The notes under the pieces are model-generated. The model was not told the origin of the DNA. It made no database searches and saw only the letters and a list, made by a program, of their open reading frames with translations. A stretch of 64,000 bases of DNA, from assembly GCA_964594735.1 (NCBI GenBank), contig CAZQMS010000003.1, positions 30,043 through 94,042 of the forward strand. The letters are read 5' to 3'. Positions 1 through 64,000 of this stretch are shown in pieces. Numbering within the stretch: position 1 is the first letter of the stretch; every line of letters begins with the position of its first letter. The translations under genes and the position numbers were made by a program. The stretch is from an uncultured Candidatus Saccharibacteria bacterium (GTDB lineage Bacteria; Patescibacteriota; Minisyncoccia; Phycocordibacterales; UBA2100).

Positions 1-112
1 CATCGCACAGGCACCGGCGCAGATAGATCCAGATCAGGGTGTTACTCGCGGCATCACTTTCCAATCACTTGCACACGGCACAAGTCAGGGACGGGAAACC
101 ATAGACGACTAT

Positions 113-2323
113 ATGGGGAGACTTGAAAATGAGATAAGGGGAATTGGCCGTTGGAGTCCAGATCCGGTCACTGTATCCGACCCGCGCGAATTCGCTGCAC
201 TGCCGCTCGATGGCGAGCAGCCCTCTTCTGTTGTGGGCGGTACGCAATCTGCGCCTGGAGACACGATTGTGATAGCGCCTGGAGCGGAGCGAGATCCGCT
301 GTTGGGAACGATAGTTCCTGGGACAGAAGCTGGTCGTTTGGGCGGGAACGCCGGAGCACCTACAGGGCAGCCTTTCGATACGGGAGCTGAAGTCCTCTTG
401 CCTGAAGTCGTCGCCACAGCAGACGTGCCGCTTCCAGTACCTCGCCAGGATTCGCTCGGTAACTACATTACAGAGGCAGCGGTGTCGCAATCATCGGACT
501 TGTCAGGCAGCCGCACTGGAATCGCTCTCCCTCGCGACAACATTGTCGACACCTGGAACACGGGCGGAACCGCTTTGCCGAGAGACAACGTGGTCGACAC
601 TTGGAATACGCGCGGTTGGGCGTTGTCGGGTAGCACGATTGTTGACGGATGGAACACTAGTGGAGTACCGCTGGCGCGTGACAATACCGTCGACACGTGG
701 AGCACGAATGGATCGGCTCTTGCGCGCGATAATATCGTCGATAACTGGACCACAGGTGGGGCATCACTACCTAATGCAACGGTTGTGGATACTTGGAATA
801 CAGGCGGCACGTCGCTTGCGCGCGACAACATTGTCGACACCTGGGGCACGGGCGGAACTGCTCTCCCGCGGGACAACATGGTTGACTTGCCAATCTCGCA
901 GACCCTGCCGGGCGAATTCGGAGCATTGCCGCTCGACGGTGAATCGCCTGCGAAGGTATCGTTTTATGACGCCTTTGGGAATCCATACTCGACGCAGGAG
1001 GCTGCACGGAGCGCAGACACATGGTCCCAAGCACAAATCATCGCAGGCGACTACCGCGGCTCTGAGTGGGACCTTGGCTCGGAGGGTGTCCGCGCCGTCG
1101 CCGAATATCGACTCTTTGGGAATGACGATGCGAGTGAGTGGATGAGGATTGCGGCGTATGATCGACTCTCCGGTCAGTACGGTGCGACATCAGAAGAGTG
1201 GTCTGGTGTCGATGTTGACGCATCGCGACCTTTGGTGTTCTACGACGCGTTTGGTGGGGCGCATGGAGCGTCGGTGGATGCGCAAAACGTTGATTCCATC
1301 GACCCTATTGCGGCGATAGCCAACCAGCCGCCGGGTGCGGATGCGTTTGGGGTAGACCCAATTCCAGCGACGTCAGAGCTGTCGCGCGTCCCGCTCGGGC
1401 AGGGTGGTATTGGCTCCGATTCGGCTCGCACACCGCAGCTCGCCTCACTGTATGAAGGTCGGGCGTTTTGTTCCGGTGGTGGCGCATGTGGCGACGGAAA
1501 CAGGCTCGAGGGTCGGGCTACGGCGTTTGCGTCAAACCCAAATGTGCCGGAAGAGGCGCGTAGGTTTAGCTCAGAGGTTCGCACATTCGCCGCGCCGGCC
1601 AGCATGGGACTCGTACCCGGGCAGGAATATACAATCACGAATGCGCTCACAGGTGAGTCGACTACCGCTATATACAACGACAGGGCTGGTGGGGTCGTTC
1701 TCTCGAAAGCTGCGATTGAGGCCATCGGCGCGAGTGGTAGTGCCGAGATTCGCGTGTCTCCCGTTCTGGCAGCGGCAGATGTGGACGGAGGTACCGCATC
1801 AATCGCATCGCCGTCTGCGCAGCAGCCATCTGAGGCAGCGAGCAGTTTCGATGAAGCTGGTTTTGTGTCAGCTGTGCAGTATGCGTACGTGTGGGAACCT
1901 CAGTATGGAACATACGACGACTACGAAGATGCGGCAGGGACAGCACAGGTGACATCGCCTGCACCTGGTGAGGCGGGAGCCTCTCAGCAAACAGCAGAGA
2001 ATGTACCGTTACCACAGGCGAGGCCGGCAGGGCTTGACGAAGAGATAGCTGCGAGCGTGGTTGCGCAACGTGCGGCTGAGGCGCGACAACAGGCTTCGAG
2101 ACAGTCGGCTGGCACACAAATTAACCCAAATGCGCCTGTGACGGCAGCACAAGTAAGCCGGTACTATGCTTCGCTGCAGCGGAATCCCAACATGATGCCA
2201 CCGGCGGATGCTGCACAATTCAGGATGGGGATGTCATTGCTTGGTCCACAAGGAATAGCTCATTACATCAACAGTAATCCCGCGTTGAAAGCGAAAATCA
2301 TGAGGGCGATTGGTGGGAGATAA
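113..2323 (+). CDS. Hypothetical protein with about nine tandem 16-aa repeats (consensus LPRDNIVDTWNTGGTA); the reading frame is open upstream to the left window edge, so the gene may be 5'-partial
   Basis: 736-aa ORF. Residues ~137-262 are near-identical 16-aa units (48-nt periodicity in DNA, ~521-899). A second duplicated motif (REFAALPLDGEQPS / GEFGALPLDGESPA) flanks the repeat block. No stop codon in this frame between position 2 and 113. Confidence 0.55.
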   Translation: MGRLENEIRGIGRWSPDPVTVSDPREFAALPLDGEQPSSVVGGTQSAPGDTIVIAPGAERDPLLGTIVPGTEAGRLGGNAGAPTGQPFDTGAEVLLPEVVATADVPLPVPRQDSLGNYITEAAVSQSSDLSGSRTGIALPRDNIVDTWNTGGTALPRDNVVDTWNTRGWALSGSTIVDGWNTSGVPLARDNTVDTWSTNGSALARDNIVDNWTTGGASLPNATVVDTWNTGGTSLARDNIVDTWGTGGTALPRDNMVDLPISQTLPGEFGALPLDGESPAKVSFYDAFGNPYSTQEAARSADTWSQAQIIAGDYRGSEWDLGSEGVRAVAEYRLFGNDDASEWMRIAAYDRLSGQYGATSEEWSGVDVDASRPLVFYDAFGGAHGASVDAQNVDSIDPIAAIANQPPGADAFGVDPIPATSELSRVPLGQGGIGSDSARTPQLASLYEGRAFCSGGGACGDGNRLEGRATAFASNPNVPEEARRFSSEVRTFAAPASMGLVPGQEYTITNALTGESTTAIYNDRAGGVVLSKAAIEAIGASGSAEIRVSPVLAAADVDGGTASIASPSAQQPSEAASSFDEAGFVSAVQYAYVWEPQYGTYDDYEDAAGTAQVTSPAPGEAGASQQTAENVPLPQARPAGLDEEIAASVVAQRAAEARQQASRQSAGTQINPNAPVTAAQVSRYYASLQRNPNMMPPADAAQFRMGMSLLGPQGIAHYINSNPALKAKIMRAIGGR

Positions 2324-2429
2324 AAGCAAAAAATGGGTTTGTGATGTGTCTGGGTTGTCTGCACCCATGTGGAGTATCGTTCCTGCTGTCGGTAGTTTCG
2401 CTCCTGCTCGTGTCTGGTATACTTGTCTC

Positions 2430-2990
2430 ATGAACCTGACCTACATCCTTATCGGCATTGTTGCGATTATTGGCCTGTTTCTCATTTGGGCGTACAACCG
2501 CTTTGTTCTCCTTACCAACCGTACGGAAGAAGCCTGGAGTGATATCGATGTACAACTCAAGCGCAGGTATGACCTCATCCCAAATCTCGTCGAGACGGTG
2601 AAGGGCTACGCCGCACACGAAGCAGGGACGCTCCAGAAGGTCACCGAGGCGCGCACGAAGGCGATGGGCGCGCAGACAGTGGCTGAGCATGCCGCGGCGG
2701 AAAATATGCTCACTGATGCGCTCAAGTCGCTCTTTGCGGTATCGGAAGCGTATCCCGACCTCAAGGCCAACAGCAATTTCGTCGAGCTTCAGAGGGAACT
2801 CTCTGATACAGAGAATAAAATCCAGGCTGCTCGCCGCTTCTACAACAGCGTTGTCATCGAGCTGCAGAACGCGCTCGAAAGTTTCCCTACAAATATCATC
2901 GGCAACATGTTTGGCTTCAAGACCCGCGAGTTCTTTGAACTTGGCACGGACGAGCAAGCTGCCCGCAATCCGGTAAAAGTGAGTTTCTAG
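2430..2990 (+). CDS. lemA: LemA family membrane protein
   Basis: N-terminal TM helix (LTYILIGIVAIIGLFLIWAY), then a conserved LemA-like region (NRFV...AWSDIDVQLKRRYDLIPNLVETVKGYA...). The start was moved to the internal ATG at 2430, which sits just after a TATACT -10-like box. Confidence 0.8.
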   Translation: MNLTYILIGIVAIIGLFLIWAYNRFVLLTNRTEEAWSDIDVQLKRRYDLIPNLVETVKGYAAHEAGTLQKVTEARTKAMGAQTVAEHAAAENMLTDALKSLFAVSEAYPDLKANSNFVELQRELSDTENKIQAARRFYNSVVIELQNALESFPTNIIGNMFGFKTREFFELGTDEQAARNPVKVSF

Positions 2991-3068
2991 GTTCAAGCTT
3001 GTAACTTAGAGCAGCGCCACGCGGTGTTCATCTTTGAGCTATAAGCTAACAACTATAAGCTTATTCCT

Positions 3069-3962
3069 ATGGCTAGTCTCTACACGCATCAAAGTCAGAA
3101 TGTCATGAAGACGTGGGCGCTCATGGCCGGCTTCTTTCTGCTTGTCATGGCAGTGGGGTGGTTTGTCTCGTACTACTTCGGCCAGCCACTCTACCTCTAC
3201 GTCGCAATCGCGTTTGCGCTCGTGATGAACGTCACCGCATACTGGTTTTCCGACAGGATTGCGCTCCGCTCTGCACATGCCAAAGAAGCAGACCCACGGC
3301 AGTACCTTGAACTTCACCGCATTGTTGAAAATCTTGCCATCACCGCGGGGTTGCCGAAACCGCGCGTGTACATCATAGAGGACGCCGCGCCCAATGCGTT
3401 TGCCGCAGGCCGCGACCCCAAACACTCGGTCGTAGCTGTGACGACGGGGCTCCTCGCTGCGCTCGATAGGAGCGAGCTTGAGGGGGTGATTGCTCATGAG
3501 CTCGCCCATATCGGCAACCGCGACATTCTCGTCATGACTGTGGCCGTAGTGCTCGCCGGATTCCTCACGATGCTCGCCGACATCTTTCTACGCGTGAGCT
3601 TCTTTGGCGGCGGAGACAGGGACCGCAACGCGCATCCCGCACTCATCATCGTCGGCGTGATAGGACTTATCCTCGCGCCTTTTGCTGCCCAGCTTATCCA
3701 GCTCGCGATTTCTCGGCGCCGCGAATTCCTCGCTGATGCAAGCGGCGCGCTCCTGACCCGCTACCCCGACGGTCTCGCAAATGCACTCAGAAAAATCTCT
3801 GCCTACCGCGCACCTGTGGCGCACGCGACGCATGCAACGGCGCACCTCTATATATCGAATCCATTCGGCGCCAAGGAAGTCGGCACATTTGTGGGGAAGC
3901 TTTTCTCTACACACCCTCCAGTAGAGCAGCGCATAGAGGCGCTTACGGGGATGCGAATCTAG
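3069..3962 (+). CDS. htpX: Zinc metalloprotease HtpX (M48 family)
   Basis: HEXXH motif in HELAHIGNRD, N-terminal TM helices, and an M48/HtpX-like layout (AAPNAFAAGRDPKHSVVAVTTGLL). Confidence 0.85.
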   Translation: MASLYTHQSQNVMKTWALMAGFFLLVMAVGWFVSYYFGQPLYLYVAIAFALVMNVTAYWFSDRIALRSAHAKEADPRQYLELHRIVENLAITAGLPKPRVYIIEDAAPNAFAAGRDPKHSVVAVTTGLLAALDRSELEGVIAHELAHIGNRDILVMTVAVVLAGFLTMLADIFLRVSFFGGGDRDRNAHPALIIVGVIGLILAPFAAQLIQLAISRRREFLADASGALLTRYPDGLANALRKISAYRAPVAHATHATAHLYISNPFGAKEVGTFVGKLFSTHPPVEQRIEALTGMRI

Positions 3963-4010
3963 GTGTAGGCTTATTGCCAGGCAATACTTCGCAAAACGTG
4001 GAGGCCGACA

Positions 4011-4649
4011 ATGGCTGACGTCACACGGTTTGAGGAAAGAAGGGCACAAGCACTTAAGGATCCAAGTCCAGAACTCAAGGTCTGGGCAAAAAAGGCCGGC
4101 GGTCAGGTGGACCACGTCGCCACGAGTGGCGATGTTGTCGATTACGGTCTGTGGCCAGAGAAACCAAAACCACCAGAGCCAATCAAGCCTGCGTACGACG
4201 TGCATATTAAAGGTGGTGCGATGCTTGATCATCGCAACCCGGGCATCGAAGAGGGGGTGACTAGGGAGGTGAAGCCAGAGAAATGTCCGCCGGGTATCAG
4301 GCCGATTCGACGTGCCGTCGCTGCGAGCGTGTTGATGCCGTACCTCGATGCGTTCATCGTCGAGCTTGACTCACTTGCTCACCGCATCGCGGAACGTTCG
4401 GACAACAAATGGAATGTAATCCTGAAGTTGTACGAAATCATCGAGCTCTCGCGACAATGGCGCGAGGAGATCCGAAAGGGTCAGGGGAAGATGTTTGTGT
4501 CACACGCGATGCTACTTCAGAATATTCTGAATGAAGTTGAAGCTGGTTGCAGCGTGAGATGGAGTGGGTTCTCTCCGGAGGCGCAAGCCGCCCATAAGCT
4601 CGCGCACGAGGCGGGCAAGTGGGTGGATGGGCTCAGACTAGCAAAGTGA
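4011..4649 (+). CDS. Hypothetical protein
   Basis: 212-aa ORF with a GGAGG Shine-Dalgarno 7 nt upstream, followed by a strong rho-independent terminator. No recognisable domain. Confidence 0.6.
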   Translation: MADVTRFEERRAQALKDPSPELKVWAKKAGGQVDHVATSGDVVDYGLWPEKPKPPEPIKPAYDVHIKGGAMLDHRNPGIEEGVTREVKPEKCPPGIRPIRRAVAASVLMPYLDAFIVELDSLAHRIAERSDNKWNVILKLYEIIELSRQWREEIRKGQGKMFVSHAMLLQNILNEVEAGCSVRWSGFSPEAQAAHKLAHEAGKWVDGLRLAK

Positions 4650-4654
4650 GATAC

Positions 4655-4686
4655 GCGGTCGCCGCAAGGCGACCGCAACTTTTTAG
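4655..4686 (+). terminator. Rho-independent terminator (GCGGTCGCC-GCAA-GGCGACCGC + TTTTT)
   Basis: Perfect 9-bp GC-rich stem with a 4-nt loop, followed by AACTTTTTAGG, directly after the stop at 4649. Confidence 0.65.
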
Positions 4687-4728
4687 GTCCAGACTATATT
4701 TCAGTCGACTGATACATGGCGGATACGT

Positions 4729-4757
4729 TTGTACACACGATGGGGATGGAATATAAT
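4729..4757 (+). promoter_or_regulatory. Sigma70-like promoter of tRNA-Ser (-35 TTGTAC, 17-bp spacer, -10 TATAAT)
   Basis: TTGTAC at 4729-4734 and TATAAT at 4752-4757. The tRNA starts 10 nt downstream. Confidence 0.5.
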
Positions 4758-4767
4758 CCTTTTTCAC

Positions 4768-4852
4768 GGAGGCGTCGCATAGTGGTCTAGTGCACCGCCT
4801 TGGAAAGGCGGCAATCCGCAAGGGTTCGAGAGTTCGAATCTCTCCGCCTCCG
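4768..4852 (+). tRNA. tRNA-Ser (anticodon GGA), class II with long variable arm
   Basis: Acceptor GGAGGCG/CGCCTCC; 3-bp D stem GCA/TGC; anticodon stem CCGCC/GGCGG with loop TTGGAAA; 16-nt variable arm; T arm GAGAG-TTCGAAT-CTCTC; discriminator G. Confidence 0.85.
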
Positions 4853-4877
4853 CCCGAAAAGCCCTCAATTTGATACA

Positions 4878-5171
4878 ATGGGGCATATGTCAAAACTTGG
4901 CCTCGCGTTCTCAGGCATCTTTATTGTCGCAGCCGTCTACCTCATCGCCACACAGGGTCTTTTTGGCGAGAGCTTCATCGCGCTCATCTTGGGGCTGCCA
5001 TGGGTGCTTGTCTTCGCCTTTTTCGAATTTGGCGGCGCTGCAGGGTGGCTTACCTACATTTTTGTTCTCGCTCCCATCGCACTCAACGCGGCGGTGCTCT
5101 ACTTTATCGGTGCGCTACTCGAACGCGTGTTCACGCGAATGAAAAAGCAAGGGGATTCTTCCGTGTCATAA
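4878..5171 (+). CDS. Small hydrophobic membrane protein (97 aa)
   Basis: Internal ATG of the 4800 ORF, placed after the tRNA. Three predicted TM segments (LAFSGIFIVAAVYLIA; FIALILGLPWVLVFAFFEFGG; YIFVLAPIALNAAVLYFIGALL). Confidence 0.5.
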   Translation: MGHMSKLGLAFSGIFIVAAVYLIATQGLFGESFIALILGLPWVLVFAFFEFGGAAGWLTYIFVLAPIALNAAVLYFIGALLERVFTRMKKQGDSSVS

Positions 5172-5178
5172 TGCATCT

Positions 5179-5346
5179 ATGGAAAAAATCCGAATCGAAC
5201 AACACAGCTCTATCGGTCTCGCATGGATCGCCGGTTGGCTCTTTGCCATCGGCTACCTCAAGCTCGGCTTTATGCAGGGCCTCCTCGGGATATTCATTTG
5301 GCCCTATTACCTCGGTGCGCACTTTGGTCCGGTCGTAGGAATGTAG
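5179..5346 (+). CDS. Possible tiny membrane protein (55 aa, below the ORF-track threshold)
   Basis: MEKIRIEQHSSIGLAWIAGWLFAIGYLKLGFMQGLLGIFIWPYYLGAHFGPVVGM, strongly hydrophobic. A terminator hairpin lies ~100 nt downstream. Confidence 0.35.
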   Translation: MEKIRIEQHSSIGLAWIAGWLFAIGYLKLGFMQGLLGIFIWPYYLGAHFGPVVGM

Positions 5347-5444
5347 CTGTCCACTCGTGCTGCATAGGGGAGGATTTGCTGATGTACAATTACTGTACAG
5401 TTACTAGCCAACATGAACACCATGCTCGGCGGTCACTAAGAGGA

Positions 5445-5466
5445 GGTCCCCGTAAGGGGACCTTTT
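5445..5466 (+). terminator. Hairpin GGTCCCC-GTAA-GGGGACC + TTTT
   Basis: 7-bp perfect stem with a GNRA-like loop, followed by TTTT. Confidence 0.5.
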
Positions 5467-5478
5467 CGTTGGTAAGAT

Positions 5479-6747
5479 GTGCACATGGTAGAGGGCGCAG
5501 CGCACGAGTACAAGGAACGAGCGGGCACATGCGCAGATTGTGGAAATTCTCCGGTGAATCATTTCGAGCATTACGTGTCCAATACGCTCGCGGTCTGGAC
5601 TGCAGAGACGCTCTCGAAGCGGCGGGGGCTGCGGTACGCGCTCACGCGAGCCGGAGGCGCGCTTTTCGACCGCATCGAACAGGGATTTCTTGCGACTATT
5701 GCAGCAATGCCGTTTGCACACCTCTCGCGCGAGGTTGAAAAGGCAGCGACGTACCGTTCACAGGTCGTGTGGGAAGAGGCGGCGCGGCGCGGCATTGTCA
5801 TGGAACAGCTCGTGCTTTTCGGTCGTGGTACCGAAATATACCGTGCTCGCACAGGAGACGGCTGGTTCTACTTCCAAAGCTTGCCGGTCCCGCCTGAGAT
5901 GCGCGGCGAGAGCGCAGGGTGGCTCGACGATAAGCACGCGCTCAAGCGCTTTTTGGCATCCATCGGCGTGGCGACGCCAGAGAGCGCTTCGGTGGCGACG
6001 GTGCACCAGGCTCTCGATGTGTTCAGGGCGCAGAAGGGGCCCGTCGTGGTCAAGCCGCGTTCAGGCTCGCGCGGCAGACACACGACAGTGGGCGTGCGGA
6101 CAGAGGAGGATCTCGCTGCGGCGTTTACGTCGGCACAGAGGCTCTGTCGCTACGTTTCTATCGAGCGGTACCTCGAAGGCCCCGTGTGCCGAGCGACGGT
6201 CGTCAATGGTGCGCTCGCTGGATTTTTCAAAGCAGAGGCACCATCAGTCGTGGGCGATGGCGTGGCGTCTATAGGTGAACTCATTAATCGCAAAAACGCA
6301 GCAAAACCGGATAGGGTACAGGGCATCGTGCTGACCGACGAGCATCGGCAGTTCCTGCTTCGCCAGGGACTCAACGAGCAGTCGGTGCCTGCCTCGGGAG
6401 AGCGCGTGCAGCTCTCCCACCGCACGGGACGCCTTTTCGGCGGAGTGACGCGGGAGCTGCTTGGGAGTGAACATCCGCGGCTTCGCGCGCAGCTCGAACA
6501 CGCGGCACGTTCGCTTGGAATCGGTATTGTAGGATTCGACCTCATCATTCCCGATCCAGAGAGCGACCCCGATGTGCAGGTGTGGGGAATTATTGAGGCG
6601 AACACGCTGCCGTATATCGACCTGCACTATCTGGCGCTGGAGGGACGTCCATCCAATGTCGCCGCCCATCTGTGGGATATGTGGGCTTCGGCTATGCACA
6701 CAAAGGGCGTAGACGTCGCGCACGGAAGCGCTACCATGCAAGCATGA
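5479..6747 (+). CDS. ATP-grasp domain protein (cyanophycin-synthetase N-terminal-like / RimK-like ligase)
   Basis: 422 aa, with ATP-grasp-like segments (VVVKPRSGSRGRHTTVGV...; EGPVCRATVVNG; GIVGFDLIIP...EANTLP). Its stop overlaps the next gene's start (ATGA). Confidence 0.65.
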   Translation: MHMVEGAAHEYKERAGTCADCGNSPVNHFEHYVSNTLAVWTAETLSKRRGLRYALTRAGGALFDRIEQGFLATIAAMPFAHLSREVEKAATYRSQVVWEEAARRGIVMEQLVLFGRGTEIYRARTGDGWFYFQSLPVPPEMRGESAGWLDDKHALKRFLASIGVATPESASVATVHQALDVFRAQKGPVVVKPRSGSRGRHTTVGVRTEEDLAAAFTSAQRLCRYVSIERYLEGPVCRATVVNGALAGFFKAEAPSVVGDGVASIGELINRKNAAKPDRVQGIVLTDEHRQFLLRQGLNEQSVPASGERVQLSHRTGRLFGGVTRELLGSEHPRLRAQLEHAARSLGIGIVGFDLIIPDPESDPDVQVWGIIEANTLPYIDLHYLALEGRPSNVAAHLWDMWASAMHTKGVDVAHGSATMQA

Positions 6748-7145
6748 TTATTGAACTGTGGCCTGTACTTGCCGCCGGTGTCGCGAGTGTCGTACTCGGC
6801 TTTATGTGGTATCACCCGAAAGTATTCGGCAGCGCGTGGATGCGGATGACGGGCGTGTCTCCTGAGGTAGCTGAGCGCGGCAAAAAGCGGATGCCGCTCA
6901 TGGCGCTTTGCGCGGCCTTGGCCGGTATCGTGACAGCGTACGTCATGAGTTACTTTGCTTTCGCTTGGGGTGTCTACGACTGGATAGGTGCGGTGGAGCT
7001 CGGCTTCTGGTGCTGGGCAGGGTTCGTTGCGCCGACATCTCTCGGTATCGTGCTGTGGGAAGGCAAGTCTTTCAAGCTCTATCTCATCAATTCACTGTTC
7101 TGGCTCGTCACGTTTATCGTGATGGCCCTCATCCTGCTCCTGTAG
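6744..7145 (+). CDS. DUF1761-like small membrane protein
   Basis: ATGA-coupled to the upstream gene, with four TM helices. A clear paralog lies at 60076-60501 (shared motifs WY.P.FGK.WM, GLKSFK/GRSWSYW, LWNG). Confidence 0.7.
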   Translation: MIIELWPVLAAGVASVVLGFMWYHPKVFGSAWMRMTGVSPEVAERGKKRMPLMALCAALAGIVTAYVMSYFAFAWGVYDWIGAVELGFWCWAGFVAPTSLGIVLWEGKSFKLYLINSLFWLVTFIVMALILLL

Positions 7146-7170
7146 TCTTCATCGCAGCATTGTCTTTGCG

Positions 7171-7284
7171 GGTATACCCCGTGAGATAAGGCGCCGCCAT
7201 GCGGCACACCGGGGGCACGTTTTTCGCGCCATTATTGCTTTCAAATTCATACAGAATGAAATATCTCACGGGGTATACTGCGCC
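7171..7284. repeat. Inverted-arm element family 1, copy A (GGTATACCCCGTGAGATAAGG ... 69-nt spacer ... ATATCTCACGGGGTATAC)
   Basis: 17-bp perfect inverted repeat GTATACCCCGTGAGATA. The right arm ends 12 nt before the ATG at 7286. Similar arms occur at 10808-10906 and 33040-33143. Confidence 0.55.
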
Positions 7285-7285
7285 T

Positions 7286-7828
7286 ATGAGGCGCGTTCTT
7301 GCCGTATACATCGTGCTCGGGCTCGTAGGTGTGGGCGCTGCCGCGTACGCATACATGCAAGAGGGTGGCTTTGACGCTCGCGACGGAGGTGGCGCGAGCG
7401 TGGACACCGGCATACAAGCGACCTCGACTGGGCAAAGCCTCGCGTCTCACGATGGCGAGCCCCGGGATGCAGAGCCGAGCGTTGTCATAGGTGGTGTACG
7501 TGTGCGCGTCGATATTGCGGATACGCCAGAGGAGCGTGTGAATGGCTTGAGCGGACGAGAGCACCTCGCGCAAGGGGAAGGCATGCTCTTTATTTTTCCC
7601 ACAGACGACCACCACGGCATCTGGATGAAGGACATGAACTTTTCGATAGACATTATCTGGCTCTCGGCAGAGGGGCGAGTCGTCGATATCGCGCCACATG
7701 TGTCTCCGGAGACGTATCCAGCCTCATTTTCGCCGCGAGATGTAGCCCGAAACGTTCTTGAAGTCCCAGCAGGCTTCGCAAAATCGCATGGTATAGCGGT
7801 GGGAGCCGAGGCCACGATTTTGAGGTGA
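7286..7828 (+). CDS. DUF192-like secreted/membrane-anchored protein
   Basis: Signal-anchor MRRVLAVYIVLGLVGVGAAAYA, then a DUF192-like core (EGMLFIFP...HGIWMKDMNFSIDIIWL). The start was moved from 7199 to the ATG directly before the TM helix. Confidence 0.6.
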   Translation: MRRVLAVYIVLGLVGVGAAAYAYMQEGGFDARDGGGASVDTGIQATSTGQSLASHDGEPRDAEPSVVIGGVRVRVDIADTPEERVNGLSGREHLAQGEGMLFIFPTDDHHGIWMKDMNFSIDIIWLSAEGRVVDIAPHVSPETYPASFSPRDVARNVLEVPAGFAKSHGIAVGAEATILR

Positions 7829-7902
7829 GTTATCCACCGCGGATAAGCGTTTTGGACAGATGAAAAGGCGTACAATAAACATCCCAATTAGTAGGTAGGG
7901 CA

Positions 7903-10272
7903 ATGCGCATGGCAAATAACACAACGGCTCGCAAGGGAACGGCGAGCGAGGTAAAGGTTCCCGCATCAGATAGCGCTGCACAGCGTGTGTACAAGAAGTA
8001 TCTCCCCAATATTCAAAAAAGAGACGGCCGCATCGTGCCGTTTGAGTTCGACAAGGTCGTCTCTGCTATCAGGAAGGCGATGATAGCGTCCAACGAGGGC
8101 TCCGAAGACGAAGCGGTTGTCGTCGCACACAAAGTCGCGGGAGAAATGATGCGCATTGCCAAGACCTACAAGAATTTCCTCCCCACCGTCGAGGGGTGCC
8201 AAGACGAAGTCGAGCGACAGCTCATGCTCTCGGACTACGTGACAACTTCTAAGAACTACATTCTCTACCGCGCGAAGCGTGCCGAAGACCGCAGAGAGCA
8301 GGGTTCTGTGCCGGAACACGTCAAAAAGCTCGCCGAAGAGTCGAAAAAGTACTTCAAGAGCAACCCCCTCGGTGAATTCGTCTACCTCCGCACGTACGCG
8401 CGCTGGATAGAGACCGAGCAGCGCCGCGAGACATGGATTGAGACCGTGGACCGGTACATCGGCTTTATGAAAGAAAACCTCGGCAAGAAGCTTACCGAGA
8501 AAGAGTACGCAGAAGTCCGCGAGGCGGTGCTCAAGCAGGAAATCATGCCATCGATGCGCGCGATGCAGTTTGCGGGCGAGCCGGCGCGCAAGTGCAACAC
8601 CTGCTTCTACAACTGCTCCTTCACCGCACCGGTGAAGCTCGAGGACTTTGCCGAGATTATGTACCTCTCGATGCAGGGGACGGGTGTGGGCTACTCAGTA
8701 GAGAGTCAGAACATCGAGCAGCTTCCGCAGATTCAGAAGCAGACTGGCGTGAAGCTCCCGAAGCACGTCATCGCCGACTCCAAAGAGGGTTGGTGCGAGG
8801 CGCTCACACTCGGGCTCAAGACGTGGTATTCCGGCAAGGACATCGAGTTTGACTACTCGATGATTCGACCGGCCGGTTCGCGCCTCAAAACCATGGGCGG
8901 CAAAGCATCGGGTCCTGAGCCCCTCCGCAATCTCCTCGATTTCTCGCGCGAGCGCATCTTGCGCCGTCAGGGACGTCGGCTCCGCACCATCGATGCGCAC
9001 GACATCATCTGCAAAATAGGTGAGTGTGTCGTCGCGGGTGGCGTGCGTCGCTCGGCGATGATAAGCCTCTCCGACCTCGACGACGTAGAGCTCCGCGATG
9101 CCAAGAAGGGGCAGTTCTACCTCACCGACGGTCACCGCGCGATGGCCAACAACTCTGCCGTATACGAGAGCAAGCCGACCAACGCGGAACTCATGGATGA
9201 ATGGGTGGCGCTCATGAAATCGGGCTCGGGCGAGCGCGGAATCTTCAACCGCGGCTCACTCGAGAAGACGATGCCCGTGCGCCGCTTCAAGTACCTCGAG
9301 AAAAAGCACGCGAAAAGCGGCATGAAGGGCTACATCGGGCAGGTGGGTACCAACCCGTGCGGCGAGATCATCCTGCAGTCGAAGCAGTTCTGCAACCTCT
9401 CTGAAGTCATCGCGCGTGCGGGCGATACGGAGAAGACGCTTCTGCGCAAAGCGAAGCTCGCGACGCTCCTCGGCACCTACCAGTCGACGCTCACCAAGTT
9501 CAACTACATCTCAAAGGATTGGCAGGAGAACTGCGAAGCGGAGCGCCTCCTCGGCGTGTCCATCACGGGTCAGTGGGACTGCGAGACAGTGCGCAATCCC
9601 AAGGTGATGCGCAAAATGCGCGACCTCGCGATTAAGACCAATGCAGAGTACGCGAAGCGATTCGGCGTCAATGCCTCGACCTCGATTACGTGCGTGAAGC
9701 CATCGGGTACGGTGTCGCAGACATTTGATTGCTCTTCGGGCATCCACCCGCGTCACTCGCAGTACTACATCCGCCGCGTCCGCATCTCGGCGACCGACTC
9801 GCTCTTCAAGATGGTGCGCGACCAGGGAATCCCGCACTACCCGGAAGTCGGGCAGACGATGGGCGAGGCCAACACCTACGTGCTCGAATTCCCCGTGAAA
9901 GCACCAGAGGGCTCGGTCTACAAGAACGACCTCACCGCGCTCGAGCAGCTTGAGTACTGGAAGTCGGTCAAGCTCAACTTCACCGAACACAATCCGTCTG
10001 CGACTATTTCGGTCGGCGAAGAAGAGTGGGTCGCCGTCGTCTCGTGGCTGCATGAAAACTGGGACATCATCGGCGGTCTCTCATTCCTTCCGCGCGAGAA
10101 TCATGTGTACCGACTCGCTCCCTACGAGACCATCGACAAGAAGCGCTACGAAGAGCTCGCAAAAGCATTCCCGAAAATCGACTACTCAAAGCTCGTCATC
10201 TACGAGAGGACCGACGAGACTGAGCAGAAGAAGGAGCTCGCCTGCGCCGGCGGCACGTGCGAAATAGTCTAA
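7903..10272 (+). CDS. nrdJ: Adenosylcobalamin-dependent (class II) ribonucleotide reductase
   Basis: 789 aa: N-terminal ATP-cone-like segment, large RNR catalytic barrel motifs (GTNPCGEI; NLSEV; VKPSGT), and a C-terminal CAGGTCE redox tail. Confidence 0.9.
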   Translation: MRMANNTTARKGTASEVKVPASDSAAQRVYKKYLPNIQKRDGRIVPFEFDKVVSAIRKAMIASNEGSEDEAVVVAHKVAGEMMRIAKTYKNFLPTVEGCQDEVERQLMLSDYVTTSKNYILYRAKRAEDRREQGSVPEHVKKLAEESKKYFKSNPLGEFVYLRTYARWIETEQRRETWIETVDRYIGFMKENLGKKLTEKEYAEVREAVLKQEIMPSMRAMQFAGEPARKCNTCFYNCSFTAPVKLEDFAEIMYLSMQGTGVGYSVESQNIEQLPQIQKQTGVKLPKHVIADSKEGWCEALTLGLKTWYSGKDIEFDYSMIRPAGSRLKTMGGKASGPEPLRNLLDFSRERILRRQGRRLRTIDAHDIICKIGECVVAGGVRRSAMISLSDLDDVELRDAKKGQFYLTDGHRAMANNSAVYESKPTNAELMDEWVALMKSGSGERGIFNRGSLEKTMPVRRFKYLEKKHAKSGMKGYIGQVGTNPCGEIILQSKQFCNLSEVIARAGDTEKTLLRKAKLATLLGTYQSTLTKFNYISKDWQENCEAERLLGVSITGQWDCETVRNPKVMRKMRDLAIKTNAEYAKRFGVNASTSITCVKPSGTVSQTFDCSSGIHPRHSQYYIRRVRISATDSLFKMVRDQGIPHYPEVGQTMGEANTYVLEFPVKAPEGSVYKNDLTALEQLEYWKSVKLNFTEHNPSATISVGEEEWVAVVSWLHENWDIIGGLSFLPRENHVYRLAPYETIDKKRYEELAKAFPKIDYSKLVIYERTDETEQKKELACAGGTCEIV

Positions 10273-10276
10273 AGAT

Positions 10277-10376
10277 CGTACCCGTGCATATTTTGGAGTA
10301 CTAAATTTTCCTGCTGGGAAATTTCTCGGCTCTCGCGCCGTCGCGCTCGAGAGCCTCCAAAATATGCGCGGGTACG
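10277..10376 (+). repeat. Nested-palindrome element family 2, copy 1 (starts 5 nt after the nrdJ stop)
   Basis: 22-bp outer inverted repeat CGTACCCGTGCATATTTTGGAG / CTCCAAAATATGCGCGGGTACG (1 mismatch) encloses an inner hairpin AAATTTTCC-TGC-TGGGAAATTT and the core CGCGCCGTCGCGCTC, which is shared with the copy at 15538. Confidence 0.55.
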
Positions 10377-10414
10377 TGCCGCCAGCGCAGGCGGAAGAGG
10401 GAAATGGAAAAGGA

Positions 10415-10443
10415 AAAGCCCCAGCCGATTTGGCCGGGGCTTT
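10415..10443 (-). terminator. Rho-independent terminator of the minus-strand small gene
   Basis: On the minus strand: AAAGCCCCGGCC-AAATC-GGCTGGGGCTTT followed by TTCCTTTTCC. Confidence 0.6.
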
Positions 10444-10461
10444 GCTTCAGATAGTGCTCCG

Positions 10462-10716
10462 CTAAATCGTTTCGAGGTCGACGATGTCGTCGGGGCGCTG
10501 CAGTTGGACAAAGGTTACGATTGCCGCCTCTCCGACAGTCTCGTTAAGGTTCTCGAGTTTCTGAACGACGCCGTTTACTCGGAGAACCCCGTAGGAAAAC
10601 TCCTGGCCCTGGAGGCGTGCCTCAAGGAGAATGCGCCGCAGAGTCATTCCTCCATACCCGACTTGTGTGATTTTTTTTGTGGTGCCGTCGAGATAGCTGC
10701 ATTTTACGGTGGGCAT
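10462..10716 (-). CDS. Small beta-grasp-like protein (84 aa; TGS/ThiS-like fold suspected)
   Basis: Strong SD (CAGGAGAAAAGCA-ATG) for the start at 10716, with a terminator downstream. The overlapping antisense plus ORF 10504-10824 is rejected. Confidence 0.55.
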   Translation of the reverse strand: MPTVKCSYLDGTTKKITQVGYGGMTLRRILLEARLQGQEFSYGVLRVNGVVQKLENLNETVGEAAIVTFVQLQRPDDIVDLETI

Positions 10717-10727
10717 TGCTTTTCTCC

Positions 10728-10748
10728 TGTGCAAGTCAGACTTGCACA
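10728..10748. promoter_or_regulatory. Perfect palindrome TGTGCAAGTC-A-GACTTGCACA between the promoter and SD of the 10462-10716 gene (candidate operator)
   Basis: 10+1+10 perfect inverted repeat. A second palindrome TTGACGC-TGG-GCGTCAA lies at 10760-10776 and includes a TTGACG -35-like hexamer. Confidence 0.4.
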
Positions 10749-10807
10749 AGAATGCAACGGTTTGACGCTGGCGTCAAATTTGGTAAAATGTGCCTCTGCA
10801 CTAGGCA

Positions 10808-10906
10808 GTCGCCCCGTGAGATAAGGGCTTCGGAGTTGGCTATTGTTCGGCTTGATAAAGGAATCCGAATACCGGCACCGATTCAGAATCTGTTATCTCA
10901 TGGGGA
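10808..10906. repeat. Inverted-arm element family 1, copy B (GTCGCCCCGTGAGATAAGGG ... 65 nt ... TTATCTCATGGGG); its right arm lies inside the rnpB 5' region
   Basis: Arms match copies A and C. The spacer contains the rnpB P1 5' strand. Confidence 0.5.
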
Positions 10907-11372
10907 GGAAAGTCCGGACACAGGCTTCGCAAGAAGCAGAAAGGTAGCGGGTAACGCCCATCCGCCGCGAGGCGAGAGATGCGAGCAGTGACGCCAACTC
11001 CGAAAGGGGAAGGGTTCCTTCGGGAACAATCATGTCGTAAGGCATGGGTGAAACGGCAAAATTCTTACCCCTGTGCAAGACCGTGACCCATGGGATAATG
11101 CGCTCCGAGTATCTTCGGGTAGCTGCTTCGAGAATGCAGTTCGGAGATGTATAGGTAACCGGAATGCGTTATCCCACGGGTAGAGTCGCTTGAGGTGTGT
11201 GGCAACACACATCCCAGATACATGACGGCCACCGGTTTTGTCTGCCGCAGGCATTTGCAAGGTCGAGAATCTCGAATGAGGTGGGGGACAATCCTTCGCT
11301 CTCGCTCAGGGTCCTCGATTTTGTAGCCACCTGCGGTGGACACAATCGGGACAGAATCCGGCTTATCGGTGC
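10875..11372 (+). ncRNA. rnpB: RNase P RNA (bacterial type A)
   Basis: Conserved blocks GGAGGAAAGTCCGGAC (P4 5' strand), GGTAACGCC, GTAAGG..GGGTGAAACGG and GACAGAATCCGGCTTATCGG (P4 3' strand / 3' end). P1 is GCACCGAT (10875-10882) with ATCGGTGC (11365-11372). A terminator-like hairpin follows at 11380-11413. The 5' boundary is uncertain, and P3 appears very short. Confidence 0.85.
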
Positions 11373-11551
11373 AGAGCAGAGAGCGAAGCAGAGATGCTTC
11401 GCTCTTTCGCTTCCGAATGAGCAAGTCGACTCTGGCACAGCCAAAGAGGGTGCAGAAAACAGACCCCGCGGGGGGTCCGTTTTCATATATGTACTCCACA
11501 GTGCAAACGCGGGGTGGTCGCCTGTTATCGCGTGCTACCATAAATGGCACT

Positions 11552-13825
11552 ATGAATATCCGCCACTATTTGGTGCCAGATGCGATTATTCGCGTATGCA
11601 TGCTCGCGCTCGCCGCGCTCATCCCAATCTTTTTTGTACCCTTCGCATGGGCGACAGCTGTCCAATCCAAACTTCTTCTCGTCGCACTTGTGGTACTCGC
11701 GGCTACGGGCGCGTACGCCTATGCACGCTACCTCGATGGCTCGCTGCGATTTCCTAAAAGCATTCTGGCACTCACGGCGCTCGCGCTCCCCATCATCTAC
11801 GCCGCATCGGCGCTTCTCGCAGGTGCGCCGCCCACATCGTACGTAAGTGGGACGGGCGAACAGGACACTGTCGCGGGAATGGTGCTTCTGTACGCCGTGT
11901 TACTTCTCGGCGCGCTCGCTTTCCAGAATGTGCGCGACTCACTCGTCGCATTTTTCCGCGCGCTCATTGCGGGTTCGCTCGTCCTCATGCTCATCCAGAC
12001 ACTGCACGTCATCTTTCCCGGCTTTACGCTCGGTGTACTCGGTATTCCGACGGCCAATGTGTTCGGTTCGTGGCACGAGGTGGGTATCATGGCAGGCCTC
12101 GGGCTTTTCCTTGCCATTGCACTTGCCAAGACTCATATCGCGGAAGGCGTCTGGAGGTGGGTACTCATTGCTCTCGGAGTTCTCAGCGCGTTCATGCTTG
12201 TGGTCGTGAACATGGTAGATGTGTGGTTCGTCTTTGGCGGACTCCTGATTGCGTACGCTGCGTACAACAAATTTGTTGCGCATCCGAGCGGTGCGCTTAC
12301 GTCCCTGGTTATTCCGGGCGTTCTCGGTATCCTCGCGCTCGGTGCTGGTTTCGCGGCTTCTCAGATATATGAAATCCTCCCTGCGCGCATGCAGGTCCTG
12401 CAGGTGGAAGTGCGGCCTTCATGGCAGGGGACGTTTGCCATCGGTATGGAATCGATACAGGGCACGCGCACCGCACTCCTCGGGAGTGGTCCGAACACGT
12501 TTACGAAACAGTGGAGTCTCTACAAGCCGCTCGGCGTCAACCAGACAGAGTACTGGAATCTCGATTTTTCGAGTGGCATCGGCTCTATCCCCACGACATT
12601 TGTGACCGTGGGAGTGCTCGGCCTACTCGCGTGGGCGGCACTGCTGCTCGCGCTCGTATGGACACTGTGGAGAGCGCTCGTGAGGCGCGCAGAGCGCACG
12701 CCCGTCTTTGAAACGGCACTTCTCGGAGCGACGTATCTCATTGCCTTCCACATTCTGTATGTGCCGACCTTTTCACTCTCTGTACTCACGTTCCTCATGC
12801 TTGGCGTCGTGGCGGCAGCGCGCGGTTCATACGTCTGGCCTGTAAGTTTGACCTATGACACGTGGCGCGTCGCGGTGAGGACTTTCGCGTTCGCGCTCGC
12901 CATACTCCTGTTTGTACTTGGAGCGCTCGCGACAGTGCGTGCAGTCGTTTCAGACTTGCTTGTAAACAGGAGTGCCTACATCTACAACACCGACGCAAAC
13001 GCTGTACGGGCACTATCGCTCGTCCAGTCCGCGTTGGTCATCTACTCCAACAACGATCGCGCGCATCGTGCGGCGGTCGAACTCGGTCTCATCCGACTCG
13101 GAGAATTGGTCGCCTCGGGTGCAACAGATGCGGAGACGACCGCAGCCCTCCAAGCATCGCTCGAGACGACAATCCAGCACGGTCTCACGGCCGTTTCGAT
13201 AAACAACGGCGCGTATCAGAATTGGCTCGCGCTCGCAGGTCTCTACCGCAGCCTCGCGGGTGCGGGTGTCGAGGGGGCCTATGAGAATGCGCGCGATGCG
13301 TACACAAAGGTCTACGAGGGCAATCCCAGCAATCCTATTCCTCTCGTTCAGATGGCGCAGCTCGAATTCGCGCTCGGCAATGAAGAGGCGGCACTCGTGC
13401 TTCTCGGCCAAGCGCTTGAACTCAAAGCTGACCTCGCTGCTGCGTACCTGCTTCGTTCGCAGGTCTATGCCTCGCAGGATAAGAGTGATGATGCGATACG
13501 CGACGCTGCGGCGGTGGTGCAGATTGCGCAGCAAGACGCGCTTGGCTGGTTCAATCTGGGCGCAATTCTCTACGATGCCGAAATCTACACTGACGCGGTA
13601 CCGGCTCTCGAAAATGCTGTTGCACTGCAAAACGATTACGCAAACGCCCTTTTCCTACTCGGGCAATCCTACAGAGAGCTCGGCAGGAATCAGGATGCGC
13701 TCGTAGTGCTTGAGCGAGTCTCCCAGCTCAATCCTTCGGATGCGTCGCTTGAAGGCATTATTGAAGCGGTACGGGCCAGTCTTGCAGCCGAAGATGAACA
13801 AGTAGACGAAGAGACTGCTGAGTAG
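11552..13825 (+). CDS. O-antigen ligase (Wzy_C)-like polytopic membrane protein with C-terminal TPR repeats
   Basis: About 12 TM helices in the N-terminal 450 aa, then Ala/Leu-rich TPR-like repeats. The start was moved to ATG 11552 so it no longer overlaps rnpB. Confidence 0.65.
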   Translation: MNIRHYLVPDAIIRVCMLALAALIPIFFVPFAWATAVQSKLLLVALVVLAATGAYAYARYLDGSLRFPKSILALTALALPIIYAASALLAGAPPTSYVSGTGEQDTVAGMVLLYAVLLLGALAFQNVRDSLVAFFRALIAGSLVLMLIQTLHVIFPGFTLGVLGIPTANVFGSWHEVGIMAGLGLFLAIALAKTHIAEGVWRWVLIALGVLSAFMLVVVNMVDVWFVFGGLLIAYAAYNKFVAHPSGALTSLVIPGVLGILALGAGFAASQIYEILPARMQVLQVEVRPSWQGTFAIGMESIQGTRTALLGSGPNTFTKQWSLYKPLGVNQTEYWNLDFSSGIGSIPTTFVTVGVLGLLAWAALLLALVWTLWRALVRRAERTPVFETALLGATYLIAFHILYVPTFSLSVLTFLMLGVVAAARGSYVWPVSLTYDTWRVAVRTFAFALAILLFVLGALATVRAVVSDLLVNRSAYIYNTDANAVRALSLVQSALVIYSNNDRAHRAAVELGLIRLGELVASGATDAETTAALQASLETTIQHGLTAVSINNGAYQNWLALAGLYRSLAGAGVEGAYENARDAYTKVYEGNPSNPIPLVQMAQLEFALGNEEAALVLLGQALELKADLAAAYLLRSQVYASQDKSDDAIRDAAAVVQIAQQDALGWFNLGAILYDAEIYTDAVPALENAVALQNDYANALFLLGQSYRELGRNQDALVVLERVSQLNPSDASLEGIIEAVRASLAAEDEQVDEETAE

Positions 13826-13839
13826 CGCGCCTGCGCCGT

Positions 13840-15525
13840 ATGATAGCGCTGACGGAACGCGCATTTAAATTTCTCTCGAGTGAGGTGCGGGGTCTACATG
13901 CCGCAGCGTACGTCCTGGCGTCGGCAGCGCTCCTCTCGTCGCTCCTCGCGCTCGTGCGCGACAGGCTCCTTGCCAATGAGTTTGGCGCATCCGCGTTGCT
14001 CGACATCTACTACGCGGCGTTTCGTATCCCGGATCTCCTCTTTGTGGCGACCGGGGCGCTCGTGTCCGTGTACATACTCATTCCCGAACTCGTGAGGCGC
14101 AGCGATAGGGAGCAGCGTGACTATATAGATACGGTCGTGCTCGGGTTTTCTGCGCTTGCGGTGGTGCTCTCTGCGGCGCTAGCTTTTTTCGCACCCGAGA
14201 TCCTTGGCAAATTTTTCCCAGCGTACATAGGGGGTGAGGCGAGTCTCCTTGTCGACATCACACGCATACTGCTCATCCAGCCGATATTGCTGGGCCTTTC
14301 AAACATATTGGCTGGTATCACGCAGGTGAAGCACCGATATGCTATCTATGCGCTTTCGCCGCTTCTCTACAACATCGGCATCATCCTCGGTATCGTGTTC
14401 TTCTACCCAGCATGGGGACTTCACGGGCTCGCCTTTGGTGTGGTACTAGGCGCGCTGCTGCACATGCTCATACAGGTCCCGTCTGCTCTCTCGGACGGCT
14501 TCTTTTTGCGCTGGCCTCGCTTTGTGGAGCCGCGGGCGCTCCTACACACGGCACGAGTCTCAGTGCCGCGTGCGCTCGCGCTCTCGATGAATCAACTTGC
14601 ATTTCTGGGCCTTGTCGCACTGGGCTCCACGCTTACGGTGGGATCGGTCGCGGTGTTTATGTTTGCCTTCAATCTGCATGCGGTGCCACTCGCAATTATT
14701 GGCGCATCATACTCGGTGGCGGCGTTCCCGACACTCGCGCTCGCGCTCTCGCGCGGCGAGAGAAGCGAATTCATCCGACACGTTGCCACCGCTGCGCGAT
14801 ACGTCCTTTTCTGGTCTGTCCCGGCGAGCGCACTCATCTTGGTACTTCGCGCGTACATCGTCCGCGTAATACTCGGCACGGGCGCATTCGACTGGACCGA
14901 TACGCGCCTCACTGCTGCTGTCTTTGCGCTCCTTTCATTTTCGCTCGTGAGCCAGGGAATTATGCTACTTTTGGTGCGCGGATATTACGCTGCGGGTCGC
15001 ACCTTTGTGCCGCTCATCGTGTCGGCGGGCATGGCGCTTCTTACACTCATACTTGCAGTCGTATTCCTGGGTGCATTTGCAGACCCTGGATTTAGAGAGG
15101 GTGTAGAGCAGTTCCTCAGAATAGCGGAGCTTCCCGGGACCAATGTCCTTGCGCTCGCTTTTGCGTTTACGCTCTCGAGCCTTGTTGGTACAGCATTTCT
15201 CGCGTTTCTCTTTGAGAGGAACTTCAAAGGCTTTGCTGCTCTCGTAAGCCCGGCAGTCTATCAGAGTATCGCAGCAGCGGTGTGCGCGGCGGTGGCGGCC
15301 TACGTCACGCTCACTGTCATCGGGATTTTCGCCGATACATCATCGACGCTCTCGGTCTTTCTTACGGGTCTCGGCGGCGGCATCGTCGGTATCTGCGCTG
15401 CGGGGCTTACGTATTATGGCTTTGGAAGCCGCGAATATGCGGAGACGTTTGCCTCGGTGCGCGCCCGGCTCTGGCGTACGCAGCCGAAGGAGGAGGTTAC
15501 GCTTGTCTCCTCGGCGGAAGAGTAA
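13840..15525 (+). CDS. murJ: Lipid II flippase MurJ/MviN
   Basis: 561 aa, 14-TM MOP-superfamily architecture with conserved MurJ N-terminal motifs (NEFG.SALLDIYYAAFRIPDLLF). Confidence 0.85.
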   Translation: MIALTERAFKFLSSEVRGLHAAAYVLASAALLSSLLALVRDRLLANEFGASALLDIYYAAFRIPDLLFVATGALVSVYILIPELVRRSDREQRDYIDTVVLGFSALAVVLSAALAFFAPEILGKFFPAYIGGEASLLVDITRILLIQPILLGLSNILAGITQVKHRYAIYALSPLLYNIGIILGIVFFYPAWGLHGLAFGVVLGALLHMLIQVPSALSDGFFLRWPRFVEPRALLHTARVSVPRALALSMNQLAFLGLVALGSTLTVGSVAVFMFAFNLHAVPLAIIGASYSVAAFPTLALALSRGERSEFIRHVATAARYVLFWSVPASALILVLRAYIVRVILGTGAFDWTDTRLTAAVFALLSFSLVSQGIMLLLVRGYYAAGRTFVPLIVSAGMALLTLILAVVFLGAFADPGFREGVEQFLRIAELPGTNVLALAFAFTLSSLVGTAFLAFLFERNFKGFAALVSPAVYQSIAAAVCAAVAAYVTLTVIGIFADTSSTLSVFLTGLGGGIVGICAAGLTYYGFGSREYAETFASVRARLWRTQPKEEVTLVSSAEE

Positions 15526-15537
15526 AGAGGAGCTCGC

Positions 15538-15629
15538 GGTGGCCGCGGTGGACAGCACGAGATTTTTCTACTGAAAAATCTCTTCACGTTCGCGCCGTCG
15601 CGCTCACGAATCTGTCCACCGCGGCCACC
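15538..15629 (+). repeat. Nested-palindrome element family 2, copy 2 (starts 13 nt after the murJ stop)
   Basis: 18-bp perfect outer inverted repeat GGTGGCCGCGGTGGACAG / CTGTCCACCGCGGCCACC; inner hairpin GAGATTTTTC-TAC-TGAAAAATCTC; core CGCGCCGTCGCGCTC identical to copy 1. Confidence 0.55.
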
Positions 15630-15678
15630 GACTCGCTGGGAGTGTGAAGAGGAAACTTATCTGTTAGGATGACGTGCC

Positions 15679-17469
15679 ATGGCCTCCCACATACGGAATT
15701 TCAGCATTATCGCGCATATCGACCACGGCAAGTCCACGCTGGCTGACCGCATGCTTGAGGTGACGCAAACAATTGAGCCGAGGCGCATGCAAGAGCAGGT
15801 GTTAGACAGAATGGACCTCGAGCGCGAGCGCGGCATCACCATCAAAATGCAGCCGGTGCGTATGACTTGGAAGAAAGGCGGGGAGGAGTACGTCATCAAT
15901 CTCATTGACACGCCCGGTCACGTGGATTTTTCATACGAAGTGTCCCGCGCGCTTACGGCGGTCGAGGGTGTCGTGTTGCTCGTTGATTCTACGCAAGGGA
16001 TCGAAGCTCAGACACTCTCAGTCCTCTCTGTCGCGCGCGAGCTCGGGCTCGTTGTCGTGCCCGTCGTGTCAAAAATAGACGCGCCAGCCGCCCGTGTCGC
16101 CGAGATTACGAATGAACTCGCGATGCTGCTTGGCTGCGAGGAGGAAGACGTATTACCAGCTTCGGGAAAGACGGGGCAGGGCGTGACCGCGATACTCGAT
16201 GCAATTGTAGAGCGTGTCCCGCCGCCGCGCGGCAGCGGCGCGGCGCAGGCACTGGTCTTCGACTTCGGGTACTCCGACCATCGGGGCGTCATCATCTATT
16301 GCCGCATCTTCGGCGGGGAGATTGCGCGTGGCGATGCGCTCAAACTTGTCGCAGCAAATGCGCCGTTTAACGCACTTGAGGTGGGTGTCCTCACGCCAGA
16401 GGAGTCTCCACGTGAGAAACTCCTCGAAGGAGAGATTGGGTACATCGTGACAGGCATCAAGAAGCCGGGCATTGCTTCGGTCGGCGACACAGTGACCTCG
16501 GCACGAAAGCCCGCGCCGGCGCTCCATGGGTATCAGACGCCGACGCCGGTCATATGGGCATCTGTGTATCCGGAGAGCCAGGATGATCTTGCGCTTTTGC
16601 GGCAGTCGCTTGAAAGACTTCGCTTGTCGGATTCCTCGCTCTCTTACGAAGAGGAGTCTTCCGGCATCATGGGTAAGGGGTTTCGCTGTGGTTTCTTGGG
16701 AATGCTGCACCTGGAGATTGTTATTGAGCGCCTACGGCGTGAGTTTACACTTGAGCTGGTGGTCACGATGCCCACGACTGTGTACGAGGTGACGCACCTA
16801 AATGGCACCGTGGAAGAAGTGTACTCACCCGCGCGCTTTCCAGACGAAGGAATGGCGAAACGCGTGCGTGAGCTGTGGGCCGATATCACCATCATGGCAC
16901 CTCCCGAGAGCCTGGGCGGTATTTCTCAGCTCCTTTACGAACACGAGGGTGAGGTGGGGGACACAGAGACGCTCGCCGATGGCAAAGCTGCGGTACATGC
17001 AAAGATGCCGCTTCGCGAGCTGATGCGTCAATTTTTCGACAAGCTCAAGAGCGTATCGAGTGGGTACGCATCACTATCGTACGAACTAATCGGGCTCCGC
17101 GATGCAGATGTGATGCGGCTCGATGTACTCGTGGCAGAAGAGCCCGTGCCGGCATTCGCGCGCATCGTATCGAAGCGTCGGGTACAGCAGGAGGCCGAAG
17201 CGATGGTAGAGAAGCTCGAGAAGCTCCTACCGCGGCAGATGTTTGAGCTCAAGATTCAGGCGAAAGCCAACGGACGGATTATCGCGTCGCGGCGCCTCTC
17301 GGCGATGAAAAAAGACGTCACGCAGCACATGTATGGTGGCGACATCACGCGCAAGATGAAACTGCGCGAAAAGCAGAAGAAGGGCAAGAAGAAGATGCTC
17401 GCGCGCGGTAGCGTAGAAATACCACCAGATATTTTCCTGAAAGTGGTGCGCGACGGTGGAAGCGACTAA
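15679..17469 (+). CDS. lepA: Translation elongation factor 4
   Basis: NFSIIAHIDHGKSTLADR G1 motif, DTPGHVDF, and a LepA-specific C-terminal domain. Confidence 0.95.
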   Translation: MASHIRNFSIIAHIDHGKSTLADRMLEVTQTIEPRRMQEQVLDRMDLERERGITIKMQPVRMTWKKGGEEYVINLIDTPGHVDFSYEVSRALTAVEGVVLLVDSTQGIEAQTLSVLSVARELGLVVVPVVSKIDAPAARVAEITNELAMLLGCEEEDVLPASGKTGQGVTAILDAIVERVPPPRGSGAAQALVFDFGYSDHRGVIIYCRIFGGEIARGDALKLVAANAPFNALEVGVLTPEESPREKLLEGEIGYIVTGIKKPGIASVGDTVTSARKPAPALHGYQTPTPVIWASVYPESQDDLALLRQSLERLRLSDSSLSYEEESSGIMGKGFRCGFLGMLHLEIVIERLRREFTLELVVTMPTTVYEVTHLNGTVEEVYSPARFPDEGMAKRVRELWADITIMAPPESLGGISQLLYEHEGEVGDTETLADGKAAVHAKMPLRELMRQFFDKLKSVSSGYASLSYELIGLRDADVMRLDVLVAEEPVPAFARIVSKRRVQQEAEAMVEKLEKLLPRQMFELKIQAKANGRIIASRRLSAMKKDVTQHMYGGDITRKMKLREKQKKGKKKMLARGSVEIPPDIFLKVVRDGGSD

Positions 17470-17475
17470 CGAGCT

Positions 17476-17577
17476 TTAGGAAAGAAGGCCAAAGAGGAAC
17501 TCCGGCAGGCCCGGCGCAAAAAAGAGCACCATGGCGACTATGATGAGGACGGCAATGAAGCCCCACGCGACCTTCAT
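17476..17577 (-). CDS. Possible tiny hydrophobic peptide (33 aa; alternative 45-aa form starting at 17613)
   Basis: MKVAWGFIAVLIIVAMVLFFAPGLPEFLFGLLS: a single TM helix, no clear SD. Below the ORF-track threshold, so speculative. Confidence 0.2.
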   Translation of the reverse strand: MKVAWGFIAVLIIVAMVLFFAPGLPEFLFGLLS

Positions 17578-17650
17578 AAACTTGCGTGTACGGTGATGGA
17601 AAAGGAAGCTCATAGGATGTGTCCCATCAATATAATGCTAGGATACGAAA

Positions 17651-18025
17651 ATGGCAATCCGAGAGCGGCATGCCGTCCTGGCAAGACTCTTCTGGCGACG
17701 GTTTGGGATACTTGTACTGCTTGTTCTGATACTTGTTGCGACGCTCGCGGTACTCAGCGTGTACCGCAAGGAGTACGATTCGAGAGTACTGCGCGAGCAA
17801 GCGGAAATGCGGCTCGCGGATTTGCAGAAGCAAGAAAAGAGTCTCTCCGAGCACATCAATGGCCTGCGCACCGACCGAGGCAAGGAAGAGGTGTTGCGGG
17901 AGCAGTACGGTGTCGGCTGGGAGGGTGAAGAACTCATCGTGCTCGTTGAGCCCTCACAGGCCGCGCCTATCCCCGAGCCCACCGGCATGCGGGAATGGAT
18001 GAAGAAATTTCTGCCGTTTTGGTGA
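17651..18025 (+). CDS. Septum-formation-initiator-like (FtsB/DivIC family) small membrane coiled-coil protein
   Basis: N-terminal TM helix (ILVLLVLILVATLAVLSVY), then a coiled-coil (LREQAEMRLADLQKQEKSLSEHINGLR). Confidence 0.5.
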   Translation: MAIRERHAVLARLFWRRFGILVLLVLILVATLAVLSVYRKEYDSRVLREQAEMRLADLQKQEKSLSEHINGLRTDRGKEEVLREQYGVGWEGEELIVLVEPSQAAPIPEPTGMREWMKKFLPFW

Positions 18026-18036
18026 GGAGGGCGCTC

Positions 18037-18134
18037 TGTCCCGGTGCTCTTTTCAGGTACGAAATCTTTCTGCTGAAAGATTTCTCCGCGCTCGCTCCGC
18101 CGAGCTCGCGAGCTCTGAAAACTGCACCGGGACA
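18037..18134 (+). repeat. Nested-palindrome element family 2, copy 3 (starts 12 nt after the preceding stop)
   Basis: Outer inverted repeat TGTCCCGGTGC / GCACCGGGACA; inner hairpin GAAATCTTTC-TGC-TGAAAGATTTC (perfect 10 bp). The right flank ACTCGCTGGAGGTGGGGAAAT resembles the right flank of copy 2. Confidence 0.55.
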
Positions 18135-18173
18135 CTCGCTGGAGGTGGGGAAATGCGATACATTACAGACGTT

Positions 18174-18244
18174 GCGGGATTAGTTTAGTGGTAGAACGAC
18201 TGCTTCCCAAGCAGTAAATACGGGTTCGATTCCCGTATCCCGCA
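18174..18244 (+). tRNA. tRNA-Gly (anticodon CCC)
   Basis: Acceptor GCGGGAT/ATCCCGC; D arm GTTT..GAAC; anticodon stem ACTGC/GCAGT with loop TTCCCAA; T arm ACGGG-TTCGATT-CCCGT; discriminator A. Confidence 0.85.
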
Positions 18245-18290
18245 CAGCCAGACACGAGTTGTAGAATCGTGCTCGGGACAACCGTGCTAG

Positions 18291-18644
18291 TTAGAGGTAT
18301 TTCTTGCCGTATGCGCGCACGGCGGCCAAGACGTCTTCAAGGGCTTTGCCCCTTGGTGTGAGACGATACTCGACGCGCGGCGGGAGGCGCTTGGATGCCT
18401 TGCGGGCGATTATCCCCGCCTTGGTGAGTCGCCGGAGCGTCTTGGTGAGCGTCCGAGTGCTCATACCGAGACTCTCGTCGAGTTGTCCAAAGCGCATCGA
18501 TCCGCTCTGGAGGTCTCGCAGAACGAGAAGAGAACAGGGGTCTCCGATAAGGTCGGCCATTTTGGCGATAGGGCACGAGCGACAGAGCTCGTTGCGTTGC
18601 TTTTGTGTGCGCAGCATGGATACTGAGCACGGTATCATGGTCAT
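18291..18644 (-). CDS. HxlR-family winged-helix transcriptional regulator
   Basis: CPIAKMADLIGDPCSLLVLRDL...MRFGQL...TLTKTLRRLTKAGIIARK...RVEYRLTPRG is a typical HxlR/DUF24 HTH. The true start may be the internal ATG at 18617. Confidence 0.8.
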   Translation of the reverse strand: MTMIPCSVSMLRTQKQRNELCRSCPIAKMADLIGDPCSLLVLRDLQSGSMRFGQLDESLGMSTRTLTKTLRRLTKAGIIARKASKRLPPRVEYRLTPRGKALEDVLAAVRAYGKKYL

Positions 18645-18669
18645 TGCACTTTACAAAGTAAAGTGCAAT
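18643..18669. promoter_or_regulatory. Perfect 12-3-12 palindrome ATTGCACTTTAC-AAA-GTAAAGTGCAAT in the divergent hxlR-like/glutaredoxin promoter region (candidate HxlR operator)
   Basis: Perfect inverted repeat at the 5' end of the regulator gene. TATACT and TATATA -10-like boxes follow towards the glutaredoxin gene. Confidence 0.5.
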
Positions 18670-18768
18670 GCATATACTGAGGTGGGTATATATGCGCGCG
18701 GTCTTCGCTCTGTTGGCCTGAGCTGCGTGATATACTTTTTATACATATTTATTCAAGAAACATACGAT

Positions 18769-19014
18769 ATGACCGCTAAGAAAGTAGATGTTACGATTTA
18801 TTCAACCCCGACGTGCCACTTCTGCCACGCCGCGAAAGACTTTTTTACACAAAACGGCGTCGCCTATACCGAGCACAACGTCGCATCAGACCTCGACAAG
18901 CGCAAGGAAATGATTGAGAAAAGCGGCCAGATGGGCGTTCCGGTCATCAATGTGGGTGGTACCTACGTCGTCGGCTTCGATGAGGGCAGGCTGCGCGAGC
19001 TCCTCGCGGTTTAA
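18769..19014 (+). CDS. Glutaredoxin-like protein (CxxC = CHFC)
   Basis: 81 aa with a typical glutaredoxin/NrdH fold signature (VTIYSTPTCHFCHAAKDFF...GVPVINVGGTYVVGFD). Confidence 0.8.
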   Translation: MTAKKVDVTIYSTPTCHFCHAAKDFFTQNGVAYTEHNVASDLDKRKEMIEKSGQMGVPVINVGGTYVVGFDEGRLRELLAV

Positions 19015-19048
19015 GCAGACCTCGGGTGCGTGGTAAGCTGCCACGCAC

Positions 19049-19120
19049 GCCCCCGTAGCTCAATGGATAGAGCAATCCCGTCCTAAGGGAGAGATGTGGG
19101 TTCGATTCCTGCCAGGGGCA
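19049..19120 (+). tRNA. tRNA-Arg (anticodon CCT)
   Basis: D arm GCTC-AATGGATA-GAGC; anticodon loop GTCCTAA; T arm GTGGG-TTCGATT-CCTGC; acceptor GCCCCCG/CAGGGGC with one C-A mismatch. A GTGCGTGG-TAAGCTG-CCACGCAC terminator hairpin abuts its 5' end. Confidence 0.7.
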
Positions 19121-19121
19121 C

Positions 19122-19379
19122 ATGCAGTGGCAAGATATTGTCATCGCGATATGCAGTTGGGCGGCTACCGCTGCGCTCCTGCCGTCAATATTTGGAGAGG
19201 ATAAACCAGCCCTCTCCTCGTCCTTATTTACGGCCACCATAGTAACGACGTTCGGTATTTGCTATATCACGCTCGGGCTCGTAAGCGCCGCAGTATCAGC
19301 GTGGGTACTGGCTGCGGCGTGGCTCGTACTCGCGTACCAACAGTGGTACAGACGTGGTACGAGAAGTGATAGGATGTAG
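19122..19379 (+). CDS. Small membrane protein (85 aa)
   Basis: Starts 2 nt after the tRNA-Arg. Three hydrophobic segments. Confidence 0.45.
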   Translation: MQWQDIVIAICSWAATAALLPSIFGEDKPALSSSLFTATIVTTFGICYITLGLVSAAVSAWVLAAAWLVLAYQQWYRRGTRSDRM

Positions 19380-19381
19380 AC

Positions 19382-19675
19382 ATGGAACACGAAGAGATGC
19401 TCAAAGAGACGTACCGTCTCACGCAGGACAACAATCGCATGCTCCGCTCCATGCGCCGTCACGCCTTTTGGGGCGGGATAGTCCGCATGGTCATCTACGC
19501 GGCGCTCCTCCTTATCCCCGTGTGGTTCTACTTTACGTACATGGCGCCAATCGTCGAACAGATGATGGCGACTGTGCAGCAGATACAAGGCACGGGAGCG
19601 CAGGCTCAGGCGCAGTTCTCAAGTTTCCAGGAATTGCTCAATAAGGCGCAGAGCATGTTCGGCGGGGCGGAGTAA
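19382..19675 (+). CDS. Small membrane protein (97 aa)
   Basis: ATG 3 nt after the preceding stop; one TM helix (IVRMVIYAALLLIPVWFYFTY); Q/A-rich tail. Confidence 0.45.
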   Translation: MEHEEMLKETYRLTQDNNRMLRSMRRHAFWGGIVRMVIYAALLLIPVWFYFTYMAPIVEQMMATVQQIQGTGAQAQAQFSSFQELLNKAQSMFGGAE

Positions 19676-19680
19676 GACGT

Positions 19681-19709
19681 TTGAGAATTGCGCCTAAGCC
19701 AGGTATATT
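19681..19709 (+). promoter_or_regulatory. Sigma70-like promoter of tRNA-Phe (-35 TTGAGA, 17-bp spacer, -10 TATATT)
   Basis: Hexamers at 19681-19686 and 19704-19709. The tRNA starts 10 nt downstream. Confidence 0.5.
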
Positions 19710-19719
19710 GGTGCGCGTA

Positions 19720-19792
19720 GCCGAGGTAGCTCAGTTGGTAGAGCATTCGCCTGAAGAGCGAAGGGTCACCAGTTCGATCCTGGTCCTCGGCA
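19720..19792 (+). tRNA. tRNA-Phe (anticodon GAA)
   Basis: Acceptor GCCGAGG/CCTCGGC; D arm GCTC-AGTTGGTA-GAGC; anticodon loop CTGAAGA; T arm ACCAG-TTCGATC-CTGGT; discriminator A. Confidence 0.9.
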
Positions 19793-19972
19793 CAAAATAC
19801 ACGAAGTGATTTTGGGTCGGGGAGCAGGATTGGGAAGGGGTCGGGAAACGGGAGCGACCAATGTTTCTTAACGGTAATCCGTTCTAGAAACATGAAGTAC
19901 CCTCGTGGCATTTCCCGTGGAGGAAGGCAGCCGCGAAGCGGCGTTGGAAAACCGTGGGTTTCCAAGCCCCTA

Positions 19973-19986
19973 GGTCCTCGGCACAA
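19973..19986 (+). repeat. 14-nt direct repeat of the tRNA-Phe 3' end (GGTCCTCGGCACAA), 177 bp downstream of the tRNA (att-like scar)
   Basis: Exact match to 19782-19795. The intervening 177 bp is G-tract rich (GGG/GGGG runs). Confidence 0.4.
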
Positions 19987-19987
19987 T

Positions 19988-20563
19988 TTAGAGTCCTAGC
20001 GTGAACGTCATCGCGCTGCCTGCCGTCTGCAGCCACTTCGAGGTGTCGAGTTTAATCTCATGCGTCTTGCCAAGCTCGCGATACTTCAGCGAACTCTTTT
20101 CCAGCGCGTAGTCAAAGAGTCGCTTCGTGAGCTCTACGTCTTTGAGGCAATACTGACGTACCTTGTCGACTTCGCCTGCCTTCCACCACTGCACCGATTG
20201 AGAGCCGTGACCGCTTTTCTTCGCGCCGAGCGTCCCCTCGGCGATAGCATCGAGCCGGAGGCGGCGACCAAATGTCTTGTGGACCTCGGCCATGATGTCG
20301 AGGCTCTGTACTTTTGTCAGGTCGCCTGGATAGTACTTGTTGAGAAGCGGAATATCGAAATGGTCAGAATTGTATCCGACAAGGATGTCGGTGCGCTCCA
20401 GAATGGGCCACAGCTGGGGCAATTCAGACTCGAGGTAGCTTGAATAGCTGTTGGTCTCCGAATCGTGAATACATACGATGGCGATGGAGAGGTCGGCGGG
20501 GTTCGACGAGCCAGTATCGGTAATCCAATTTGCCGTTTCGATGTCAAACGTTACAACGCGCAT
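19988..20563 (-). CDS. DEDDh 3'-5' exonuclease (RNase T / DnaQ-like) family protein
   Basis: Exo motifs VTFDIETAN..., GYNSDHFDIPLL, and a YxxxD region near the C-terminus. Confidence 0.65.
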   Translation of the reverse strand: MRVVTFDIETANWITDTGSSNPADLSIAIVCIHDSETNSYSSYLESELPQLWPILERTDILVGYNSDHFDIPLLNKYYPGDLTKVQSLDIMAEVHKTFGRRLRLDAIAEGTLGAKKSGHGSQSVQWWKAGEVDKVRQYCLKDVELTKRLFDYALEKSSLKYRELGKTHEIKLDTSKWLQTAGSAMTFTLGL

Positions 20564-20587
20564 CGGGGGATTATACCAAAGGAGATT

Positions 20588-21850
20588 TCAGCCCAGCGAG
20601 GAAAACAGGTGTTCAGCGATGCGGTCTGCCGGAAGCGTTATCTCGACGCCGGTCGAGAGGTTCTTTATCGTGTAGCGGCCCTCGAGGCGTTCTTTCGAGC
20701 CGACCGCAATGATGAAAGGAATGCGCATTTTGTCTGCATGACGTATCTGGTCGCCGATGCGCCTCCCAGAGAAATTGACCGCGACGGTGATGTCTTCTCG
20801 CCGCAGATCCTGCGCAAGACGAATCGCGTGACCTCGAGACTCTTCCTCGACCACACAGAGCATGAGCTCGGTCGCCGGTGCGTACTCAGGCATCAGGTTG
20901 TGTGCTTCGAGGAAGTCGCGCGCGGTCACGTCGCCCATCGCAAAACCGACCGCAGGGACAGGCTCACCGCCGAAGAGCGTGAGGAGGTTGTCGTAGCGCC
21001 CACCTCCGGCGAGGGCGCGCTTGTTGTCTGCGTGCGTATCGAAAACTTCGAACACCATGCCCGTGTAGTAGTCGAAGCCGCGCGTAATCGTCGTGTCGAC
21101 GATGAGGTTGCCGACACCCATGTGTTCGAGAGTGACGCGAAGTTCCTCGAGGTACGCGGTCGAGGTCGTGCGCTCAAGTTCGGCTATAAGCTCGACTGCC
21201 TTCTCTTCGTGCTTGATGAGCTCGGTGAGCTGCTTCTCGAAGTTCTCGATCTTGGCGCGTCGGTCGAGGAGGCGTGTGACGGAGGCCGCGTAGTCCTCGG
21301 CGATGCCGACTGACTGGTACACGGCATCGAGGACGCGCCTGTCGGACACACGTATTTCAAAATCGCGTTCCTCGGCGCCCATGGAGCGGAGGATCGCGTG
21401 TGACATCGCGATGATCTCGGCATCGGCCGCAACGCCCTCCGCGCCGACGATGTCCGCATTGAGCTGCCAGAATTCGCGCAGGCGCCCCTTTTGCGTGCCC
21501 TCATAGCGGAAGCAATTGGCAATCGAGTACCAGCGTGCGGGCTGCGGTATTTCGCGTTGTTTTGCCGCGAACATGCGCGCGAGCGTCGGCGTGAGTTCCG
21601 GGCGGAGCGTCACTTCACGGTCGCCGCGGTCGTGAAAAGTGTACGTCTGCTGGTTGACTATCTCCTCGCTCGTTTTTGCTCGGTAGAGTTCGGCGGGCTC
21701 GAGTACAGACGCGTTGTACTCTTCGTATCCGTAGAGTTCGCAAACGCGTTCCATGTGCTCAAACATGTACCGCTGCACGAATTGGTCTTCGGGGTAGAAG
21801 TCGCGCACGCCCTTGTAGGGCTCGGTCGAGAGTTTGTCGCGCTTGGCCAT
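20588..21850 (-). CDS. hisS: Histidyl-tRNA synthetase
   Basis: Class II aaRS motifs (RYEGTQKGRLREFWQ; GGGRYD) and a HisRS anticodon-binding C-terminus. Confidence 0.95.
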   Translation of the reverse strand: MAKRDKLSTEPYKGVRDFYPEDQFVQRYMFEHMERVCELYGYEEYNASVLEPAELYRAKTSEEIVNQQTYTFHDRGDREVTLRPELTPTLARMFAAKQREIPQPARWYSIANCFRYEGTQKGRLREFWQLNADIVGAEGVAADAEIIAMSHAILRSMGAEERDFEIRVSDRRVLDAVYQSVGIAEDYAASVTRLLDRRAKIENFEKQLTELIKHEEKAVELIAELERTTSTAYLEELRVTLEHMGVGNLIVDTTITRGFDYYTGMVFEVFDTHADNKRALAGGGRYDNLLTLFGGEPVPAVGFAMGDVTARDFLEAHNLMPEYAPATELMLCVVEEESRGHAIRLAQDLRREDITVAVNFSGRRIGDQIRHADKMRIPFIIAVGSKERLEGRYTIKNLSTGVEITLPADRIAEHLFSSLG

Positions 21851-21888
21851 GGCGACATTATGCCTCTTGGCCGGATTTCGGCAACGAG

Positions 21889-22314
21889 ATGATATACTCG
21901 CCGACTATGAGCAAGGTGGTGAACGACGAAAGATACGAGATTCGCGCAGCTGCCGAAGGGGTGGGAAAGGGTCTCTTTGCGCGCATGCCTATCGCGAAGG
22001 GCGACTTTATCGTGGAGTACACGGGCAAGAAGATTCCGACAAAAGTCGCAGACGAGATGGACGAGGCGCGCTACCTTTTTGAGGTAGATAAAAAGTGGAC
22101 GATAGACGGCGAGGACGAATCCAACATTGCGCGATACATCAACCATTCCTGCGACCCAAACGCGGAATCAGAAATCCACGACCAGCACATCCTCATTTCC
22201 GCCGTCCGCGACATTGCGCCCGGCGAGGAGATAACGATGGACTACGGCGAAGAGTATTACGACGAGTTCATACGTCCCATCGGCTGCAAATGCAGCGCCC
22301 CAAAGCATCATTGA
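21889..22314 (+). CDS. SET-domain protein (putative protein lysine methyltransferase)
   Basis: Hallmark SET motifs NHSCDPN and GEEITMDYG, plus a C-terminal Cys cluster (CKCSAPKHH = post-SET-like). The start was moved to the ATG at 21889. Confidence 0.7.
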   Translation: MIYSPTMSKVVNDERYEIRAAAEGVGKGLFARMPIAKGDFIVEYTGKKIPTKVADEMDEARYLFEVDKKWTIDGEDESNIARYINHSCDPNAESEIHDQHILISAVRDIAPGEEITMDYGEEYYDEFIRPIGCKCSAPKHH

Positions 22315-22345
22315 ATTTGTCGGGCGACTTGGGTATCATGCACAT

Positions 22346-22720
22346 ATGAAAGGCGTCTACATCTTTTGGGGGATTATCATTCTCGTGGTGGTCGTGGTTC
22401 TCGGGGGCAGCTTCTTCCTCTCCGCACAGCCGGGGCGACTCGACAGCTTCGCGCAGTGCCTCGAAGATAAGGGCGCTGTATTTTATGGTGCATTTTGGTG
22501 TCCCCACTGCCAGGCGCAAAAGGCCATGTTTGGTCGCTCGGCATCACTTGTACCGTACGTAGAGTGCTCAACTCCCGACGGCCAAGGCCAGCTCCAAGTG
22601 TGTATCGACAAGGAAATAACGAACTACCCGACCTGGATTTTCGCAGATGGGGAACGCCTCACGGGCGAAGTCCCACTCCAGCAGCTCGCCGAAAAGACGC
22701 AGTGCGAATTGCCTGCGTAA
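22346..22720 (+). CDS. Membrane-anchored thioredoxin-like oxidoreductase (WCPHC; DsbA/BdbD-like partner of DsbB)
   Basis: N-terminal TM helix and a CPHC active site. 3 nt upstream of the dsbB-like gene. Confidence 0.7.
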   Translation: MKGVYIFWGIIILVVVVVLGGSFFLSAQPGRLDSFAQCLEDKGAVFYGAFWCPHCQAQKAMFGRSASLVPYVECSTPDGQGQLQVCIDKEITNYPTWIFADGERLTGEVPLQQLAEKTQCELPA

Positions 22721-22723
22721 ACC

Positions 22724-23254
22724 ATGTCACTCGACACACTCAATCTGTTTCTAGGCATGTCCGTCCTCGCGATGCAGGTCGCTGCGGTGGTCTTGCTCGC
22801 CGTGTACGTCTTCGAGCGCCGCATGCCAGAGCTGAGTGGTGTGAGCTCGTTCATTGCGCGGCGAGGGCTCTGGATAGGACTTCTCGTCACGGCGGGCGCC
22901 GCGATTTTCTCGCTCGTGCACTCGCACTACTTTGGGTTGCCGCCCTGTGACCTCTGCTGGTGGCAGCGCATTTTCATCTATCCACAAGTCGTACTCTTCG
23001 CACTCGCTGCTTGGCGTCGCGATACGTCTGTCGCACTGTATTCGATAGCGCTCTCTCTTATCGGCGCGGGCTTTGCCGCGTACCATCACATGCTCCAGAT
23101 GCTCCCGGCAGGCACGATACCGTGCCCCGCAACAGGCCCGAGCTGCTCGCAGATACTATTCCTCGAATTCGGCTATATCACGTACCCGATGATGGCACTC
23201 TCGCTCTTCGCACTCCTTATCATTGTCATGCTCTTCGTGCTCCGCAGGCGCTAG
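22724..23254 (+). CDS. dsbB: Disulfide bond formation protein B (DsbB/BdbC family)
   Basis: 4 TM helices, a PCDLCWWQR first-loop motif and a second Cys pair (CPATGPSC). Confidence 0.75.
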   Translation: MSLDTLNLFLGMSVLAMQVAAVVLLAVYVFERRMPELSGVSSFIARRGLWIGLLVTAGAAIFSLVHSHYFGLPPCDLCWWQRIFIYPQVVLFALAAWRRDTSVALYSIALSLIGAGFAAYHHMLQMLPAGTIPCPATGPSCSQILFLEFGYITYPMMALSLFALLIIVMLFVLRRR

Positions 23255-23355
23255 AAACCGATATATCGCTCATATCGACGGCCGTCGATTACAGTGCTAT
23301 ACACTTTCCGCCCAGAAGCGTACTTGGGCGCAGAATCTGTGTCCGCGCCTGAACA

Positions 23356-23898
23356 TCATTTCTCGAATGTTTTCACGTGCCTTTTAAATGCGGCGAGGTA
23401 CTTTAGTAAATACTCGCGGGTCTTTTCGTCGCGTACTTCGCCGCCGTCGATTTTGTTGTCGCTGTTGTCTACGTAGAATTCTGGCTGGCCGAGTACGTGC
23501 GCGCCGAAGTAATTCATAATGCGTTTGAGGTCGTATTGCGCGACTATCGTGCCACGCGGTCCCGATGACGCGCCCAAGACGCCGACTGGTTTCCCCGAGA
23601 AAGGATGTGTACCCGACGGCCTCGATACCCAGTCAATGGCATTTTTCAAGACGCCGGGCAAGCCGCGGTTGTACTCGGGAGTGAAAAAAAGAATGCCATC
23701 CGCCTTGGCCAGCGTTTCCTTGAGAGCGGTGGCCTCTATCGGATAGGAGGAGGTCTCAAGGTCTTGGTTATAGAGCGGCAGGTTGTCGATGCGCGCTATG
23801 TCGATAGTACATCCCTCGGCCATTTTCTGTGCCTCGAGTGCGAGAGTCTTATTGATAGAGCCGGAGCGGAGTGAGCCGCAGAGTGCTGTGATGTTCAT
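23356..23898 (-). CDS. NADPH-dependent FMN reductase (flavodoxin-like fold)
   Basis: MNITALCGSLRSGSINKTLA... and NAIDW..P...GKPVGVLGASSG, typical of the SsuE/ArsH/YieF family. Confidence 0.8.
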   Translation of the reverse strand: MNITALCGSLRSGSINKTLALEAQKMAEGCTIDIARIDNLPLYNQDLETSSYPIEATALKETLAKADGILFFTPEYNRGLPGVLKNAIDWVSRPSGTHPFSGKPVGVLGASSGPRGTIVAQYDLKRIMNYFGAHVLGQPEFYVDNSDNKIDGGEVRDEKTREYLLKYLAAFKRHVKTFEK

Positions 23899-23940
23899 GT
23901 GTGCAGCCTACCTGCTCTTAGATGAGAGACAAGTGTACAG

Positions 23941-24963
23941 CTAGAGCACGGGCTCAGAGCCGCGCTTTTTGAGCAACCTGCCTTCGAGGGTGAACCTATC
24001 GTAGCCATGCATAAAGAGCGAGATGGCGAGACCGAAAAGTATGATGTGCGGCCAAATCATCTCCTGGAAATAGAGGAGCGAGAGCGTGAGCCAGAACGCG
24101 AGGAACACGAGTGTCCACCGTATCGCTACGCCGAAGAATAGGAGGAGCCCAATAAGGAACTCGATGATAAGCGCACCGAGCACGACGAAGAGCGGGTCGA
24201 AGGGGAAGTATTTCGTGAGGTCGTACAAGACGACTACGTTCAGCGCAAGAGAGCTGTACAAATATTTTGCATAGACTGACGCGAAGAGCACGCCAAAGCC
24301 AAGGCATGCGCGCATGATGGGGAATGCGAGCGGGCGCAGGCGCTCGATAAAGGCGGGTGCATTGACTTCATTGATGTGGAGGCGGCGTGAGAGCGACAAA
24401 CCGCCCCCGCCGAGAAGGATGAGCAATATGTACAGGCCGATATGGTCGGTATAGGTGAGCACGTACCAGCCGTATATCCATGCCGAGTAGAGATAGATAA
24501 GCGCGAGAAGGAGCGCAAAAGGTCGCGTGAAGATGCCGAGCGTAATCGAAAGGCCGGCAAGAAGGAAGAATATCTGCATGAGTGGCGCTGCGCCTCCGAA
24601 AAGCGTATCAAACGGCATCTCGGTGCCATACAGCGCCGAAGCAAATCCGAAAGACATCGTCGAGATGCCGGCGGTAAGCCTCGCCACCGGAAGTGCGTAG
24701 CGTTTGAGGCGTAGGAGGTGTGGTGTCAACTGGCGTTCGAAGAGGCGGAAGAATGTCGCCGCCGCGACGGTGGATACGACCACAAATGACACAAATGCCC
24801 AAAAGAAGAACGTAAGCTCATTGCCGATGTACGCGGAGAAGGGGTCGGGTGATGGGTTTCCCATCGCATTCTGTATCACATCGAGCGGAAGTACGTAGAC
24901 TTCATGCGCTGACGCAGCGAAGGGGATGAGGAAGGTGGCGAGTATAAGTACGAGTCTATACAT
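23941..24963 (-). CDS. Polytopic membrane protein (secreted N-terminal domain + ~8 TM; possibly DoxX-like)
   Basis: Signal peptide then hydrophobic helices throughout. No confident family. Confidence 0.55.
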   Translation of the reverse strand: MYRLVLILATFLIPFAASAHEVYVLPLDVIQNAMGNPSPDPFSAYIGNELTFFFWAFVSFVVVSTVAAATFFRLFERQLTPHLLRLKRYALPVARLTAGISTMSFGFASALYGTEMPFDTLFGGAAPLMQIFFLLAGLSITLGIFTRPFALLLALIYLYSAWIYGWYVLTYTDHIGLYILLILLGGGGLSLSRRLHINEVNAPAFIERLRPLAFPIMRACLGFGVLFASVYAKYLYSSLALNVVVLYDLTKYFPFDPLFVVLGALIIEFLIGLLLFFGVAIRWTLVFLAFWLTLSLLYFQEMIWPHIILFGLAISLFMHGYDRFTLEGRLLKKRGSEPVL

Positions 24964-26608
24964 GGTGAATCATTGAGCGTTCAATGTCTTCTATTGTACC
25001 GCCAACTTTCTTGCCTGGATTGAGGATATTGAGAGGGTCGAATATCTTCTTGGTCTCCTCAAAGAGGCGAATCATTTTCTCGCCGTACATGATGGGCAAA
25101 TACGGGGTGCGGATGATGCCATCGTTGTGCTCGCCGGTAATCGAGCCGCGGTACTTCGCCACTATCTCGTACACTTTTGGCTGGAGGTCGATTATCTCGC
25201 GCCGCTGGTCAGGCTTCGACATATCCATAAGCGGGATGATGTGAAAGTTGGCATCGCCGATGTGTCCCGCGATGGTATAGAGGAGGTGGTGCTGCCGCAA
25301 TAGTGCGTTGAGCTCTGGAATGAACTGCGGATAGTTGTCGGGGTGTACGACCACATCGTCTATAAAAGGTGCTGCATAGAGACCTTTGAGGTTCTTGCGC
25401 AGAAGTGCGAAGCTTTCTCGGCGAATAGTCCAGTATTTCGCGGCCTGCGTTTCGGACTTGGCGAGTTTGGTGCGGACGGGGAGGCCTCGGAGCGCGTGAC
25501 GCGCTTGGCGAGCCTTGTCCACCGCTTCATCGGCAGTCGCTTCGCCGAATTCCGCCATCAGGACGAGTTTCGGTACGCCGCCGGTAAGTACGAGGTAGAG
25601 CTCGGGCATGAATGCAAAGGCGAGCCTCAACATTTGCATGAACCCAAAGTGTCGCAATATCTGCGGGATAAATCGCACGGCGAGTTTGAATGTCTGGTCG
25701 TCGTAACTCTCGAAAGACTCAGGCCCCACCGCGAGGACGCGACGTACGATCTTGGGAAGTATGTCGATATCGGAGAGGAATATCACGAGCATCGCGCGGT
25801 GCTCTTTCATCTTGACGATTTTCAGCTTCGCCCTGGTGACAATGCCGAGCGTACCTTGCGAGCCCGCGATGAGCTGTGTGAGGTCGAAGGTGCCTTTCTC
25901 TTTGTCCATCACGTTCCACAGGGCATAGCCGGCAGAATTCTTGGTCACGCTTGGACGCGCGAGTTCAATCTCGTGCGCGTGCGTCGTGAGAAGCTCGTGC
26001 GTCTTGCGGTAGATTTCTCCTTCGAAATTTTGCAGCGTCATCTTTTCGGAGAGCTCCGCGCCGGTGAGTGGTTTCATCGTGGTGCGGCTGCCATCGGAGA
26101 GCACGACGTCGAGTTCGCGGATGTACGTATTGGTCTTGCCATAGGCAAGTGTGAGCTCGCCGCCCGAATTGTTGGCGACAATGCCGCCGATGGCGCAGAG
26201 CTCGCGCGATGCGGGGTAGGAGGGGAGGAGTTTGCCGGTCTTGCGGAGCGTCTCTTTCTCGAAGTCGCGGTAGTAAAGGCCTGGCTCTGCGACAGCGTAG
26301 TCGCTGCTCACCTCGAGCATCCTATTGATGTACTTGGTGAATACGAGCGATACGGAGTCGGTGAGCGGGCCGCCCGTCATGTCGGTACCGGCGGAGCGGG
26401 GAGCGATGGAGACTTTCTCGCCGGATTGCGCCGCGCCCTGCACCGCACGCACCACCGCGGCTACATCTTCGGCATCTTTGGGGAATACCACGACCTGAGG
26501 AGTGCGCTCAAAGACGCTCGTGTCTCGGCTGTACTTCTTGCGCGAATCGGCGTCGTCGACGACATCGCCTTTAACAACGCGCGCCAAACGCTCTTTGAGA
26601 GAACTCAT
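24956..26608 (-). CDS. FAD-linked oxidase (FAD-binding PCMH-type; GlcD/D-lactate dehydrogenase family)
   Basis: 550 aa with an FAD_binding_4-like N-terminus (PRSAGTDMTGGPL...) and an FAD-oxidase C-terminal domain. Confidence 0.85.
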   Translation of the reverse strand: MSSLKERLARVVKGDVVDDADSRKKYSRDTSVFERTPQVVVFPKDAEDVAAVVRAVQGAAQSGEKVSIAPRSAGTDMTGGPLTDSVSLVFTKYINRMLEVSSDYAVAEPGLYYRDFEKETLRKTGKLLPSYPASRELCAIGGIVANNSGGELTLAYGKTNTYIRELDVVLSDGSRTTMKPLTGAELSEKMTLQNFEGEIYRKTHELLTTHAHEIELARPSVTKNSAGYALWNVMDKEKGTFDLTQLIAGSQGTLGIVTRAKLKIVKMKEHRAMLVIFLSDIDILPKIVRRVLAVGPESFESYDDQTFKLAVRFIPQILRHFGFMQMLRLAFAFMPELYLVLTGGVPKLVLMAEFGEATADEAVDKARQARHALRGLPVRTKLAKSETQAAKYWTIRRESFALLRKNLKGLYAAPFIDDVVVHPDNYPQFIPELNALLRQHHLLYTIAGHIGDANFHIIPLMDMSKPDQRREIIDLQPKVYEIVAKYRGSITGEHNDGIIRTPYLPIMYGEKMIRLFEETKKIFDPLNILNPGKKVGGTIEDIERSMIHHV

Positions 26609-26640
26609 TGAGTTTCATTATATAACGTCAAATAGAAAGA

Positions 26641-26664
26641 GGCCGCGCTTTCGCGCGGCCTCAC
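26641..26664 (-). terminator. Perfect hairpin GAGGCCGCGC-TTTC-GCGCGGCCTC
   Basis: 10-bp GC stem just downstream of the minus-strand ORF ending at 26680. Confidence 0.45.
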
Positions 26665-26679
26665 GTCGTTACCGACTGG

Positions 26680-26892
26680 TTACCAGCCGAAATATCGCCG
26701 GTGTCCCTCGAGAGCTTTGTCGAGTCCTTCATCGCTCAACGGAGTTGACGGACAACGGGGCGCAGGCTCGCGACCTTCGATGCTGCGCACCAACGCGTCG
26801 CCAGTGCGAGAGGTCGGAGGGACAACTGAGCTGGTGCGCTGCGACGAGCGCTTGCGCTCGGGTGCCGGGATTGCGTCACGGAATATTTGCAT
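26680..26892 (-). CDS. Hypothetical Pro/Ser/Arg-rich small ORF, in frame with the upstream ORF across one TGA
   Basis: 70-aa ORF. Together with 26896-27135 it reads continuously if the TGA is read through. Low-complexity composition. Confidence 0.25.
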   Translation of the reverse strand: MQIFRDAIPAPERKRSSQRTSSVVPPTSRTGDALVRSIEGREPAPRCPSTPLSDEGLDKALEGHRRYFGW

Positions 26893-26895
26893 GGT

Positions 26896-27135
26896 TCATT
26901 GCTCCCCTGCGGGCATACGATACCCGCGCTCGTCGAGCTTTTCCCAGCGAAGCCGGATGGCTTCGAGGTACTTCTCTGGCGACTCATAGTCGCCGAGAGT
27001 TTTGTTGAACTCCGGCGGTACGCACACAAGGTGCGCGCCCTGCCCGGTATTTGTCGGCAGAGAAACCCACTCGGGCATTTCAACCCCCTGGTGCTGCTTT
27101 TCCGACCGCCGAACTTGACGGACTACGATAATCAT
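26896..27135 (-). CDS. Hypothetical small protein (likely start at the internal Met, MPEWVSLPTNTGQGAHLV...)
   Basis: 79-aa ORF. The stop TGA is followed 3 nt later by an in-frame ATG. Confidence 0.35.
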   Translation of the reverse strand: MIIVVRQVRRSEKQHQGVEMPEWVSLPTNTGQGAHLVCVPPEFNKTLGDYESPEKYLEAIRLRWEKLDERGYRMPAGEQ

Positions 27136-27227
27136 TGCATGAGGCTAAAGAATAGTCAATGCAGAACTTCACATATGTAAAGTACGCTTCACATAGCGTG
27201 TACTGGCATGTAGAATTCGCTTGCTGC

Positions 27228-27428
27228 ATGAAAGACCACGTTGAAAACCGCGTCCATGATTTCCGCACTCGCGCGGGTATCACTCAGGAAGAGCTCGCCG
27301 AATGCGTCGGCGTCAGTCGCCAGACCATCATCGCCATCGAAAAGGGGAATTACACTCCTTCAGTCCTTCTCGCACTCAAAATAGCGCGCCACTTTAGAGC
27401 GCGGGTAGATGATATTTTTACGCTATGA
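27228..27428 (+). CDS. XRE-family (Cro/C1-type HTH) transcriptional regulator
   Basis: 66 aa; FRTRAGITQEELAECVGVSRQTIIAIEKG is a canonical HTH_XRE. ATGA overlap with the downstream membrane protein. Confidence 0.75.
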   Translation: MKDHVENRVHDFRTRAGITQEELAECVGVSRQTIIAIEKGNYTPSVLLALKIARHFRARVDDIFTL

Positions 27429-27790
27429 GCATGTACCGCGTCGCCGAATTTTTCGTGGCTCTCGTCTTGGTGGGAGCGGCGTTCCTTCTGTTGAACCCAC
27501 TCGATGTGTGGATGCCAAGTATGTTTGAGATGAGCGCGCTCGCAGTCCTCGTCGCGGCCGTCGGCGCTTTTGCCGCATTTATGCTCCGCGAGAAGCCTGT
27601 CGACGAACGCGATGCATCGCATCGCGCATCTGCCGGTCGTGTCGCATTCTTGGTCGGGAGCGGCGTGCTCCTCGTCGGCATTGTCATGCAATCACTCAAA
27701 CATGCGTTGGATTCCTGGCTTGTCGCCGCGCTCGTCGGTATGGTAGTGGCCAAAGTCGCCTGGCGCTGGTGGTCTGAACACAACGGATGA
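27425..27790 (+). CDS. Membrane protein co-transcribed with the XRE regulator
   Basis: Four hydrophobic helices; the gene pair architecture is common for XRE regulators. Confidence 0.55.
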   Translation: MSMYRVAEFFVALVLVGAAFLLLNPLDVWMPSMFEMSALAVLVAAVGAFAAFMLREKPVDERDASHRASAGRVAFLVGSGVLLVGIVMQSLKHALDSWLVAALVGMVVAKVAWRWWSEHNG

Positions 27791-27906
27791 ACATACCAAT
27801 ATACTCAAGTATGTGCGGGTGTCGGTATCCACAGGGCGTGTAAAGGCGGCTTGACATTGCTGCGTGAGCGCCGATACTTGGTGCATACACGCGTAAGAAT
27901 ATTTCT

Positions 27907-28452
27907 ATGCAAAAGGCACTTATCACAGTCGGTATCGGAGCGCTTATTCTCATCGGTGGTTGGTATTTCCTCGCGCAGCAAGACGACGCTGCGATGATGC
28001 AGGAAGAAGACGGTGCCATGATGGATGGTGCGAATTCGCCAACCGGCGGAGGAGGTGACACGATGAAGAAAGATGACTCCGCGATGATGGGAGACGATGC
28101 GATGAATGATGAGCGATCAATGCAGGGCGACAGCATGATGCAGAAAGGCTCCTACGAGACGTACGCAGAGAGCAAGCTCGCGATGGCAGACCATGGCGAC
28201 GTCGTACTCTTTTTCCGCGCATCGTGGTGCCCTACGTGCAAGGCGCTCGATAGCAGCATCAAGAGCAGTATCTCGGCGATTCCTTCCGGGCTCACGATTC
28301 TCGATGTCGACTACGACAATTCACAAGCGCTCAAGCAGAAATATGGCGTGACGTACCAGCACACACTCGTGCAGGTAGATAGCAAGGGAAATCTCATCAA
28401 GAAGTGGAGCGGCTCGCCGACGCTCACCGCGCTCATCGCGGAGGTACAATAG
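27907..28452 (+). CDS. Membrane-anchored thioredoxin-family protein with a Met-rich linker (WCPTC)
   Basis: TM helix, then a Met/Asp-rich low-complexity stretch (13 Met in ~60 aa), then a thioredoxin fold (SWCPTCKALD). Confidence 0.75.
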   Translation: MQKALITVGIGALILIGGWYFLAQQDDAAMMQEEDGAMMDGANSPTGGGGDTMKKDDSAMMGDDAMNDERSMQGDSMMQKGSYETYAESKLAMADHGDVVLFFRASWCPTCKALDSSIKSSISAIPSGLTILDVDYDNSQALKQKYGVTYQHTLVQVDSKGNLIKKWSGSPTLTALIAEVQ

Positions 28453-28456
28453 CACT

Positions 28457-30184
28457 ATGCTGTTCCTCGCCCTCTCGTTCCTCGCGGGCGTGCTCTCGGT
28501 CTTCGCCGCGTGCGTCCTACCGCTTCTCCCGGTCATCGTCGGCGGCTCGCTCGCGGCAGGGGGTCAGAGGCGGCGCATGTACGTCATCGTGGGCTCGCTC
28601 GCGCTCTCGGTCGTAGCTTTCACACTGCTTCTCAAAGCCTCGACCGTGCTTATCGGAGTGCCAGAAGAATTCTGGCGCTACATCTCGGGCGGTATTCTCG
28701 TCGCACTCGGCGTGCTCATGGTGTTCCCTGCGCTCTGGGCGAAAATCCCCGGGGTAAATGCGCTGAACATGGAGTCCAACAAACTCCTCACGAGTGGGTA
28801 TCAGCGCGGGGGATTCTGGGGCGACGCAATCATGGGTGCCGCGCTCGGACCCGTCTTTGCAAGCTGCAGCCCGACGTATTTCATTATCCTCGCTACGGTG
28901 CTTCCTGCGACGCCCGTACTCGGCACGGTGTACCTCGTAGCGTACGCGCTCGGCCTCGCTGGTGCGCTCCTTGCGGTCGCGATTCTCGGTGAGAAGCTCG
29001 TCGGCTGGCTCGGCATTACGCTCGACCCGAGCGGGAAGTTCTTCAAAGGCATAGGTATCGTGCTTGTCGTTGTCGGCCTCCTCGTGTTTACGGGCTACAT
29101 GAAAAAGATTGAGACCTACCTTGTGGAGCGCGGATTCGACGCTACTTTCCTCGAACTCAAGCTCCTCGGGGGCGACGAGATGAGCGTGCAGACAGACCCG
29201 GAGGCAGGCTTTATCCCTCCGGAGGCGAAGAGCGCGATGTACAAGCGCGCTATCGAACTCGTCGCCCCCGATGGCTACATCAACACCTCTGGCGAGAAGA
29301 TAACGCTCGGCGAACTCATCGGAGAGAAAATAGTGCTCCTCGATATCTGGACGTACAGCTGCATCAACTGCATCCGCACGATTCCGTACCTGCGCGATTG
29401 GTACGAAAAGTATTCAGACAGCGGGTTCGAGATAATCGGCATCCATACGCCAGAATTCGCGTTTGAAAAAGTGCAGGCCAATGTGGAGAAAGCCGTGCGC
29501 GAGTACCAGATACGCTGGCCGGTGATTCTCGACAACAATTATCAGACCTGGACTGCCTACGGCAACAATTACTGGCCGCGCAAGTACCTCGTCGACATCG
29601 ACGGCTACATCATCTACGACCACATTGGCGAGGGCGCGTATGCAGAGACGGAGGCGCAGATTCAGCGCGCGCTCCACGAGCGCGCCATACGGCTCGGAAT
29701 GGCTTTTGAAGAAATGAAAGAGCCCGAAGTGAGTGAGACACAGCGTACAGTGCGCAGTCCGGAAGTTTATTTCGGTGCCTGGCGCAACGACCTTTTGGGC
29801 AACGGAGACCCGCGTGTGCGAGGCGAGCGCGCCTTTGCACTCCCATCGCGATTTGCTGCCAACACGCTCTACTTTGGTGGAAAGTGGAACATCGAACAGG
29901 AGTATGCGGTGAACACCGGTGCGCCTGCACAGATTCGTTTCCTCTACGGCTCGAAAGACGTCTTCATGGTCGCGAGCGCCGACTCACCGGTGCGCCTGCG
30001 CATTACGCGAGACGGGCAGCCCCTCGGCGCTGCTGCAGGGAGTGATGTATCGGATAGTGGCATTGTGACGGTGCAAGAAGATAGGCTCTACCGACTGGTG
30101 GAGGATAGCGGCTACGGAGAACACACCCTCGAAATCGAAGTCCTCGACCCCGGCCTCAAAGCCTACACCTTCACCTTCGGCTAG
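28457..30184 (+). CDS. Cytochrome c biogenesis CcdA/DsbD-like transmembrane domain fused to a thioredoxin-like redoxin domain
   Basis: N-terminal 6-TM CcdA-like segment (C..LPLLPVIV; second Cys in CSPTYF), then a TlpA/redoxin-like domain (DIWTYSCINCIRTIPYL...GIHTPEFAFEK). Confidence 0.75.
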   Translation: MLFLALSFLAGVLSVFAACVLPLLPVIVGGSLAAGGQRRRMYVIVGSLALSVVAFTLLLKASTVLIGVPEEFWRYISGGILVALGVLMVFPALWAKIPGVNALNMESNKLLTSGYQRGGFWGDAIMGAALGPVFASCSPTYFIILATVLPATPVLGTVYLVAYALGLAGALLAVAILGEKLVGWLGITLDPSGKFFKGIGIVLVVVGLLVFTGYMKKIETYLVERGFDATFLELKLLGGDEMSVQTDPEAGFIPPEAKSAMYKRAIELVAPDGYINTSGEKITLGELIGEKIVLLDIWTYSCINCIRTIPYLRDWYEKYSDSGFEIIGIHTPEFAFEKVQANVEKAVREYQIRWPVILDNNYQTWTAYGNNYWPRKYLVDIDGYIIYDHIGEGAYAETEAQIQRALHERAIRLGMAFEEMKEPEVSETQRTVRSPEVYFGAWRNDLLGNGDPRVRGERAFALPSRFAANTLYFGGKWNIEQEYAVNTGAPAQIRFLYGSKDVFMVASADSPVRLRITRDGQPLGAAAGSDVSDSGIVTVQEDRLYRLVEDSGYGEHTLEIEVLDPGLKAYTFTFG

Positions 30185-30222
30185 TATTCTCACAATCAGT
30201 AGACGCGTGGGAAAAAATATGT

Positions 30223-30975
30223 ATGCTGGCAAATATGAATAAAGTCGTATTTTGGGCGATAATTCTTATCATAATTCTTATTGGCGGTTGGTACTGGTAC
30301 AACTCGGGCAGGCTCGATTCTGCCATGATGGCGAGCTCGATGGGCTCGTACGAGTACATGTGCGACAACGGTTCGCGCTTCACCATGACTCCGTCGGACG
30401 ACGTGAGCGAGGTTCAGCTCGTGGCCGGCGCGCAGGGCATGTTTACCGGGAGTGTAAGGCTCGCAAAGATGGGCGATGGCAATCACTTCGAGACCACTTC
30501 GGGAGACCTCATCGTCTTTTCCGGTGCGGGCGAGGAAGTGCAGCTCACGGTCGGTAGCGAGTCGACGGTCTGCAATCCTGTTACCAGCGCTGAGATGGCA
30601 CCGTGGAACTGGGGCGATGCGGGCGAGGGCGGTGGCATGCAGTCGGATGTCGCACTTGTTGTCACGGAGAGCATCCAGGGGAAGTGGGAAAGTCTCGATG
30701 ATGCGAAATTTACCCGCGAATTCCGCTCCGACTTCACCGTCGTCGATGCGTATGATGGCAAGGCAAATCTCGACGGGCTCTGGGTCGTCTTCACCAAGAT
30801 GAATGCGCCGGAGATTTCTTTCCCGCTCGAGGACAGTGCGGTGTACCTGCAGATTACGGAAAAGGGCACCCCGCAGGACACGCTTACGTTTAAGGTTACG
30901 AAAGTCACACCGGATGAGCTCGAGCTCATCTACATGGACCGCGGCGGAGTGCTTCGCTTCAAGAGTGTGCAATAG
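30223..30975 (+). CDS. Hypothetical membrane-anchored protein (two tandem beta-rich lipocalin/MliC-like halves suspected)
   Basis: Signal-anchor VVFWAIILIIILIGGWYWY. No confident domain. Confidence 0.5.
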   Translation: MLANMNKVVFWAIILIIILIGGWYWYNSGRLDSAMMASSMGSYEYMCDNGSRFTMTPSDDVSEVQLVAGAQGMFTGSVRLAKMGDGNHFETTSGDLIVFSGAGEEVQLTVGSESTVCNPVTSAEMAPWNWGDAGEGGGMQSDVALVVTESIQGKWESLDDAKFTREFRSDFTVVDAYDGKANLDGLWVVFTKMNAPEISFPLEDSAVYLQITEKGTPQDTLTFKVTKVTPDELELIYMDRGGVLRFKSVQ

Positions 30976-31023
30976 TTGAGTCGTTTTTTAGCGAAACAGC
31001 CCGCGGGAAACCGCGGGCTGTTT

Positions 31024-31767
31024 TTACATCGCGAGGAGTTCTTGAATCACGCGCTCGGTCTCGGCGGGGCCGGAGACGGAGCGGGTATGGATGCCAGTGG
31101 GGATGACGACGGCGTCGTTGCCGCCCTCGTAGAGTGCGTCGCCCACGTAGAGCATGTCGGTGGGTTGCAATTTCGTGCGTTCGCAGAGCCAGCGGACGCC
31201 GTAGGCCTTGTCGATGCCCTTTTTCGTGATGTCTATCGTGGAGGCGCCACCGGAGCGGATTTCGTACTCAGCGAGTTGGGGGCGCAGGTATGCCATGATT
31301 TCTCGGCGTTTCTTTACATCAGGGTCCCACTGCATTTTTATCTCCTGCGGCGCGTCGAGACCGACGACGGTGTACGCGATTTGCACCTCGCGGTCTGATA
31401 TGCGCTTGCCATAAGCCTCCGTATCGCGAATCACTGGCAGTAGCGTCTCCGCCTCCGCGATGATGCTCTTGATGCGCTCGCGCTCTGCGGGGCTCATCGC
31501 ATGGTTGTACTCTTCGTTCCAGCCATCCTGCCACGTGTAGGCCTGCGCGGCGCTGTTGGTGAGAAGTGTCAGGTGGGAAATGTGCGGCGCACCATCGAGC
31601 TGCGAGAGCACGTGATTGGCGACGCGCTGAAATCCCGCGCCGGTCATTATCGCCACCGGCACCTTCTCGAGGAGCTTGCGCAGGAGCGCCATCATCTCGG
31701 GCTTGGGCGGCTGGAAACTCTCGGTGAGCGTCTCATCCAAATCAAAGATGACGTGCTTGTACGGCAT
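31024..31767 (-). CDS. HAD-superfamily hydrolase, subfamily IIB (Cof-like sugar phosphatase)
   Basis: Motif I VIFDLDETLT and motif IV YVGDALYEGGND. The track ORF's N-terminal half (31768-32403) is antisense to the GH1 gene and was removed. Paralog at 55590-56306. Confidence 0.7.
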   Translation of the reverse strand: MPYKHVIFDLDETLTESFQPPKPEMMALLRKLLEKVPVAIMTGAGFQRVANHVLSQLDGAPHISHLTLLTNSAAQAYTWQDGWNEEYNHAMSPAERERIKSIIAEAETLLPVIRDTEAYGKRISDREVQIAYTVVGLDAPQEIKMQWDPDVKKRREIMAYLRPQLAEYEIRSGGASTIDITKKGIDKAYGVRWLCERTKLQPTDMLYVGDALYEGGNDAVVIPTGIHTRSVSGPAETERVIQELLAM

Positions 31768-31818
31768 GGGGACAAGGGTACCACGAAGCGCGCCAAGCGG
31801 TCTGGTACTATTCGCCGC

Positions 31819-33054
31819 ATGCATGAGAAGACCTTCCCCGATGGATTTTTGTGGGGAGCCGCTACCGCCGCATACCAAGTAGAAGGGGGGATAGAGAATT
31901 GCGACTGGGCCAAGGCGGCGCGCGAGGGTAAAGTGCCGGCGTGCGGGATGGCCTGCGACCACTACAATCGCTACGAAGCCGATTTTGATATTGCAAAAGA
32001 GCTCGGGCACACCTGCCACCGCCTTTCTATAGAATGGGCGCGCATCGAGCCGGAAGAGGGGAAGTGGGACGAGAAGGAGGTCGAGCACTATAGGAAAGTG
32101 ATTGAAGCGCTGCGCGCGCGGCACCTCAAGCCGTTCATTACACTCTGGCACTTTACATTGCCACAATGGTTTGCAGACAAGGGCGGATTCGAGCACCCGG
32201 ACGCGCCGAAGATTTTTGCGCGCTACTGTGCTTTTATTGCGGAGAAATTTGGCAACGACTGCCGCCACTTCGCGACGATGAATGAGCCGGGCGTCTACGT
32301 ATCCAATGGGTGGAGGCGGGGGAGCTGGCCGCCGTTTCGTGCGTGGCCGGGCATCGGCGCGATCAGAGCAGTTCCCGGCCATCGCGAGTTTAGCGCTCAG
32401 CACATCTCGTGGCGCAACATCCCGGCATATTTCCGTATGATGCGGCGCTTAGCTGAGGCGCACAACGTTGCGTACGATGCGATGAAGGCCGCGGGCTTCG
32501 GCGTGGAAGTGGGGCTCGTGCACCAAGTAATCCTTTTCCACGCGAATGCTAATCCACTCAATAAGCTGCTCGCAGCGGTGATGAACTGGCACTGGACGCA
32601 CTCATTCATTCGTCGCGTGCACCACAAATGCGATTCTATCGGGGTCAATTACTACCTGCACAAAAAGTTTGGTGACACGCGTGTGTACGACAAAACAGAT
32701 ATGGGCTGGGATGTGTACCCCGAAGGCCTCTGCGACGCGCTTCTTATGCTGAAGCGCTACGGGAAGCCACTGTGGGTGAGCGAGGCAGGCGTGGCAGATG
32801 CCGGAGACCGCATCCGCGCCGACTACATAGAGCGACTCATCCGCTGCATGCACACGGCTATCGAGAAAGGTGCCGACGTGCGCGGCTACATGTACTGGTC
32901 GCTCCTCGACAACTACGAATGGGCGCACGGCTTTGAGAAGCGATTTGGGCTCGTGGCGGTTGACTACGCGACGCAAGAGAGAAAGGTGCGTCCGTCGGCG
33001 TACGTATACAAAGCAATAATCGAGCGCAATGGCTTAGTAGACCCCGTGAGATAA
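31819..33054 (+). CDS. Glycoside hydrolase family 1 beta-glucosidase
   Basis: N-terminal FPDGFLWGAATAAYQVEGG; catalytic-acid region ...TMNEPGVYV...; nucleophile region YITENG-like VSEAGVAD; C-terminal motif WSLLDNYEWAHGF. Confidence 0.85.
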   Translation: MHEKTFPDGFLWGAATAAYQVEGGIENCDWAKAAREGKVPACGMACDHYNRYEADFDIAKELGHTCHRLSIEWARIEPEEGKWDEKEVEHYRKVIEALRARHLKPFITLWHFTLPQWFADKGGFEHPDAPKIFARYCAFIAEKFGNDCRHFATMNEPGVYVSNGWRRGSWPPFRAWPGIGAIRAVPGHREFSAQHISWRNIPAYFRMMRRLAEAHNVAYDAMKAAGFGVEVGLVHQVILFHANANPLNKLLAAVMNWHWTHSFIRRVHHKCDSIGVNYYLHKKFGDTRVYDKTDMGWDVYPEGLCDALLMLKRYGKPLWVSEAGVADAGDRIRADYIERLIRCMHTAIEKGADVRGYMYWSLLDNYEWAHGFEKRFGLVAVDYATQERKVRPSAYVYKAIIERNGLVDPVR

Positions 33055-33143
33055 GCCAATTCGATGACTCACACGATCGTCGCGGCCGGCGGGTTTGTTC
33101 GCAGCAAATAGTCGGAGGGAGTATCTCATGGGGTAGAATAAGG
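33040..33143. repeat. Inverted-arm element family 1, copy C (GACCCCGTGAGATAAGCC ... 63 nt ... GTATCTCATGGGGTAGAATAAGG)
   Basis: The left arm contains the GH1 stop codon. The right arm ends 12 nt before the ATG at 33146, the same spacing as copy A. Confidence 0.55.
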
Positions 33144-33145
33144 CG

Positions 33146-34036
33146 ATGTCGTGGCTCTGGATAGCGATTGCCGCACAGTTTCTCCTCGCGATTTCAGTCG
33201 TTATCGACAGGCATATTGTCGTGAGGGCGGCGCACATCGGCCGACCCATCGTCTATACATTTTATACGTGTGTCCTCTCCGGCTTTGTCGTGGTCATCGC
33301 GCCGTTCGGGCTCGTCTCGATGCCATCGAGCGAGGTATTCTTGCTTTCGCTCCTGAGCGCCGCGACTTTTGTCGCAGCGCTCTACTACCTCTACAGCGCG
33401 CTGCGTGTTGCACGTGCATCCGACGCTGCACCCGTCATCGGGGCGATTTCTGCACTCACATCACTGGCTCTCGCGTGGGTATTCGTGGTGGGCGACATCA
33501 GTGCGCACGCGGTGCCTGCGGTGCTGCTCCTGGTCTCTGGTACTGCGCTCATCTCGCACTTTCACTTCAGGAAGCACGCTCTTGTGTATGCACTCACCGC
33601 AGGAGGGCTCTTCGGTGCAGCAATTTTCCTGACCAAACTCGTGTACAACGCGACAGGCTTCCTCGACGGATTCTTCTGGACGCGCGTACTCGCGCTCGTA
33701 GTCGCACTCTCTTTCCTCGCGGTTCCCTCGCTGCGGCGGGCAATTTTCCACGGTGGTAAACACTCGAGTCGCGGTGCCAGATCGCTCGTGCTCGCCAACA
33801 AAGTAATCGCGAGTAGTGCAAGCGTGCTCACGGCGTATGCGGTATCTCTCGGGAGCGTCGCGGTCGTCAATTCGCTTGCGGGTCTGCAGTTCGCATTTCT
33901 CTTCATCTTCTCGCTCCTCTTTGCCAACTTCATGCCGCGGGGCGATGACCCGATGACGCACGGTCACGGCGGGTGGCAGACCGGAGTGGGTGTGGTACTC
34001 ATCGCGCTCGGGCTCGGCACGCTCTTCCTCACATGA
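33146..34036 (+). CDS. DMT-superfamily (EamA-like) 10-TM membrane transporter
   Basis: Two repeated 5-TM halves, typical of EamA. Confidence 0.55.
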   Translation: MSWLWIAIAAQFLLAISVVIDRHIVVRAAHIGRPIVYTFYTCVLSGFVVVIAPFGLVSMPSSEVFLLSLLSAATFVAALYYLYSALRVARASDAAPVIGAISALTSLALAWVFVVGDISAHAVPAVLLLVSGTALISHFHFRKHALVYALTAGGLFGAAIFLTKLVYNATGFLDGFFWTRVLALVVALSFLAVPSLRRAIFHGGKHSSRGARSLVLANKVIASSASVLTAYAVSLGSVAVVNSLAGLQFAFLFIFSLLFANFMPRGDDPMTHGHGGWQTGVGVVLIALGLGTLFLT

Positions 34037-35022
34037 GAACGCTCTTTAAAATACTGCTCGCTCTCTGCGCAGTCGTCGCGCTCGCGCTTATCTACCTGCT
34101 CGCGACGCTCGACAAAGTGCCTGCGCGCGTGAGCTACGGAGCGACCTTCAGCACGCTCTACGCAGAAGAGCTTGGTCTCGACTGGCGCGCTGTCTACCGC
34201 GCCACGCTCGATGACCTCGGTGTGCGAAAACTTCGTATCCCTGCGTACTGGCCACGTATAGAGACGTCGCGCGATTCATATGACTGGAGTGAGCTCGACT
34301 TCATGGTGCGGCTCGCGGCGGAGCGGGATGCGAAAGTCATCCTCGCGATAGGTCGCCGCGTGCCGCGCTGGCCCGAGTGTCACATTCCTCACTGGACGGA
34401 ACAGCTCTCAGAGGACGAGCGCAAGGACGAGCTTCTCGAACTCCTCGAGGCGCTTGTGACGAGGTATCGCGGCAGTCCTGCAGTGGAGTACTGGCAGGTC
34501 GAGAACGAGGCGTACTTGAGTCTTTTTGCATTCGAGCACTGTGGCGAGCTGGACGAAGAGCTTCTCGATGAGGAAATTCGCCTCGTGCGTTCGCTCGACG
34601 ATAGACCCATCCTTTTGACCGACAGTGGCAACCTCGGACTCTGGCTCTCTCCGTATAAGCGGGGCGACTCGTTTGGCACGAGTCTCTACATGTACTTCTG
34701 GAACCCCGAGGTCGGGCAATTCAAGACAAAGGTGCCGCCGATTTTTTACCGAGCAAAGGACCGCATAGCGGAGCTCGTCCACGGCGAGAAGCCCGTGTAT
34801 CTCATCGAGCTCTCGCTTGAGCCGTGGCTCACGCAGGCTATCGTAGAGACGCCGCGGGAGACGCAGCTCTCACGCATGGACATGGAGAAATTCAACGAAA
34901 TCCTCGCGTACGCACGCCGCACGAGCTTTGAGCGGCAATACCTCTGGGGCGTCGAGTGGTGGTACTACATGCGGGAGCGAAACCACCCCGAATTCTGGGA
35001 CGCTGCGAGAGATCTGTTCTAG
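34033..35022 (+). CDS. Secreted/anchored glycoside hydrolase (clan GH-A TIM-barrel, GH5/GH113-like)
   Basis: Signal-anchor; catalytic NE motif in WQVENEAY; a second acidic region in LIELSLEPW. ATGA overlap with the upstream gene. Confidence 0.55.
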   Translation: MRTLFKILLALCAVVALALIYLLATLDKVPARVSYGATFSTLYAEELGLDWRAVYRATLDDLGVRKLRIPAYWPRIETSRDSYDWSELDFMVRLAAERDAKVILAIGRRVPRWPECHIPHWTEQLSEDERKDELLELLEALVTRYRGSPAVEYWQVENEAYLSLFAFEHCGELDEELLDEEIRLVRSLDDRPILLTDSGNLGLWLSPYKRGDSFGTSLYMYFWNPEVGQFKTKVPPIFYRAKDRIAELVHGEKPVYLIELSLEPWLTQAIVETPRETQLSRMDMEKFNEILAYARRTSFERQYLWGVEWWYYMRERNHPEFWDAARDLF

Positions 35023-35027
35023 TGAGC

Positions 35028-35627
35028 ATGGCAAAGTGGTACAATCGCCCTATGGCTTTTGAAGCGTACGCAGCGAGGACACACGACAAAATGCGCGAGG
35101 TGCTCATGGACCAAGCGGCGCATGGACCGGATATCCACTACTACATGGTTCGTGGTGGGAAAAACAAGCGCAATGTGACGATTCTCGAGAGCGGCACCGT
35201 GGGGGGCGAGTACATCAAGACATATGGGCACTACCACGTAGGCAACCTCGACGAGACGTACTGGTTCAAAGAGGGCGAGGGAGTGGCGCTCCTGCAGAAA
35301 CTCGCCGACCCGACCAATCCATCGGTCGTCGCGGAATTCAAGGCGGTGCAGGTCAAAGCGGGAAGCGAGGTATACATGCCGCCGGGCTACGGACATCTCA
35401 TGGCCAATGTGGGGAAAGAGTGGCTCGTGATGGTGGATGATTCTCCCGTCGAGGGTCCGGATGACAGCGCTTCGATGCCGGGACACGCCGACTACGAGCC
35501 GGTAAAAAAAATGCAGGGGTTTGCATATTACGTCGTCGAGCGCGACGGAAAGCCCGTGCTTAAGAAGAATCCGAAGTACGCGGACGTGCGCGCAACCGAT
35601 TTCGGCGGGCTTCCCGTCGTCGAATAG
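35028..35627 (+). CDS. pgiA: Cupin-type glucose-6-phosphate isomerase (archaeal-type cPGI)
   Basis: Cupin metal-binding motif TYGHYH...E and a second His motif GYGH, matching the Pyrococcus/Thermococcus cPGI family. Confidence 0.65.
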   Translation: MAKWYNRPMAFEAYAARTHDKMREVLMDQAAHGPDIHYYMVRGGKNKRNVTILESGTVGGEYIKTYGHYHVGNLDETYWFKEGEGVALLQKLADPTNPSVVAEFKAVQVKAGSEVYMPPGYGHLMANVGKEWLVMVDDSPVEGPDDSASMPGHADYEPVKKMQGFAYYVVERDGKPVLKKNPKYADVRATDFGGLPVVE

Positions 35628-35630
35628 CTG

Positions 35631-36434
35631 ATGCACATCATTGCGGACATAGGTGGTACGAAGATGCGTCTCGCGCGCACCGATGACATGCAGAGATTCT
35701 CGGAGCCTCTGATCCTTGATACCCCGCAGGACGACGATGCGTTTCTTGGAGTTTTCGAGCACGCGGTCGAAAAACTCGCGGCTTCGGATAAAGTGGAGGC
35801 AATCGTTGCGGGAAAGCCTCTGTGGAAGCGCCGGGACGGGCTTGAAGAGGAGCTCAGGAAACGCCTGCCTGCGCCAGTTTCTTTCGAGAACGATACGGCG
35901 CTCGTGGGGCTCGGCGAGGCACACTATGGTGCCGGACAGGGCTCACAGATTTTCGTATACATTACAGTTTCAACCGGGGTCAATGGCATCCGCATCGTTG
36001 ATGGGCGGGTAGACACATCGACACAGGGGTTCGAGATCGGTGGGCAATACCTCAACCTCGGGAGCACAGTTTCATGGGAAGAAATGATTTCGGGCACGGC
36101 GATATCAAAGCGATTTGGCTCCCACCCCAAAGACCTCGGGAAAGGCAACGCGGTGTGGGAAGAACTCGCCGAGACGCTCGCGTACGGTCTTCACAACTCC
36201 ATTTTGCACTGGTCACCGGACAGGGTCGCGATAGGCGGCTCGATGCTCAACGAAGTGGGCATTTCTGTCGAACGCACAGCGCTGCACCTAAAGAAGATCA
36301 TGCGCAAATTCCCGCGGGTGCCAGACATTGTGCACTCAAAGCTCGGCGATGTGGGAGGGCTCTACGGCGGACTCGCCCTGCTACGCCAAAAGGCTGCTGG
36401 CGAGTCAGCTCCGCTCAAACGCCTCCACTCCTAA
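35631..36434 (+). CDS. ROK-family sugar kinase (glucokinase-like)
   Basis: N-terminal DIGGTKMR ATP-binding loop, ENDTALVGLGE, and a GTGVGGG-like region (YITVSTGVNGIRIV). Confidence 0.7.
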   Translation: MHIIADIGGTKMRLARTDDMQRFSEPLILDTPQDDDAFLGVFEHAVEKLAASDKVEAIVAGKPLWKRRDGLEEELRKRLPAPVSFENDTALVGLGEAHYGAGQGSQIFVYITVSTGVNGIRIVDGRVDTSTQGFEIGGQYLNLGSTVSWEEMISGTAISKRFGSHPKDLGKGNAVWEELAETLAYGLHNSILHWSPDRVAIGGSMLNEVGISVERTALHLKKIMRKFPRVPDIVHSKLGDVGGLYGGLALLRQKAAGESAPLKRLHS

Positions 36435-36527
36435 CTCAACTCTTGACGCGTAGTTCAAGGTTGACATTCTCTCCCGTCAGTCCATATCCCCAAATCATGG
36501 CCGGCCGGATGCAATTGAGGGATATGG

Positions 36528-37157
36528 TTAAGGAGTTTGGTCGCGGTCGCGGTAGTGCTTGTACATCTCGACGAGTAGCGGTATCAGTGTTACGAAAATG
36601 ATACTGAGGATGACTAGCTCAAGATATTCGCCGATGAGTGGGAACTGGCTGCCGAGCACGTAGCCGAGTGTAGTGATACCCGTGCCCCACGCGAGCGCAC
36701 CAAGAATATTGAAGATGAGAAACGTGCGGTAGTTCATGCTCGCGATACCCGCCACAATCGGCGCAAATGTGCGGATGATGGGAATAAAGCGCGCAAGGAA
36801 GATGGCTTTCGCGCCATGCTTTTCGTAGAAGTGCTGCGTCCGGCGTAGGTGTGACTGGTGGAAGAAGCGCGAGTCCGGCTTTGTGAAGAGCTTGATGCCG
36901 ACTTTGTTGCCGAACCAGTAACCCACATTGTCGCCGAGTATTGCTGCGATAGTGACAAGCGGGATGAGAATCCAGGGATTGAAGATGCCGGTCGATGCGA
37001 GGAGCCCAGCGGTGAAAAGCAGCGAGCCGCCTGGCAAGAAGAAGCCGATGATGAGGCCGGACTCTGCGAAGATAATTGCAAAGACGCCGGGGTAGCCGAC
37101 GAATTGCAATAGTAGTGACAAATCGATGCCGAAAAACATGTGACGGTCATTATACAT
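36528..37157 (-). CDS. dedA: DedA/SNARE-associated family membrane protein
   Basis: DedA signature (...FLPGGSLLFTAGLLA..., GYWFGNKVG, ...FIARFIP.IRTF.P..AG...M.Y..F...N..GA..W). Confidence 0.8.
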   Translation of the reverse strand: MYNDRHMFFGIDLSLLLQFVGYPGVFAIIFAESGLIIGFFLPGGSLLFTAGLLASTGIFNPWILIPLVTIAAILGDNVGYWFGNKVGIKLFTKPDSRFFHQSHLRRTQHFYEKHGAKAIFLARFIPIIRTFAPIVAGIASMNYRTFLIFNILGALAWGTGITTLGYVLGSQFPLIGEYLELVILSIIFVTLIPLLVEMYKHYRDRDQTP

Positions 37158-37162
37158 AAAGA

Positions 37163-37188
37163 CCGGGCGGTGGCCCGCCCGGTCTAAT
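37163..37188 (-). terminator. Hairpin GACCGGGCGG-TGGC-CCGCCCGGTC downstream of the 37192-37539 ORF
   Basis: 10-bp perfect GC stem. Confidence 0.4.
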
Positions 37189-37191
37189 CGT

Positions 37192-37539
37192 TCAATCCAG
37201 CGAAAGCGTTTTTGTGTGACCTTCAGCTGCCAGTCTTAGGACATTGAGAACGACGAGGAGTCGTCTTGCGTCCCAGGTTGACCACGGCTGTTGACGCACC
37301 GATGGGAACTTGGCGTCAGGGTCACGCTGCTTCATCAGAAACCATGCTTCCAAAAGCAGTGGCTCACGTGAGCTCAGCATCTCAGCTTTCGCTTCCTGGT
37401 ATCGTCGCTCCGCCTCTACGGCGGCCTGACGATGTCCATTGCCTTCATCTTGACCTCCAAAACTGGCCGATGATTCATGCCTGCAAATGGCCAGGATTTG
37501 CAGGTGGTAGTAGTCTATCGCGCTGCGCTGGACGTACAA
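37192..37539 (-). CDS. Hypothetical protein (115 aa) filling the gap between glyA and dedA on the same strand
   Basis: The ORF fits the intergenic gap exactly and is followed by a hairpin. No domain recognised. Confidence 0.35.
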   Translation of the reverse strand: MYVQRSAIDYYHLQILAICRHESSASFGGQDEGNGHRQAAVEAERRYQEAKAEMLSSREPLLLEAWFLMKQRDPDAKFPSVRQQPWSTWDARRLLVVLNVLRLAAEGHTKTLSLD

Positions 37540-37542
37540 GCC

Positions 37543-38850
37543 CTAGACAAACTTTTCCGGAATCGGAAACTTCTTGCAGAGCTTGCGGATGTCTTCACGG
37601 ACACGCTTGTGCACCTTCTTGTCGCTCTTGTTCTTGAGTGTCTCTATCATGAGCTCCGCGACTTTTGCACACTCTTTCTCTTTGAAGCCGCGGGTGGTGA
37701 TGGCGGGCGTGCCAAAGCGGATGCCCGACGGATCGAACGGCTTTCGAGTATCATCTGCAATGGCATTTTTGTTGAGCGTGATGCCTACAGCGTCGAGTGC
37801 CTCTTCAGCGTCCTTGCCACCGATGTTCATCGAACTCCATACGTCGGCGAGCAGAAGGTGATTGTCCGTCCCGCCTGCAATGAGTCGGACCCCGGCATCT
37901 TTGAACACCTTCTCCATAGCTTTCGCGTTCTTCACGACCTGGCGAGCGTACTTCTTAAACGAAGGTTTTAGTGCCTCGCCAAAGCAGACCGCTTTCGCCG
38001 CTATTTGGTGCATGTGCGGCCCGCCCTGGAAACCAGGGAACACACTGCGGTCGATGAGTGTCGGTAGATTCTCTATCGTTTTTTCAGGTGCCTTAAGTGG
38101 ATTCGATACGATGCCTTTAGAGAGAATCATTCCTCCGCGCGGGCCGCGGAGCGTCTTGTGTGTCGTCGTTGTCATGACGTGGAATCCGTAATCGAACGGA
38201 TTTTTGAGGACTCCGCCGGCAATGAGTCCAGCAATATGTGCCACATCTGCGAGGGCAACAGCGTTTACTTCTCTGGCGATGTCGGCGATGGTCTTCCAGT
38301 CCAGTTCGCGGGGGTATGCTGAAAAGCCTGCAAGTATCATTTTTGGCTTCTCCCTCTTAGCCGTGGCGCGCATTTCATCATAGTCAATCTCGCCTGTCTC
38401 GATGTTTTTCATCTTGTAGCGAATAAAGCGAAACAGCTTCGCCATGTGAGTCACCGGGTGTCCGTGTGTAAGGTGGCCGCCATGGGATAAATCCATACCC
38501 ATGATGGTCTCGCCTGGCTCAAGCCATGCGAGATACGCAGCTTCGTTGGCGGAAGCTCCTCCGAGCGGCTGGACGTTGGCGTGGTCGCAGCGGAAGATTT
38601 TCTTTGCGCGCTCGATAGCGATTGTCTCCATCGGGTCAGTAAAATCCTGCCCGCCGTAGTAGCGCTTATATGGATAGCCCTCGGAGTATTTATTGGTAAA
38701 TACCGAGCCGCTCGCTTCTCGGACGGCCATAGAGACGTAATTCTCTGACGGGATGAGTTCGAGACTCTCCGCTTCCCGATGCTCCTCACCGATAAGTGTT
38801 TGGTAAATCTTTGGGTCTTGTTTTTTGACGTGAGAGTATGCAGTTTTCAT
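37543..38850 (-). CDS. glyA: Serine hydroxymethyltransferase
   Basis: SHMT motifs (LIPSENY; GGHLTHGHP; PLP-Lys region TTTHKTLRGPRGG). Confidence 0.95.
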   Translation of the reverse strand: MKTAYSHVKKQDPKIYQTLIGEEHREAESLELIPSENYVSMAVREASGSVFTNKYSEGYPYKRYYGGQDFTDPMETIAIERAKKIFRCDHANVQPLGGASANEAAYLAWLEPGETIMGMDLSHGGHLTHGHPVTHMAKLFRFIRYKMKNIETGEIDYDEMRATAKREKPKMILAGFSAYPRELDWKTIADIAREVNAVALADVAHIAGLIAGGVLKNPFDYGFHVMTTTTHKTLRGPRGGMILSKGIVSNPLKAPEKTIENLPTLIDRSVFPGFQGGPHMHQIAAKAVCFGEALKPSFKKYARQVVKNAKAMEKVFKDAGVRLIAGGTDNHLLLADVWSSMNIGGKDAEEALDAVGITLNKNAIADDTRKPFDPSGIRFGTPAITTRGFKEKECAKVAELMIETLKNKSDKKVHKRVREDIRKLCKKFPIPEKFV

Positions 38851-38892
38851 AAGGGTTCGTGATGGATAAAAAATGTCCGCGCCTACACCATA

Positions 38893-39861
38893 CTATTGTC
38901 CTGCACCGTGTAGGTCTTTGTTGTAGCCACCCGCAACCGTGAGTTCTGCCTTGATGCCCGCGTGTGGCTCGTAGCCGACGAGTTCCACATGCTCCGGTCG
39001 GAATTCGTCGATGCTCTTGAAATCGTGCGTGAATCTTATGGTGGGGAAATTCTTAGGCTCGCGCGCGAGCTGTTCTTCGACCTGCGCGCGGTGATTCTCG
39101 TACATGTGGTAGTCGCCAAAGGTGTGGACGAATTCGCCCGGCTCTCGACCAAGCACTTTGGCAATGATTGCGGTAAGAAGTGCGTAGGACGCGATGTTGA
39201 ACGGCACGCCCAGGAACATGTCGGCGCTGCGCTGGTAGAGCTGGAGGCACACGCGGCCGTGCTTGATGTTGACCTGGTACATGTTGTGGCAGATGGGGAA
39301 GCGTGCACCCTCGCCTGGCCTCGCCATCGAGTACATGTATTCAGGATTCCATGAGGTGACGAGCGTGTTGTGTGCATCGGGGTCTTTGCGGAGCTCGTCT
39401 ACGACCCATCCGAGCTGGTCCACGCGCCTGCCGTCTCGCGCAATCCAGCCGCGCCAATGTTCGCCGTAAATGTGGGGAAGCTCGCCGTGCTCTCTGGCAA
39501 ACGCGGCGTCGTCTTTTATTTTGCCGATGAAGTCGTCTTTCGACATCTCTGGAGCGGCGCCATTTGCCACTTTCTCAACGTAGAGCTTGTACGGGTAGTC
39601 ATCCCAAATGTGGACGTTGTTATCGACGAGGTACTTGATGTTGGTCTGTCCCGACATGAACCAGAAGAGCTCGTGGAGGACTCCGTTCCAGTACACTTTT
39701 TTTGTTGTGAGAAGCGGGAATCCTTCTGAAAGGTCGAAGCGTATCTGACCTCCGAAACGGCTGTATGTCTTCACCCCCGTACCTTTATCCACCTGCTCCT
39801 CGCCCTTTTCGAGTGTCTCCCGCAGGAGGTCGAGGTACTGGTACTCGGGGTGCTTTGCCAT
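38893..39861 (-). CDS. thyA: Thymidylate synthase (ThyA type)
   Basis: PCH catalytic Cys context (ICHNMYQVNIKHGRVCLQLYQRSADMFLGVPFNIASYALL). Confidence 0.95.
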   Translation of the reverse strand: MAKHPEYQYLDLLRETLEKGEEQVDKGTGVKTYSRFGGQIRFDLSEGFPLLTTKKVYWNGVLHELFWFMSGQTNIKYLVDNNVHIWDDYPYKLYVEKVANGAAPEMSKDDFIGKIKDDAAFAREHGELPHIYGEHWRGWIARDGRRVDQLGWVVDELRKDPDAHNTLVTSWNPEYMYSMARPGEGARFPICHNMYQVNIKHGRVCLQLYQRSADMFLGVPFNIASYALLTAIIAKVLGREPGEFVHTFGDYHMYENHRAQVEEQLAREPKNFPTIRFTHDFKSIDEFRPEHVELVGYEPHAGIKAELTVAGGYNKDLHGAGQ

Positions 39862-39863
39862 AC

Positions 39864-40424
39864 CTACTTCGTTGCGGTTTTTTTCTTTTTCGCGGGGACA
39901 AAGTGTTTCCAGTTGTCTTTTGCGAAGCGGCCGACTTTCTTGTAGTTCTGAGATGGTGGAGAAGAGAGCTTGGAGAAAGTGAGCTGCGCGATTTCCATGC
40001 CGGGGCGGAGAATTATCGGAATGTTGCTCTGGTTGGTGATCTCGAACGTAATGTGGAGGAAGTGGCCGGGATTGATGATACCCGCGGTGTTGTGAATCAT
40101 GAGACCGACGCGAGCAAGCGAAGACTTGCCGCCGACTTGAATGAGGTAGTGGTCTGAGCCGAAGAATTCTTTTGAGAGTCCGAGCACGGATACACCGGGG
40201 TGAAGCACGAATTCGTCGCCGTCCTTTACGATTCTTTCAGTGGTCTTTGCAAAAATCTTGCGCGCAGGGTCCACGAAGTGGGTGCTGCTCGCATCGTTCT
40301 CGATAAATTTGTTGCCGAGGAGGATGTCGTACGATGCCGGCTGCAGGCGAGCCGGGTCGAATGGCTCGAGGGTGATTTCCCCGCTGCGAATTGCTACCTT
40401 GATGTCGACGTCGGAGAGGAACAT
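39864..40424 (-). CDS. dcd: dCTP deaminase
   Basis: dUTPase-like fold with Dcd motifs (LQPASYDILLG; GLMIHNTAGIINPG). Confidence 0.85.
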   Translation of the reverse strand: MFLSDVDIKVAIRSGEITLEPFDPARLQPASYDILLGNKFIENDASSTHFVDPARKIFAKTTERIVKDGDEFVLHPGVSVLGLSKEFFGSDHYLIQVGGKSSLARVGLMIHNTAGIINPGHFLHITFEITNQSNIPIILRPGMEIAQLTFSKLSSPPSQNYKKVGRFAKDNWKHFVPAKKKKTATK

Positions 40425-40429
40425 AGAGA

Positions 40430-41104
40430 TTAGTCTACATTAAAAATCTTGTCCGTCCCGTAGTACTCGGGCCAGTGAGCGTTGTAAAAGGCGAACATGC
40501 GCTCAAGCCTGTCTTGGGGAAGCTCTACTACGCCTACCAGGCGCATGAACTCGTCGATTTCCTTGCGCGCCGCATCCACCTTTTCCGAATCATCGACAAT
40601 TCGCTCAAATTCTGCCAAGTAGCCGTATCCCGCGTTCTTGTCGATGCAGATGTTGATGTTGCCGACTTTGTATTCCTCTCGTTCGCGCGACCATTTCGCC
40701 TGATATGTGAACCCAGCCGAGAGGACGAGGTTGTCGAGCTCGACGATGCCGAGCGGAACCTGCTCTTCAAACTCCATACGACTTACACCATTCTCGCTCG
40801 TGTCGTCGCCTACGGACGCTTTGACGACGAGGATGACAATATTGTCTTTGTCGCGGGTACGGACGGAAAAGCTTTTTGCTCGTCCCGCAAGATCTTCGAG
40901 CTTCGCTTTCGCGGTGTCGCTCACGTGAGGCGTCATAACCTCTGTAAGCTGCTGCAAAGTGCCTCCTTCGAAGTAGTGATTGAGCTGGCGATTGCGTTCG
41001 AGGATTTCGCAGTCGGAATCGATTCTCTTCAGTGCGTCGCGCACTTCCTGCGCCTTTTGCGCGTTGCCTAAGAGTGCCTTGACCTCGACCTCGTAAGAAT
41101 GCAT
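40430..41104 (-). CDS. CYTH-domain (triphosphate tunnel metalloenzyme / CyaB-like) protein
   Basis: N-terminal EVEVKA motif (ExExK) and an alternating charged beta-strand pattern. Confidence 0.55.
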   Translation of the reverse strand: MHSYEVEVKALLGNAQKAQEVRDALKRIDSDCEILERNRQLNHYFEGGTLQQLTEVMTPHVSDTAKAKLEDLAGRAKSFSVRTRDKDNIVILVVKASVGDDTSENGVSRMEFEEQVPLGIVELDNLVLSAGFTYQAKWSREREEYKVGNINICIDKNAGYGYLAEFERIVDDSEKVDAARKEIDEFMRLVGVVELPQDRLERMFAFYNAHWPEYYGTDKIFNVD

Positions 41105-41197
41105 GGACGGTCATTATAGCGCCTGCTTGTATGCAACAGCCTTGCCGCAAGCTGGGATATGTGGCACGGTGCAAGGAGTCAATAGGGAGTCAAGCCG

Positions 41198-42712
41198 ATG
41201 GAGCAGAAGCTCACCCACAACGAAACCCTGGTTCTCCAGGAAGTCGTGAAAATCGACGGTGATCTGCTCCTTCTGCCGGAGCAGGCACCGCTTCCTACGG
41301 AGGAGGCTCGCGCGCTCATGACCGCAGGTATCATCGACCCGAAGGAATCGACGATATACAAGGGTGTGATTGACGTGTGCCAGCTGACGGAGCGGTACAA
41401 TCAGGCACGTTACCGGGCGAACGTAGAGCCCGAATGGCTGCATGAGATGCCAATGTCAGTGCGTACCTGGATGCGTGTGCAGTACGCGCTCACTCAGGAA
41501 GACACCTTCGCGAATGTACCGGGGTTTCCGTATACAGGTTTGTCATACGCGGTCGTGTGCGGCGGCCTCACAGAGGAGGTGTACCACGCGTTCAATCTCA
41601 ATAGGCTTGAACGTATCAAGCAGCTCGGTTTCCTGAACCAGCCGGGTTACAACAAGCACCTAAGCGTGCGGCAGTCGCTCTCGGACGGTACGCGCTTTCT
41701 GCACTCGCTCGATGCGATGGCTATTGGTTCTGTCATCGGTCACAATCTCGGCCTCTCGGCGCCGCGCATGCACAGCTTGCGAACGCTCTTGCTTTCGCAC
41801 GATGCGGCAATGCCTGCCGGGGGCGATTCCGTGAAATTGGTCGACCCAGCTGCGTTGGATGAGGACGCAAACTACAAGAAGTTCGTAGAGCGTGCTCCAT
41901 TCGACCGACTCAGAAATGAGTTCGGTGTGACTAAGGAAAGTCTGCTCGAGGGCATCCACAACCGAGGCCTTCTTGGGGAAGTGCTCGACATTGCTGATAA
42001 GCTCGCGTACATCGCGCGCGACATCCATAAGTGTCTGCATCATCTGGAGGCAGGGTACGACAGAGACCAGCTCGGCGTGAGGACGCTTCTGCTCTTGCTC
42101 AAAAGATTCCCATACGTCTGCGGCGTCTGGGACTGTGTTGAGGAGCAGGACGGGCACGCCGTTTTCACGAGCATCCCTCGACTTGCAGCGTTTCTCAAGG
42201 TGCGGGTGCTTATGTTCAGAGAACTCTACTATCATCCAGAGGCGCGGTTCGGAGAGTATCTGATGTCGCGCCTGTTCGTGAAAGACCTGTTCCAGCGCGG
42301 CGTTCTATCGTCCGATCGGCTGCTCGAGATGGACGACAACGAGCTCATTAGCCTTCTCGACAATCGGTACGGCTCGGGAGCAATCCTGGACACGTGCTCG
42401 TCGGACAAATCTCGGTGCAACGCGTTCAAATCACCAGAAGAAGCGCGTGAATTCGTCGATTCGCTCAAGAGAGACGATCACGCCTTTTGGCTCGTCGACG
42501 ACAATCGACTTGCCATCAAGACGGGGACGAATCTTTTGGTGAAAGGACCAAACGGTCCCGCACCTTTGCGCGAGGCGGACAGGGGCGTGACGAGGGAGAT
42601 TGAAGAGATGGCGACGATGTACCCTCTCGTTCATGTGTACTGGCTCGACGGGGACCCGGCGCTTTCACGCAAGGTGCTCGCAGACCTGAAAGAATCGCTT
42701 CATGCGATCTGA
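41198..42712 (+). CDS. HD-domain phosphohydrolase (dNTP triphosphohydrolase/dGTPase-like)
   Basis: HD motif LSHD plus a dGTPase-like DKLAYIARD. Confidence 0.6.
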   Translation: MEQKLTHNETLVLQEVVKIDGDLLLLPEQAPLPTEEARALMTAGIIDPKESTIYKGVIDVCQLTERYNQARYRANVEPEWLHEMPMSVRTWMRVQYALTQEDTFANVPGFPYTGLSYAVVCGGLTEEVYHAFNLNRLERIKQLGFLNQPGYNKHLSVRQSLSDGTRFLHSLDAMAIGSVIGHNLGLSAPRMHSLRTLLLSHDAAMPAGGDSVKLVDPAALDEDANYKKFVERAPFDRLRNEFGVTKESLLEGIHNRGLLGEVLDIADKLAYIARDIHKCLHHLEAGYDRDQLGVRTLLLLLKRFPYVCGVWDCVEEQDGHAVFTSIPRLAAFLKVRVLMFRELYYHPEARFGEYLMSRLFVKDLFQRGVLSSDRLLEMDDNELISLLDNRYGSGAILDTCSSDKSRCNAFKSPEEAREFVDSLKRDDHAFWLVDDNRLAIKTGTNLLVKGPNGPAPLREADRGVTREIEEMATMYPLVHVYWLDGDPALSRKVLADLKESLHAI

Positions 42713-42773
42713 ATCTTGCGGCGGCCCATCAATGGGCCGCCGCTCTCTTTTGCATGTTGTATGATTCGCCTGT

Positions 42774-43328
42774 ATGGGTATTCACGAGATGTACGAAGGA
42801 CCCGCTACACAGATGGTCGGTGCAGTGGAAAAGCCGCCCATCGTCATCGTCGCTGCGATGGGGAAGAATCGCGCCCTCGGCAAAGACGACAAGCTCCTAT
42901 GGCACATTCCCGACGACCTGAAACGTTTCCGTGCCCTGACAAAAGGTCATCCCATCATCATGGGGCGGAAAACCTTTGAGTCGATACTTGGCTACATTGG
43001 GAAGCCTCTGCCGGAGCGGGAGAACATTGTGCTCACCCGCGACGCATCGTGGTCGTATCCGGGCGTAACCGTCGCCCACTCGCTCGAAGACGCGCTCGAG
43101 AAGGCTCGCGCGCATAACCCTACGGAAATTCACATCGGTGGCGGTGCGGCCCTCTACGAGCAGGTGTTGCCGCAGGTAGACAGATTGCACCTCACGCTTA
43201 TCTACGATGAAAAGGAGGCGGACTCCTTTTTCCCGCCGTATGAGCAAGAGTTCACGAAAGTGCTCAGCTCGGAGGAAAGAGAGTATGAGGGGCTCAAGTA
43301 CCGCTGGGTCGATTTGGCGCGGGAGTAA
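42774..43328 (+). CDS. folA: Dihydrofolate reductase
   Basis: IVIVAAMGKNRALGKDDKLLWHIPDDLKRFRALTKGHPIIMGRKTFESI matches the DHFR core. The true start may be ATG 42813. Confidence 0.85.
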   Translation: MGIHEMYEGPATQMVGAVEKPPIVIVAAMGKNRALGKDDKLLWHIPDDLKRFRALTKGHPIIMGRKTFESILGYIGKPLPERENIVLTRDASWSYPGVTVAHSLEDALEKARAHNPTEIHIGGGAALYEQVLPQVDRLHLTLIYDEKEADSFFPPYEQEFTKVLSSEEREYEGLKYRWVDLARE

Positions 43329-43340
43329 GAGCCATATATC

Positions 43341-46283
43341 ATGGCGCACATGGCGAAGCGGATTACGGTAGCGGCGAAGGTGGATGATGCGCGCGCCAGC
43401 AGCTACCTCAAAACGCTTCGAGCCCTTTTCCCTAAAACCAAGCTCCGCTCTGTGGCGGTCGCCCAGGCGTACACTGTCGACGCAAAGATTTCCTCGTCCG
43501 AACTAAAGCGATTTGGCGAGCGACTTGCCAATCCGCTTACCGAAACATATTCAGTATCGAGCGTCCTTGCGCCAAAGACGTACACATCGGTCATCGAGAT
43601 CGGGTACCTTCCGGGCGTCACCGACAATGTCGCGAAGACTGCTCGACAAATGCTCGAGGACATGCGCGGAAAAAAGCTTACGCAAAAAGAGGACGTGTAT
43701 ACGTCGGTTTTTATTTTTCTCGACGGGCCGGGTGTCGTCGAGGCGGAGAAGATGGCCAAGGAGTTGCACAACTCACTCATCGAACGAGCGAGTGTTTTCG
43801 GACAGCGGCCGCAGTTCTCCATCATCGTGCCGCAGGTCAAACTTCACGAGCGCGTCTCTGTCGACATCGTAGACCTCGACGTCTCAGACGAAGAGCTTAC
43901 GCGCATCGGCAAGGAGGGAATCGCGAATCCCGATGGAACGCGCAGAGGCCCGCTGGCGCTCTCGCTCCACGCCATGAAGACAATCCAGGCCCACTACAAA
44001 AAGCTGCGACGAAAGCCGACCGATATCGAGCTCGAGTCGCTCGCGCAGACGTGGTCGGAGCACTGCAAACACTCGATTTTTGCCGACCCTATCGACGACG
44101 TGAAAGAGGGGATATACAAGCGCTACATCAAAGGCGCAACGCAGGACATTCGTAAGGCGAAAGGAAAGAAAGACTTCTGTGTGTCGGTCTTCACCGACAA
44201 CGCCGGCGGTATCGTCTTCGACGACGAGTACATCATCACGCACAAAGTGGAGACGCACAATTCGCCCTCGGCGCTCGACCCTTTCGGTGGGGCAATCACA
44301 GGCATTTGCGGAGTGAATCGCGATGCGCTCGGCTTTGGCATGGGCGCCAAGCCTATTGCCAACGTGTATGGCTTCTGCGTCGCGGATCCTCGCGACAAGA
44401 CTGCTCTCTATCGCGACGCCGCGAAGCAGCAGCCGCTTCTGCCAGCACGCCGCATACTAGAGGGTGTCGTAAAGGGCGTGAACCACGGCGGCAACCAGAG
44501 CGGAATTCCCACGCCGCTCGGCTTCGTGGCGACCGACGAGCGCTACCGAGGCAAGCCACTCGTCTTCGCGGGCACGGTCGGCCTCATACCTCGCAAACGA
44601 AACGGGCGTGACCTCGCAAAGAAAATGGCCAAAGCGGGTGACTACATCGTCGTCGCGGGCGGCCGTGTGGGGCTCGACGGCATTCATGGGGCCACATTTT
44701 CTTCGGAAGCGCTCGCGAGTGGCTCTCCTGCTACTGCAGTCCAGATAGGCGACCCCATCACACAGAAGAAACTTTCCGATGCGATTGTCCGCGAAGCGCG
44801 CGATAGGAATCTCTACAGCAGTGTCACCGACAATGGTGCGGGTGGGATTTCATGCTCTGTAGCCGAGATGGCAAAAGAATGCGGCGGAGCGAAGGTGACG
44901 CTCGAGAAAGTACCGCTCAAATACCCCGGGCTCGCTCCGTGGCAAATATGGATTTCTGAATCGCAGGAGCGCATGACCTTCTCCGTGCCGAAAGCAAAGT
45001 GGAAAGAGCTCAAGAGAATTTTCGACAGACACGATGTAGAGGCGTCTATAATCGGCCAATTCACCGCGACGAAGAAGTGTGTCGTGACGTACCGCGGCAA
45101 AACAATCATGGACATGCAGATGTCGTTCCTCCATGACGGTCGGCCTGTGGAGGAGCAGAAAACGCGCAAGCCCAGGTATGCGAATGCGGAACCCACCAAG
45201 ACGGCGAGGAGCGCACCGCTTTCAAAGTCGCTGCTCGCGCTTCTCCAGCGGCCAAATATCGGAAGCATCTCTTTTATCTCCCGGCAGTACGACCACGAGG
45301 TGCAGGGCACTTCTGTCACTAAGCCACTGCAGGGGAGAGGTGGTGTCAACGCGGATGCCGCGGTCTTGCAGCCACTACCGCATTCTACGAAGGGCGCGGT
45401 ACTCTCCCACGGGTATCTGCCCTGGTACTCCGACATCGACACCTACGCGATGGCTGCGGCCTCGATCGATTCGGCGGTAAGAAATGCGGTGTGCGCCGGC
45501 GCATCGCTCGAGCACCTCGCAATACTCGACAATTTCTGCTGGTCGTCCTCCAACACTCCGGAGCGCTTGTACGAGCTAAAAAAATCTGCGGAGGCGATTT
45601 ACGATGTCGCGGTGGCGTATGGCACGCCGTATATCTCAGGCAAAGACAGCATGTTCAACGACTTCCGCGGATACACCGCAAAAGGCGAGAAGGTGCACAT
45701 CGCCGCGCCGCCGACGCTGCTCATTTCTGCGCTCGGAGTCATTGATGATGTGGTACATGCTACGACGCTCGACTTCAAGGCTGAAGGAGACCGCGTCTAT
45801 CTGATAGGCGAGACGCACGACGAACTCGGCGGCTCGGAATATTTCGCGATGCTCGGGGAGGTCGGCACCCACGTACCGAAGACGGACACAAAGCGCAATC
45901 GTATGACATACCGCGCACTCGAAAATGCGATGCGGCAAGGTCTCGTCGCGTCGACGACATCTGTCGGTCGCGGCGGACTCGCTGCAGCGCTTGCGAAGGC
46001 GTGCGTCGCGGGACAGCTCGGTGCAATGGTCGATCTCACAAAGCTTCCGGGTAATGCAAAGCACGATGACTCGATACTTTTTTCTGAAAGCCAAGGTCGG
46101 GTGCTCGTAAGCGTACGGGGTGGTGAAGAAGCCGTATTTGAGAAAGTCATAAATGGCACGGTGTTCTCCAAAATCGGCACCGTACGAGGTACGGAACTTT
46201 CCGTCGTACTTCCGAAGAATACGGTGAAGCTTCCGGTCTCAAAGCTTACCGACGCGTATCGGAAGACATTCAAAGATTGGTAA
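43341..46283 (+). CDS. purL: Phosphoribosylformylglycinamidine synthase PurL with an N-terminal PurS-like extension
   Basis: 980 aa: ~200-aa PurS-like N-terminus, then FGAM synthase II / AIR-synthase-related domains (HNSPSALDPFGGA; GGNQSGIP; YISGKDSM). Confidence 0.9.
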   Translation: MAHMAKRITVAAKVDDARASSYLKTLRALFPKTKLRSVAVAQAYTVDAKISSSELKRFGERLANPLTETYSVSSVLAPKTYTSVIEIGYLPGVTDNVAKTARQMLEDMRGKKLTQKEDVYTSVFIFLDGPGVVEAEKMAKELHNSLIERASVFGQRPQFSIIVPQVKLHERVSVDIVDLDVSDEELTRIGKEGIANPDGTRRGPLALSLHAMKTIQAHYKKLRRKPTDIELESLAQTWSEHCKHSIFADPIDDVKEGIYKRYIKGATQDIRKAKGKKDFCVSVFTDNAGGIVFDDEYIITHKVETHNSPSALDPFGGAITGICGVNRDALGFGMGAKPIANVYGFCVADPRDKTALYRDAAKQQPLLPARRILEGVVKGVNHGGNQSGIPTPLGFVATDERYRGKPLVFAGTVGLIPRKRNGRDLAKKMAKAGDYIVVAGGRVGLDGIHGATFSSEALASGSPATAVQIGDPITQKKLSDAIVREARDRNLYSSVTDNGAGGISCSVAEMAKECGGAKVTLEKVPLKYPGLAPWQIWISESQERMTFSVPKAKWKELKRIFDRHDVEASIIGQFTATKKCVVTYRGKTIMDMQMSFLHDGRPVEEQKTRKPRYANAEPTKTARSAPLSKSLLALLQRPNIGSISFISRQYDHEVQGTSVTKPLQGRGGVNADAAVLQPLPHSTKGAVLSHGYLPWYSDIDTYAMAAASIDSAVRNAVCAGASLEHLAILDNFCWSSSNTPERLYELKKSAEAIYDVAVAYGTPYISGKDSMFNDFRGYTAKGEKVHIAAPPTLLISALGVIDDVVHATTLDFKAEGDRVYLIGETHDELGGSEYFAMLGEVGTHVPKTDTKRNRMTYRALENAMRQGLVASTTSVGRGGLAAALAKACVAGQLGAMVDLTKLPGNAKHDDSILFSESQGRVLVSVRGGEEAVFEKVINGTVFSKIGTVRGTELSVVLPKNTVKLPVSKLTDAYRKTFKDW

Positions 46284-46288
46284 CAGTT

Positions 46289-46846
46289 ATGAAGGAGCAC
46301 ATTCGATTTGAACGGGAAGCACGGATTGAGAGGATAACGGACCCGGAGCGTGCACTTAAAGCATTCCTCGATTTCCTGGAGCGTATGAAAGCTGCATATC
46401 CGAACAAGGCATACCCGAATCCACGCACGAATGAATATACGTACAGAAAAAAGGGCTCCGCACGCCCGGGATTTCGCACATACGTAGCATATTCTGGTGC
46501 AGATGAGGCGGGCGTATTAGCTGGTGAAGAAAATGAGAACGGATTGTTTATGGGTAAACAGATCATCATCGATCCAAAGACGGCAACGCGAAGCACGATG
46601 AAAAGCTTACTTGATGCCCTCAAGAGAGATTTCTCGGAAATACGATTGCGCGCCATTGCTTCAGGGGAGAGCATTGATGCATCGGAGGAAAAGATGATAG
46701 GAAGACAGGGTGCGCTGTTGCGAACGTACGAGCGGCTCGGATTCTTGCCAGTCTCGTATGAGCAGTACCAGGAAGCGCAACAGACGGGTGCCGAAGTCGA
46801 CATGTATTGGAAGAAGGATGACATGGAACGAACGAATGGTATATGA
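46289..46846 (+). CDS. Hypothetical protein inserted between purL and purQ
   Basis: 185 aa, no recognised domain. The start was set to the ATG after the purL stop. Confidence 0.45.
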   Translation: MKEHIRFEREARIERITDPERALKAFLDFLERMKAAYPNKAYPNPRTNEYTYRKKGSARPGFRTYVAYSGADEAGVLAGEENENGLFMGKQIIIDPKTATRSTMKSLLDALKRDFSEIRLRAIASGESIDASEEKMIGRQGALLRTYERLGFLPVSYEQYQEAQQTGAEVDMYWKKDDMERTNGI

Positions 46847-47613
46847 CGAAACCCAAGGTCATCATTTTTTCCGGGTACGGACTCAATTGCGAAGAGGAGA
46901 CGCGGGCGGCATTTGAGATAGCGGGCGCGGAGGCGCACATCATCCATATCAACGACCTTATTGCGCGGCCGGCGGTGCTGAAGTCTGCGCAGATACTCGC
47001 GGTGCCGGGCGGCTTTTCATACGGTGACGACACGGGCTCCGGCAAGGCATACGCGAGCCGCATGCGCGAGCACCTCGATTCGCATATCAGGAGTTTTCTC
47101 GAGCGCGACACGCTGGGGATTGGTATTTGCAATGGTTTTCAGGTGCTGACGAGTGCGGGACTTTTGCCTGGCGCACTCATCGCCAATGATTCAGGTAGGT
47201 TCCTCTGCCGCTGGGTCGACCTCACTGTCACGGGTCACAGTCCATGGCTGAGCGGTATCGAATCCCTCGCGCTTCCCGTGGCACACGGAGAGGGCAAGTA
47301 CTACGCCGACACACGCACGCTGGCGACTCTGAATGCTGAGGGTAGCGTGGCACTGCGATATGAAAAGGGAAATATGTGTGAGCATTTCGACCTCCCGGCA
47401 AATCCAAATGGCGCGCTCGAAGATATTGCAGGCGTGACGGCATACGGTGGCCGCGTGCTCGGCATGATGCCGCACCCGGAGCGTGCGATACGATTTACAC
47501 ATTTGCCACATTGGACCTTTGAGCGGGAAAAGTATGTACGCAGCGGTACCCCTGTCCCGGAGGAAGGCCCTGGCATCGCACTCTTTAAAAATGCGGTACG
47601 ATACTTCGCATGA
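46843..47613 (+). CDS. purQ: Phosphoribosylformylglycinamidine synthase glutamine amidotransferase subunit
   Basis: Class I GATase triad context (GICNGFQVL; HGEG; HPER). Confidence 0.9.
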   Translation: MTKPKVIIFSGYGLNCEEETRAAFEIAGAEAHIIHINDLIARPAVLKSAQILAVPGGFSYGDDTGSGKAYASRMREHLDSHIRSFLERDTLGIGICNGFQVLTSAGLLPGALIANDSGRFLCRWVDLTVTGHSPWLSGIESLALPVAHGEGKYYADTRTLATLNAEGSVALRYEKGNMCEHFDLPANPNGALEDIAGVTAYGGRVLGMMPHPERAIRFTHLPHWTFEREKYVRSGTPVPEEGPGIALFKNAVRYFA

Positions 47614-48137
47614 TAGCGACACCTCCTTGGTACGTGCTCACGGGAGGTCCGTGTGCGGGGAAAACGACGACGATAGACGAGCTCGCACGGCGCGGGCATC
47701 CTGTCCTCGCAGAGCCGGCGCGCCTCATCATCGAGGAGCAACTCGCTGAGGGTAAAGCGATTCAAGACATCGTCGGCGACTCGGACTGGCTGCCCTCCGT
47801 CGTGCGGCGTGCGTATTCGCAGGAGCGCACCGTGCCGCGCGACAGACTCCATTTCTTTGATAGGGCACTCCCAGATTCACTCGCGTATTACAGATTGGCG
47901 AACCGTGAAGTCGACGATTTTTTTCGCACGTGCATGGCCGAAATTCGGTACAGAAAAATCTTCCTTCTCGACCTCGTGGAATACGAGATTGACCATGCGC
48001 GCTCCGAGACGCCGGAGCAGGCGATGATGATACACGGCCAAATCCGCGAGGCGTACACGGACCAGGGTTATGAAATAGTCGAAGTCCCCGTGATGCCGGT
48101 CACCGAGAGGGCAGACTTCATACTTGCTCGGTTGTAG
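47610..48137 (+). CDS. P-loop NTPase (COG3911-like AAA_28 predicted ATPase/kinase)
   Basis: Walker A VLTGGPCAGKTT. ATGA-coupled to purQ. Confidence 0.55.
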   Translation: MIATPPWYVLTGGPCAGKTTTIDELARRGHPVLAEPARLIIEEQLAEGKAIQDIVGDSDWLPSVVRRAYSQERTVPRDRLHFFDRALPDSLAYYRLANREVDDFFRTCMAEIRYRKIFLLDLVEYEIDHARSETPEQAMMIHGQIREAYTDQGYEIVEVPVMPVTERADFILARL

Positions 48138-48192
48138 TAGACAGGATGTTGAGATAATGTCATAAATCTTTCAGAACCTGGAGGGCTTAGCC

Positions 48193-48786
48193 ATGATGCG
48201 GGAAACGAGACGATTCGTAATCGTCTGCGGCCCGCGCGGAGCGGGCAAAGATACACTTCAGAATGCGATGCATGTCGCGTATCCACACGCACAGCCGCTC
48301 ATTACATGCACGACGAGGCCGCCGCGCAGCGGTGAGAAAAACGGCGTCGATTACTACTTCCTCACAAGGGAGGCGTACGGCTCTCAGAATGCGTGCGGCT
48401 ACTTTTATTGGGACCGCGGCGTGGGAGCCAATCGTTATTCTCTCGCAAAGCGCGAATTGCGACGCGTGCACGGGCTCATCATCACAGATGTTGCTCGTGA
48501 AGGTGCAGTCTGGCTTCGGGAGAAACTCACAAGGGAGGGCGACAAGGTACTCCTCATCGGGGTGTTCGCGCCCAGAGACACTCGTTTTGCGCGCATAAAG
48601 GAGCGTGAGCCGCACTTGAGTGAAGCAGATGTCGCTCGAAAGCTGACAGAGGAGCCATCTCCCGAGGACCTTTCTCTGTATGGCGACTTCGACCTCCTGC
48701 TGCACAACACATCATCGACACCGGAGCCGATGATACGAGAGGCGCTCGTTGCGGTGGAGAAGTTCTTGAAAGGGGACGGAACGTAA
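48193..48786 (+). CDS. gmk: Guanylate kinase family protein
   Basis: P-loop CGPRGAGKDT, TTRPPRSGEKNGVDYYF, and a good SD (GGAGGG). Confidence 0.7.
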   Translation: MMRETRRFVIVCGPRGAGKDTLQNAMHVAYPHAQPLITCTTRPPRSGEKNGVDYYFLTREAYGSQNACGYFYWDRGVGANRYSLAKRELRRVHGLIITDVAREGAVWLREKLTREGDKVLLIGVFAPRDTRFARIKEREPHLSEADVARKLTEEPSPEDLSLYGDFDLLLHNTSSTPEPMIREALVAVEKFLKGDGT

Positions 48787-48809
48787 GATTCCGCCCCTTT
48801 TGCTTTGGT

Positions 48810-49940
48810 ATGATTCGCGGGATGAAAACTATCGGGATTGCAGGTGGGGGACAGCTTGGGCGGATGCTCGCGGACGCTGCGCATGGACTCGGGTTTCGCG
48901 TCATTACGCTTGATGCGACCGCGGGCGGCCCGGCGGGGCAAGTCGCCGACGAGGAAATTGTCGGCGACTACAAAGACCGCGATATGATGCAGCGACTCGC
49001 CGATACGTCGGACATCGTGACTTTCGAGGTGGAGTCCGTAAACGCGGATGCGCTTATGGACATCGAGAAATCGGGTAAGCCGGTGCACCCCACACCGCGC
49101 ACGCTCGCTACGATAAAAGATAAGCTCGCGCAGAAGTATTACCTGCGAGATTTCGGGATACCTGTCGCCCCGTTCGGGGAGTTCGAAATATCAAACTATT
49201 CACAGTTGGTACGCGAGCTCGGGTATCCCTTTGTACTCAAGGCCCGCTCGGGTGGCTTCGATGGCAGAGGCAACGCGCTTATCGAGAAAGAGTCCGACAT
49301 CGCAGCGGCGTTGGAAAAATTGAAGAACGCACCCACGTACGCCGAAGGTTTCGTGCGTTTCGAAAAAGAGCTCGCCATCGTGGCGGCGCGCACGGAGGAC
49401 GGAGACATCAAAGTCTTTCCACTGGTGGAAACGGTGCACAGGAATCACATCTGCCACCTCGTACTCTGTCCGGCCCCTGTCTCGGAGGCAATAGCTAAAA
49501 AAGCGCACGACCTCGCTTTTGAGACACTGAAGTCATTTAGCGGAGCTGGTGTGTTTGCGATAGAGATGTTCCTCGCGGGTGGAGAAGTGCTGGTCAACGA
49601 GGTCGCGCCGCGTGTGCACAACAGCGGGCACCTTACAATAGAGGCGTGCGAGACGTCGCAGTTTGAGCAGCACATACGCGCAATTTCAGGTATGCCGCTC
49701 GGCTCAACCAAGATGAAAGTCCCAGCGGCGTGCATGGTCAATATTCTCGGCGAGCGTGACGGCGCTGCGGAGCCGCGCGGTGTCGAAGAGGCCGAGAAAA
49801 TCCCGGGTGTGAAAGTTCATATCTACGGTAAGATGGAGACTCGCCGTCAGCGGAAGATGGGGCACATCACTGCGGTGGGCGAATCGCTCGAAGAAGCTAA
49901 AGATAATGCGGAAAAGGCGCGAGCGTTGATTTCGATATAA
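48810..49940 (+). CDS. purK: N5-carboxyaminoimidazole ribonucleotide synthase
   Basis: ATP-grasp with a PurK N-terminus (KTIGIAGGGQLGRML). The start may be ATG 48822. Confidence 0.9.
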   Translation: MIRGMKTIGIAGGGQLGRMLADAAHGLGFRVITLDATAGGPAGQVADEEIVGDYKDRDMMQRLADTSDIVTFEVESVNADALMDIEKSGKPVHPTPRTLATIKDKLAQKYYLRDFGIPVAPFGEFEISNYSQLVRELGYPFVLKARSGGFDGRGNALIEKESDIAAALEKLKNAPTYAEGFVRFEKELAIVAARTEDGDIKVFPLVETVHRNHICHLVLCPAPVSEAIAKKAHDLAFETLKSFSGAGVFAIEMFLAGGEVLVNEVAPRVHNSGHLTIEACETSQFEQHIRAISGMPLGSTKMKVPAACMVNILGERDGAAEPRGVEEAEKIPGVKVHIYGKMETRRQRKMGHITAVGESLEEAKDNAEKARALISI

Positions 49941-49977
49941 GTGCTGGTAATATCGCTGAAGTTTGGAGGAACACATC

Positions 49978-50508
49978 ATGAGTACACAACCTCTCGTAGG
50001 TATCATTATGGGCTCGGATTCGGACTTGCCGACAATGCGGCAAGCCGCCGAAGTTCTGGATGAGCTCGGCGTATCGAATGAAGTGCAGATAGTCTCGGCG
50101 CACCGCACTCCCGACTGGATGGCAGAGTACGCCAAGACTGCACAGCGGCGCGGCATCAAGGTAATCATTGCCGGCGCGGGTGGCGCTGCGCATTTGCCAG
50201 GTATGACAGAAGCATTCGGCGCTATTCCTGTCATCGGTGTACCGATAAAAACGTCGGCTCTTGCGGGCGTCGATTCACTTTTTTCAATCGTCCAGATGCC
50301 GCCTGGCCGCCCTGTGGGTACCATGGCAATAGGTGGTGCGAAGAACGCCGGCATCTACGCGGCACAGATGTTGGCGATGAGCGATGCCGCTCTTTGCGAG
50401 CGCGTCGAAGCCTACAAGAAGAACATGGAGATGGATGTCGCAGCCAAGAACGAGAAACTTCAAGCGAGCGGTTTCAAAAAGTACCTCGAGGACGCAGGGC
50501 TTGTATGA
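49978..50508 (+). CDS. purE: N5-carboxyaminoimidazole ribonucleotide mutase
   Basis: [14 protein letters not shown]...SAHRTPD...[13 protein letters not shown] is canonical PurE. SD GGAGGA. Confidence 0.9.
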
Positions 50509-51620
50509 CGAATGCATACGCTCAGGCTGGCGTGGACTATTCGAAGCTCGAGCCTTTCAAGCACGCGATGATAGCGGTCGGAAAAAAGACGCTCGCGTTT
50601 CCGAATAAGAGAGATGTGTACATCAACGCCGACGTGCTGCACTCGCACGGCGGCGTTTTTGAATACCGGGGGACAGAGAAGCACATGTGGTGCAATACGC
50701 AGGAAGGTCTCGGCAACAAGAATTGGATAGCGGAGTGGATGTACCAGAACGACGGCACGGGACGCACGCACTACGACAAAATCGCCATTGATTCGGCGCT
50801 CATGGCGGTCAACGACGTCATCGCGCAGGGTGCAATGCCGGTCGTCTATACCGACGAAGTGGCAGCAGGCGACTCCGAATGGTTCGCCGACGAGAAGCGC
50901 GCACGCGACCTCGCGGCAGGATTTCTCAAAGTGTGCGAAGAGGCGGGTATGGCACTTCCGGCCGGCGAATCACCCGCATTGAAGTATTTGATACGGGCTG
51001 AGCCGCCGGTTAAAAGTGCGCCATCGCTCTCTGGGTGTGTCACTGCCATTATCGCGCCCGCATCACGCCTGATAACTGGAACGAAACTGCAGCCTGGCGA
51101 CAGTATCGTCGGCGTCGCCTCGAGTGGCATCCATGCCAACGGCATTTCACTCGTCATAAAGAAGGCGCTTGAACAAAAGGACCAGTTTCTCACGAGGCTC
51201 GAGAACGGAAACACGCTCGGCGAAGAAACGCTTATTCCGACGCGCTCGTATGTCGCGCTCGTGGAAACATTGCTGGAGAGCTCTGTCGATATTCACGCAC
51301 TCCTTCCGGGAACCGGCAGTGGTGTTGCGAAGATAGCGTTCGATTCGCGGCCGGCGACCTATCGCATCCACTCGTGGGGTGCTGTGCCGCCTCTCATGGA
51401 GTACATGCGCTCTATAGGAATATCGCTTGAGGATTGTCTTAGGACGTTCAACTGGGGCATGGGATACTACGTGTTCGTTCCGCCGTCGGAGGTCGAGCAG
51501 ACGCTAACGCTTGGAAAGGCTGCCGGATATGAGCTGATGGAAGTGGGACGCGTCGAGGAGGGAGAGCGGAAAGTCATTTTTGAGCCAGAAAGTATCACGC
51601 TCGCGCCGCCAGGCGAATAG
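50505..51620 (+). CDS. purM: Phosphoribosylformylglycinamidine cyclo-ligase (AIR synthase)
   Basis: ATGA overlap with purE; YAQAGVDY... AIR synthase N- and C-terminal domains. Confidence 0.9.
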
Positions 51621-51688
51621 AACTATTCTAGTGTTTTGCCCTCCTTCGCATAAAGCTACGGACGGGCAGGCAAACGACTGATATAGAT

Positions 51689-52642
51689 ATGACAGAAGTA
51701 CTCAAAGGAACGGATTTTGATTTTCTTGGTGCCAAGTACACGGGCAAGGTGCGTGACGTGTACGACCTGCCAGCGCAGGCAGGCATGGGGGACAGGCTCG
51801 CGCTCGTGACGACAGACCGACACTCATCTTTCGACCGCATCATCGCGCATGTCCCGCACAAGGGGCAGGTGCTGAATCAACTGAGCGCGTGGTGGTGTGA
51901 AAAGACGAAGGATATCGTACCGAACCACATCATCTCGGTGCCCGACCCCTCTGTCACGATAGGCAAGAAATGTAAGACGGTGCCCGTCGAGGCTGTGGTC
52001 CGCGGGTACATGACGGGCGTCACTGATACGTCGCTCTGGACCCACTACGAGAAGGGAAAAAGAGACTTCGGGAATTTCCAGCTGCCGGATGGCATGAAAA
52101 AGAATCAGCGGCTCTTGCGCCCCGTCTTCACTCCGTCGACAAAGCAGGACACGCACGACAGGACGCTTTCGCCGCAGGAGCTCATCAACGAAGGTGTCAT
52201 CTCGAGATCGATGATAGATACGGTTGAGAAGGTCGCGATAGCGCTCTACTCACGCGGCGCGGAGATAGCAGCCTCGCGCGGACTTATCCTCGTGGACACG
52301 AAGTATGAATTCGGTCTCGATGATCGCGGCACTCTTACGCTGATCGACGAGATACACACTCCCGATTCGTCGCGTTATTGGCAGAGCGCTTCATACCAGG
52401 GGCGTATTGATGCGGGAGAAGAGCCGGAGTATTTTGACAAGGAATTCTTGCGCCTGTGGTTCAAAGAACACTGCGATCCCTACAAAGACGCGACGCTCCC
52501 CGAGGCTCCGCCCGAGCTTGTAGAGGAGCTAAGCGCCAGGTATATTCGCATGTATGAGCAAATTACGGGGGAAAAATTCAAGCCGGGCAAAGAGCCCATC
52601 CTCCCGCGCATCGAAAAGAATCTCCGAGCTATTGTCGCTTAA
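51689..52642 (+). CDS. purC: Phosphoribosylaminoimidazole-succinocarboxamide synthase
   Basis: YTGKVRDVY and LILVDTKYEFG motifs. Confidence 0.9.
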   Translation: MTEVLKGTDFDFLGAKYTGKVRDVYDLPAQAGMGDRLALVTTDRHSSFDRIIAHVPHKGQVLNQLSAWWCEKTKDIVPNHIISVPDPSVTIGKKCKTVPVEAVVRGYMTGVTDTSLWTHYEKGKRDFGNFQLPDGMKKNQRLLRPVFTPSTKQDTHDRTLSPQELINEGVISRSMIDTVEKVAIALYSRGAEIAASRGLILVDTKYEFGLDDRGTLTLIDEIHTPDSSRYWQSASYQGRIDAGEEPEYFDKEFLRLWFKEHCDPYKDATLPEAPPELVEELSARYIRMYEQITGEKFKPGKEPILPRIEKNLRAIVA

Positions 52643-54038
52643 CGAACTCACCGCAGTCTCGAGTGTTGATGGTCGATACCGCAGGCAATCTGCGGCCTTT
52701 GCGCTCTATTTCAGTGAGTATGCCCTCATGCAGAAGCGTCTTGTCGTCGAATGCGAGTACCTCATCGCGCTCTCCAAGACTCCGCATACGGGCGTACGCA
52801 GATTCTCGCCTCGCGAAATCCTCTTGCTTCGGTCAATCCCCAAAATCTCCCTTGAGGATGCTGGCGTAATCAAATCAATTGAGCGTGACGGGTATGGCGA
52901 CATACCCGCGACGAATCACGATGTGAAGGCGGTAGAGTATTTCATAAAGCTGCGGCTTTCGAAGACGTCGCTGAGAGACGTATCGGAGTGGGTGCATTTC
53001 GCGCTCACATCGGAAGATGTGAACAGTGTCGCGCACGGTTTTGCGCTCCGCAGTGCAGTTGAATCGACCGTTCTCCCGACACTACAAGACATCGACCGCG
53101 AACTTGAGAAGCTTGCACGTGCTCACAAACGCACACCGATGCTCGCCCGCACGCATGGCCAGGCAGCTTCTCCGACGACATTCGGCAAAGAGATGCAGGT
53201 CTTTCTTTCGCGCGTGCGCCGACAGGTTGATGAGCTAAAAGCACGTCCCGTGCTCGTAAAATGGGGAGGCGCGACGGGGAATTACAACGCGCACAGCGTA
53301 GCCCTGCCCGAAATAGACTGGCCACGCCTGGCGAAGAAATTTGTGGAAGGACTGAATACTGAAGCCGACGGCAAGAAGCACTCCGTGCGACTCGAGCTCA
53401 ACGAGTTCACGACACAGATAGAACCTCACGATACCTACGCTGAGATGTTTGATTCGATGCGCCGTATCAATACGATTCTTATCGACTTGTCACAAGACAT
53501 GTGGCGCTACATTTCCGACGCGTGGCTTACTCAAAAGCCGAAGGCGGGGGAGGTGGGGTCTTCGGCAATGCCGCATAAGGTAAACCCAATCGACTTCGAG
53601 AATGCGGAAGGGAACCTGGGTGTGGCGAATGCGCTCTTCGAGCACTTCTCGCGGAAGCTTCCCATATCACGCCTCCAGCGCGATCTCTCCGACTCCACGG
53701 TCGAGCGTGTATTCGGGACGGCATTTGCCCACTCATGCATTGGCTACCTGTCATTGCTGCGCGGTTTCAGTAAATTGGAAGTGAACAAAGCGGGCATGCT
53801 CTTGGCGCTTCGTGAACATCCCGAGGTGCTCGCCGAAGCCATACAGACGGTGTTGAGAACAAAGGGTGTACCCGTGCCGTACGAGAGACTGCGCGACCTC
53901 ACACGGGGGCGGAAAGTGTCCGTCGCTGATTTTGCGAAATTTATCGACTCTCTAAGCCTGGACTCGCGTGTGAAAAAGCAACTGAAGAAGCTCCGCCCGG
54001 AAACATATACCGGTATTGCAGATAAGCTCGTGGACTAG
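52632..54038 (+). CDS. purB: Adenylosuccinate lyase
   Basis: Lyase_1 signature GSSAMPHKVNP. The N-terminus aligns from LSLNELTAVSSVDGRY, so the start is probably the TTG at 52632; the upstream ATG at 52554 would overlap purC by 89 nt. Confidence 0.8.
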   Translation: MSLNELTAVSSVDGRYRRQSAAFALYFSEYALMQKRLVVECEYLIALSKTPHTGVRRFSPREILLLRSIPKISLEDAGVIKSIERDGYGDIPATNHDVKAVEYFIKLRLSKTSLRDVSEWVHFALTSEDVNSVAHGFALRSAVESTVLPTLQDIDRELEKLARAHKRTPMLARTHGQAASPTTFGKEMQVFLSRVRRQVDELKARPVLVKWGGATGNYNAHSVALPEIDWPRLAKKFVEGLNTEADGKKHSVRLELNEFTTQIEPHDTYAEMFDSMRRINTILIDLSQDMWRYISDAWLTQKPKAGEVGSSAMPHKVNPIDFENAEGNLGVANALFEHFSRKLPISRLQRDLSDSTVERVFGTAFAHSCIGYLSLLRGFSKLEVNKAGMLLALREHPEVLAEAIQTVLRTKGVPVPYERLRDLTRGRKVSVADFAKFIDSLSLDSRVKKQLKKLRPETYTGIADKLVD

Positions 54039-54040
54039 CC

Positions 54041-54823
54041 TTACTGCTTGAGCCCGAGACCTGTGCGAATGAGGTAGAGGTTGATAGCGATGAGTCCGCA
54101 TATCATCACTGCAAGAACGGATATTGATACCCACATCGAGATGTCCGCGATGCCGAGGAAGCCATAGCGGAATCCGTTGATGAGGTAAAAGAGCGGGTTG
54201 GCATACGTGAGTGCCTGCCACCACCCTGGCAGCGCATGCACGGAGTAAAAGATGCCGCCGAGGTACACGAGCGGCGTGAGGACGAAAGTGGGCACGAGGT
54301 TGATGCCATCGATAGTCTTTGCGTACACACCGTTGACGAGACCCGCGAGCGCAAAGACGAGTGCGGTCAGCACGGCAAAGAGGAGGATGATAAGAGCGCT
54401 GTGGACCGAAACGCTGAGACCTGTGAAGAATAGAGAAACTATCATAACAAGCGCTCCGACGAGCACGCCGCGCAATATGCCGCCTGCGACGAAGCCGGCG
54501 ATTATGAGCCAGGGTGGCATGGGAGAGACGAGCATTTCATCTATGGAGCGCATAAAGAATTTCGACTGGAAAAAGGTGAACGACGAATTCGCATACGCAG
54601 AGGTGACGATGGCAAGCATGACGAGGCCAGGCACCACAAACAGCATGTAGTCCACACCCTGCATTTCACCGATGCGGTCGCCGAGAATTGTGCCGAATAC
54701 AGCAAAATACAGCACCGATGTCACGACGCTTGGCAAAAAGGTCTGCACCCAGATACGGAAAATGCGCATGACATCCTTGCGGAGCATGGTGTAGAAGGCA
54801 ATCCATTTTCGGTAGGTATCCAT
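54041..54823 (-). CDS. ABC-2 type transporter permease
   Basis: 6 TM helices, ABC-2 family pattern. Confidence 0.8.
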   Translation of the reverse strand: MDTYRKWIAFYTMLRKDVMRIFRIWVQTFLPSVVTSVLYFAVFGTILGDRIGEMQGVDYMLFVVPGLVMLAIVTSAYANSSFTFFQSKFFMRSIDEMLVSPMPPWLIIAGFVAGGILRGVLVGALVMIVSLFFTGLSVSVHSALIILLFAVLTALVFALAGLVNGVYAKTIDGINLVPTFVLTPLVYLGGIFYSVHALPGWWQALTYANPLFYLINGFRYGFLGIADISMWVSISVLAVMICGLIAINLYLIRTGLGLKQ

Positions 54824-54824
54824 A

Positions 54825-55583
54825 CTATGAATCTTTAGTCAGCTTCAGGAATACTTCTTCGAGTCGGCCGCCGCGATATCCCTCCGCCACACCGCCTTTC
54901 TCCTCATGCATCGCGAGAAGCTCGTCCATCGTACCTTTGGCGACAATCTGGCCCTTGTTGATGATGGCTACGTGCTTCGCGAGTTGCTCTGCTTCTTCAA
55001 GGTAGTGCGTCGTGAGAAGAATCGTGAGGCCCTCTGAGGTGAGCTTGCGGAGGTAGTCCCACATGCCGCGACGCAGCTCTACGTCGACTCCAGCGGTGGG
55101 CTCGTCGAGAATCAAAAACTTCGGCTTGTGCACGAGTGCTCGCGCAATCATGAGGCGTCGCTTCATGCCGCCCGAGAGCTGCATGCCGGTGCCGTACATT
55201 TTGTCGCCGAGACCGAGGTCTTCCAGAAGTTGCTTCGCCCTCGGCAGTGCCTCGATGCGTGGAATGCCGTAGTAGCCCGCCTGATTGACCACGATGTCTA
55301 TCGGTTTCTCAAACGGGTTGAAATTGATTTCCTGCCCTACGAGCCCGATGAACGTCTTGGCAACTTCTGGTTCTTTATCGATATCGTGCCCGAAGACCTC
55401 TATGGAACCACTCGTTTTATTCACAAGTCCCGTGGTGATGCCGATGACGGTCGTCTTGCCGGCGCCATTGGGACCGAGGAGCGCAAAGAAATCGCCCTCA
55501 GGTATCTCGAGCGATACACCCCTCAGCGCCTGGGTGCCGTTGCCGTATGTCTTTACGAGATTCTCAATCCTGAGTGCATTCAT
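54825..55583 (-). CDS. ABC transporter ATP-binding protein
   Basis: Walker A GPNGAGKTT, signature LSGGMKRR, Walker B ILDEPT. Confidence 0.9.
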   Translation of the reverse strand: MNALRIENLVKTYGNGTQALRGVSLEIPEGDFFALLGPNGAGKTTVIGITTGLVNKTSGSIEVFGHDIDKEPEVAKTFIGLVGQEINFNPFEKPIDIVVNQAGYYGIPRIEALPRAKQLLEDLGLGDKMYGTGMQLSGGMKRRLMIARALVHKPKFLILDEPTAGVDVELRRGMWDYLRKLTSEGLTILLTTHYLEEAEQLAKHVAIINKGQIVAKGTMDELLAMHEEKGGVAEGYRGGRLEEVFLKLTKDS

Positions 55584-55589
55584 TGGGCG

Positions 55590-56306
55590 CTAGTGTATCA
55601 CTTCCTTGATGAAGGAAAAAGTATCATCCGGACCGGAGACTTCCTTTGTGGGAATAACACCGATGACGCTCTCATCATTGCGGCCAGGCTGTAGCGCATC
55701 GCCGACGTAGATGGAGTCGTCTTTTGTCCAATGTTGAGACTCGATGAGCCTGGGGACGTGATATCCCTTGTTCTTGCCCGCAAGGTAGATATCGAGACAG
55801 GTTGTCCCGCCAATAGTGACTTCGACACCAGCATCAAGTAGTCGAGTGCGCGCTGCAGAGTGCTGCTCAAGAATCGCGCGGCGCTTTGAACCGTCTGGAT
55901 CGAATGTTTTCTTTGTCATAAGCTGCTCGTTGTGGCCGATGAGGCTATAACTAATTTGCGAACCTCGATCTTCGACGAGGTCATTTTCATCACGGACAGA
56001 AAGTTGAATATCGTCATGTATTTCGCGAATGAACTCCACCACAACCCCCCGTTGCTCTTGAGTGAACGCTTCGCTCCAAAGGATTGTTCCGTCAGTAGAT
56101 ATGGCATGGTTGCCATTTTGTGTGAGCATAAAGCACCGCGCCCCGCTCGGTAGCTGTGCACGCATCTGGCTCTCCTGGGCCCCCGATACAACAATGACGT
56201 CCCTCTGCGCGCAGAGCTCAATAAAAAGCGGGATATGCTCCTCTCGCATTGGAGAGCGGCTCGGGGTGAGCGTATCGTCTAAGTCGAAGAATAGGTGTTT
56301 GAGCAT
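55590..56306 (-). CDS. HAD-superfamily hydrolase, subfamily IIB (paralog of 31024-31767)
   Basis: Motif I LFFDLDDTLT and motif IV YVGDALQPGRND. The start was moved to ATG 56306. Confidence 0.7.
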   Translation of the reverse strand: MLKHLFFDLDDTLTPSRSPMREEHIPLFIELCAQRDVIVVSGAQESQMRAQLPSGARCFMLTQNGNHAISTDGTILWSEAFTQEQRGVVVEFIREIHDDIQLSVRDENDLVEDRGSQISYSLIGHNEQLMTKKTFDPDGSKRRAILEQHSAARTRLLDAGVEVTIGGTTCLDIYLAGKNKGYHVPRLIESQHWTKDDSIYVGDALQPGRNDESVIGVIPTKEVSGPDDTFSFIKEVIH

Positions 56307-56313
56307 GCAGTAG

Positions 56314-56886
56314 TTACATCTTGCTTTCCCAGTACGACGCAGAGGCGGCGACGTAATTGGCAACGCGGCGCTCGGCGGCAGCGGCGAGTTTGGTGACCAG
56401 TTTTTCGCGCTCACTCTCCGGCGAGCCGCTGCGTATCCACTCAGATACGAGGTCTATGTGCGAAGGGTCAGAGAGCGTGAGTCGGCGACCTTTTGCGGCG
56501 GCGCGCAAAAGTGTCGGGCCGCCGATATCAGTCGTCTCGATGACTTCTTCTGGTGAGCCGCCGTCCGCAATAGTCTTCTCGAGCGGGTAGAGTGTCACGT
56601 ACACAAGTCCGATGAAGGGCACGCTGAGACGGTCGAGCTCGTTCATGTCCTCTTTTGTTGACGCAAGCAGCCCTGCATAGACCTTGCGCGCGAGCGTGAC
56701 GACGCGGTGTCCGAGTATCGGCGGGCCAACGAGTTTCCCAATATCCTCGCACGCGATGCCGATGCTAGAGAGGTATTTTGCGGTGCCGGCGGAGCCTAAG
56801 AGGCGCCAGCCATTGTCCTGCAGGAGACGCGCAAGTTTATCGACGTGAGCGTCCTTTTCAAACGAGCTTAAGAGCGCAGTTTTCAT
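56314..56886 (-). CDS. Stand-alone IMP cyclohydrolase domain protein (PurH N-terminal MGS-like domain only)
   Basis: ALLSSFEKD...LLGSAGTAKYL...GHRVVTLARKVYAGLLA...VYVTLYPL...DIGGPTLLRAAAKG match the PurH IMPCH domain. No AICAR transformylase domain is attached or present in the window. Confidence 0.65.
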   Translation of the reverse strand: MKTALLSSFEKDAHVDKLARLLQDNGWRLLGSAGTAKYLSSIGIACEDIGKLVGPPILGHRVVTLARKVYAGLLASTKEDMNELDRLSVPFIGLVYVTLYPLEKTIADGGSPEEVIETTDIGGPTLLRAAAKGRRLTLSDPSHIDLVSEWIRSGSPESEREKLVTKLAAAAERRVANYVAASASYWESKM

Positions 56887-56902
56887 CGTCGCATCGTATC
56901 AT

Positions 56903-58075
56903 TTAAGTCTGTTTTTTCGAAAAATCCACGGCAATCTCATTGAGCCCTTCGCGCAGGTCAGTTTCGTTGCCGACCGATCTGCGTCCGCGGACTCCCGGAA
57001 ACATCACCGACACAGTAGTCCCACGACCGACAGCGCTCCTGATGGTGATTTTTCCCTGGTGCATTTTGATGAGTTCCGAGACGATAGCGAGGCCGAGTCC
57101 CGTGCCGCCCTGGCCCTTTGTCCGCGATGGGTCGGCTCTATAGAACGGCTCGAATATGCGGAAAAGATCTTTGCGCGCGATTCCGATACCTGAATCTTGT
57201 ACAATGAGCTCGACATGATTGCCGGGAGCCGGCTCGACGGTGACGCGTATGTGGCCGCCTCTCGGTGTGTAGCTAATTGCATTTTTGATAAGGTTGCCGA
57301 CGATTTGCTGAAGCGCAGTCGCGTTTCCCCACACTTGCGCATCCGGGCTTTTCCTCAGCGTTACCTGGTGTTCGCCGCGCTTCGCCAGCAGTGAGAATTT
57401 CTGCACGACATCAGTCGTGACCGCTGAAAGATCGACCGCAGAGAATTCCATGCGCTCAGGCTTCACGAGCGCGGAGAGCGAGAGAAGATTGTTGATTATC
57501 TCTGAAATGCGGTCGAGTTCCTCCACATTGGAAAGCAGTGTCTCTTTCATGTCCGGCTTCACATTGTCGTCAAGGAGCGCCACCTCTGTGTTGGTCTTGA
57601 TGACAGAGAGGGGTGTGCGTAGCTCGTGCGCAATATTCCCGATAAATTGCTTCTGCGATTCAAGCGCGTTGCGCGTCGGGGCGAGCGTGATGCGTGCGAT
57701 GATGTAACCAAATAGAACTGTCGTGAGAATGATGACAGCAATGATGGTGACGAGGTTTTGTCTGCGGATTTCGCTGAGCTGGTCGACGAGCACGGCCCCC
57801 AGAGCTTCCGGCGGTGTGCCCGCCCGCGCGCTTTGCAATCCATGGAGGACGGCGTTGGAGATGTCGTGGTAGAGCAAGCTAAACGATGCTCCGACGAGTC
57901 CCAGCACGACCACGGCGAATGCGGCGTGCAGGAGCACGACATGCACCTCTGTCCGGTAAAAGGGATCGAAGCGGTACCTATTCAGTGAGGCGGTAGCCAA
58001 TTCCGCGGACTGTTTCAAGTACGCCCCGACCGTTTCCCTCACCAAGTTTGCGTCGAAGATTCTTGACATGCACAT
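56903..58075 (-). CDS. Sensor histidine kinase
   Basis: TM sensor region, HisKA (HELRTPLSVI), HATPase_c (GGTGLGLAIV). The N-terminus overlaps the upstream response regulator by 98 nt, so the true start is probably downstream. Confidence 0.85.
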   Translation of the reverse strand: MCMSRIFDANLVRETVGAYLKQSAELATASLNRYRFDPFYRTEVHVVLLHAAFAVVVLGLVGASFSLLYHDISNAVLHGLQSARAGTPPEALGAVLVDQLSEIRRQNLVTIIAVIILTTVLFGYIIARITLAPTRNALESQKQFIGNIAHELRTPLSVIKTNTEVALLDDNVKPDMKETLLSNVEELDRISEIINNLLSLSALVKPERMEFSAVDLSAVTTDVVQKFSLLAKRGEHQVTLRKSPDAQVWGNATALQQIVGNLIKNAISYTPRGGHIRVTVEPAPGNHVELIVQDSGIGIARKDLFRIFEPFYRADPSRTKGQGGTGLGLAIVSELIKMHQGKITIRSAVGRGTTVSVMFPGVRGRRSVGNETDLREGLNEIAVDFSKKQT

Positions 58076-58652
58076 CTACTACATTGCTAAAACCCACATA
58101 GTTGAAGTCCCACAGGTGGTTTAGAAGATCTTCTCTATTCACCACCTGATTGGGGTGGCGCATAAAGTACTCGAGGAGGCCGAATTCTTTCAGCGTGAGC
58201 TGCACTTCTTTGCCGGCTATTGTCACGCGTCGTTCAGATGGGTTGAGATCGATATCGCCGAGTGTCAGATTCTCTGGAAGCGACTCGCTGGGTCGACGCA
58301 TCAGTGCGCGGATTCTCGCCGCAAGTTCGGCAAAAGAAAACGGTTTTACCAGGTAATCATCGGCTCCGGAGAGCAGGAGTTGGACCTTCGTGTCTGTCTC
58401 ATTGCGGGCGGTCAGAACAAGTATGGGTATTGTAATGTTCATCTCGCGTACCTGCTTACAAATCTCGTACCCGTCCATCGACGGGAGCATGAGATCGAGA
58501 ATTATAAGGTCATAATCCGAACGATGGAGCGAAATGCGGGTGAGGGCTTTCTTACCGTCGGGTATCGTGTCGACCGTGTACCCTTCGAGACTGAGACCCT
58601 TGCTCAAGGCCTGTGCGAGCTTTTGCTCATCCTCCACGAGTAATATTTTCAT
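57978..58652 (-). CDS. OmpR-family response regulator
   Basis: Receiver domain (LLVEDE...DLIILDLMLP) plus a winged-helix trans_reg_C (NVVDVHVKNLRRKL). Confidence 0.9.
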   Translation of the reverse strand: MKILLVEDEQKLAQALSKGLSLEGYTVDTIPDGKKALTRISLHRSDYDLIILDLMLPSMDGYEICKQVREMNITIPILVLTARNETDTKVQLLLSGADDYLVKPFSFAELAARIRALMRRPSESLPENLTLGDIDLNPSERRVTIAGKEVQLTLKEFGLLEYFMRHPNQVVNREDLLNHLWDFNYVGFSNVVDVHVKNLRRKLGEGNGRGVLETVRGIGYRLTE

Positions 58653-58826
58653 ACGTGCATACGTGTGGCTATGAATAACGCCGGGCGTGCCTGGATGAAG
58701 AGTAATATGAACATTATGAAGTTTTCATGATGCCCTCTGTAGAGACGTCTGCAAGGCGCATATATTACTGCCTGTGGTTGCGAGCGCTCGGTGGCGCACT
58801 GAGGCAATTTCCGGTATCCTCTTTGC

Positions 58827-59279
58827 ATGAAAAACGGCAAAAAAGTCGGCTTTACCGCGGGGGCATTTGATCTATGCCACGCAGGGCACATGCTCGTATT
58901 CAAAGAGGCGAAAGAGGTGTGCGGATACCTCATTGTTGCACTCCAGGAAGACCCTTCGATCACGCCAGCAGAGTACCGCGGGAAGAAGAAGAATGTTCCC
59001 ATCATGTCTCTTGAGGAGCGCCGCATTATCCTCGAAGGCATCAAATACATAGACGAAATTGTTCTCTATCGAACAGAGGAAGACCTCCACAAGCTTCTGG
59101 TTGAGCTGAGGCCGGAGGTGCGCATCATCGGAGCAGACTGGAAGGGGAGGCCTTTCACCGGGCACGAGTTGCCGATGGAGGTGTACTTCAACTCACGCGG
59201 GCATAGCTATTCGACCACCGCTTTGCGAGAACGAATATATGAAGCTGAGAAGATCAAGCGCGAAGTGACGTCGGGATAA
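58827..59279 (+). CDS. Cytidylyltransferase-like protein (HxGH nucleotidyltransferase; TagD/RfaE domain II-like)
   Basis: GFTAGAFDLCHAGHM and an ISTT-like region (HSYSTTALRERI). Confidence 0.7.
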   Translation: MKNGKKVGFTAGAFDLCHAGHMLVFKEAKEVCGYLIVALQEDPSITPAEYRGKKKNVPIMSLEERRIILEGIKYIDEIVLYRTEEDLHKLLVELRPEVRIIGADWKGRPFTGHELPMEVYFNSRGHSYSTTALRERIYEAEKIKREVTSG

Positions 59280-59676
59280 TTACCTCGACTCCAAAACTGC
59301 GTATTTCGCGTGGGCGAAGTGCTCGAAAGTGCCGGCTGTCGGTGTCTAGCAGCACCGCATCTGCGCCCGCTAGGTTCTCCTCAAGCGCATCTCGATACAT
59401 TTCAAACGAAAGCTTTTGAGGGTACACACGACGAATGCGCGCCCCATTTCTCTCCAGCGACGAGATTATGTCGCGCGCGTTTTCTTTGGCTATCGTGTCT
59501 TCGTGATCGTCGAAACCTATAAGTACGACGGTAGCACCTGCCACGTACGTACCGCGTTTTCTGAGCGCTTCCGCGAGGTGGCGGATCGTGTACGAAGGAA
59601 CCCCCATGCGTGCTCGGCGAAGCCGTCGAATATCTGGCGTACGGGGGATTTTTTTGTGTCGGGTTTCGTGTGACAT
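59254..59676 (-). CDS. Hypothetical protein (possible Rossmann-like fold)
   Basis: 140-aa ORF that overlaps the convergent upstream gene by 26 nt. The true start may be internal (MGVPSY...). Confidence 0.35.
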   Translation of the reverse strand: MSHETRHKKIPRTPDIRRLRRARMGVPSYTIRHLAEALRKRGTYVAGATVVLIGFDDHEDTIAKENARDIISSLERNGARIRRVYPQKLSFEMYRDALEENLAGADAVLLDTDSRHFRALRPREIRSFGVEVIIPTSLRA

Positions 59677-60075
59677 AGCTACAATCGCAGCTCCTTCGCA
59701 GCGATGCCCGTATGCACCGGGGAGGCTGCGTGCTCTGCACTACAGCCTCCCCGGCTTACATGATGAGTACGTCGCGTTCCGACTTGGAGCGCTCGCTGTG
59801 TGAGTGCATGAGAAGAAGAATTATGTGTCGAACGGAAGTGTCCGCCGGGTGCTAATGATTATCGCTGATAATCCGTCGGGGTCTTTCGCCCAGCCCCAGT
59901 TTTGCCTACAAGATACGTGCGAACCAAAACTGGAGCTGGGCTGCCCCGCAATGTGCTATGCGTCCAGATGCAAACTCTATCCGGACTAACGTGAATCACG
60001 GATGAAGATGTGTCGGTACCCGTGACACACGGGTATACGCAATACACAATATTGAGAGCACAATCGAATCAGGAA

Positions 60076-60501
60076 TTAGACCCAGTAGGCGAGAATCGCG
60101 CCCATGATAAGCAGTGCGACGAGATAGTAGCCAGCGCTGATACACCAATAACTCCACGAGCGGCCGTTCCAGAGCACATCGCCCACAGTGACGGGCGCGA
60201 CGAAGCCGAGCCAGTACCAGAATGACGCGGTTACGCCGCCAAGAATCCCGTATGTGTTTGTATACGCCATGCCGAAGATAATTGCGTGAGCGAGTACGTA
60301 GCTCATGAGAAGTGCCCCGAGTATCTGAATGACATAGGTCAACGCCATCCCTTTCTGCTTATCCGCTTCGAGTGATTCTGCGGTGCGACCAGAGAGCGCC
60401 ATCCATTTCTTGCCGAAGAGCGGCCCGTACCACAGAAAACCGAGCACCATGTTTGAGACCGCCGCAGCGATGACCGCGTAGTAATTGATAGGTATATCCA
60501 T
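60076..60501 (-). CDS. DUF1761-like small membrane protein (paralog of 6744-7145)
   Basis: Shares the WYGPLFGKKWM, LWNGRSWSYW and LGFxWY motifs with the first copy. Confidence 0.7.
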   Translation of the reverse strand: MDIPINYYAVIAAAVSNMVLGFLWYGPLFGKKWMALSGRTAESLEADKQKGMALTYVIQILGALLMSYVLAHAIIFGMAYTNTYGILGGVTASFWYWLGFVAPVTVGDVLWNGRSWSYWCISAGYYLVALLIMGAILAYWV

Positions 60502-60678
60502 ACAGGAATGCTTACGAGGTAATACGGCTATAGTACGCCCCGGGCGAGACGCCGCAATGGGTATTCATGAATAACTTCACGCCGCTTTAATGCACCGCGG
60601 TGTCTTATGTAGAGGCACGCGATTCGTCCGAAGGCGAAACCGCGTGGTTACCCATTCTTATTTGCTAAGTGATTCATT

Positions 60679-61785
60679 ATGAAAACTCACAAGTTGGTAA
60701 TCCCGGCAATAGCTGCCGCAATGCTCTTCATGGCTGCGGGCGTGGCGGCGCAAACGAGCGTCACCGCGACAGCGTCTCCCGGTACCGGCACTGCTCCCGC
60801 CGGCACCCAGGTCAACCTCGGAAGCATTACCCTCACAGGTTCGGCAGGAGCGACGGTGACGTCGATACCGCTCACGTTCACCTCGACAGGTGGCGCGACA
60901 CTTACCCACCTGAGCAACTGTCAGCTCTACAATGCTGGCAGTGGCACGTCGCTCACGACAGGCGGCAACGTGGTGACTGGCATAGGCAGTAGTTCGAGCA
61001 CCTTCAACCTCAATGCGCCTCTGACTCTGTCAGCTTCACCGACCTCACTCACGGTCCGATGTGACGTAGGCTCGACGATTCCCTCGACGGGCATGTTCTC
61101 GTATACCGTCGGGGCTCCGACGATAGGTACGTCTACTGGCACGACGACACAGTCGACACTTCCGGCTCTCGGGGTCAACCTGGATATCGCCCCCAGTGTG
61201 CCTCGCGGAAGCAACGACGTCGCTCTGGCGAACATCTCGCTCGGCGTCGGAACATCTTCAAGTGTTCGCATCAACTCCATTCCGCTCAGCGTAGTCGCGG
61301 GAGGCAGCGCGACCGTGACGAATCTCAGTGATTGTCGCATTCGCGATGCGTCCAACATTGGCGGCTCACTCTCGGGCAGCATGAACCTGTCGTCGAGTGG
61401 TGCAACCGTATTCGCACTCTCGAGCCCGCTCACAATTGGTGCAGGGGGTACGGACATGTTCTCGTTCACGTGCGATGTGAGTGCATCGGCACCGATTGGC
61501 GGAACATTCACGATTTCTGTTGTACCCGCCAATGTTGGAGCTACGAATCCCACAACGGGCGCAGCAGTCACAGGTGTCGCGACTACGGGGACGGGCCCCA
61601 ACGGTCTTCCGGCAGCTACCACAGGCACGGTCATTGTGACCGGGACTGTCCCTGGTGGCAACACAACAACGACTCCGGGCATCCCAAATACGGGCCTCGG
61701 TGGCGGTATGGCGATGACTCTCGGCGCGCTCTTCCTTGCGGCACTCTTTGCTCTCGGAAGTGTTGCGTACATGAGACGCGTCTAG
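60679..61785 (+). CDS. Cell-surface Thr/Gly/Ser-rich protein with a C-terminal sortase-type sorting signal (IPNTG + TM + RRV)
   Basis: Signal peptide MKTHKLVIPAIAAAMLFMAAGVAA; two internally duplicated ~170-aa halves (LTGSAGATVTSIPLTFTS... / LGVGTSSSVRINSIPLSVVA...); C-terminus IPNTG-LGGGMAMTLGALFLAALFALGSVAYM-RRV. Confidence 0.7.
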   Translation: MKTHKLVIPAIAAAMLFMAAGVAAQTSVTATASPGTGTAPAGTQVNLGSITLTGSAGATVTSIPLTFTSTGGATLTHLSNCQLYNAGSGTSLTTGGNVVTGIGSSSSTFNLNAPLTLSASPTSLTVRCDVGSTIPSTGMFSYTVGAPTIGTSTGTTTQSTLPALGVNLDIAPSVPRGSNDVALANISLGVGTSSSVRINSIPLSVVAGGSATVTNLSDCRIRDASNIGGSLSGSMNLSSSGATVFALSSPLTIGAGGTDMFSFTCDVSASAPIGGTFTISVVPANVGATNPTTGAAVTGVATTGTGPNGLPAATTGTVIVTGTVPGGNTTTTPGIPNTGLGGGMAMTLGALFLAALFALGSVAYMRRV

Positions 61786-61806
61786 CTTTCGTCGGCAGAC
61801 ACACTG

Positions 61807-61841
61807 CAAAAGAAGGACCCCGAATCGGGGTCCTTCTTTTA
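61807..61841. terminator. Bidirectional rho-independent terminator (AAAAGAAGGACCCCG-AAT-CGGGGTCCTTCTTTT)
   Basis: Perfect 11-bp stem flanked by an A-run and a T-run, between convergent genes. Confidence 0.7.
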
Positions 61842-63875
61842 TGCTAGAGCTGCGATAGCTTCGCTTAGCTCTTGAATACCTACAGGTTTAGTGAGGTGCG
61901 CGTTGAAGCCTGACTCAAGGGCACGTTTCTTGTCGTCGGCCATGCCGTACCCGGTGAGTGCAATAAGAGGCGTGCGCAGTCCGCGTTGACGGAGTGTCAC
62001 CGCGAGTTGGTATCCGTCCATGTGGGGCATTCCGACATCAAGCAGCAAGACATCGTACGGTGCCAGATCGTGGGCGAGCGTCTCGTCACCAGAATAGAGC
62101 GTATCCGCATGCGCACCGACCTTATTGAGCAGTTTCGCGAGTGAATCTGCTGCCTGAATGTTGTCGTCGACGATAAGAATGCGCTTTCCCGCAGCCGCAG
62201 CTCCGGTTCGCGCTTGGGGGCTCTGATGTGGCACGTTGTCCTCTGCGAGGGGAAGGCGTATAACGAACTCGCTGCCTTTGCCCGGCCCGTCGCTCCGCGC
62301 CTCGATGGTGCCCCTATGTAAATTGACTATGCGCTGCACAAGAAGGAGTCCGATACCGAGACCCGTCGATGCGTGGTCGCGCGTCGACGCGCCCTGGTAG
62401 TACATGTTGAATATATTGGGCAGGTCTTTCGGGTCGATGCCCGCCCCGTTATCACGTATCCGAATGCACGCAGCTTCGTCTAATCTTTCTACGTCGACCC
62501 AAATGGATCCGCCCGCGGGGGTGAACTTGATTGCATTGCTCAATAGGTTGGAAATAGCCTGTTCGATACGTGTCTCGTCTGCGTGTATGAACGTGTTGTC
62601 GCTCGGGATAGAGAAATGGAGCGTGATGTCTGCGTTGCGCAACAGCGCGTCGCTTGCCTTGAGTGCACGCTCCACGACGCGGCGCACATCCACGTTTGCG
62701 GGGGAGAGCGTAATTTTCGAGTGAGTAAAGCGTGTCACGTCGAGAAGGTCGTTGAGCAGTCGCGCCATGTGGTCGAACTGATGCTCGATAACATCCAGTT
62801 CTTCGCGGATTTCAGGGGGTGCATCTTTGACTTTTAGTATTTCCAGAGAGCTTTTGATGGGTGCCAGCGGATTGCGAAGTTCGTGCGAGAGTGAAGCGAG
62901 GAACGTGTCTTTCGCACCATCGCGCTTCTTGATGGCATCGTAGAGCCTCGCGTTGTCGATAACGACGCCCAGGTGGAGGCAGTACTCCTTGAAGAATTGC
63001 AAATCATCCTCCGAATAGACGCGACCGGATTCTGCGTATGCCAGGGTGAGCGCGCCGAGCCCCTTGCCACGCGAAATAATCGGCACAATCATGACAGACT
63101 TAAGGTTGAGCTTCTTGATGTCTGCAAGATGCTCTGGGGAAGTTGCGCTTGCCGCGATCATCTCGTCTGTGACGACGGGTATGAACTGCGGCGTGAGGTG
63201 CTTGATCACATTGTAAATGCTCCGGGGAGCGGCCGGGTCTGGTGGGTACTTTTTGTAGTACCCATTCAGAAACTCAAGCATCTCTTGCTTCTGGTGAACA
63301 ATGACCGCCCGCTCTGTGGTCTTGCCGTGGAGTAAGTCGATAGCGCACCAATCGGCAAGGAGAGGGACTGTGAGGCGAGCCTTTTCGGTAAGGCGCTTAC
63401 GAAAGTCTGCAGTAAGAGAGAGAATCTTTGCTGACTCGAGTATAAACTGAAGATGATCCTCGCGCGCCTTTCTTAAAGAAATATCAGCAATTGTCGAAAT
63501 GACGAACTGCAAATTGCCTGCCGCATCGGTTATTCGCAGGCACGAAACGGATAGCCAGACTGTTCGACCAGCAGGGGAGATGTACAAGTATGGTTCATCA
63601 TGTGTTTCTTCACCCGCAAATGCACGCTCTATGGGGAAGTCACGCGGATCGATGGGCTCACCCGTTTTCGTGCGCAGCTTGTGTCGCTGCGAAAGCTGCT
63701 CGAGCGCACCGCCAATGCTGCCGTCCTTGCCGCCCGTGACGCTCGCCATGGCTGGGTTGATGTAGAGAAGTTTACGTTCCGCGCTGAAAACCGCGACACC
63801 CTGATTGAGAGAGGAGAGTACGCCCTTCAGAATCGGCATCTTCTCAAAATCGGGCGTTGGCATGGTCATTAACAA
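61839..63875 (-). CDS. Hybrid sensor histidine kinase/response regulator with PAS and GAF domains
   Basis: PAS-like N-terminus, GAF region, HisKA (HELRNPLAPI), HATPase_c (DNGAGI...GLGIGL), and a C-terminal receiver (ILIVDDN...LLLDVGMPHMDG). Confidence 0.85.
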   Translation of the reverse strand: MLMTMPTPDFEKMPILKGVLSSLNQGVAVFSAERKLLYINPAMASVTGGKDGSIGGALEQLSQRHKLRTKTGEPIDPRDFPIERAFAGEETHDEPYLYISPAGRTVWLSVSCLRITDAAGNLQFVISTIADISLRKAREDHLQFILESAKILSLTADFRKRLTEKARLTVPLLADWCAIDLLHGKTTERAVIVHQKQEMLEFLNGYYKKYPPDPAAPRSIYNVIKHLTPQFIPVVTDEMIAASATSPEHLADIKKLNLKSVMIVPIISRGKGLGALTLAYAESGRVYSEDDLQFFKEYCLHLGVVIDNARLYDAIKKRDGAKDTFLASLSHELRNPLAPIKSSLEILKVKDAPPEIREELDVIEHQFDHMARLLNDLLDVTRFTHSKITLSPANVDVRRVVERALKASDALLRNADITLHFSIPSDNTFIHADETRIEQAISNLLSNAIKFTPAGGSIWVDVERLDEAACIRIRDNGAGIDPKDLPNIFNMYYQGASTRDHASTGLGIGLLLVQRIVNLHRGTIEARSDGPGKGSEFVIRLPLAEDNVPHQSPQARTGAAAAGKRILIVDDNIQAADSLAKLLNKVGAHADTLYSGDETLAHDLAPYDVLLLDVGMPHMDGYQLAVTLRQRGLRTPLIALTGYGMADDKKRALESGFNAHLTKPVGIQELSEAIAALA

Positions 63876-63916
63876 GAGAATATACGTCTTTGAAGATTAA
63901 CGTATCATGAAGATGC

Positions 63917-64000
63917 CGCGTCTACACTCCGTCGCCAGTCTTCATCTGACCTTTGCCCACCAGTTCGTACACTGGTGGCATGAAGAAGTTTCTCGCAAGC
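63917..64000 (+). CDS. Possible 5' end of a gene running off the right window edge
   Basis: ATG at 63917 opens a frame with no stop to position 64000 (MKMPRLHSVASLHLTFAHQF...). No other support. Confidence 0.15.

Follow-up and report, generated by a model that had tools for sequence, protein, structure and literature searches.

A probable MITE-like transposon family with conserved ends and unrelated interiors in Saccharibacteria and other bacteria

The Correia or NEMIS elements of Neisseria are flanked by a TA duplication and end in 26-bp repeats; their interior is conserved and includes an IHF site, and they belong to a single genus. The palindromic elements of Rickettsia (RPE) are short palindromic mobile repeats, tolerated in genes that include structural RNA genes. 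REP/REPIN units, each of them a palindrome following GTAG, insert without target-site duplication. CPR genomes, for their part, are thought to carry few transposons. The ends of piggyBac begin with CCC. Its 4-bp duplication has the form T..A (TTAA, with TAAA and TATG as variants) and its excision is seamless; IS1380 transposases serve as its prokaryotic outgroup (PMC10813416, PMC7351741).

The stretch of DNA analysed here, called the window in what follows, is 64 kb long and comes from an uncultured Candidatus Saccharibacteria bacterium. It carries four copies (A, B, C and a fourth) of an element that we regard, with a probability of roughly three in four, as a MITE-like non-autonomous transposon: miniature, non-coding, mobile and bounded by terminal inverted repeats. 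The family resembles the Correia/NEMIS class of non-coding repeats of about 100-150 bp in its terminal inverted repeats and many intergenic copies, in insertions that make or restore -10-like boxes, and in its read-through hairpins. It differs from that class by a 4-bp TNNA duplication, ends of 12-13 bp, unrelated interiors and a presence in many phyla. Like RPE, it also sits inside a functional gene as an extra hairpin; RPE, however, are alike throughout and restricted to one genus, whereas members of this family are alike at their ends only, and those of the window replace native RNase P RNA helices exactly. It resembles piggyBac and IS1380 in its 4-bp duplication (TNNA), in ends that start with CCCC or ACCC, and in sites that are cleanly empty or intact, as seamless excision might leave them, but its target is TNNA with a preference for TATA, not TTAA. 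Two other candidates were rejected. REP/REPIN with RAYT does not agree with the 4-bp duplication, nor with single arms that lack self-complementarity; CRISPR-like arrays were dismissed because their defining features are absent.

Copies in the window and members elsewhere

The elements and a related short hairpin are placed as follows in the window.

7177-7273, no strand assigned: copy A, a 97-bp element with arms CCCCGTGAGATAA / TATCTCACGGGG, a perfect 12-bp inverted repeat.
10812-10905, plus strand: copy B, a 94-nt element at the position of helix P3 of RNase P RNA.
11086-11181, plus strand: fourth copy, with variant arms ACCCATGGGATAA / TTATCCCACGGGT, replacing the P16/P17-arm hairpin of RNase P RNA.
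33042-33133, no strand assigned: copy C, a 92-bp element.
60017-60042, no strand assigned: short hairpin GGTACCCGTGACACACGGGTATAC, containing the arm core GTACCCGTG.

A left arm of 14 nt, CCCCGTGAGATAAG, is identical at 7177, 10812 and 33042, and the right arms, TATCTCA(C/T)GGGG (12 nt), finish at 7273, 10905 and 33133. With up to two mismatches allowed, five arm matches are found in the window against 0.37 expected, and none of 100 shuffles gave as many. The original prediction had proposed three loci with common inverted arms; the exact left arms and the excess of matches bear this out, while the count of three was too low, the copy at 11086-11181 having been overlooked. This fourth copy has the spacing of the family (72 nt between 11-mers in a relaxed search of the window), and its arms depart from the canonical ones by a paired A>G / T>C change. 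Inverted repeat ends of 12-13 bp are present in all four copies. Counted from the end of the 14-nt left arm to the beginning of the 12-nt right arm, the spacers of A, B and C are 71, 68 and 66 nt long: their near-constant length was rightly noticed before, and the figures given then (69, 65 and 63 nt) differ because the arms were delimited differently. These three spacers are indeed mutually unrelated in sequence, and the interiors of the four copies have only chance matches, of 12 nt at most, elsewhere in the window. As had been announced, the arm core recurs at 10278 and within the short hairpin of 60017-60042.

One genome per species was scanned for exact matches to the pattern CCCGTGAGATA-N55-85-TATCTCAYGGG, which gave at least 118 loci and at least 136 distinct elements. 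Some genomes had as many as six loci or more in this exact-arm scan. Among the matches listed, the hosts belong to many CPR lineages (Kaiserbacteria, Saccharibacteria, Paceibacterota, Nomurabacteria); Verrucomicrobia, Planctomycetes, Omnitrophota, Ignavibacteria, Bacteroidetes, KSB1, Acidobacteria and Nitrospirae are represented as well, together with one archaeal bin. All 136 elements among these matches have inverted ends of 12-13 bp, with the consensus (C/A)CCC(G/A)TGAGATAA, around a spacer in which length alone is constrained. Measured from 11-nt arm to 11-nt arm, this length has a sharp peak at 93-94 nt, flanked by minor ones at 83 and 102-105, and the range in the same matches is 83-105 nt, with no coding capacity. 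A second, rarer size class has interiors of 34-38 nt. Short versions made of the arms and loops of 6-38 nt occur in other genomes, and 14-nt loops are seen in some viral contigs.

The interior is another matter. No position of it is conserved among the matches listed, and its all-against-all alignment in these matches gave a mean score of -9.5, against -9.8 for shuffled sequences. Related interiors were found in 20 of 9591 pairs of the same set, and these are tandem duplicates or orthologs. A common interior is seen in two loci (L037 and L118) from different phylum-level groups. One locus, L075, has two copies 490 nt apart with unrelated flanks, and three others (L016, L042 and L084) are tandem arrays in which a single TATA is common to adjacent units. 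In the searchable literature, the arm sequence was matched by unrelated primer sequences only, and a search on MITEs in CPR bacteria and on TNNA duplications gave nothing relevant.

Target sites, empty and filled

Copies A and C are each bracketed by a short direct repeat, the right half of which belongs to a putative promoter.

7173-7176, no strand assigned: left target-site duplication TATA of copy A; the empty site in a close relative (L119) has a single TATA.
7274-7279, plus strand: restored -10 hexamer TATACT, of which the right duplication copy makes up the first four bases; a -10 box by sequence consensus only.
33038-33041, no strand assigned: left target-site duplication of copy C (TAGA); the site is empty, with the sequence ...ggTAGAATnnnnnnATG, in at least 12 relatives.
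33134-33139, plus strand: restored -10 hexamer TAGAAT, of which the right duplication copy makes up the first four bases; likewise identified by consensus only.

The relatives used for copy A, and for the RNase P comparison below, were fetched through the RNR protein of the window. By the names of the homologs of this protein, the window would be Candidatus Kaiserbacteria DNA. The gene order DUF1761-DUF192-RNR is kept in six of six (L119-L124), and copy A is absent in all six. In the closest of them (L119, RNR protein 96% identical) one TATA is found within cacgTATAATgctcctATG, and the site reads ...ggcacgTATAATgctcctATGAGGCG. The window has TATA[97-bp element]TATACTgcgcctATG instead, in the wider context ...gcgggTATA[CCCC...GGGG]TATACTgcgcctATGAGGCG. 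The TATA that is single in the empty allele has thus become two, one on each side of copy A. Empty sites in relatives and a 4-bp target-site duplication around the insert are what sustains a miniature inverted-repeat element, one of the options originally listed.

The locus of copy C was sampled independently of the arms, using a five-sequence alignment of the downstream membrane protein, which gave 53 metagenome loci. At least 12 of the 53 have the empty site, ggTAGAAT-N6-ATG, and seven have it filled, in the form TAGA[element]TAGA(A/C)T-N6-ATG. Filled orthologous sites are those of L014, L002/L160, L023, L106, L145 and L132. In L014 the element is flipped and its interior is unrelated, while the flanks are about 92% identical to those of the window. 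In L132, one of the seven filled loci, other, mutually complementary arms, CCCCGTTAGAAG / CTTCTTACGGGG, occupy exactly the same TAGA. No decayed element was found at this locus among the 53 arm-independent samples, where sites are empty or have intact arms, and this fits clean excision. Insertion at TNNA with a 4-bp duplication, re-use of a site between lineages, and conservation of ends and length only are properties of the family as observed.

In the wider family, direct non-palindromic 4-mer flank matches number 16 among the matches listed, against 1.55 expected (none of 5000 shuffles had as many), whereas inverted 4-mer matches number one against 2.1 expected. The duplicated tetranucleotides, TATA, TACA, TAGA, TGTA, TCTA and TTCA, have the form TNNA and are mostly TATA; weak G...C flanks surround the insertion site. 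Copies from Verrucomicrobia and Planctomycetes among these matches usually have TTYA...TRAA flanks, which can be read as longer inverted ends, and a clear duplication is seen in four of the 48 palindromic-arm copies listed, mostly from these two groups.

Copies A and C both stand ahead of an ATG that looks leaderless by its sequence: that of the DUF192 gene (7286), 6 nt past TATACT, and that of a 297-aa membrane protein (33146), 6 nt past TAGAAT. The distance of 12 nt from right arm to ATG, claimed for both, was confirmed. It had also been proposed that the left arm lies at or on the upstream stop codon; this is true of copy C, where the TAA of the GH1 gene (33052-33054) falls within the arm, but not of copy A, where the DUF1761 gene stops at 7145, 31 nt ahead. 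The 12-nt gap is not an RNA feature: the element has inserted into the four leading bases of a putative -10 hexamer, itself located 6 nt before a leaderless start. The -10 box predates the element, since empty sites already have it. Of 318 arms among the matches listed, 47 have on their outer side a G and a TAnAnT hexamer, then 6-8 nt and the ATG that opens a long ORF, a succession that reads as a -10 box before a leaderless mRNA. The arm-to-ATG distance peaks sharply, at 13-14 nt when counted from the GGG of the 11-nt arm and so at 12-13 nt for the full GGGG arm. In these matches, both element ends have leaderless starts equally often. Predicted leaderless -10 boxes are recurrent landing pads, with the hexamer restored after insertion and no apparent loss.

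This arrangement invites comparison with the hybrid promoters made by insertion sequences, in which an outward -35 in the IS end is paired with a -10 in the flank. Here too, the element ends abut a -10 hexamer, with a weak TTG 17 bp upstream of it, inside the interior; in contrast, the -10 box pre-existed, was split and was rebuilt, and the element is not needed for the promoter. One could go further and see a DNA regulatory module, the arms being operator half-sites for a conserved DNA-binding protein, facing the same side of the helix at a distance of about 82 bp, that would control leaderless promoters. The arms do lie at -24 to -13 of consensus -10 boxes, at both ends, and the weak TTG is in a suitable place. 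The length peak at 93-94 with its side peaks, among the matches listed, is reminiscent of helical phasing, and at the copy C locus the arms are intact across distant genomes. Yet in many relatives the same promoters lack the element and still look intact, 271 of the 318 arms listed have no adjoining gene start, two copies of the window are inside an RNA gene, and the genes affected (DUF192, membrane protein, RHS proteins, housekeeping genes) have no common theme. We find this module improbable as the nature of the family; a regulatory role could at most be secondary, co-opted for some copies.

Two copies inside the RNase P RNA gene

Copy B had been grouped with elements that fill intergenic gaps. 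Such a placement does not apply to it, as it replaces helix P3 of RNase P RNA.

10795-11378, plus strand: RNase P RNA gene, class A, about 586 nt, with three insertions specific to the genome of the window.

In a permissive Rfam search, the gene matched RF00010 with 62.9 bits (E 1e-18), for a gathering score of 100. The three insertions account for this shortfall, which in turn is why a standard search (Rfam 15 at gathering score) returned nothing but four tRNAs in the whole window. The RNase P RNAs of the relatives are 328-356 nt long and score 113-128 bits, above the threshold. That of the window aligns with them end to end, with the same core plus three insertions. P1 is made of CTCTGCAC / GTGCAGAG, the P4 strands GGAAAGUCCGG / ACAGAAUCCGGCUUA are at 10906 and 11351, and the P1/P2 pairing and the core are present.

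Where the relatives have a P3 hairpin of 18-21 nt between GGCAGTCG and AGGAAAGTCC, the window has copy B, in exactly the same place; its right arm runs straight into AGGAAAGTCCGG, the 5' strand of helix P4. The fourth copy, similarly, is an exact replacement for the hairpin that relatives have between CCGTG and AGAGTCGC, in the P16/17 arm. The third insertion, a hairpin of about 115 nt at 11236-11350, is unrelated to the element family. Neither copy B nor the fourth copy has a flanking target-site duplication, and the base-for-base replacement of a hairpin is not produced by a simple insertion. Our guess is that insertion was followed by selected trimming. In the Rfam consensus, bacterial P3 typically pairs a C-rich strand with a G-rich one, so a CCCC...GGGG hairpin makes a compatible substitute.

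Lui et al. (2021) reported that the RNase P RNAs of CPR bacteria escape searches at default thresholds and bear large helix extensions (PMC8172020). The RNA of the window is likewise long (about 586 nt) and below threshold (62.9 of 100 bits). In the parts of that paper that we draw upon (PMC8172020), the extensions are not ascribed to a repeated mobile element; in the window, the family supplies two of the three extensions. It may thus underlie some of the large helix extensions that hide CPR RNase P from standard searches. We also considered, and rejected, copies A and C as a P3-mimicking site for an autoregulatory protein: the P3 of relatives is short and different, and A and C are insertions.

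The presence of two copies in a structural RNA, where they are certainly transcribed, brings forward another explanation: a functional RNA hairpin (RNase III-type site, 3'-UTR stabiliser or attenuator), whose 12-bp stem would be bound by a conserved protein while the loop is free to vary. A protein-recognised hairpin, for RNase III-type processing or attenuation, came first among the options of the original prediction. All copies of the window are predicted to fold, on the plus strand, into long stems of -42.5 to -49.1 kcal/mol, far stabler than shuffled sequences (z -4.0 to -5.7). Copies B and C have G.U pairs on the transcribed strand, the opposite strand folding less well; the arms stay complementary in variant copies (the fourth copy, L132), and the short-loop versions have an identical stem. 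This complementarity does not decide between RNA and DNA, because complementary changes are equally expected of transposon ends bound by one protein. More generally in CPR copies, a G in one arm stands opposite an A in the complement of the other, with G.U on one strand. Selection on RNA pairing would be expected to put that strand in the transcript. Among the oriented copies listed, an upstream long ORF leads into the arm with G in 13 cases and into the one with A in 10, hence no preference for the orientation that would allow G.U pairs. This balance, together with the equal frequency of leaderless starts at both ends, makes the asymmetry look like a DNA-level one, of left versus right end.

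The flipped element at the orthologous copy C site would give an A.C mismatch in the transcript, while the empty sites and the 4-bp duplication are DNA events. Moreover, both arms abut -10 boxes outward, so that transcription of the adjacent gene would probably begin downstream of the hairpin, and no U-tract follows the hairpin. As previously stated, no described regulatory RNA corresponds to the element: no Rfam family was found, and at E<=10 copy A had chance-level matches and copy C none. As the primary nature of the element, the RNA hairpin is very improbable and is not supported, given the want of an Rfam match, the 13 to 10 balance and the flipped ortholog; we regard any such effect as secondary, a consequence and not the reason.

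A MITE-like element and its possible enzyme

We come back to the MITE-like transposon. The family has terminal inverted repeats, a duplication of fixed length, orthologous empty sites and small, dispersed, non-coding copies. Likeness of the copies along their whole length is absent, being limited to the ends, and unrelated interiors argue against a classical MITE family, the copies of which have a common interior. The combination is unusual for a MITE-like family: many phyla, conservation of ends and length only, targeting of -10 hexamers, and substitution of RNase P helices.

A DDE-type transposase acting in trans would bind both ends, cut with a 4-nt stagger and excise cleanly; clean excision would be the reason why sites are either empty or intact. 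In GC-rich, tightly packed genomes, the TATA or TAGA sites where insertion is tolerated would mostly be -10 hexamers of leaderless genes, and surviving copies would therefore have an arm at -24 to -13 of a promoter, the -10 box being rebuilt from the duplicated TNNA and the two bases that follow. The interior may drift or be exchanged freely because mobility would need nothing but ends and spacing. Its variation might come mostly from non-copying movement, with old lineages drifting freely, or from replacement of the interior by repair. The long hairpin formed by a read-through transcript would be a by-product, and it would be tolerated as a substitute for the peripheral P3 and P16/17-arm helices of RNase P RNA.

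The enzyme was looked for in several places. Pfam and NCBIfam searches of about 30 of the ORFs of the window gave no transposase, and no autonomous element with the same ends was found there. Beside the loci (at least 118, 8 kb each) there was no transposase either, and 885 ORFs from 120 loci, once clustered, made housekeeping families only. Arm pairs 0.3-5 kb apart, in the listed loci and in viral contigs, gave no candidate autonomous element. As for the piggyBac- or IS1380-like type, it was not found among the window ORFs searched, in the neighbourhood of the at least 118 loci or in the viral contigs; the resemblance of the ends to the piggyBac end may be due to chance. Identical 12-bp ends in distant phyla imply an enzyme that is widely exchanged.

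Could this enzyme be a site-specific tyrosine or serine recombinase, acting on a cassette, in line with the recombination site that was also among the original options? Fused arms, TATCTCAYGGG-GTATAC-CCCGTGAGATA (11+6+11 bp), would make a dif- or lox-like core with TNNA as the crossover, in the 28-bp architecture of Xer-type sites. Tandem units with one common TATA (L016, L042, L084), re-use of a site and the flipped element would be in keeping with this. Such recombinases, however, need arm-like target sites, and beyond TNNA the empty sites are unlike the arms. The tetranucleotide varies from copy to copy, as a duplicated target would, and there is no linked recombinase gene beside the at least 118 loci. 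An integron attC was rejected on its own account, the core motifs (RYYYAAC / GTTRRRY) being absent in the arms and the flanking genes being syntenic housekeeping genes with -10 boxes of their own. We consider the recombinase cassette very improbable.

The MITE-like reading can be extended, tentatively and with clear doubt, to an undescribed type of prokaryotic mini-transposon, present in CPR, PVC, FCB and other phyla. It would be defined by 12-bp ends and a fixed spacer, excise seamlessly, home to TNNA in -10 boxes and take over helices of an essential ribozyme, and it might be moved by a piggyBac/IS1380-like enzyme or one of a new class, possibly recognising a hairpin. This last possibility comes from the short versions: with interiors of 14-38 nt, and 38-60 bp in all, they would not easily form a synapse as double-stranded DNA, which hints at such recognition. 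The short hairpin at 60017-60042 may, from its sequence, be an internally deleted remnant of the family.

Be that as it may, the family appears mobile in very small CPR genomes, and its arms are of use in annotation, where they flag leaderless gene starts. They may also mislead ORF callers, as in the case of DUF192: the longest ORF of this gene begins at ATG 7199, within copy A.

Insertions in the RNase P RNA gene

With 62.9 bits, the window's gene for RNase P RNA (10795-11378) falls short of the Rfam gathering score of 100 and is missed at that score. Its length is about 586 nt; in relatives the gene measures 328-356 nt. Just ahead of it, TAAAAT at 10784-10789 is the likely -10 box. The gene carries copy B of the arm-defined hairpin element (10812-10905) at the position of helix P3, and a third insertion, present in the window genome only, is located as follows:

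11236-11350, about 115 nt, directly 5' of the 3' strand of P4

This segment, closed by the stem CCGCAGG / CCTGCGG, lies outside the arm-defined family.

Within the interior of copy B, 12 nt (10829-10840) are perfectly complementary to positions 10993-11004 of the same RNA, in J11/12-P12. Because about one perfect 12-nt match of this kind is expected by chance in the window, the complementarity is probably without meaning. Helix P3 also deserves a comment in L124, a relative that lacks copy A (the element at 7177-7273). There, on the minus strand, the P3 stem reads CTCCGCGA GTGA TCGTGGGG, which is similar to the element's arms over their outermost 8 bp, CCCCGTGA / TCATGGGG. The stem could be the leftover of an element that was deleted internally; the likeness could also be one that C-rich and G-rich P3 stems share by chance.

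A second hairpin family of reversed design

A separate family of hairpin elements, family 2, has three copies in the window:

10277-10376, first copy
15537-15630, second copy
18037-18134, third copy

Its design reverses that of the arm-defined family: here the conserved part is the interior, some 56 nt with two small hairpins (...GAAATTTTTCTGCTGAAAAATTTCTC...GCTCGCGCCGTCGCGCTCGCGAG...), while the outer arms, 19-22 nt long, diverge in sequence between copies and keep their mutual complementarity. The arm of the first copy starts with GTACCCGTG, as in the arm-defined family. This copy is itself surrounded by a 20-nt inverted repeat (10239-10258 / 10374-10393, 95% complementary), the left arm of which falls within the final codons of RNR. 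An older hairpin thus appears to carry the element in its loop.

Gene calls beside the elements

The longest DUF192 open reading frame, 7199-7828, begins with an ATG that falls within copy A. Alignment with relatives shows the true start to be 7286 instead (gene 7286-7828). Elements of this family can therefore mislead gene callers. On the 3' side of copy C (33042-33133), gene 33146-34039 codes for a multi-pass membrane protein of 297 aa, for the first 204 aa of which a search found no Pfam family; its 3' end overlaps the next predicted frame (33973-35022, GH5/GH42-like) by about 66 nt. Four other window frames of 300-740 aa, 113-2323, 23941-24963 (minus strand), 35019-35924 (minus strand) and 60679-61785, have no Pfam or NCBIfam match.

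Tandem and short versions elsewhere

Elements occur in tandem in four other loci, L106 (3213-3334), L016, L042 and L084, where adjoining units have one TNNA, the target-site duplication, in common. In L106, two short elements of 59 bp adjoin within a single TAGAAT box, the type of predicted -10 hexamer into whose first four bases the elements can insert. One Saccharibacteria bin contains arrays of identical 95-nt units. Finally, a single phage-like viral contig, IMGVR_UViG_3300044799_000709 (loci L191, L216 and L217), carries a 38-nt hairpin in several copies; it joins the arms of the family through a 14-nt loop and is flanked by TTTA...TGAA/TAAA.

Follow-up and report, generated by a model that had tools for sequence, protein, structure and literature searches.

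The window, by which we mean the whole stretch of 64,000 nucleotides analyzed here, carries three copies of a nested palindrome on its plus strand, each located shortly behind the stop codon of a protein-coding gene. Copy 1 (10,277–10,376) follows nrdJ, whose stop codon ends at 10,272, and scores 98.7 bits with the covariance model R2. Copy 2 (15,537–15,630) lies between murJ (stop codon ending at 15,525) and lepA (start at 15,679), and copy 3 (18,037–18,134) between an FtsB-like gene (stop codon ending at 18,025) and a tRNA-Gly gene (18,174). A first-pass annotation of the letters alone had placed three members of one family at these sites, 5, 13 and 12 nt after the stop codons. Repeat, inverted-repeat and pattern searches all recovered them there and the stop positions agree with these distances, with the one correction that the inverted repeat of copy 2 begins at 15,537. 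The exact word reported as common to copies 1 and 2 is real, but it is a 16-mer (TCGCGCCGTCGCGCTC) and not a 15-mer. The repeat finder joined the three copies through a 52-nt core of 75–77% identity, and a gap-free core of 58 nt is common to all of them. A 27-column pattern of invariant hairpin positions matched the window exactly three times, against 0.03 matches expected by chance, and two covariance models run without filters found no fourth copy in the 64 kb. The spacing is irregular, with three copies within 8 kb and none in the remaining 56 kb. As the window copies are only about 75% alike, they are old, diverged members of their family.

Each of the three copies folds as a three-way junction consisting of an outer stem (P1), an AU-rich hairpin (P2, loop UGCU or UACU) and a GC-rich hairpin (P3, loop CGUC or CGCC), with fold energies of −58 to −64 kcal/mol (z = −7.9 to −9.8 relative to shuffled sequences). 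P1 of copy 1 pairs 10,277–10,297 with 10,356–10,376 and leads through the junction strand J1 (GUACU) to P2 (10,303–10,324, loop UGCU) and P3 (10,330–10,351), the latter made up of 3 bp, a UC/UC internal loop and GCGC-CGUC-GCGC. In copy 2, all 19 positions of P1 (15,537–15,555 with 15,612–15,630) are paired, P2 spans 15,559–15,582 (loop UACU) and P3 15,587–15,608. Copy 3 is built from P1 (18,037–18,056 with 18,115–18,134), P2 (18,061–18,084, loop UGCU) and P3 (18,089–18,110), in which GCUC-CGCC-GAGC represents a compensated pair. The outer arms measure 22, 19 and 20 nt according to the inverted-repeat finder (95, 100 and 90% identity) and enclose 56–58 nt; as the first-pass annotation had noted, they differ between the copies, and the resulting stems of 19–22 bp are of unrelated sequence. 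Similarity resumes outside the stems of copies 2 and 3. It had been described for the right flank, which we can confirm (ACTCGCTGGGAG at 15,631–15,642 and CTCGCTGGAGGT at 18,135–18,146; consensus CTCGCTT/G), but the left flank is shared as well (AGAGGAGCTCG at 15,526–15,536 and GGAGGGCGCTC at 18,026–18,036; GAGG..GC.CTC in the two copies). The left motif of copy 2 also recurs at many copies of relatives, with the consensus RGAGG-GCGCTC.

Pattern scans and covariance models, the search proposed in the first-pass annotation, revealed about 45 further copies, all of them in assemblies of Patescibacteria/CPR. Of 44 pattern-scan loci in the species-representative genomes, 30 contained copies that the model confirmed, 33 in total, and all 30 are labelled Patescibacteria/CPR or unclassified "bacterium"; the 14 pattern loci from other phyla are chance matches, none of which fits the model. 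Two pattern scans of viral contigs returned 0 and 8 matches, none of them a member of the family according to the model. The copy number is low (three in the 64-kb window, ten in 903 kb of relatives). A unit measures about 100 nt (94–100 nt) and reaches up to about 165 nt where a further outer helix is present. Its conserved part is a 58-nt tip with two different hairpins and the fixed elements GYAC, C-UGCU-G, UC/UC around GCGC-CGUC-GCGC, and AGCC. In the predicted fold, GYAC before P2 and CGUC in the loop of P3 are conserved unpaired tetranucleotides adjoining the hairpins. Conservation is highest at the centre and lowest at the ends, and the outer arms are unrelated between lineages as they are between the window copies. 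Changes on both sides were found for 35 of 37 base pairs, every helix covaries, and 88.9% of the paired cells hold a pair (55% in shuffled alignments, 40–52% with the partners slid), although here, as in all family counts on pairing, orientation and mobility, copies related by descent inflate the numbers. The core sequence itself is kept across CPR lineages. The compensatory changes noticed in the first-pass annotation are real, but on their own they do not demonstrate selection at the RNA level. The element is none of REP, BIME, ERIC or Correia, in line with the first-pass annotation, and no Rfam family matches it. Altogether, these copies make up a so far undescribed family of small palindromic repeats in DNA that extends across Patescibacteria/CPR.

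The genes nrdJ, a TPR protein gene, murJ, lepA and the FtsB-like gene are syntenic in relatives, with the element present or absent. At the nrdJ site, the element is found in the window and in the related contigs L059 and L069, while L032 and L066 have an empty site. Between murJ and lepA, the element is present in the window, L032, L066 and L059 and missing in at least ten relatives; the MurJ proteins of L032 and L066, which possess the orthologous copy 2, are 78% identical to that of the window. Behind ftsB, where copy 3 is located, the window, L058 and L061 carry the element and the site of L066 is empty. In addition, four contigs of the MAG JAUYLB01 and one contig of a related MAG contain units of about 140 nt that are 78–94% identical including their outer arms (83–94%, likewise including the arms, is given for the dispersed units of one assembly), while the flanking sequences are unrelated (17–45%). 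Among the recent copies of JAUYLB01, the outer arms are conserved. Filled and empty orthologous sites and dispersed near-identical units lend support to the first-pass suggestion of a mobile element that prefers gene ends. Target-site duplications, which the same annotation had proposed to look for, were not found: no direct repeat of at least 3 nt was seen at the ends of five aligned copies, and an exact excision footprint could not be defined. Since the flanks CGCTC...CTCGC recur at different sites, they look like a part of the element and not like a duplication. A composite element suggested by two identical inverted copies in L119 was discarded, because the contig is a perfect foldback of 8,952 nt and hence an assembly artefact.

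Copy 1 includes a duplication of host sequence. Its stem runs on for 20 bp (95%, inverted-repeat finder) into the nrdJ coding sequence: the 5′ arm at 10,239–10,258, within the last nrdJ codons, pairs with 10,374–10,393 on the other side of the element, which is an inverted copy of the nrdJ end of the window in 19 of 20 bases. Together with this extension, copy 1 folds as one stem of about 41 bp with the stop codon in a 21-nt bulge. The nrdJ gene of L032 and L066 ends in the same coding sequence, and the downstream complement is absent there.

Further copies are located within protein-coding genes. An in-frame copy occupies one and the same loop of TsaD in five contigs (L015, L019, L034, L134 and L136), and another lies in RecG of L022; all are oriented opposite to the gene. 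The reading frame of each of these genes runs uninterrupted through the insert, with Pfam domains to either side of it, and the in-frame copies likewise agree with a mobile element. Translations of the element occur in 8 of the 120 closest TsaD homologues, in different reading frames, and a pair of nearly identical TsaD genes differ in the palindromic element that each has at one and the same position. As a separate observation, this TsaD loop is an insertion hotspot of at least seven families of palindromic elements.

The orientation of the element is strongly biased. About 24 of the 30 copies in a tandem gene context are co-oriented with the gene whose stop codon precedes them and about six are opposite; most copies begin 2–25 nt behind a co-oriented stop codon, and many carry the conserved flanks RGAGG-GCGCTC ... 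CTCGCTT with the left end tight against the stop. Exceptions comprise about six intergenic antisense copies, some copies upstream of genes (recA in L038) and at least six copies within coding sequences in the opposite sense to the gene. Not every copy follows a stop codon in the same orientation, which the first-pass annotation had proposed to check; about one quarter lie outside the 3′-UTR sense position. At three orthologous sites, the orientation is kept although neighbouring tRNA genes flip. Such tRNA genes were seen flipped in place between relatives. In 36 of 45 copies, among them all four in-gene genome copies, the plus ("S") strand of the element coincides with the strand that is locally richer in G; GC skew over 6–12 kb is a noisy proxy for replication direction and is correlated with gene orientation.

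The two strands of the element also differ in their mismatches. Pairs change almost solely among Watson-Crick types, with G·U making up about 1–2%. On the plus strand, 21 G·U stand against 50 A·C mismatches, and the mismatches in P1 comprise 68 pyrimidine-pyrimidine versus 10 purine-purine oppositions. Read on the reverse strand, the 46 copies hold 81 G·U pairs (29 on the plus strand), and this strand is the more stable one in 40 of 46 copies, by 6.1 kcal/mol on average. By established thermodynamics, DNA hairpins also tolerate G·T and G·A better than other mismatches, and the asymmetry therefore does not require RNA.

Several other explanations were considered and rejected. An intrinsic terminator would have a GC-rich hairpin with a T-run immediately behind it, and no copy has such a run; the 3′ arms of the three window copies are followed by GTGCCGCC, ACTCGCTG and CTCGCTGG, and of 11 terminator-like calls between 10,000 and 18,400 none falls on a copy. 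A separate canonical hairpin lies further downstream of copy 1, and a downstream motif resembling GGAAAUGG proved to belong to the native terminator as its A-rich lead and occurs at empty sites too. With Rfam 15, four tRNAs are the sole features of the window at the gathering score; at E ≤ 10, the region 10,200–10,460 gives weak matches, mostly to the neighbouring terminator hairpin and none near the gathering score. A hammerhead or other small self-cleaving ribozyme is not supported by the junction strands (GYAC, CUCNG and AGCC), which vary between copies. The hammerhead-type core (CUGANGA ... GAAA ... UH) is missing from the junction, whose reverse strands read GGCU, CNGAG and GURC, and no ribozyme family appeared in the Rfam searches of the window. 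A signal for stop-codon read-through or recoding was dismissed, given that all three stop codons occur and the frame behind the stop closes within copy 3. The idea of a small peptide gene within the element was dropped, as starts and stops do not keep their positions, and so was that of a promoter for downstream genes in the right flank, where the −35/−10 spacing is inconsistent. A kissing interaction of the two hairpin loops (position 2 in P2 with position 3 in P3), suggested by the three window copies, was abandoned because these loops are almost invariant in the larger set. A Y1 transposase (IS200-like) located 3 kb from the copies of L048 was tested as a mobiliser and rejected: the Y1_Tnp genes of L048, L123, L081 and L132 have other, simple palindromes of their own on their flanks, for example TTGCCAAGGAC/GTCCTTGGCAA, and the covariance model found no copy of the element beside them. 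No mobilising enzyme was found in the related contigs examined, nor a parent insertion sequence with matching ends in the loci of 8–21 kb.

Among known repeats, the Rickettsia palindromic elements (RPE), reportedly described by Ogata et al. in 2000, are similar in kind; a relation in sequence would not be expected at such a taxonomic distance. They are palindromic repeats of about 100–150 bp, dispersed at non-homologous sites between genes and in-frame in protein genes at surface loops, and have neither a known transposase nor a clear target duplication. All this has its counterpart in our family, which likewise consists of a dispersed palindromic unit with in-frame copies in conserved genes. 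Occurrence in structured RNA genes and stems kept by compensatory change are further points of likeness. However, RPE families are confined to one genus, whereas the core described here is conserved across many CPR lineages; our element further combines a defined tip, a three-way junction bearing two unlike hairpins, with a strong preference for one orientation just behind stop codons. REP/REPIN sequences are intergenic palindromes as well, often located after genes, with conserved unpaired tetranucleotides beside their hairpins, and RAYT proteins recognize these hairpins strand-specifically on single-stranded DNA. The REP tetranucleotide is a 5′ GTAG or CGTC, while GYAC and CGUC take other positions in our element. 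REPs are simple hairpins of 20–40 nt that reach tens to hundreds of copies and do not lie inside genes, in contrast to a nested palindrome of 94–100 nt (up to about 165 nt) with low copy number; Y1_Tnp genes exist in related CPR contigs, but with the other palindromes mentioned above. With a different unit form and copy number and no cognate RAYT in the loci examined, the element does not belong to the REP/REPIN class.

Bacterial MITEs such as Correia/CREE, ERIC and the Coxiella QMITEs (reviewed in PMC10969869 and PMC5896051) are equally small and non-autonomous, occasionally insert in-frame and are transcribed within neighbouring mRNAs. Their terminal inverted repeats may have a counterpart in the outer arms, which are conserved among the recent copies of one MAG but unrelated between the window copies and between lineages. 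MITEs differ in target-site duplication and parent insertion sequence, for neither of which we found a counterpart in the loci examined, and our element is conserved at its centre and not at its ends, opposite to what a transposase-bound MITE shows. Integron attC sites are imperfect palindromes of 57–141 bp right behind ORFs in one orientation; they are recognized as a folded single strand of which one folds better, and their orientation is tied to replication. However, attC sites keep their outer core sites (RYYYAAC / GTTRRRY) around a variable centre, and the element does the opposite. Its outer arms have no R″/R′ motif, the flanking genes are syntenic housekeeping genes and not cassettes, and no integrase was seen in the window region examined, so that we rejected an attC identity. 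The T-shaped terminal hairpins of parvoviruses (AAV ITR) and HUH substrates have the same form, a long outer stem ending in two small internal palindromes that differ from each other, and are recognized as folded single-stranded DNA. The likeness is one of form only and we claim no sequence relation. AAV ITRs are viral genome ends and not dispersed chromosomal repeats, and no Rep-like gene was found here. Finally, palindromic mobile elements of organelles, such as the GC clusters of yeast mitochondria and repeats of Volvox and other green algae (PMC2670323), are short, have spread in compact genomes into coding and RNA genes, and coexist as several families in one genome. They are organellar and not bacterial, and share no sequence with our element.

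Taken together, we lean, with moderate confidence, towards a non-autonomous mobile repeat similar to RPE or REPs, whose conserved tip is probably recognized on a folded single strand by a putative enzyme and whose copies survive mainly just after stop codons. Several observations sit uneasily with this interpretation: the Y1 genes of related contigs have their own palindromes and no mobilising enzyme came to light, target-site duplications and exact excision footprints could not be defined, and the copy number is low. Moreover, nearly perfect stems in old copies and a conserved orientation at orthologous sites would also fit a selected function, and the co-orientation of about 24 versus about six copies with tight abutment to the stop is explained at least as simply by a selected role in the transcript. 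The main rival is a cis-acting structured RNA in the 3′ UTR of the upstream gene, read from the plus strand, which would act as a stability or processing element, for example by blocking 3′ exonucleases or by offering a double-strand-specific RNase a place to cut, and which would have spread only secondarily. Co-orientation, the start 2–25 nt behind the stop with the shared flanks, the orientation retained despite tRNA flips, a core kept across CPR lineages with covariation in all helices and the nearly perfect stems of old copies all speak for such an RNA. Nevertheless, we consider it unlikely as the primary nature of the element, and the first-pass suggestion of a terminator or processing element is not supported in this sense: G·U pairs are scarce, the plus-strand mismatches (A·C, pyrimidine-pyrimidine) are destabilising, the opposite strand tolerates G·U and G·A and mostly folds better, and there is no U-tract or terminator-like call, with a separate canonical hairpin downstream of copy 1. 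In addition, there are antisense copies between genes, copies upstream of genes (recA, L038) and copies in coding sequences in the opposite sense, and the same sites are empty in close relatives. The element may secondarily affect mRNA 3′ ends, but the interpretation as a mobile repeat does not need this.

The better fold of the reverse strand could also indicate that the functional RNA is made from this strand, as a small structured RNA or a cis-antisense element in which the internal loops form tandem G·A motifs. The reverse strand carries the G·U pairs and purine-purine mismatches. Three features turn into G·A-rich motifs on it, of a kind common in protein-binding RNAs, namely the conserved UC/UC loop in P3, the basal loop of P1 and a 3×3 mismatch that recurs in P1; the TsaD and RecG copies put this strand into an mRNA. 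We regard this as improbable, since neither promoter nor terminator was found around the copies, most of them would have to be transcribed against their flanking genes, Rfam has no match on either strand, and DNA hairpins tolerate G·T and G·A too. Similarly low is the probability we assign to a host DNA element with a chromosomal function, such as a cruciform or hairpin site for replication, repair or a nucleoid protein, kept by selection. The correlation of orientation with local GC skew, a tip conserved over a very wide range of lineages, and low copy number with long persistence at orthologous sites would suit such a site. It does not sit well with the patchy presence at orthologous sites of close relatives, the copies in protein loops that are swapped for unrelated palindromes, the burst of near-identical copies in one MAG or the irregular spacing.

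For the mobile repeat, we propose that it is the DNA of the element that is acted on, in the form of a folded single strand, with the conserved tip serving as the recognition module for a putative trans-acting enzyme. The outer stem would be required merely as a stem, so that its sequence drifts while the paired state is kept by compensatory change or by hairpin-templated copying. The latter could also take in adjacent host DNA, as may have happened in copy 1. New copies would persist only where they do little harm, in very short intergenic spacers directly behind stop codons or in-frame in surface loops of proteins. More tentatively, and with considerable doubt, the tip might be the recognition site of a system of single-stranded DNA mobilisation or palindrome propagation, widespread in CPR, which, together with sister families, remodels minimal genomes by in-frame loop peptides of the TsaD type, expansion of RNase P RNA helices, copying of host flanks and possibly tRNA flips via hairpin-driven template switching.

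The genomes of CPR/Patescibacteria are among the smallest and most streamlined in bacteria and are commonly regarded as containing little mobile DNA. The family described here changes this picture, as its core is kept across many lineages and lies within transcripts behind stop codons. The covariance model offers a ready marker for the CPR lineage, and the fixed tip with its free stems provides a handle for finding the recognizing enzyme via phylogenetic profiling. Together with its sister families, the element accounts for "odd insertions" in CPR proteins and can mislead gene callers and assemblers. They also push RNase P RNA below its Rfam threshold. Given the wide distribution of the core, its place in transcripts behind stop codons and the tolerance of in-frame copies even in the essential proteins TsaD and RecG, it looks as though variation in protein loops and RNA helices of CPR bacteria is regularly supplied by selfish palindromes.

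The three elements that the first-pass annotation had noticed are real and mutually related, forming one repeat family with a common gap-free core and one common fold. A repeat finder grouped positions 10297-10348, 15554-15605 and 18056-18107 of the window as a single family (75-77% identity), and copy 1 (10277-10376, after nrdJ), copy 2 (15537-15630, between murJ and lepA) and copy 3 (18037-18134, between the FtsB-like gene and tRNA-Gly) align without gaps across the entire 58-nt core. Their outer arms of 22, 19 and 20 nt show 95, 100 and 90% complementarity, respectively, with 56-58 nt between arms according to an inverted-repeat finder. The common three-way junction fold (z-scores -7.9 to -9.8) consists of an outer stem P1 of 19-21 bp, the unpaired strand J1 (GYAC), an AU-rich hairpin P2 of 9-10 bp with a UGCU or UACU loop and a C-G closing pair, and a hairpin P3 of 3 bp, a UC/UC internal loop and GCGC-CGYC-GCGC, in which one pair of copy 3 is compensated from G-C to U-A. 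The pattern of invariant positions of the first hairpin matched the window three times, at these copies only (0.03 expected), and two covariance models run with filters off found no fourth copy in the 64 kb. The annotated distances of 5, 13 and 12 nt from the stop codon were correct, as was the right flank shared by copies 2 and 3; their left flank is also common, which had been missed. In copy 1, the stem continues for 20 further bp into the nrdJ coding sequence (10239-10258 pairs with 10374-10393), with the stop codon lying in a bulge.

A family search of one genome per species, using a pattern of 20 fixed bases, yielded 44 loci; 30 of them contain, by the covariance model, 33 confirmed full-length copies. 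The depositors' labels of these 30 loci are Paceibacteria, Parcubacteria, Adlerbacteria, Moraniibacteria, Minisyncoccia, Saccharibacteria, Patescibacteria or 'bacterium', and the window's organism belongs with this group. The 14 loci of Streptomyces, Proteobacteria, Acidobacteria and others were not confirmed by the model and are chance matches, as are eight viral loci matching the pattern. The nrdJ-TPR-murJ-lepA block of the window is syntenic with the MAG CAZPGE01 (locus L032; MurJ 78% identical), and MurJ, used as a query against metagenomes, gave 80 related loci, whose 903 kb in total hold only 10 distinct copies. Together, the 33 copies over many CPR labels and the 10 distinct copies in 903 kb describe a phylogenetically broad family of low copy number, as surveyed in loci of 2-21 kb around matches and with counts that overstate independence because many copies are related by descent. 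One metagenome contig (Ga0100381_1001169; L119 1-8952) is an assembly artefact, a perfect foldback of 8,952 nt that reads the same as its reverse complement and in which one element copy is duplicated. Rfam holds nothing resembling the element, and text searches of PubMed Central open-access papers and bioRxiv preprints yielded no description of such CPR elements.

The helices of the element are real: in 34 sequences, both sides vary in 35 of the 37 pairs, and 88.9% of cells are paired, compared with 55% in column shuffles and 40-52% with slid partners. Their mode of variation is unusual for RNA, as pairs switch between Watson-Crick types with hardly any one-sided G·U intermediates. On the S strand, the plus strand of the window, A·C (50) outnumbers G·U (21), and P1 mismatches are pyrimidine-pyrimidine in 68 cases and purine-purine in 10. 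Those non-canonical pairs that are tolerated (G·U/G·T and G·A) thus fall on the reverse complement, R, which folds more stably in 40/46 copies (mean 6.1 kcal/mol) with 81 G·U pairs versus 29. G·A-rich motifs arise on R from the conserved UC/UC loop of P3, from a loop (GCG-CUC ... CU-CGC) at the base of P1 and from a recurrent 3x3 mismatch in P1. If anything, this bias is understated, since the alignments were fitted to S. The usual mutational asymmetries, with more C-to-T changes on the coding or leading strand, predict the opposite bias, and we read the asymmetry as selection for R-strand folding. In DNA, too, G·T and G·A are by established thermodynamics the mismatches tolerated best, so the sequence does not separate folded DNA from folded RNA.

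Placement behind gene ends, which the first-pass annotation had reported for its three copies, holds for about two thirds of all copies, where a co-oriented reading frame ends 2-25 nt ahead of the element. The order in the window's GC-rich relatives is the stop codon, RGAGG-GCGCTC almost immediately behind it, P1 and CTCGCTT. Other copies are antisense (about six intergenic copies), lie between divergent or convergent genes (a few), precede recA by 25 nt (one) or reside within genes (at least six). The in-gene copies are continuous reading frames whose mRNA sense is always R, located in one surface loop of TsaD (L015, L019, L034, L134, L136) and between two helicase lobes of RecG (L022). Once the 31-33 codons are cut out, the loop returns to its usual length, so the insert comprises both arms. 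Translations of the element occur in 8 of the 120 closest TsaD homologues; they use at least two reading frames and show internal frame changes. For the element as such, inspection of the frames ruled out an embedded peptide gene as well as a signal for read-through. S lies on the locally G-rich strand in 36/45 copies, including 4/4 in-gene genome copies, and the plus strand is G-rich over the entire window. Orientation thus agrees with local GC skew, a proxy for the direction of replication, no less well than with transcription, the two directions being confounded and the skew, taken over 6-12 kb, being noisy.

Other palindromes also enter genes. The TsaD loop between GGPxIS and LPRPM is an insertion hotspot (homologues P0001-P0120; L134 10620-10960, L137 3620-3960, L138 660-1000), with 12-52 extra residues in 58 of 118 parsed close homologues. 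These inserts form at least seven unrelated, mostly palindrome-encoded families (e.g. KGPRIS..GPDHLS, RPLxDLQ, KKSSGLLAR..GEARLFS), and different inserts occupy the same place in nearly identical genes. At the lepA start of L059 (~11830-11900) and L069 (~11800-11900), an in-frame palindrome (CCCCGGTTAGAAACGC TTT GCGTTCTAACGGGG) splits the conserved N-terminal LepA motif NFSIIAHIDHGKST, a further palindromic insertion within an essential gene. IS200-like Y1 transposase (RAYT-like) genes are present in CPR contigs (L048 7033-7704, L123 119-703, L081 7-594, L132 6410-6931); perfect simple palindromes lie at, or close to, the ends of those in L048, L123 and L081, and in L048 they occur on either side of the gene, with arms TTGCCAAGGAC/GTCCTTGGCAA. 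The L048 arm would translate to AKGP and resembles the KGPR-type TsaD inserts. As partners of the element, the Y1 genes of related contigs were rejected, being flanked by other palindromes.

Dispersed units, filled and empty sites, copied host DNA and swapped elements are evidence that the family moves and is remodelled at the level of DNA. In the MAG JAUYLB01, ~140-nt units on four contigs are 83-94% identical to one another, and a fifth in the related MAG JAUYJR01 shares 78-87% identity with them. Identity spans P1 and a further outer helix between unrelated flanks (17-45%), so the outer stem belongs to the unit; it is conserved in young copies and looks 'variable' only between old copies or lineages. 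Target-site duplications, for which the first-pass annotation had proposed a check, were not seen among these five aligned units. The nrdJ 3' end is filled in the window, L059 and L069 and empty in the two closest relatives, L032 and L066; the murJ-lepA spacer is filled in the window, L032, L066 and weakly L059, and empty in at least 10 relatives with spacers of 20-60 nt; and the ftsB-tRNA-Gly site is filled in the window, L058 and L061 and empty in L066. In copy 1, the additional arm (10374-10393) repeats the nrdJ end of the window itself in inverted form (19/20 bases), and relatives share this coding end but lack the inverted copy. Host DNA adjoining the palindrome has thus been copied into copy 1, and hairpin-templated synthesis (template switching) yields such copying. 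In addition, the TsaD genes of L134 and L137 are nearly identical on both sides of a replaced ~120-nt segment, which is the element in one and an unrelated palindrome in the other.

Several other features of the window were noted. The ~390 nt from nrdJ to the RNase P RNA gene (10394-10780) have no aligned counterpart in L066 and hold a minus-strand 95-codon reading frame (10462-10749) without a Pfam match; a minus-strand hairpin with a T-tail lies at 10415-10443. The standard scan missed the class A RNase P RNA (10804-11238), whose 63.8 bits fall short of the Rfam gathering score (100); the L066 orthologue has 327 nt and 115 bits, and the ~110 nt by which the window's gene is longer stem from long palindromic extensions in two helices (~10821-10901 in P3; 11086-11181). 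Another palindromic repeat (7172-7278 and 33037-33074; arms GTATACCCCGTGAGATA / TATCTCACGGGGTATAC), probably the 'first' family alluded to in the first-pass annotation, has the string CCCCGTGAGATAAGG in common with the lengthened P3 helix of this RNA (10813-10827). The genes for tRNA-Gly CCC (18174-18245), tRNA-Arg CCT (19049-19121) and tRNA-Phe GAA (19720-19793) keep their order in relatives L054-L069, each flipped singly in place between collinear protein-coding blocks: +++ in the window, --- in L066, -++ in L054, L058 and L069, -+- in L059, +-+ in L061 and --+ in L062. Between the window and L066, the inverted segments equal the tRNA within 1-3 nt (Gly, Arg) or with ~20 and 9 extra end bases (Phe), which suggests inversion across the acceptor-stem inverted repeat. 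Long palindromes at 19603-19700 and 59887-59942, one of them directly upstream of tRNA-Phe, are unrelated in sequence to the element and gave weak covariance-model scores on both strands. Seven tandem 48-nt units (16 codons; 61-86% identity) lie at 533-886, apparently within a coding region.

We lean towards the element being a mobile but non-autonomous DNA repeat, of the same kind as Rickettsia palindromic elements and REPs. A small mobile element was one of two readings in the first-pass annotation, and the dispersed units, filled and empty sites and in-gene copies support it. The other, a 3'-UTR RNA or terminator made from the S strand, is the strongest rival and would explain why the element is tied so closely, and in one orientation, to stop codons, why its flanks are conserved and why its stems have stayed paired for so long. 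However, the mismatch spectrum, the copies in genes or in antisense and the element's dispensability in close relatives contradict this reading, and we hold it to be rather unlikely; an intrinsic terminator is ruled out, as a T-run follows none of the copies and none received a terminator-like call. An exapted 3'-UTR effect on top of mobility is quite possible. An RNA of the reverse strand, with which R-strand folding would be compatible, and a host chromosomal DNA site both appear improbable. An integron attC is ruled out by the absence of attC-type core sites and by neighbours that are syntenic housekeeping genes, and hammerhead or other ribozyme cores by junction strands that do not fit, and vary. 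In line with the first-pass annotation, the element is not itself a REP: its length and nesting are too great for one, and it is too rare.

For a mobile repeat, the conserved tip would serve for recognition on one folded strand, most likely R, and would be read by a putative enzyme on a single-strand DNA intermediate. The stem would be a structural requirement, held by compensation or hairpin-templated copying. The position after stop codons may mainly reflect what survives a selective filter, with spacers of a few tens of nt in which the next gene's start signals must stay. Rickettsia palindromic elements are closest in behaviour (size, in-frame insertion, compensated stems, without a known mobiliser), REP/RAYT and attC are closest in logic, with a strand-specific folded form that is recognised, as proposed here, and the T-shaped hairpins used by HUH endonucleases are alike in shape. 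Unlike all of these, the element combines a conserved centre and free ends with a fixed three-way junction, and it is common to a very large bacterial radiation rather than to one genus.

Follow-up and report, generated by a model that had tools for sequence, protein, structure and literature searches.

The P3 helix of a Saccharibacteria RNase P RNA is probably a member of a small mobile repeat family associated with a GIY-YIG gene

The window, i.e., the whole 64,000-nucleotide stretch of Candidatus Saccharibacteria DNA analysed here, carries the gene for RNase P RNA (rnpB) and three pairs of inverted arms (7177-7273, 10812-10905 and 33042-33133), designated copies A, B and C, respectively (Table 1). 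The arm sequence CCCCGTGAGATAA was matched seven times in the window when two or fewer mismatches were allowed, against 0.97 matches expected, and none of 100 shuffles reached seven. A first-pass annotation of this DNA had regarded the arm pair as a repeated element, which the excess of matches bears out, and had correctly read the left arm GTCGCCCCGTGAGATAAGGG (10808-10827), the right arm TTATCTCATGGGG (10893-10905), GGAGGAAAGTCCGG directly after the right arm, and the two short stretches GCACCGAT (10875-10882) and ATCGGTGC (11365-11372). It was also right in that copy B is physically part of rnpB, in the place of P2/P3.

Table 1. Positions in the window of the rnpB features and of the units outside rnpB.
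Feature	Position	Strand	Remarks
Copy A	7177..7273	.	97-nt ORF-less unit; perfect arms; flanks TATA/TATA (7173-7176, 7274-7277)
rnpB promoter	10762..10789	+	-35 TTGACG, 16-nt spacer, TG-n-TAAAAT -10 box; 10/12 matches, TG before -10
P1 5' strand CTCTGCACT	10794..10802	+	Transcribed part probably from 10796; pairs with 11368-11376
P2 5' strand GGCAGTC	10804..10810	+	Directly 5' of left arm; pairs with 11224-11230
Left arm, P3 5' strand base CCCCGTGAGATAA	10812..10824	+	Slot of the ordinary P3 in relatives
P3 extension, element interior	10825..10892	+	68 nt; ~9 additional, G.U-rich pairs; tip variable
Right arm, P3 3' strand base TTATCTCATGGGG	10893..10905	+	Fused directly to P4 strand
P4 5' strand, conserved AGGAAAGTCCGG	10906..10917	+	Read from the sequence and the Rfam alignment
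P2 3' strand GACGGCC	11224..11230	+	One A.G mismatch against the 5' strand
118-nt hairpin module, P19-like position	11232..11349	+	Between the P2 3' and P4 3' strands
P4 3' strand ACAGAATCCGGCTTA	11351..11365	+	
P1 3' strand GGTGCAGAG	11368..11376	+	Pairs with the 5' strand; overlaps ATCGGTGC
Terminator-like hairpin AGAGCGAAGCA-GAGA-TGCTTCGCTCT	11380..11405	+	3' of rnpB; read from the sequence
Copy C	33042..33133	.	92-nt ORF-less unit; flanks TAGA/TAGA; then TAGAAT, 6 nt, ATG at 33146

The rnpB gene of the window is probably transcribed from the promoter listed in Table 1 into an RNA extending from ~10796 to 11376. In all relatives, six nucleotides separate the -10 box from CTGCAY, and this spacing predicts the start at ~10796. 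The 5' end, the retention of the P3 extension and the activity of the RNA are all predicted here from sequence. One of the two palindromes near the left arm (10762-10778) overlaps the -35 box of the promoter. The gene resembles type-A RNase P RNAs (RF00010) in the conserved P4 strands (GAGGAAAGUCCGG ... ACAGAAnCCGGCUUA), in the P1-P2-P3-P4 order and in the P8/P9 and P18 signatures; P1 and P2 join the 5' end with the 3' region, and a P3 hairpin lies between P2 and P4. The minimum free energy fold of the window rnpB gave the order P1, P2, the arms as P3, and then P4. Upstream of P2, pairing of P1 with the 3' terminus was found in nearly every lineage with lineage-specific sequences (mean 9.1 contiguous bp versus 5.2 in shuffles; significant in most lineages), and the P1 5' strand is homologous to the positions assigned to P1 by Rfam in L160 and L162. 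In P2, each of the 7 pairs showed compensatory changes among 19 lineages, and 95.5% of cells were paired, compared with 25-58% when slid. The 118-nt hairpin module (-69.2 kcal/mol, z = -8.8) recurs at a different rnpB position in L126 and L166. Terminator-like hairpins similar to that of the window follow rnpB in L138 and L158; the terminator scan made no call for the hairpin at 11380-11405, as its T run is short. P1 to P3 are identically conserved in L158, the nearest relative, while the other helices differ, which suggests constraint on rnpB.

At the gathering threshold of RF00010 (100 bits), the window rnpB was not detected by Rfam. It scored 62.9 bits in a local alignment only (model positions 14-318), which starts at 10872 and forces a poor P2/P3 with many non-canonical pairs onto 10872-10905. 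We rejected this permissive match as a helix map, since P2 and P3 were misassigned in it, and used relatives instead. L158 scored 55.9 bits against the same model. Four relatives with an ordinary P3 (L160, L161, L162 and L164) were aligned end to end with 108-128 bits, and in these Rfam places P1 and P2 on the homolog of window positions 10791-10810, followed by a short P3. The window gene falls below the threshold because of the P3 element and other inserted hairpins. Some RNase P RNAs of the Candidate Phyla Radiation (CPR) fall below Rfam thresholds, have extended or missing helices and needed manual refolding (Lui et al. 2021, PMC8172020). In the passages of that paper on RNase P RNA, neither a repeat family of P3 nor a GIY-YIG gene is mentioned. 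Compared with the RNAs described there, the RNA of the window has a 94-nt P3 with a base sequence that is fixed and common to dispersed repeats, and elsewhere this helix encloses a gene.

The arms of copy B stand in the P3 slot, with P2 on one side and the AGGAAAGUCC strand on the other; in relatives whose RNR is 83-90% identical, exactly this slot is taken by an ordinary P3 of 18-27 nt. They are complementary over 13 bp, including one G.T pair, and would pair as the base of an unusually long P3, with the interior folding as an extension of the helix. For the P3 extension, the fold has z = -5.1, with -45.3 kcal/mol on the + strand versus -27.8 kcal/mol on the - strand, and a consensus stem containing G.U pairs is common to four distinct sequences (the window, L129, L138 and L148). 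We consider it most likely that 10812-10905 is the P3 of a type-A RNase P RNA and, at the same time, an ORF-less resident of a mobile family associated with a GIY-YIG gene. As P3 is a peripheral hairpin, this position should tolerate a longer one without loss of ribozyme function. No direct repeat flanks the rnpB copies (the flanks are GTCG and AGGA), and nothing of an older P3 is left where the arms of copy B adjoin P2 and P4. The insertion at rnpB is therefore deduced from the patchy distribution among relatives, and the lack of a flanking repeat points to entry or fixation by another route, e.g., recombination between rnpB alleles.

Outside rnpB, the units in all probability behave as mobile DNA, and copies A and C are such insertions. 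This behaviour is deduced from the 4-bp direct repeats (TATA/TNNA), the presence or absence of units in close relatives, and the sites inside -10 boxes of leaderless genes. Where the 4-nt flanks are non-palindromic, they are direct repeats in 18 cases and inverted in one; TATA/TATA flanks were found in 24. A leaderless DUF192 gene, with its ATG at 7286, has copy A in its -10 box; this copy is missing at the loci of seven relatives (L158-L165), in which GTATAAT is intact; the empty GTATAAT and the filled GTATA[97 nt]TATACT differ by a 4-bp duplication inside the -10 box. The reverse was found in L013, which carries a unit where the window locus is empty. At the site of copy C, L002, L020 and L095 have units as well, and the ortholog in L013 shows symmetric arm changes and a diverged interior. 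The GH1 ORF at copy C stops at a TAA inside the arm. More generally, TAnnnT adjoins the arms in 42% and 27% of cases (1% for random positions), and ORF starts are most frequent at a distance of 12-13 nt from the arms. The T-bearing arm does not always face the downstream gene, as ORF starts 11-16 nt away were found at 16 right and 13 left ends, and no -35 box supplied by the element to downstream genes was found. The genes downstream of the units in the window have no common function (DUF192, GH1 and an unknown protein). A search of copies A and C against the Rfam covariance models gave nothing meaningful at E up to 10, and no GIY-YIG homolog was found within the 64-kb window.

The arm pair CCCCGTGAGATA(A)...(T)TATCTCAYGGGG, with ends of 12-13 nt, defines a repeat family, for which no fewer than 118 genome loci were found in CPR, Planctomycetota, Verrucomicrobiota, Omnitrophota and other groups; the scan of genomes demanded exact arms, and this sample is thus biased to intact copies. 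The terminal inverted repeats of 12-13 bp are exact across phyla. The ORF-less genome units are ~95 nt in size, with lengths peaking at 94-97 nt, and their interiors are unrelated and unstructured, with neither excess structure (mean z -0.2 and -0.7) nor an extension of the stem. An apparent strand preference stems only from the single G.T position of the arm. The G.U pair is retained on one strand in the CPR copies, and in L013 and L177 the two arms have changed symmetrically, in a compensatory manner. We failed to find interiors shared between the short units and the full element or among the short units themselves, the exceptions being near-identical units at different loci of one genome (L036 and L042) and tandem arrays. 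Among the ORF-less units, only L067 has an ORF remnant. The ~95-nt units are thus not simple recent deletion derivatives, given this lone remnant and the unrelated interiors within a genome. The P3 interiors of the window's clade showed no consistent similarity to the termini of the GIY-YIG ORF, and viral contigs gave no matches to either size class of units. Integron attC sites, REP/RAYT, CRISPR-like arrays, invertons and NrdR boxes do not fit the ends, the flanks or the gene. Our search of the literature found no description of the arm sequence, of a GIY-YIG gene with inverted repeats or a target-site duplication, or of rnpB with insertions or homing endonucleases, and this family of small arm-ended mobile elements is apparently both widespread and undescribed.

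Full-length units of 276-281 nt carry an intact GIY-YIG gene for a protein of ~80 aa between the arms. In 39 metagenome contigs, the right arm is fused to P4 with P3 loops of 3 to ~254 nt, and in 17 of them the GIY-YIG ORF fills the P3 loop. Within rnpB, the GIY-YIG unit always lies between P2 and AGGAAAGUCC; it was found in at least 13 distinct rnpB genes and is absent from L160-L164. When sampling started from the protein, both arms flanked all five GIY-YIG homologs of this unbiased sample, two in rnpB and three elsewhere with TATA-type flanks, and the ORF-bearing units of L167 and L173 outside rnpB are flanked by 4-bp direct repeats. In a tree of the GIY-YIG proteins, those borne by rnpB dominate and are interspersed with those from other sites. 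The ~80-aa protein matches Pfam PF01541 (E = 8e-14), and its closest solved relative is PDB 1ZG2 (E = 3.4e-6). The NCBIfam model for group I intron endonucleases, TIGR01453, gave 19-21 bits against a cutoff of 56, matching the N-terminal motif only. There is no DNA-binding domain, nor anything else beyond the catalytic domain. At its inner end, the left arm has TGAGATAAT, with an ATG 7-8 nt downstream in most sampled copies; this arrangement resembles an extended -10 promoter serving a leaderless GIY-YIG ORF.

The first-pass annotation had taken the left arm for a leader upstream of rnpB, started the gene inside the spacer with GCACCGAT/ATCGGTGC as P1, and left P3 as a 3-bp stub. The 8-nt complementarity of GCACCGAT and ATCGGTGC exists, and the Rfam local alignment begins at 10872, but that alignment is only a local one of 62.9 bits with many non-canonical P2/P3 pairs, while relatives align globally with P1 and P2 on the homolog of 10791-10810. 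P1 (~10794/10796-10802) and P2 (10804-10810) both lie 5' of the left arm and covary, and the start at ~10796 predicted from the promoter at 10762-10789 argues in the same direction. GCACCGAT sits inside the 68-nt P3 extension and is missing in the equivalent extensions of L129, L138 and L148, which share the architecture; L161, in turn, has ATCGGTGC at its 3' end yet a short P3. With this evidence, a leader with a stub-like P3 is scarcely credible: the element is P3 itself, 94 nt in size, and was not fused to the 5' end of the gene. The suggestion that an element was inserted into, or co-opted as, the leader/P2-P3 region came near to our finding as to P3, and fails as to the leader. A coincidence had also been considered, in case the arm nucleotides fell into standard helices with no leftover and the motif was absent elsewhere in relatives. 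The former proved to be so, whereas the latter is strongly violated, and the presence of the motif at other loci in relatives excludes mere coincidence. A different question is whether the arms came to rnpB or from it. CCCCGUGAGAUA/UAUCUCAYGGGG might be the ancestral P3 of rnpB in (part of) CPR, in which case a GIY-YIG gene homed into the loop, the unit then became mobile, the dispersed copies derive from rnpB, and copy B is a native P3 with an expanded loop. This order of events would fit with arm-type P3 helices, some of them with loops of only 3-9 nt, being spread over at least six rnpB lineages that differ in P1/P2 sequence, and likewise with the rnpB copies without a flanking duplication, the CCCC/GGGG at the base of P3 (a general Rfam consensus), and the dominance of rnpB-borne proteins in the tree. 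Nevertheless, an ordinary, non-arm P3 is present in four RNR-syntenic lineages (L160, L161, L162/L163 and L164/L165), the family occurs with different flanks in phyla far from CPR, the arm at the same time provides a promoter-like sequence to the ORF, as would suit the terminus of an element, and sequence conservation is unexpected in a helix that need only pair. We regard an origin in rnpB as the less likely order of events.

For the units outside rnpB, it is improbable that the arm pairs are host regulatory sites, i.e., inverted protein-binding sites ~84 bp apart by promoters, with the likeness to P3 incidental or due to a common binding protein. Arms and length are conserved around free and unstructured interiors, the units adjoin -10 boxes, and units with exact arms are kept at orthologous sites across genera. 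Regulatory sites, however, would account neither for clean filled and empty sites with a 4-bp duplication, nor for flanks that are direct rather than inverted repeats, tandem and near-identical copies, or a nuclease gene between identical arms, and no function is common to the downstream genes (DUF192, GH1 and the unknown protein). Mimicry at the RNA level, with the units transcribed into hairpins that resemble P3 and bind a component of RNase P or another P3-binding factor as decoys or processing signals, is highly improbable. It could draw on a stem identical in sequence to P3, on the G.U pair kept on one strand in CPR copies and on the symmetric compensatory arm changes in L013 and L177, but the interiors lack excess structure or stem extension, the units are found, in both orientations, upstream of the predicted starts of leaderless genes, a C-to-T transition at the CpG of the arm accounts for the G.T variant equally well, and no Rfam family was matched. 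Returning to a mobile element, we can suggest how it might move: the GIY-YIG nuclease would recognise both arms and make 4-nt staggered cuts at TNNA flanks and targets, and ligation or repair by the host would complete a cut-and-paste reaction. It is attractive to speculate that the whole 276-281-bp unit, with its 12-bp inverted repeats, arm-embedded promoter and gene for the 80-aa GIY-YIG nuclease, represents a new class of autonomous DNA transposons that move by cut-and-paste and cut at TNNA, that P3 serves as its safe harbour, and that the P3 of the window is a decayed copy. We hold this combined reading as tentative, possible rather than probable; an 80-aa nuclease domain without a DNA-binding domain is unlikely to be the sole transposase. 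If it is the case, no smaller self-mobilising element is known, and a GIY-YIG nuclease would for the first time be the driver of a prokaryotic transposon; the duplications and the clean empty sites would both follow from TNNA cutting with 4-nt overhangs, and the rnpB transcript would also carry the mRNA of the element in many CPR bacteria.

The family can be compared with several known systems. It shares with insertion sequences and MITEs the 12-bp terminal inverted repeats starting from CCC, the 4-bp T..A duplication, the clean empty sites, and short ORF-less derivatives that outnumber the ORF-bearing units. The nearest analogy among them is offered by piggyBac/IS1380-type elements, which use TTAA or 4-bp targets. 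Unlike insertion sequences, the family has as its only gene an 80-aa GIY-YIG domain instead of a DDE, HUH, tyrosine or serine transposase, and its full unit is only ~278 bp; unlike amplified MITE families, its short units in one genome have unrelated interiors. As in GIY-YIG homing endonuclease genes, whether free-standing or within introns (I-TevI, Seg), a GIY-YIG gene occupies a defined position in an essential structural-RNA gene and is patchy in relatives. I-TevI is a protein of ~245 aa, whereas that of the family has 80 aa and no DNA-binding domain, and no intron is evident. Homing yields no target duplications, in contrast to the copies of the family outside rnpB, which carry them. Homing endonucleases have been found in insertions of CPR rRNA genes (PMC11270868). 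Stand-alone GIY-YIG proteins of the UPF0213/YhbQ type (PDB 1ZG2, Bacillus halodurans BH0048) are similar in size and likewise consist of a single domain; to our knowledge, none has been described as flanked by inverted repeats or resident in rnpB. Intervening sequences of 23S rRNA are excised by RNase III, some of them with small ORFs, and Rickettsia palindromic elements, which occupy RNA or protein genes, are in-frame peptide insertions. The P3 element resembles both in that extra hairpin DNA is tolerated in a helix of an essential structural RNA. It differs in that there is no sign of excision, and in that a helix is replaced rather than extended.

If copy B is P3 as we propose, an essential ribozyme can obtain one of its core helices from a mobile element, or share it with one, and P3 can enclose a protein-coding gene in many CPR lineages. 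The P3 element would explain part of the escape of CPR rnpB genes from detection by covariance models, and a simple rule for annotation can be given, i.e., P3 = CCCCRUGAGAUA ... UAUCUCAYGGGG with a loop of 3 to ~254 nt. Outside rnpB, the family extends across phyla with exact 12-bp ends, a 4-bp TNNA duplication, a preference for the -10 boxes of leaderless genes and a minimal GIY-YIG protein as its sole gene product; if this nuclease drives the movement, a new transposition chemistry would reside in a unit of <300 bp. The structural-RNA genes of CPR look like mosaics in which hairpin modules can be exchanged. Finally, the antisense ORF ending in PVR* (10504-10824), to which the first-pass annotation had drawn attention, does exist, but its end at the left arm is mechanical, as any ORF in that frame would stop at the TAA inside the arm.

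The inverted arms of copy B form the P3 helix of the RNase P RNA encoded by rnpB, and the arm unit replaces the ordinary P3 of close relatives. In the minimum-free-energy fold of 10785-11385, P1 (10791-10802 with 11367-11378) and P2 (10804-10811 with 11223-11230) both use strands upstream of the arm unit, and the two arms pair to close a long hairpin ending exactly at AGGAAAGUCC. Between the core arms, CCCCGTGAGATAA and TTATCTCATGGGG, 13 bp can form, one of them G.T; about nine more G.U-rich pairs and a variable tip follow this stem, and the P3 region folds far better on the plus than on the minus strand (-45.3 vs -27.8 kcal/mol).

Syntenic rnpB loci of relatives were retrieved via the adjacent ribonucleotide reductase (RNR) gene. 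The rnpB genes of four lineages (L160, L161, L162/L163 and L164/L165; RNR 83-90% identical) aligned end to end with the Rfam model at 108-128 bits. Their P1 and P2 fall on UGCCUGCAUUAGGCAGUC or a close variant of it; next come a single unpaired G, an ordinary P3 hairpin of 18-27 nt and GAGGAAAGUCC. Window positions 10791-10811 are homologous to this P1-P2 stretch, and the 94-nt arm unit occupies the slot of the short P3. For covariation, 19 distinct rnpB genes from a wide range of lineages were combined in anchor-aligned composites. In these, P2, which immediately precedes the left arm, shows compensatory changes at all seven pairs with 95.5% of cells paired, as compared with 25-58% when its 3' partner was slid. 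P1 forms a contiguous helix with the 3' terminus (mean 9.1 bp vs 5.2 bp in shuffles), its sequences being entirely different from lineage to lineage. The -10 box of the canonical promoter is followed after 6 nt by CTGCAC, an arrangement common to every relative, and on this basis the transcript is predicted to begin at about 10796, the first base of P1.

The fold, relatives, covariation and promoter place GCACCGAT at 10875 inside the P3 extension. The first-pass annotation had paired it with ATCGGTGC as P1 and reduced P3 to a stub. The sequences that it quoted do lie where it put them (left arm, 10808-10827; right arm, 10893-10905; GCACCGAT, 10875-10882; ATCGGTGC, 11365-11372), with GGAGGAAAGTCCGG immediately 3' of the right arm. 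Nevertheless, its helix assignment was mistaken: the proposed pairing with 11365-11372 is not conserved at L129, L138 and L148 (loci from other genomes or metagenomes), whose rnpB has the same architecture, and by fold, relatives and arm pairing P3 is a 94-nt helix. Apart from that map, it was essentially right to suggest co-option of the element into the P2-P3 region. No RNase P RNA was called in the window at the Rfam gathering threshold. A permissive search returned a local match (62.9 bits, start 10872) whose P2 and P3 contain many non-canonical pairs; we rejected this placement as the same misreading, contradicted by the fold, relatives, covariation and promoter. The P4 strands and the P1-P2-P3 topology are those of a type-A RNase P RNA with a score below the Rfam threshold. 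RNase P RNAs of the Candidate Phyla Radiation (CPR) are reported to be diverged, to fall below thresholds and to have helices extended or missing (Lui et al. 2021, PMC8172020); the passages on RNase P RNA in that paper describe no P3 repeat family and no gene within P3.

Positions in the window of the arm pairs, the rnpB promoter and other repeat features
Feature	Position	Description
Copy A	7177-7273	arm pair
Copy B	10812-10905	arm pair, inside rnpB
Copy C	33042-33133	arm pair
rnpB promoter	10762-10789	TTGACG, 16 nt, TG-n-TAAAAT; canonical
Other inverted-repeat unit	10277-10376	nested in 10239-10393; directly after the RNR stop codon
Other inverted-repeat unit	15537-15630	
Other inverted-repeat unit	18037-18134	
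Other inverted-repeat unit	20827-20930	
Divergent 84-aa gene	10462-10716	minus strand; no Pfam match
Palindrome	10728-10750	TGTGCAAGTCagaCTTGCACA
Palindrome	10762-10778	TTGACGCtgGCGTCAA; overlaps rnpB -35 box
118-nt hairpin	11232-11349	G.U-rich; between P2 3' and P4 3' strands; z = -8.8
Other arm pair	59888-59941	GCCCAGCCCCAGTTTTG/CAAAACTGGAGCTGGG

The arm motif is real and non-random: with up to two mismatches it occurs seven times in the window against 0.97 expected, and none of 100 shuffles reached seven. The interiors of copies A, B and C are unrelated to one another. Scanning one genome per species with the pattern CCCCGTGAGATA-N(55-85)-TATCTCAYGGGG yielded at least 118 loci, none of those listed having an arm beside an rnpB signature. 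Among the matches listed, the hosts include Kaiserbacteria, Saccharibacteria, Paceibacterota/Parcubacteria, Nomurabacteria, Pirellulales, Phycisphaerales, Verrucomicrobiia, Omnitrophota, Ignavibacteria, KSB1 and others. In these matches, unit lengths cluster tightly, most often at 94-97 nt; most copies have interiors unrelated to one another, and a few genomes carry near-identical copies at different loci or in tandem. The dispersed units, searched as copies A and C, matched no Rfam family, and units were absent from the viral contigs searched. Tandem arrays with a common 4-nt junction (e.g., ...GGGGtgtaCCCC...) were seen at L071 1726-2295 (KSB1), L035, L014, L075 (Saccharibacteria) and L044; at L071, three ~95-nt units directly precede an ORF-bearing unit of 281 nt. 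The window also carries other inverted-repeat units of ~95-105 nt, similar in overall size to the arm element, with 19-24-nt arms of unrelated sequence and 56-58-nt spacers.

The dispersed units are insertions that differ in presence between relatives and come with 4-bp duplications at -10 boxes. Copy A sits between DUF1761 and DUF192 genes, whose spacer is at most 39 nt and without the unit in seven relatives' loci; the empty site in the nearest relative reads cacGTATAATgctcctATG, and the filled site in the window gcggGTATA[97 nt]TATACTgcgcctATG. Copy A was inserted into the -10 box of a leaderless gene, with duplication of 4 bp (TATA). In the reverse case, the related locus L013 has an 85-nt unit where the window reads uninterrupted TACTAT, 7 nt, ATG. 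Among the CPR-type copies in the matches listed, non-palindromic 4-nt flanks are direct repeats in 18 and inverted in one, and 24 have TATA/TATA flanks. A TAnnnT hexamer abuts the arm at 42% of right ends and 27% of left ends (read outward) vs 1% of random positions, and on both sides long ORFs most often start 12-13 nt from the arm, consistent with units entering -10 boxes at TATA, whichever way round. At the L013 ortholog of copy C, both outermost arm bases have changed symmetrically (C-G to A-T), and the interior is only about 50% identical vs about 90% for the flanks, which suggests turnover or re-occupation of the site. The interiors of dispersed units show no stem extension and fold no better than shuffles, in which the rnpB copy differs; the conserved feature outside rnpB is thus two arms at fixed spacing, which suggests that recognition acts on DNA.

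L013 (about 5215-5565, reverse strand, vs window 31760-31880) carries an extra ~117-nt insertion beginning TATGGGGTGAGACGGGG, ~45 nt downstream of the 85-nt arm unit, in the would-be 5' part of a GH1 gene. A -10 hexamer followed after 6-7 nt by ATG is typical (window 7274-7288 and 33134-33148, many CPR loci), and at rnpB (10784-10796) the first base of P1 stands in place of ATG. From sequence, this spacing points to leaderless transcripts being widespread in these Patescibacteria.

Scanning metagenomes for a right arm joined to the P4 strand gave 39 contigs, in which P3 is CCCC[G/A]UGAGAUA ... UAUCUCAYGGGG. The loops of arm-type P3 measure 3 nt, 6-9 nt, about 14 nt, 26-40 nt or about 68 nt, and come from six or more rnpB lineages that differ in P1/P2 sequence. 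Arm-flanked units come in two sizes (about 95 nt and 276-281 nt). In 17 of the 39 contigs the left arm lies about 266 nt upstream and an ORF of ~80 codons fills the P3 loop, starting a few nt past the left arm and stopping 4 nt short of the right arm. Its product is a GIY-YIG nuclease domain (Pfam PF01541, E = 8e-14), of which the closest solved relative is the stand-alone UPF0213 protein 1ZG2; against the NCBI group I intron endonuclease model it scores well under the cutoff. From the protein side, a homolog search found 308 matches at E < 1e-10, mostly Patescibacteria, and we fetched the DNA around five diverse members; both arms flank the gene in all five. Two lie inside rnpB P3 (L166 and L177-179, the latter with a symmetric compensatory change CCAC...GTGG in its arms) and three outside rnpB, flanked by TATA|...|TATA (L167, L173) or TATA|...|TTAT (L172). 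Further homologs lie beside dispersed units in Omnitrophota, Verrucomicrobia, Planctomycetes and KSB1 loci, those of L071 and L115 being flanked by both arms. The GIY-YIG gene is bounded by identical arms both in rnpB and elsewhere. Proteins from the two settings are intermixed in a neighbour-joining tree, which at 80 residues is weak evidence. At L123, L125, L131 and L155 the P3 ORF is broken by frameshifts or stop codons with the arms intact; these are decaying copies.

Reading these sequences, we propose that the inner arm TGAGATAAT, with an ATG 7-8 nt downstream in most sampled copies, would serve the GIY-YIG gene as an extended -10 promoter and give a leaderless mRNA. The putative nuclease would recognise the paired arms and cut at TNNA with a 4-nt stagger, host functions finishing the cut-and-paste. 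The rnpB transcript would fold the element into a long P3, which the ribozyme would tolerate because P3 is a peripheral hairpin. ORF-less units have a tight ~95-nt length yet unrelated interiors, neither of which is accounted for by this mechanism. As to direction, the element may have entered rnpB from elsewhere, which would agree with its uneven occurrence in the RNR-syntenic relatives and with family members being found in distant phyla. The arms may instead have originated from rnpB, as favoured by short-loop arm-type P3 in several rnpB lineages and by the absence of duplications there. Since the rnpB copies lack flanking duplication and their arms abut P2 and P4 exactly, recombination between rnpB alleles probably spread or maintained them, or else rnpB is where the arms arose.

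The dispersed units resemble IS/MITE-like elements in inverted ends, target duplication and empty sites, but lack shared interiors, and their only gene is of no known transposase type. Residence in a conserved RNA gene recalls homing endonuclease genes; unlike these, the units lack both an intron and a DNA-binding domain, and target duplications accompany the copies outside rnpB. A literature search of incomplete coverage gave no account of the arm sequence, and no report of a gene lodged in rnpB or of GIY-YIG genes in prokaryotic inverted-repeat elements. We provisionally regard the arm family as undescribed, and the broader result, a P3 helix that is also a mobile family, appears to be new. 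The arm-flanked GIY-YIG unit may represent a putative new transposon class, a stronger claim than our main conclusion.

Other hairpin modules occur in and around rnpB. The 118-nt hairpin has counterparts at L126 3705-3840, L166 1769-1904 and L158 4512-4642; in L126 and L166 the ~115-nt module directly follows P4/P5, with 84% column identity and compensatory changes. It is a second structured module, at different rnpB positions in different lineages. The rnpB of the nearest relative, L158, carries hairpins with GCCCAGCCCCAGTTTTG/CAAAACTGGAGCTGGG arms at 4213-4268 and 4428-4470, where the P5-P7 and P15-P17 sequences of the window differ; these look like another family exchanging in and out of rnpB. 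At L139, L141 and L157, arm-type sequence (TATCTCACGGGG, TATCTCACAGGGG, TATCTCACGGGA) lies just before the P4 3' strand ACAGAAUUCGGCUUA, and thus the arm hairpin can occupy a second rnpB position. The two palindromes between the divergent 84-aa gene and rnpB may be operators.
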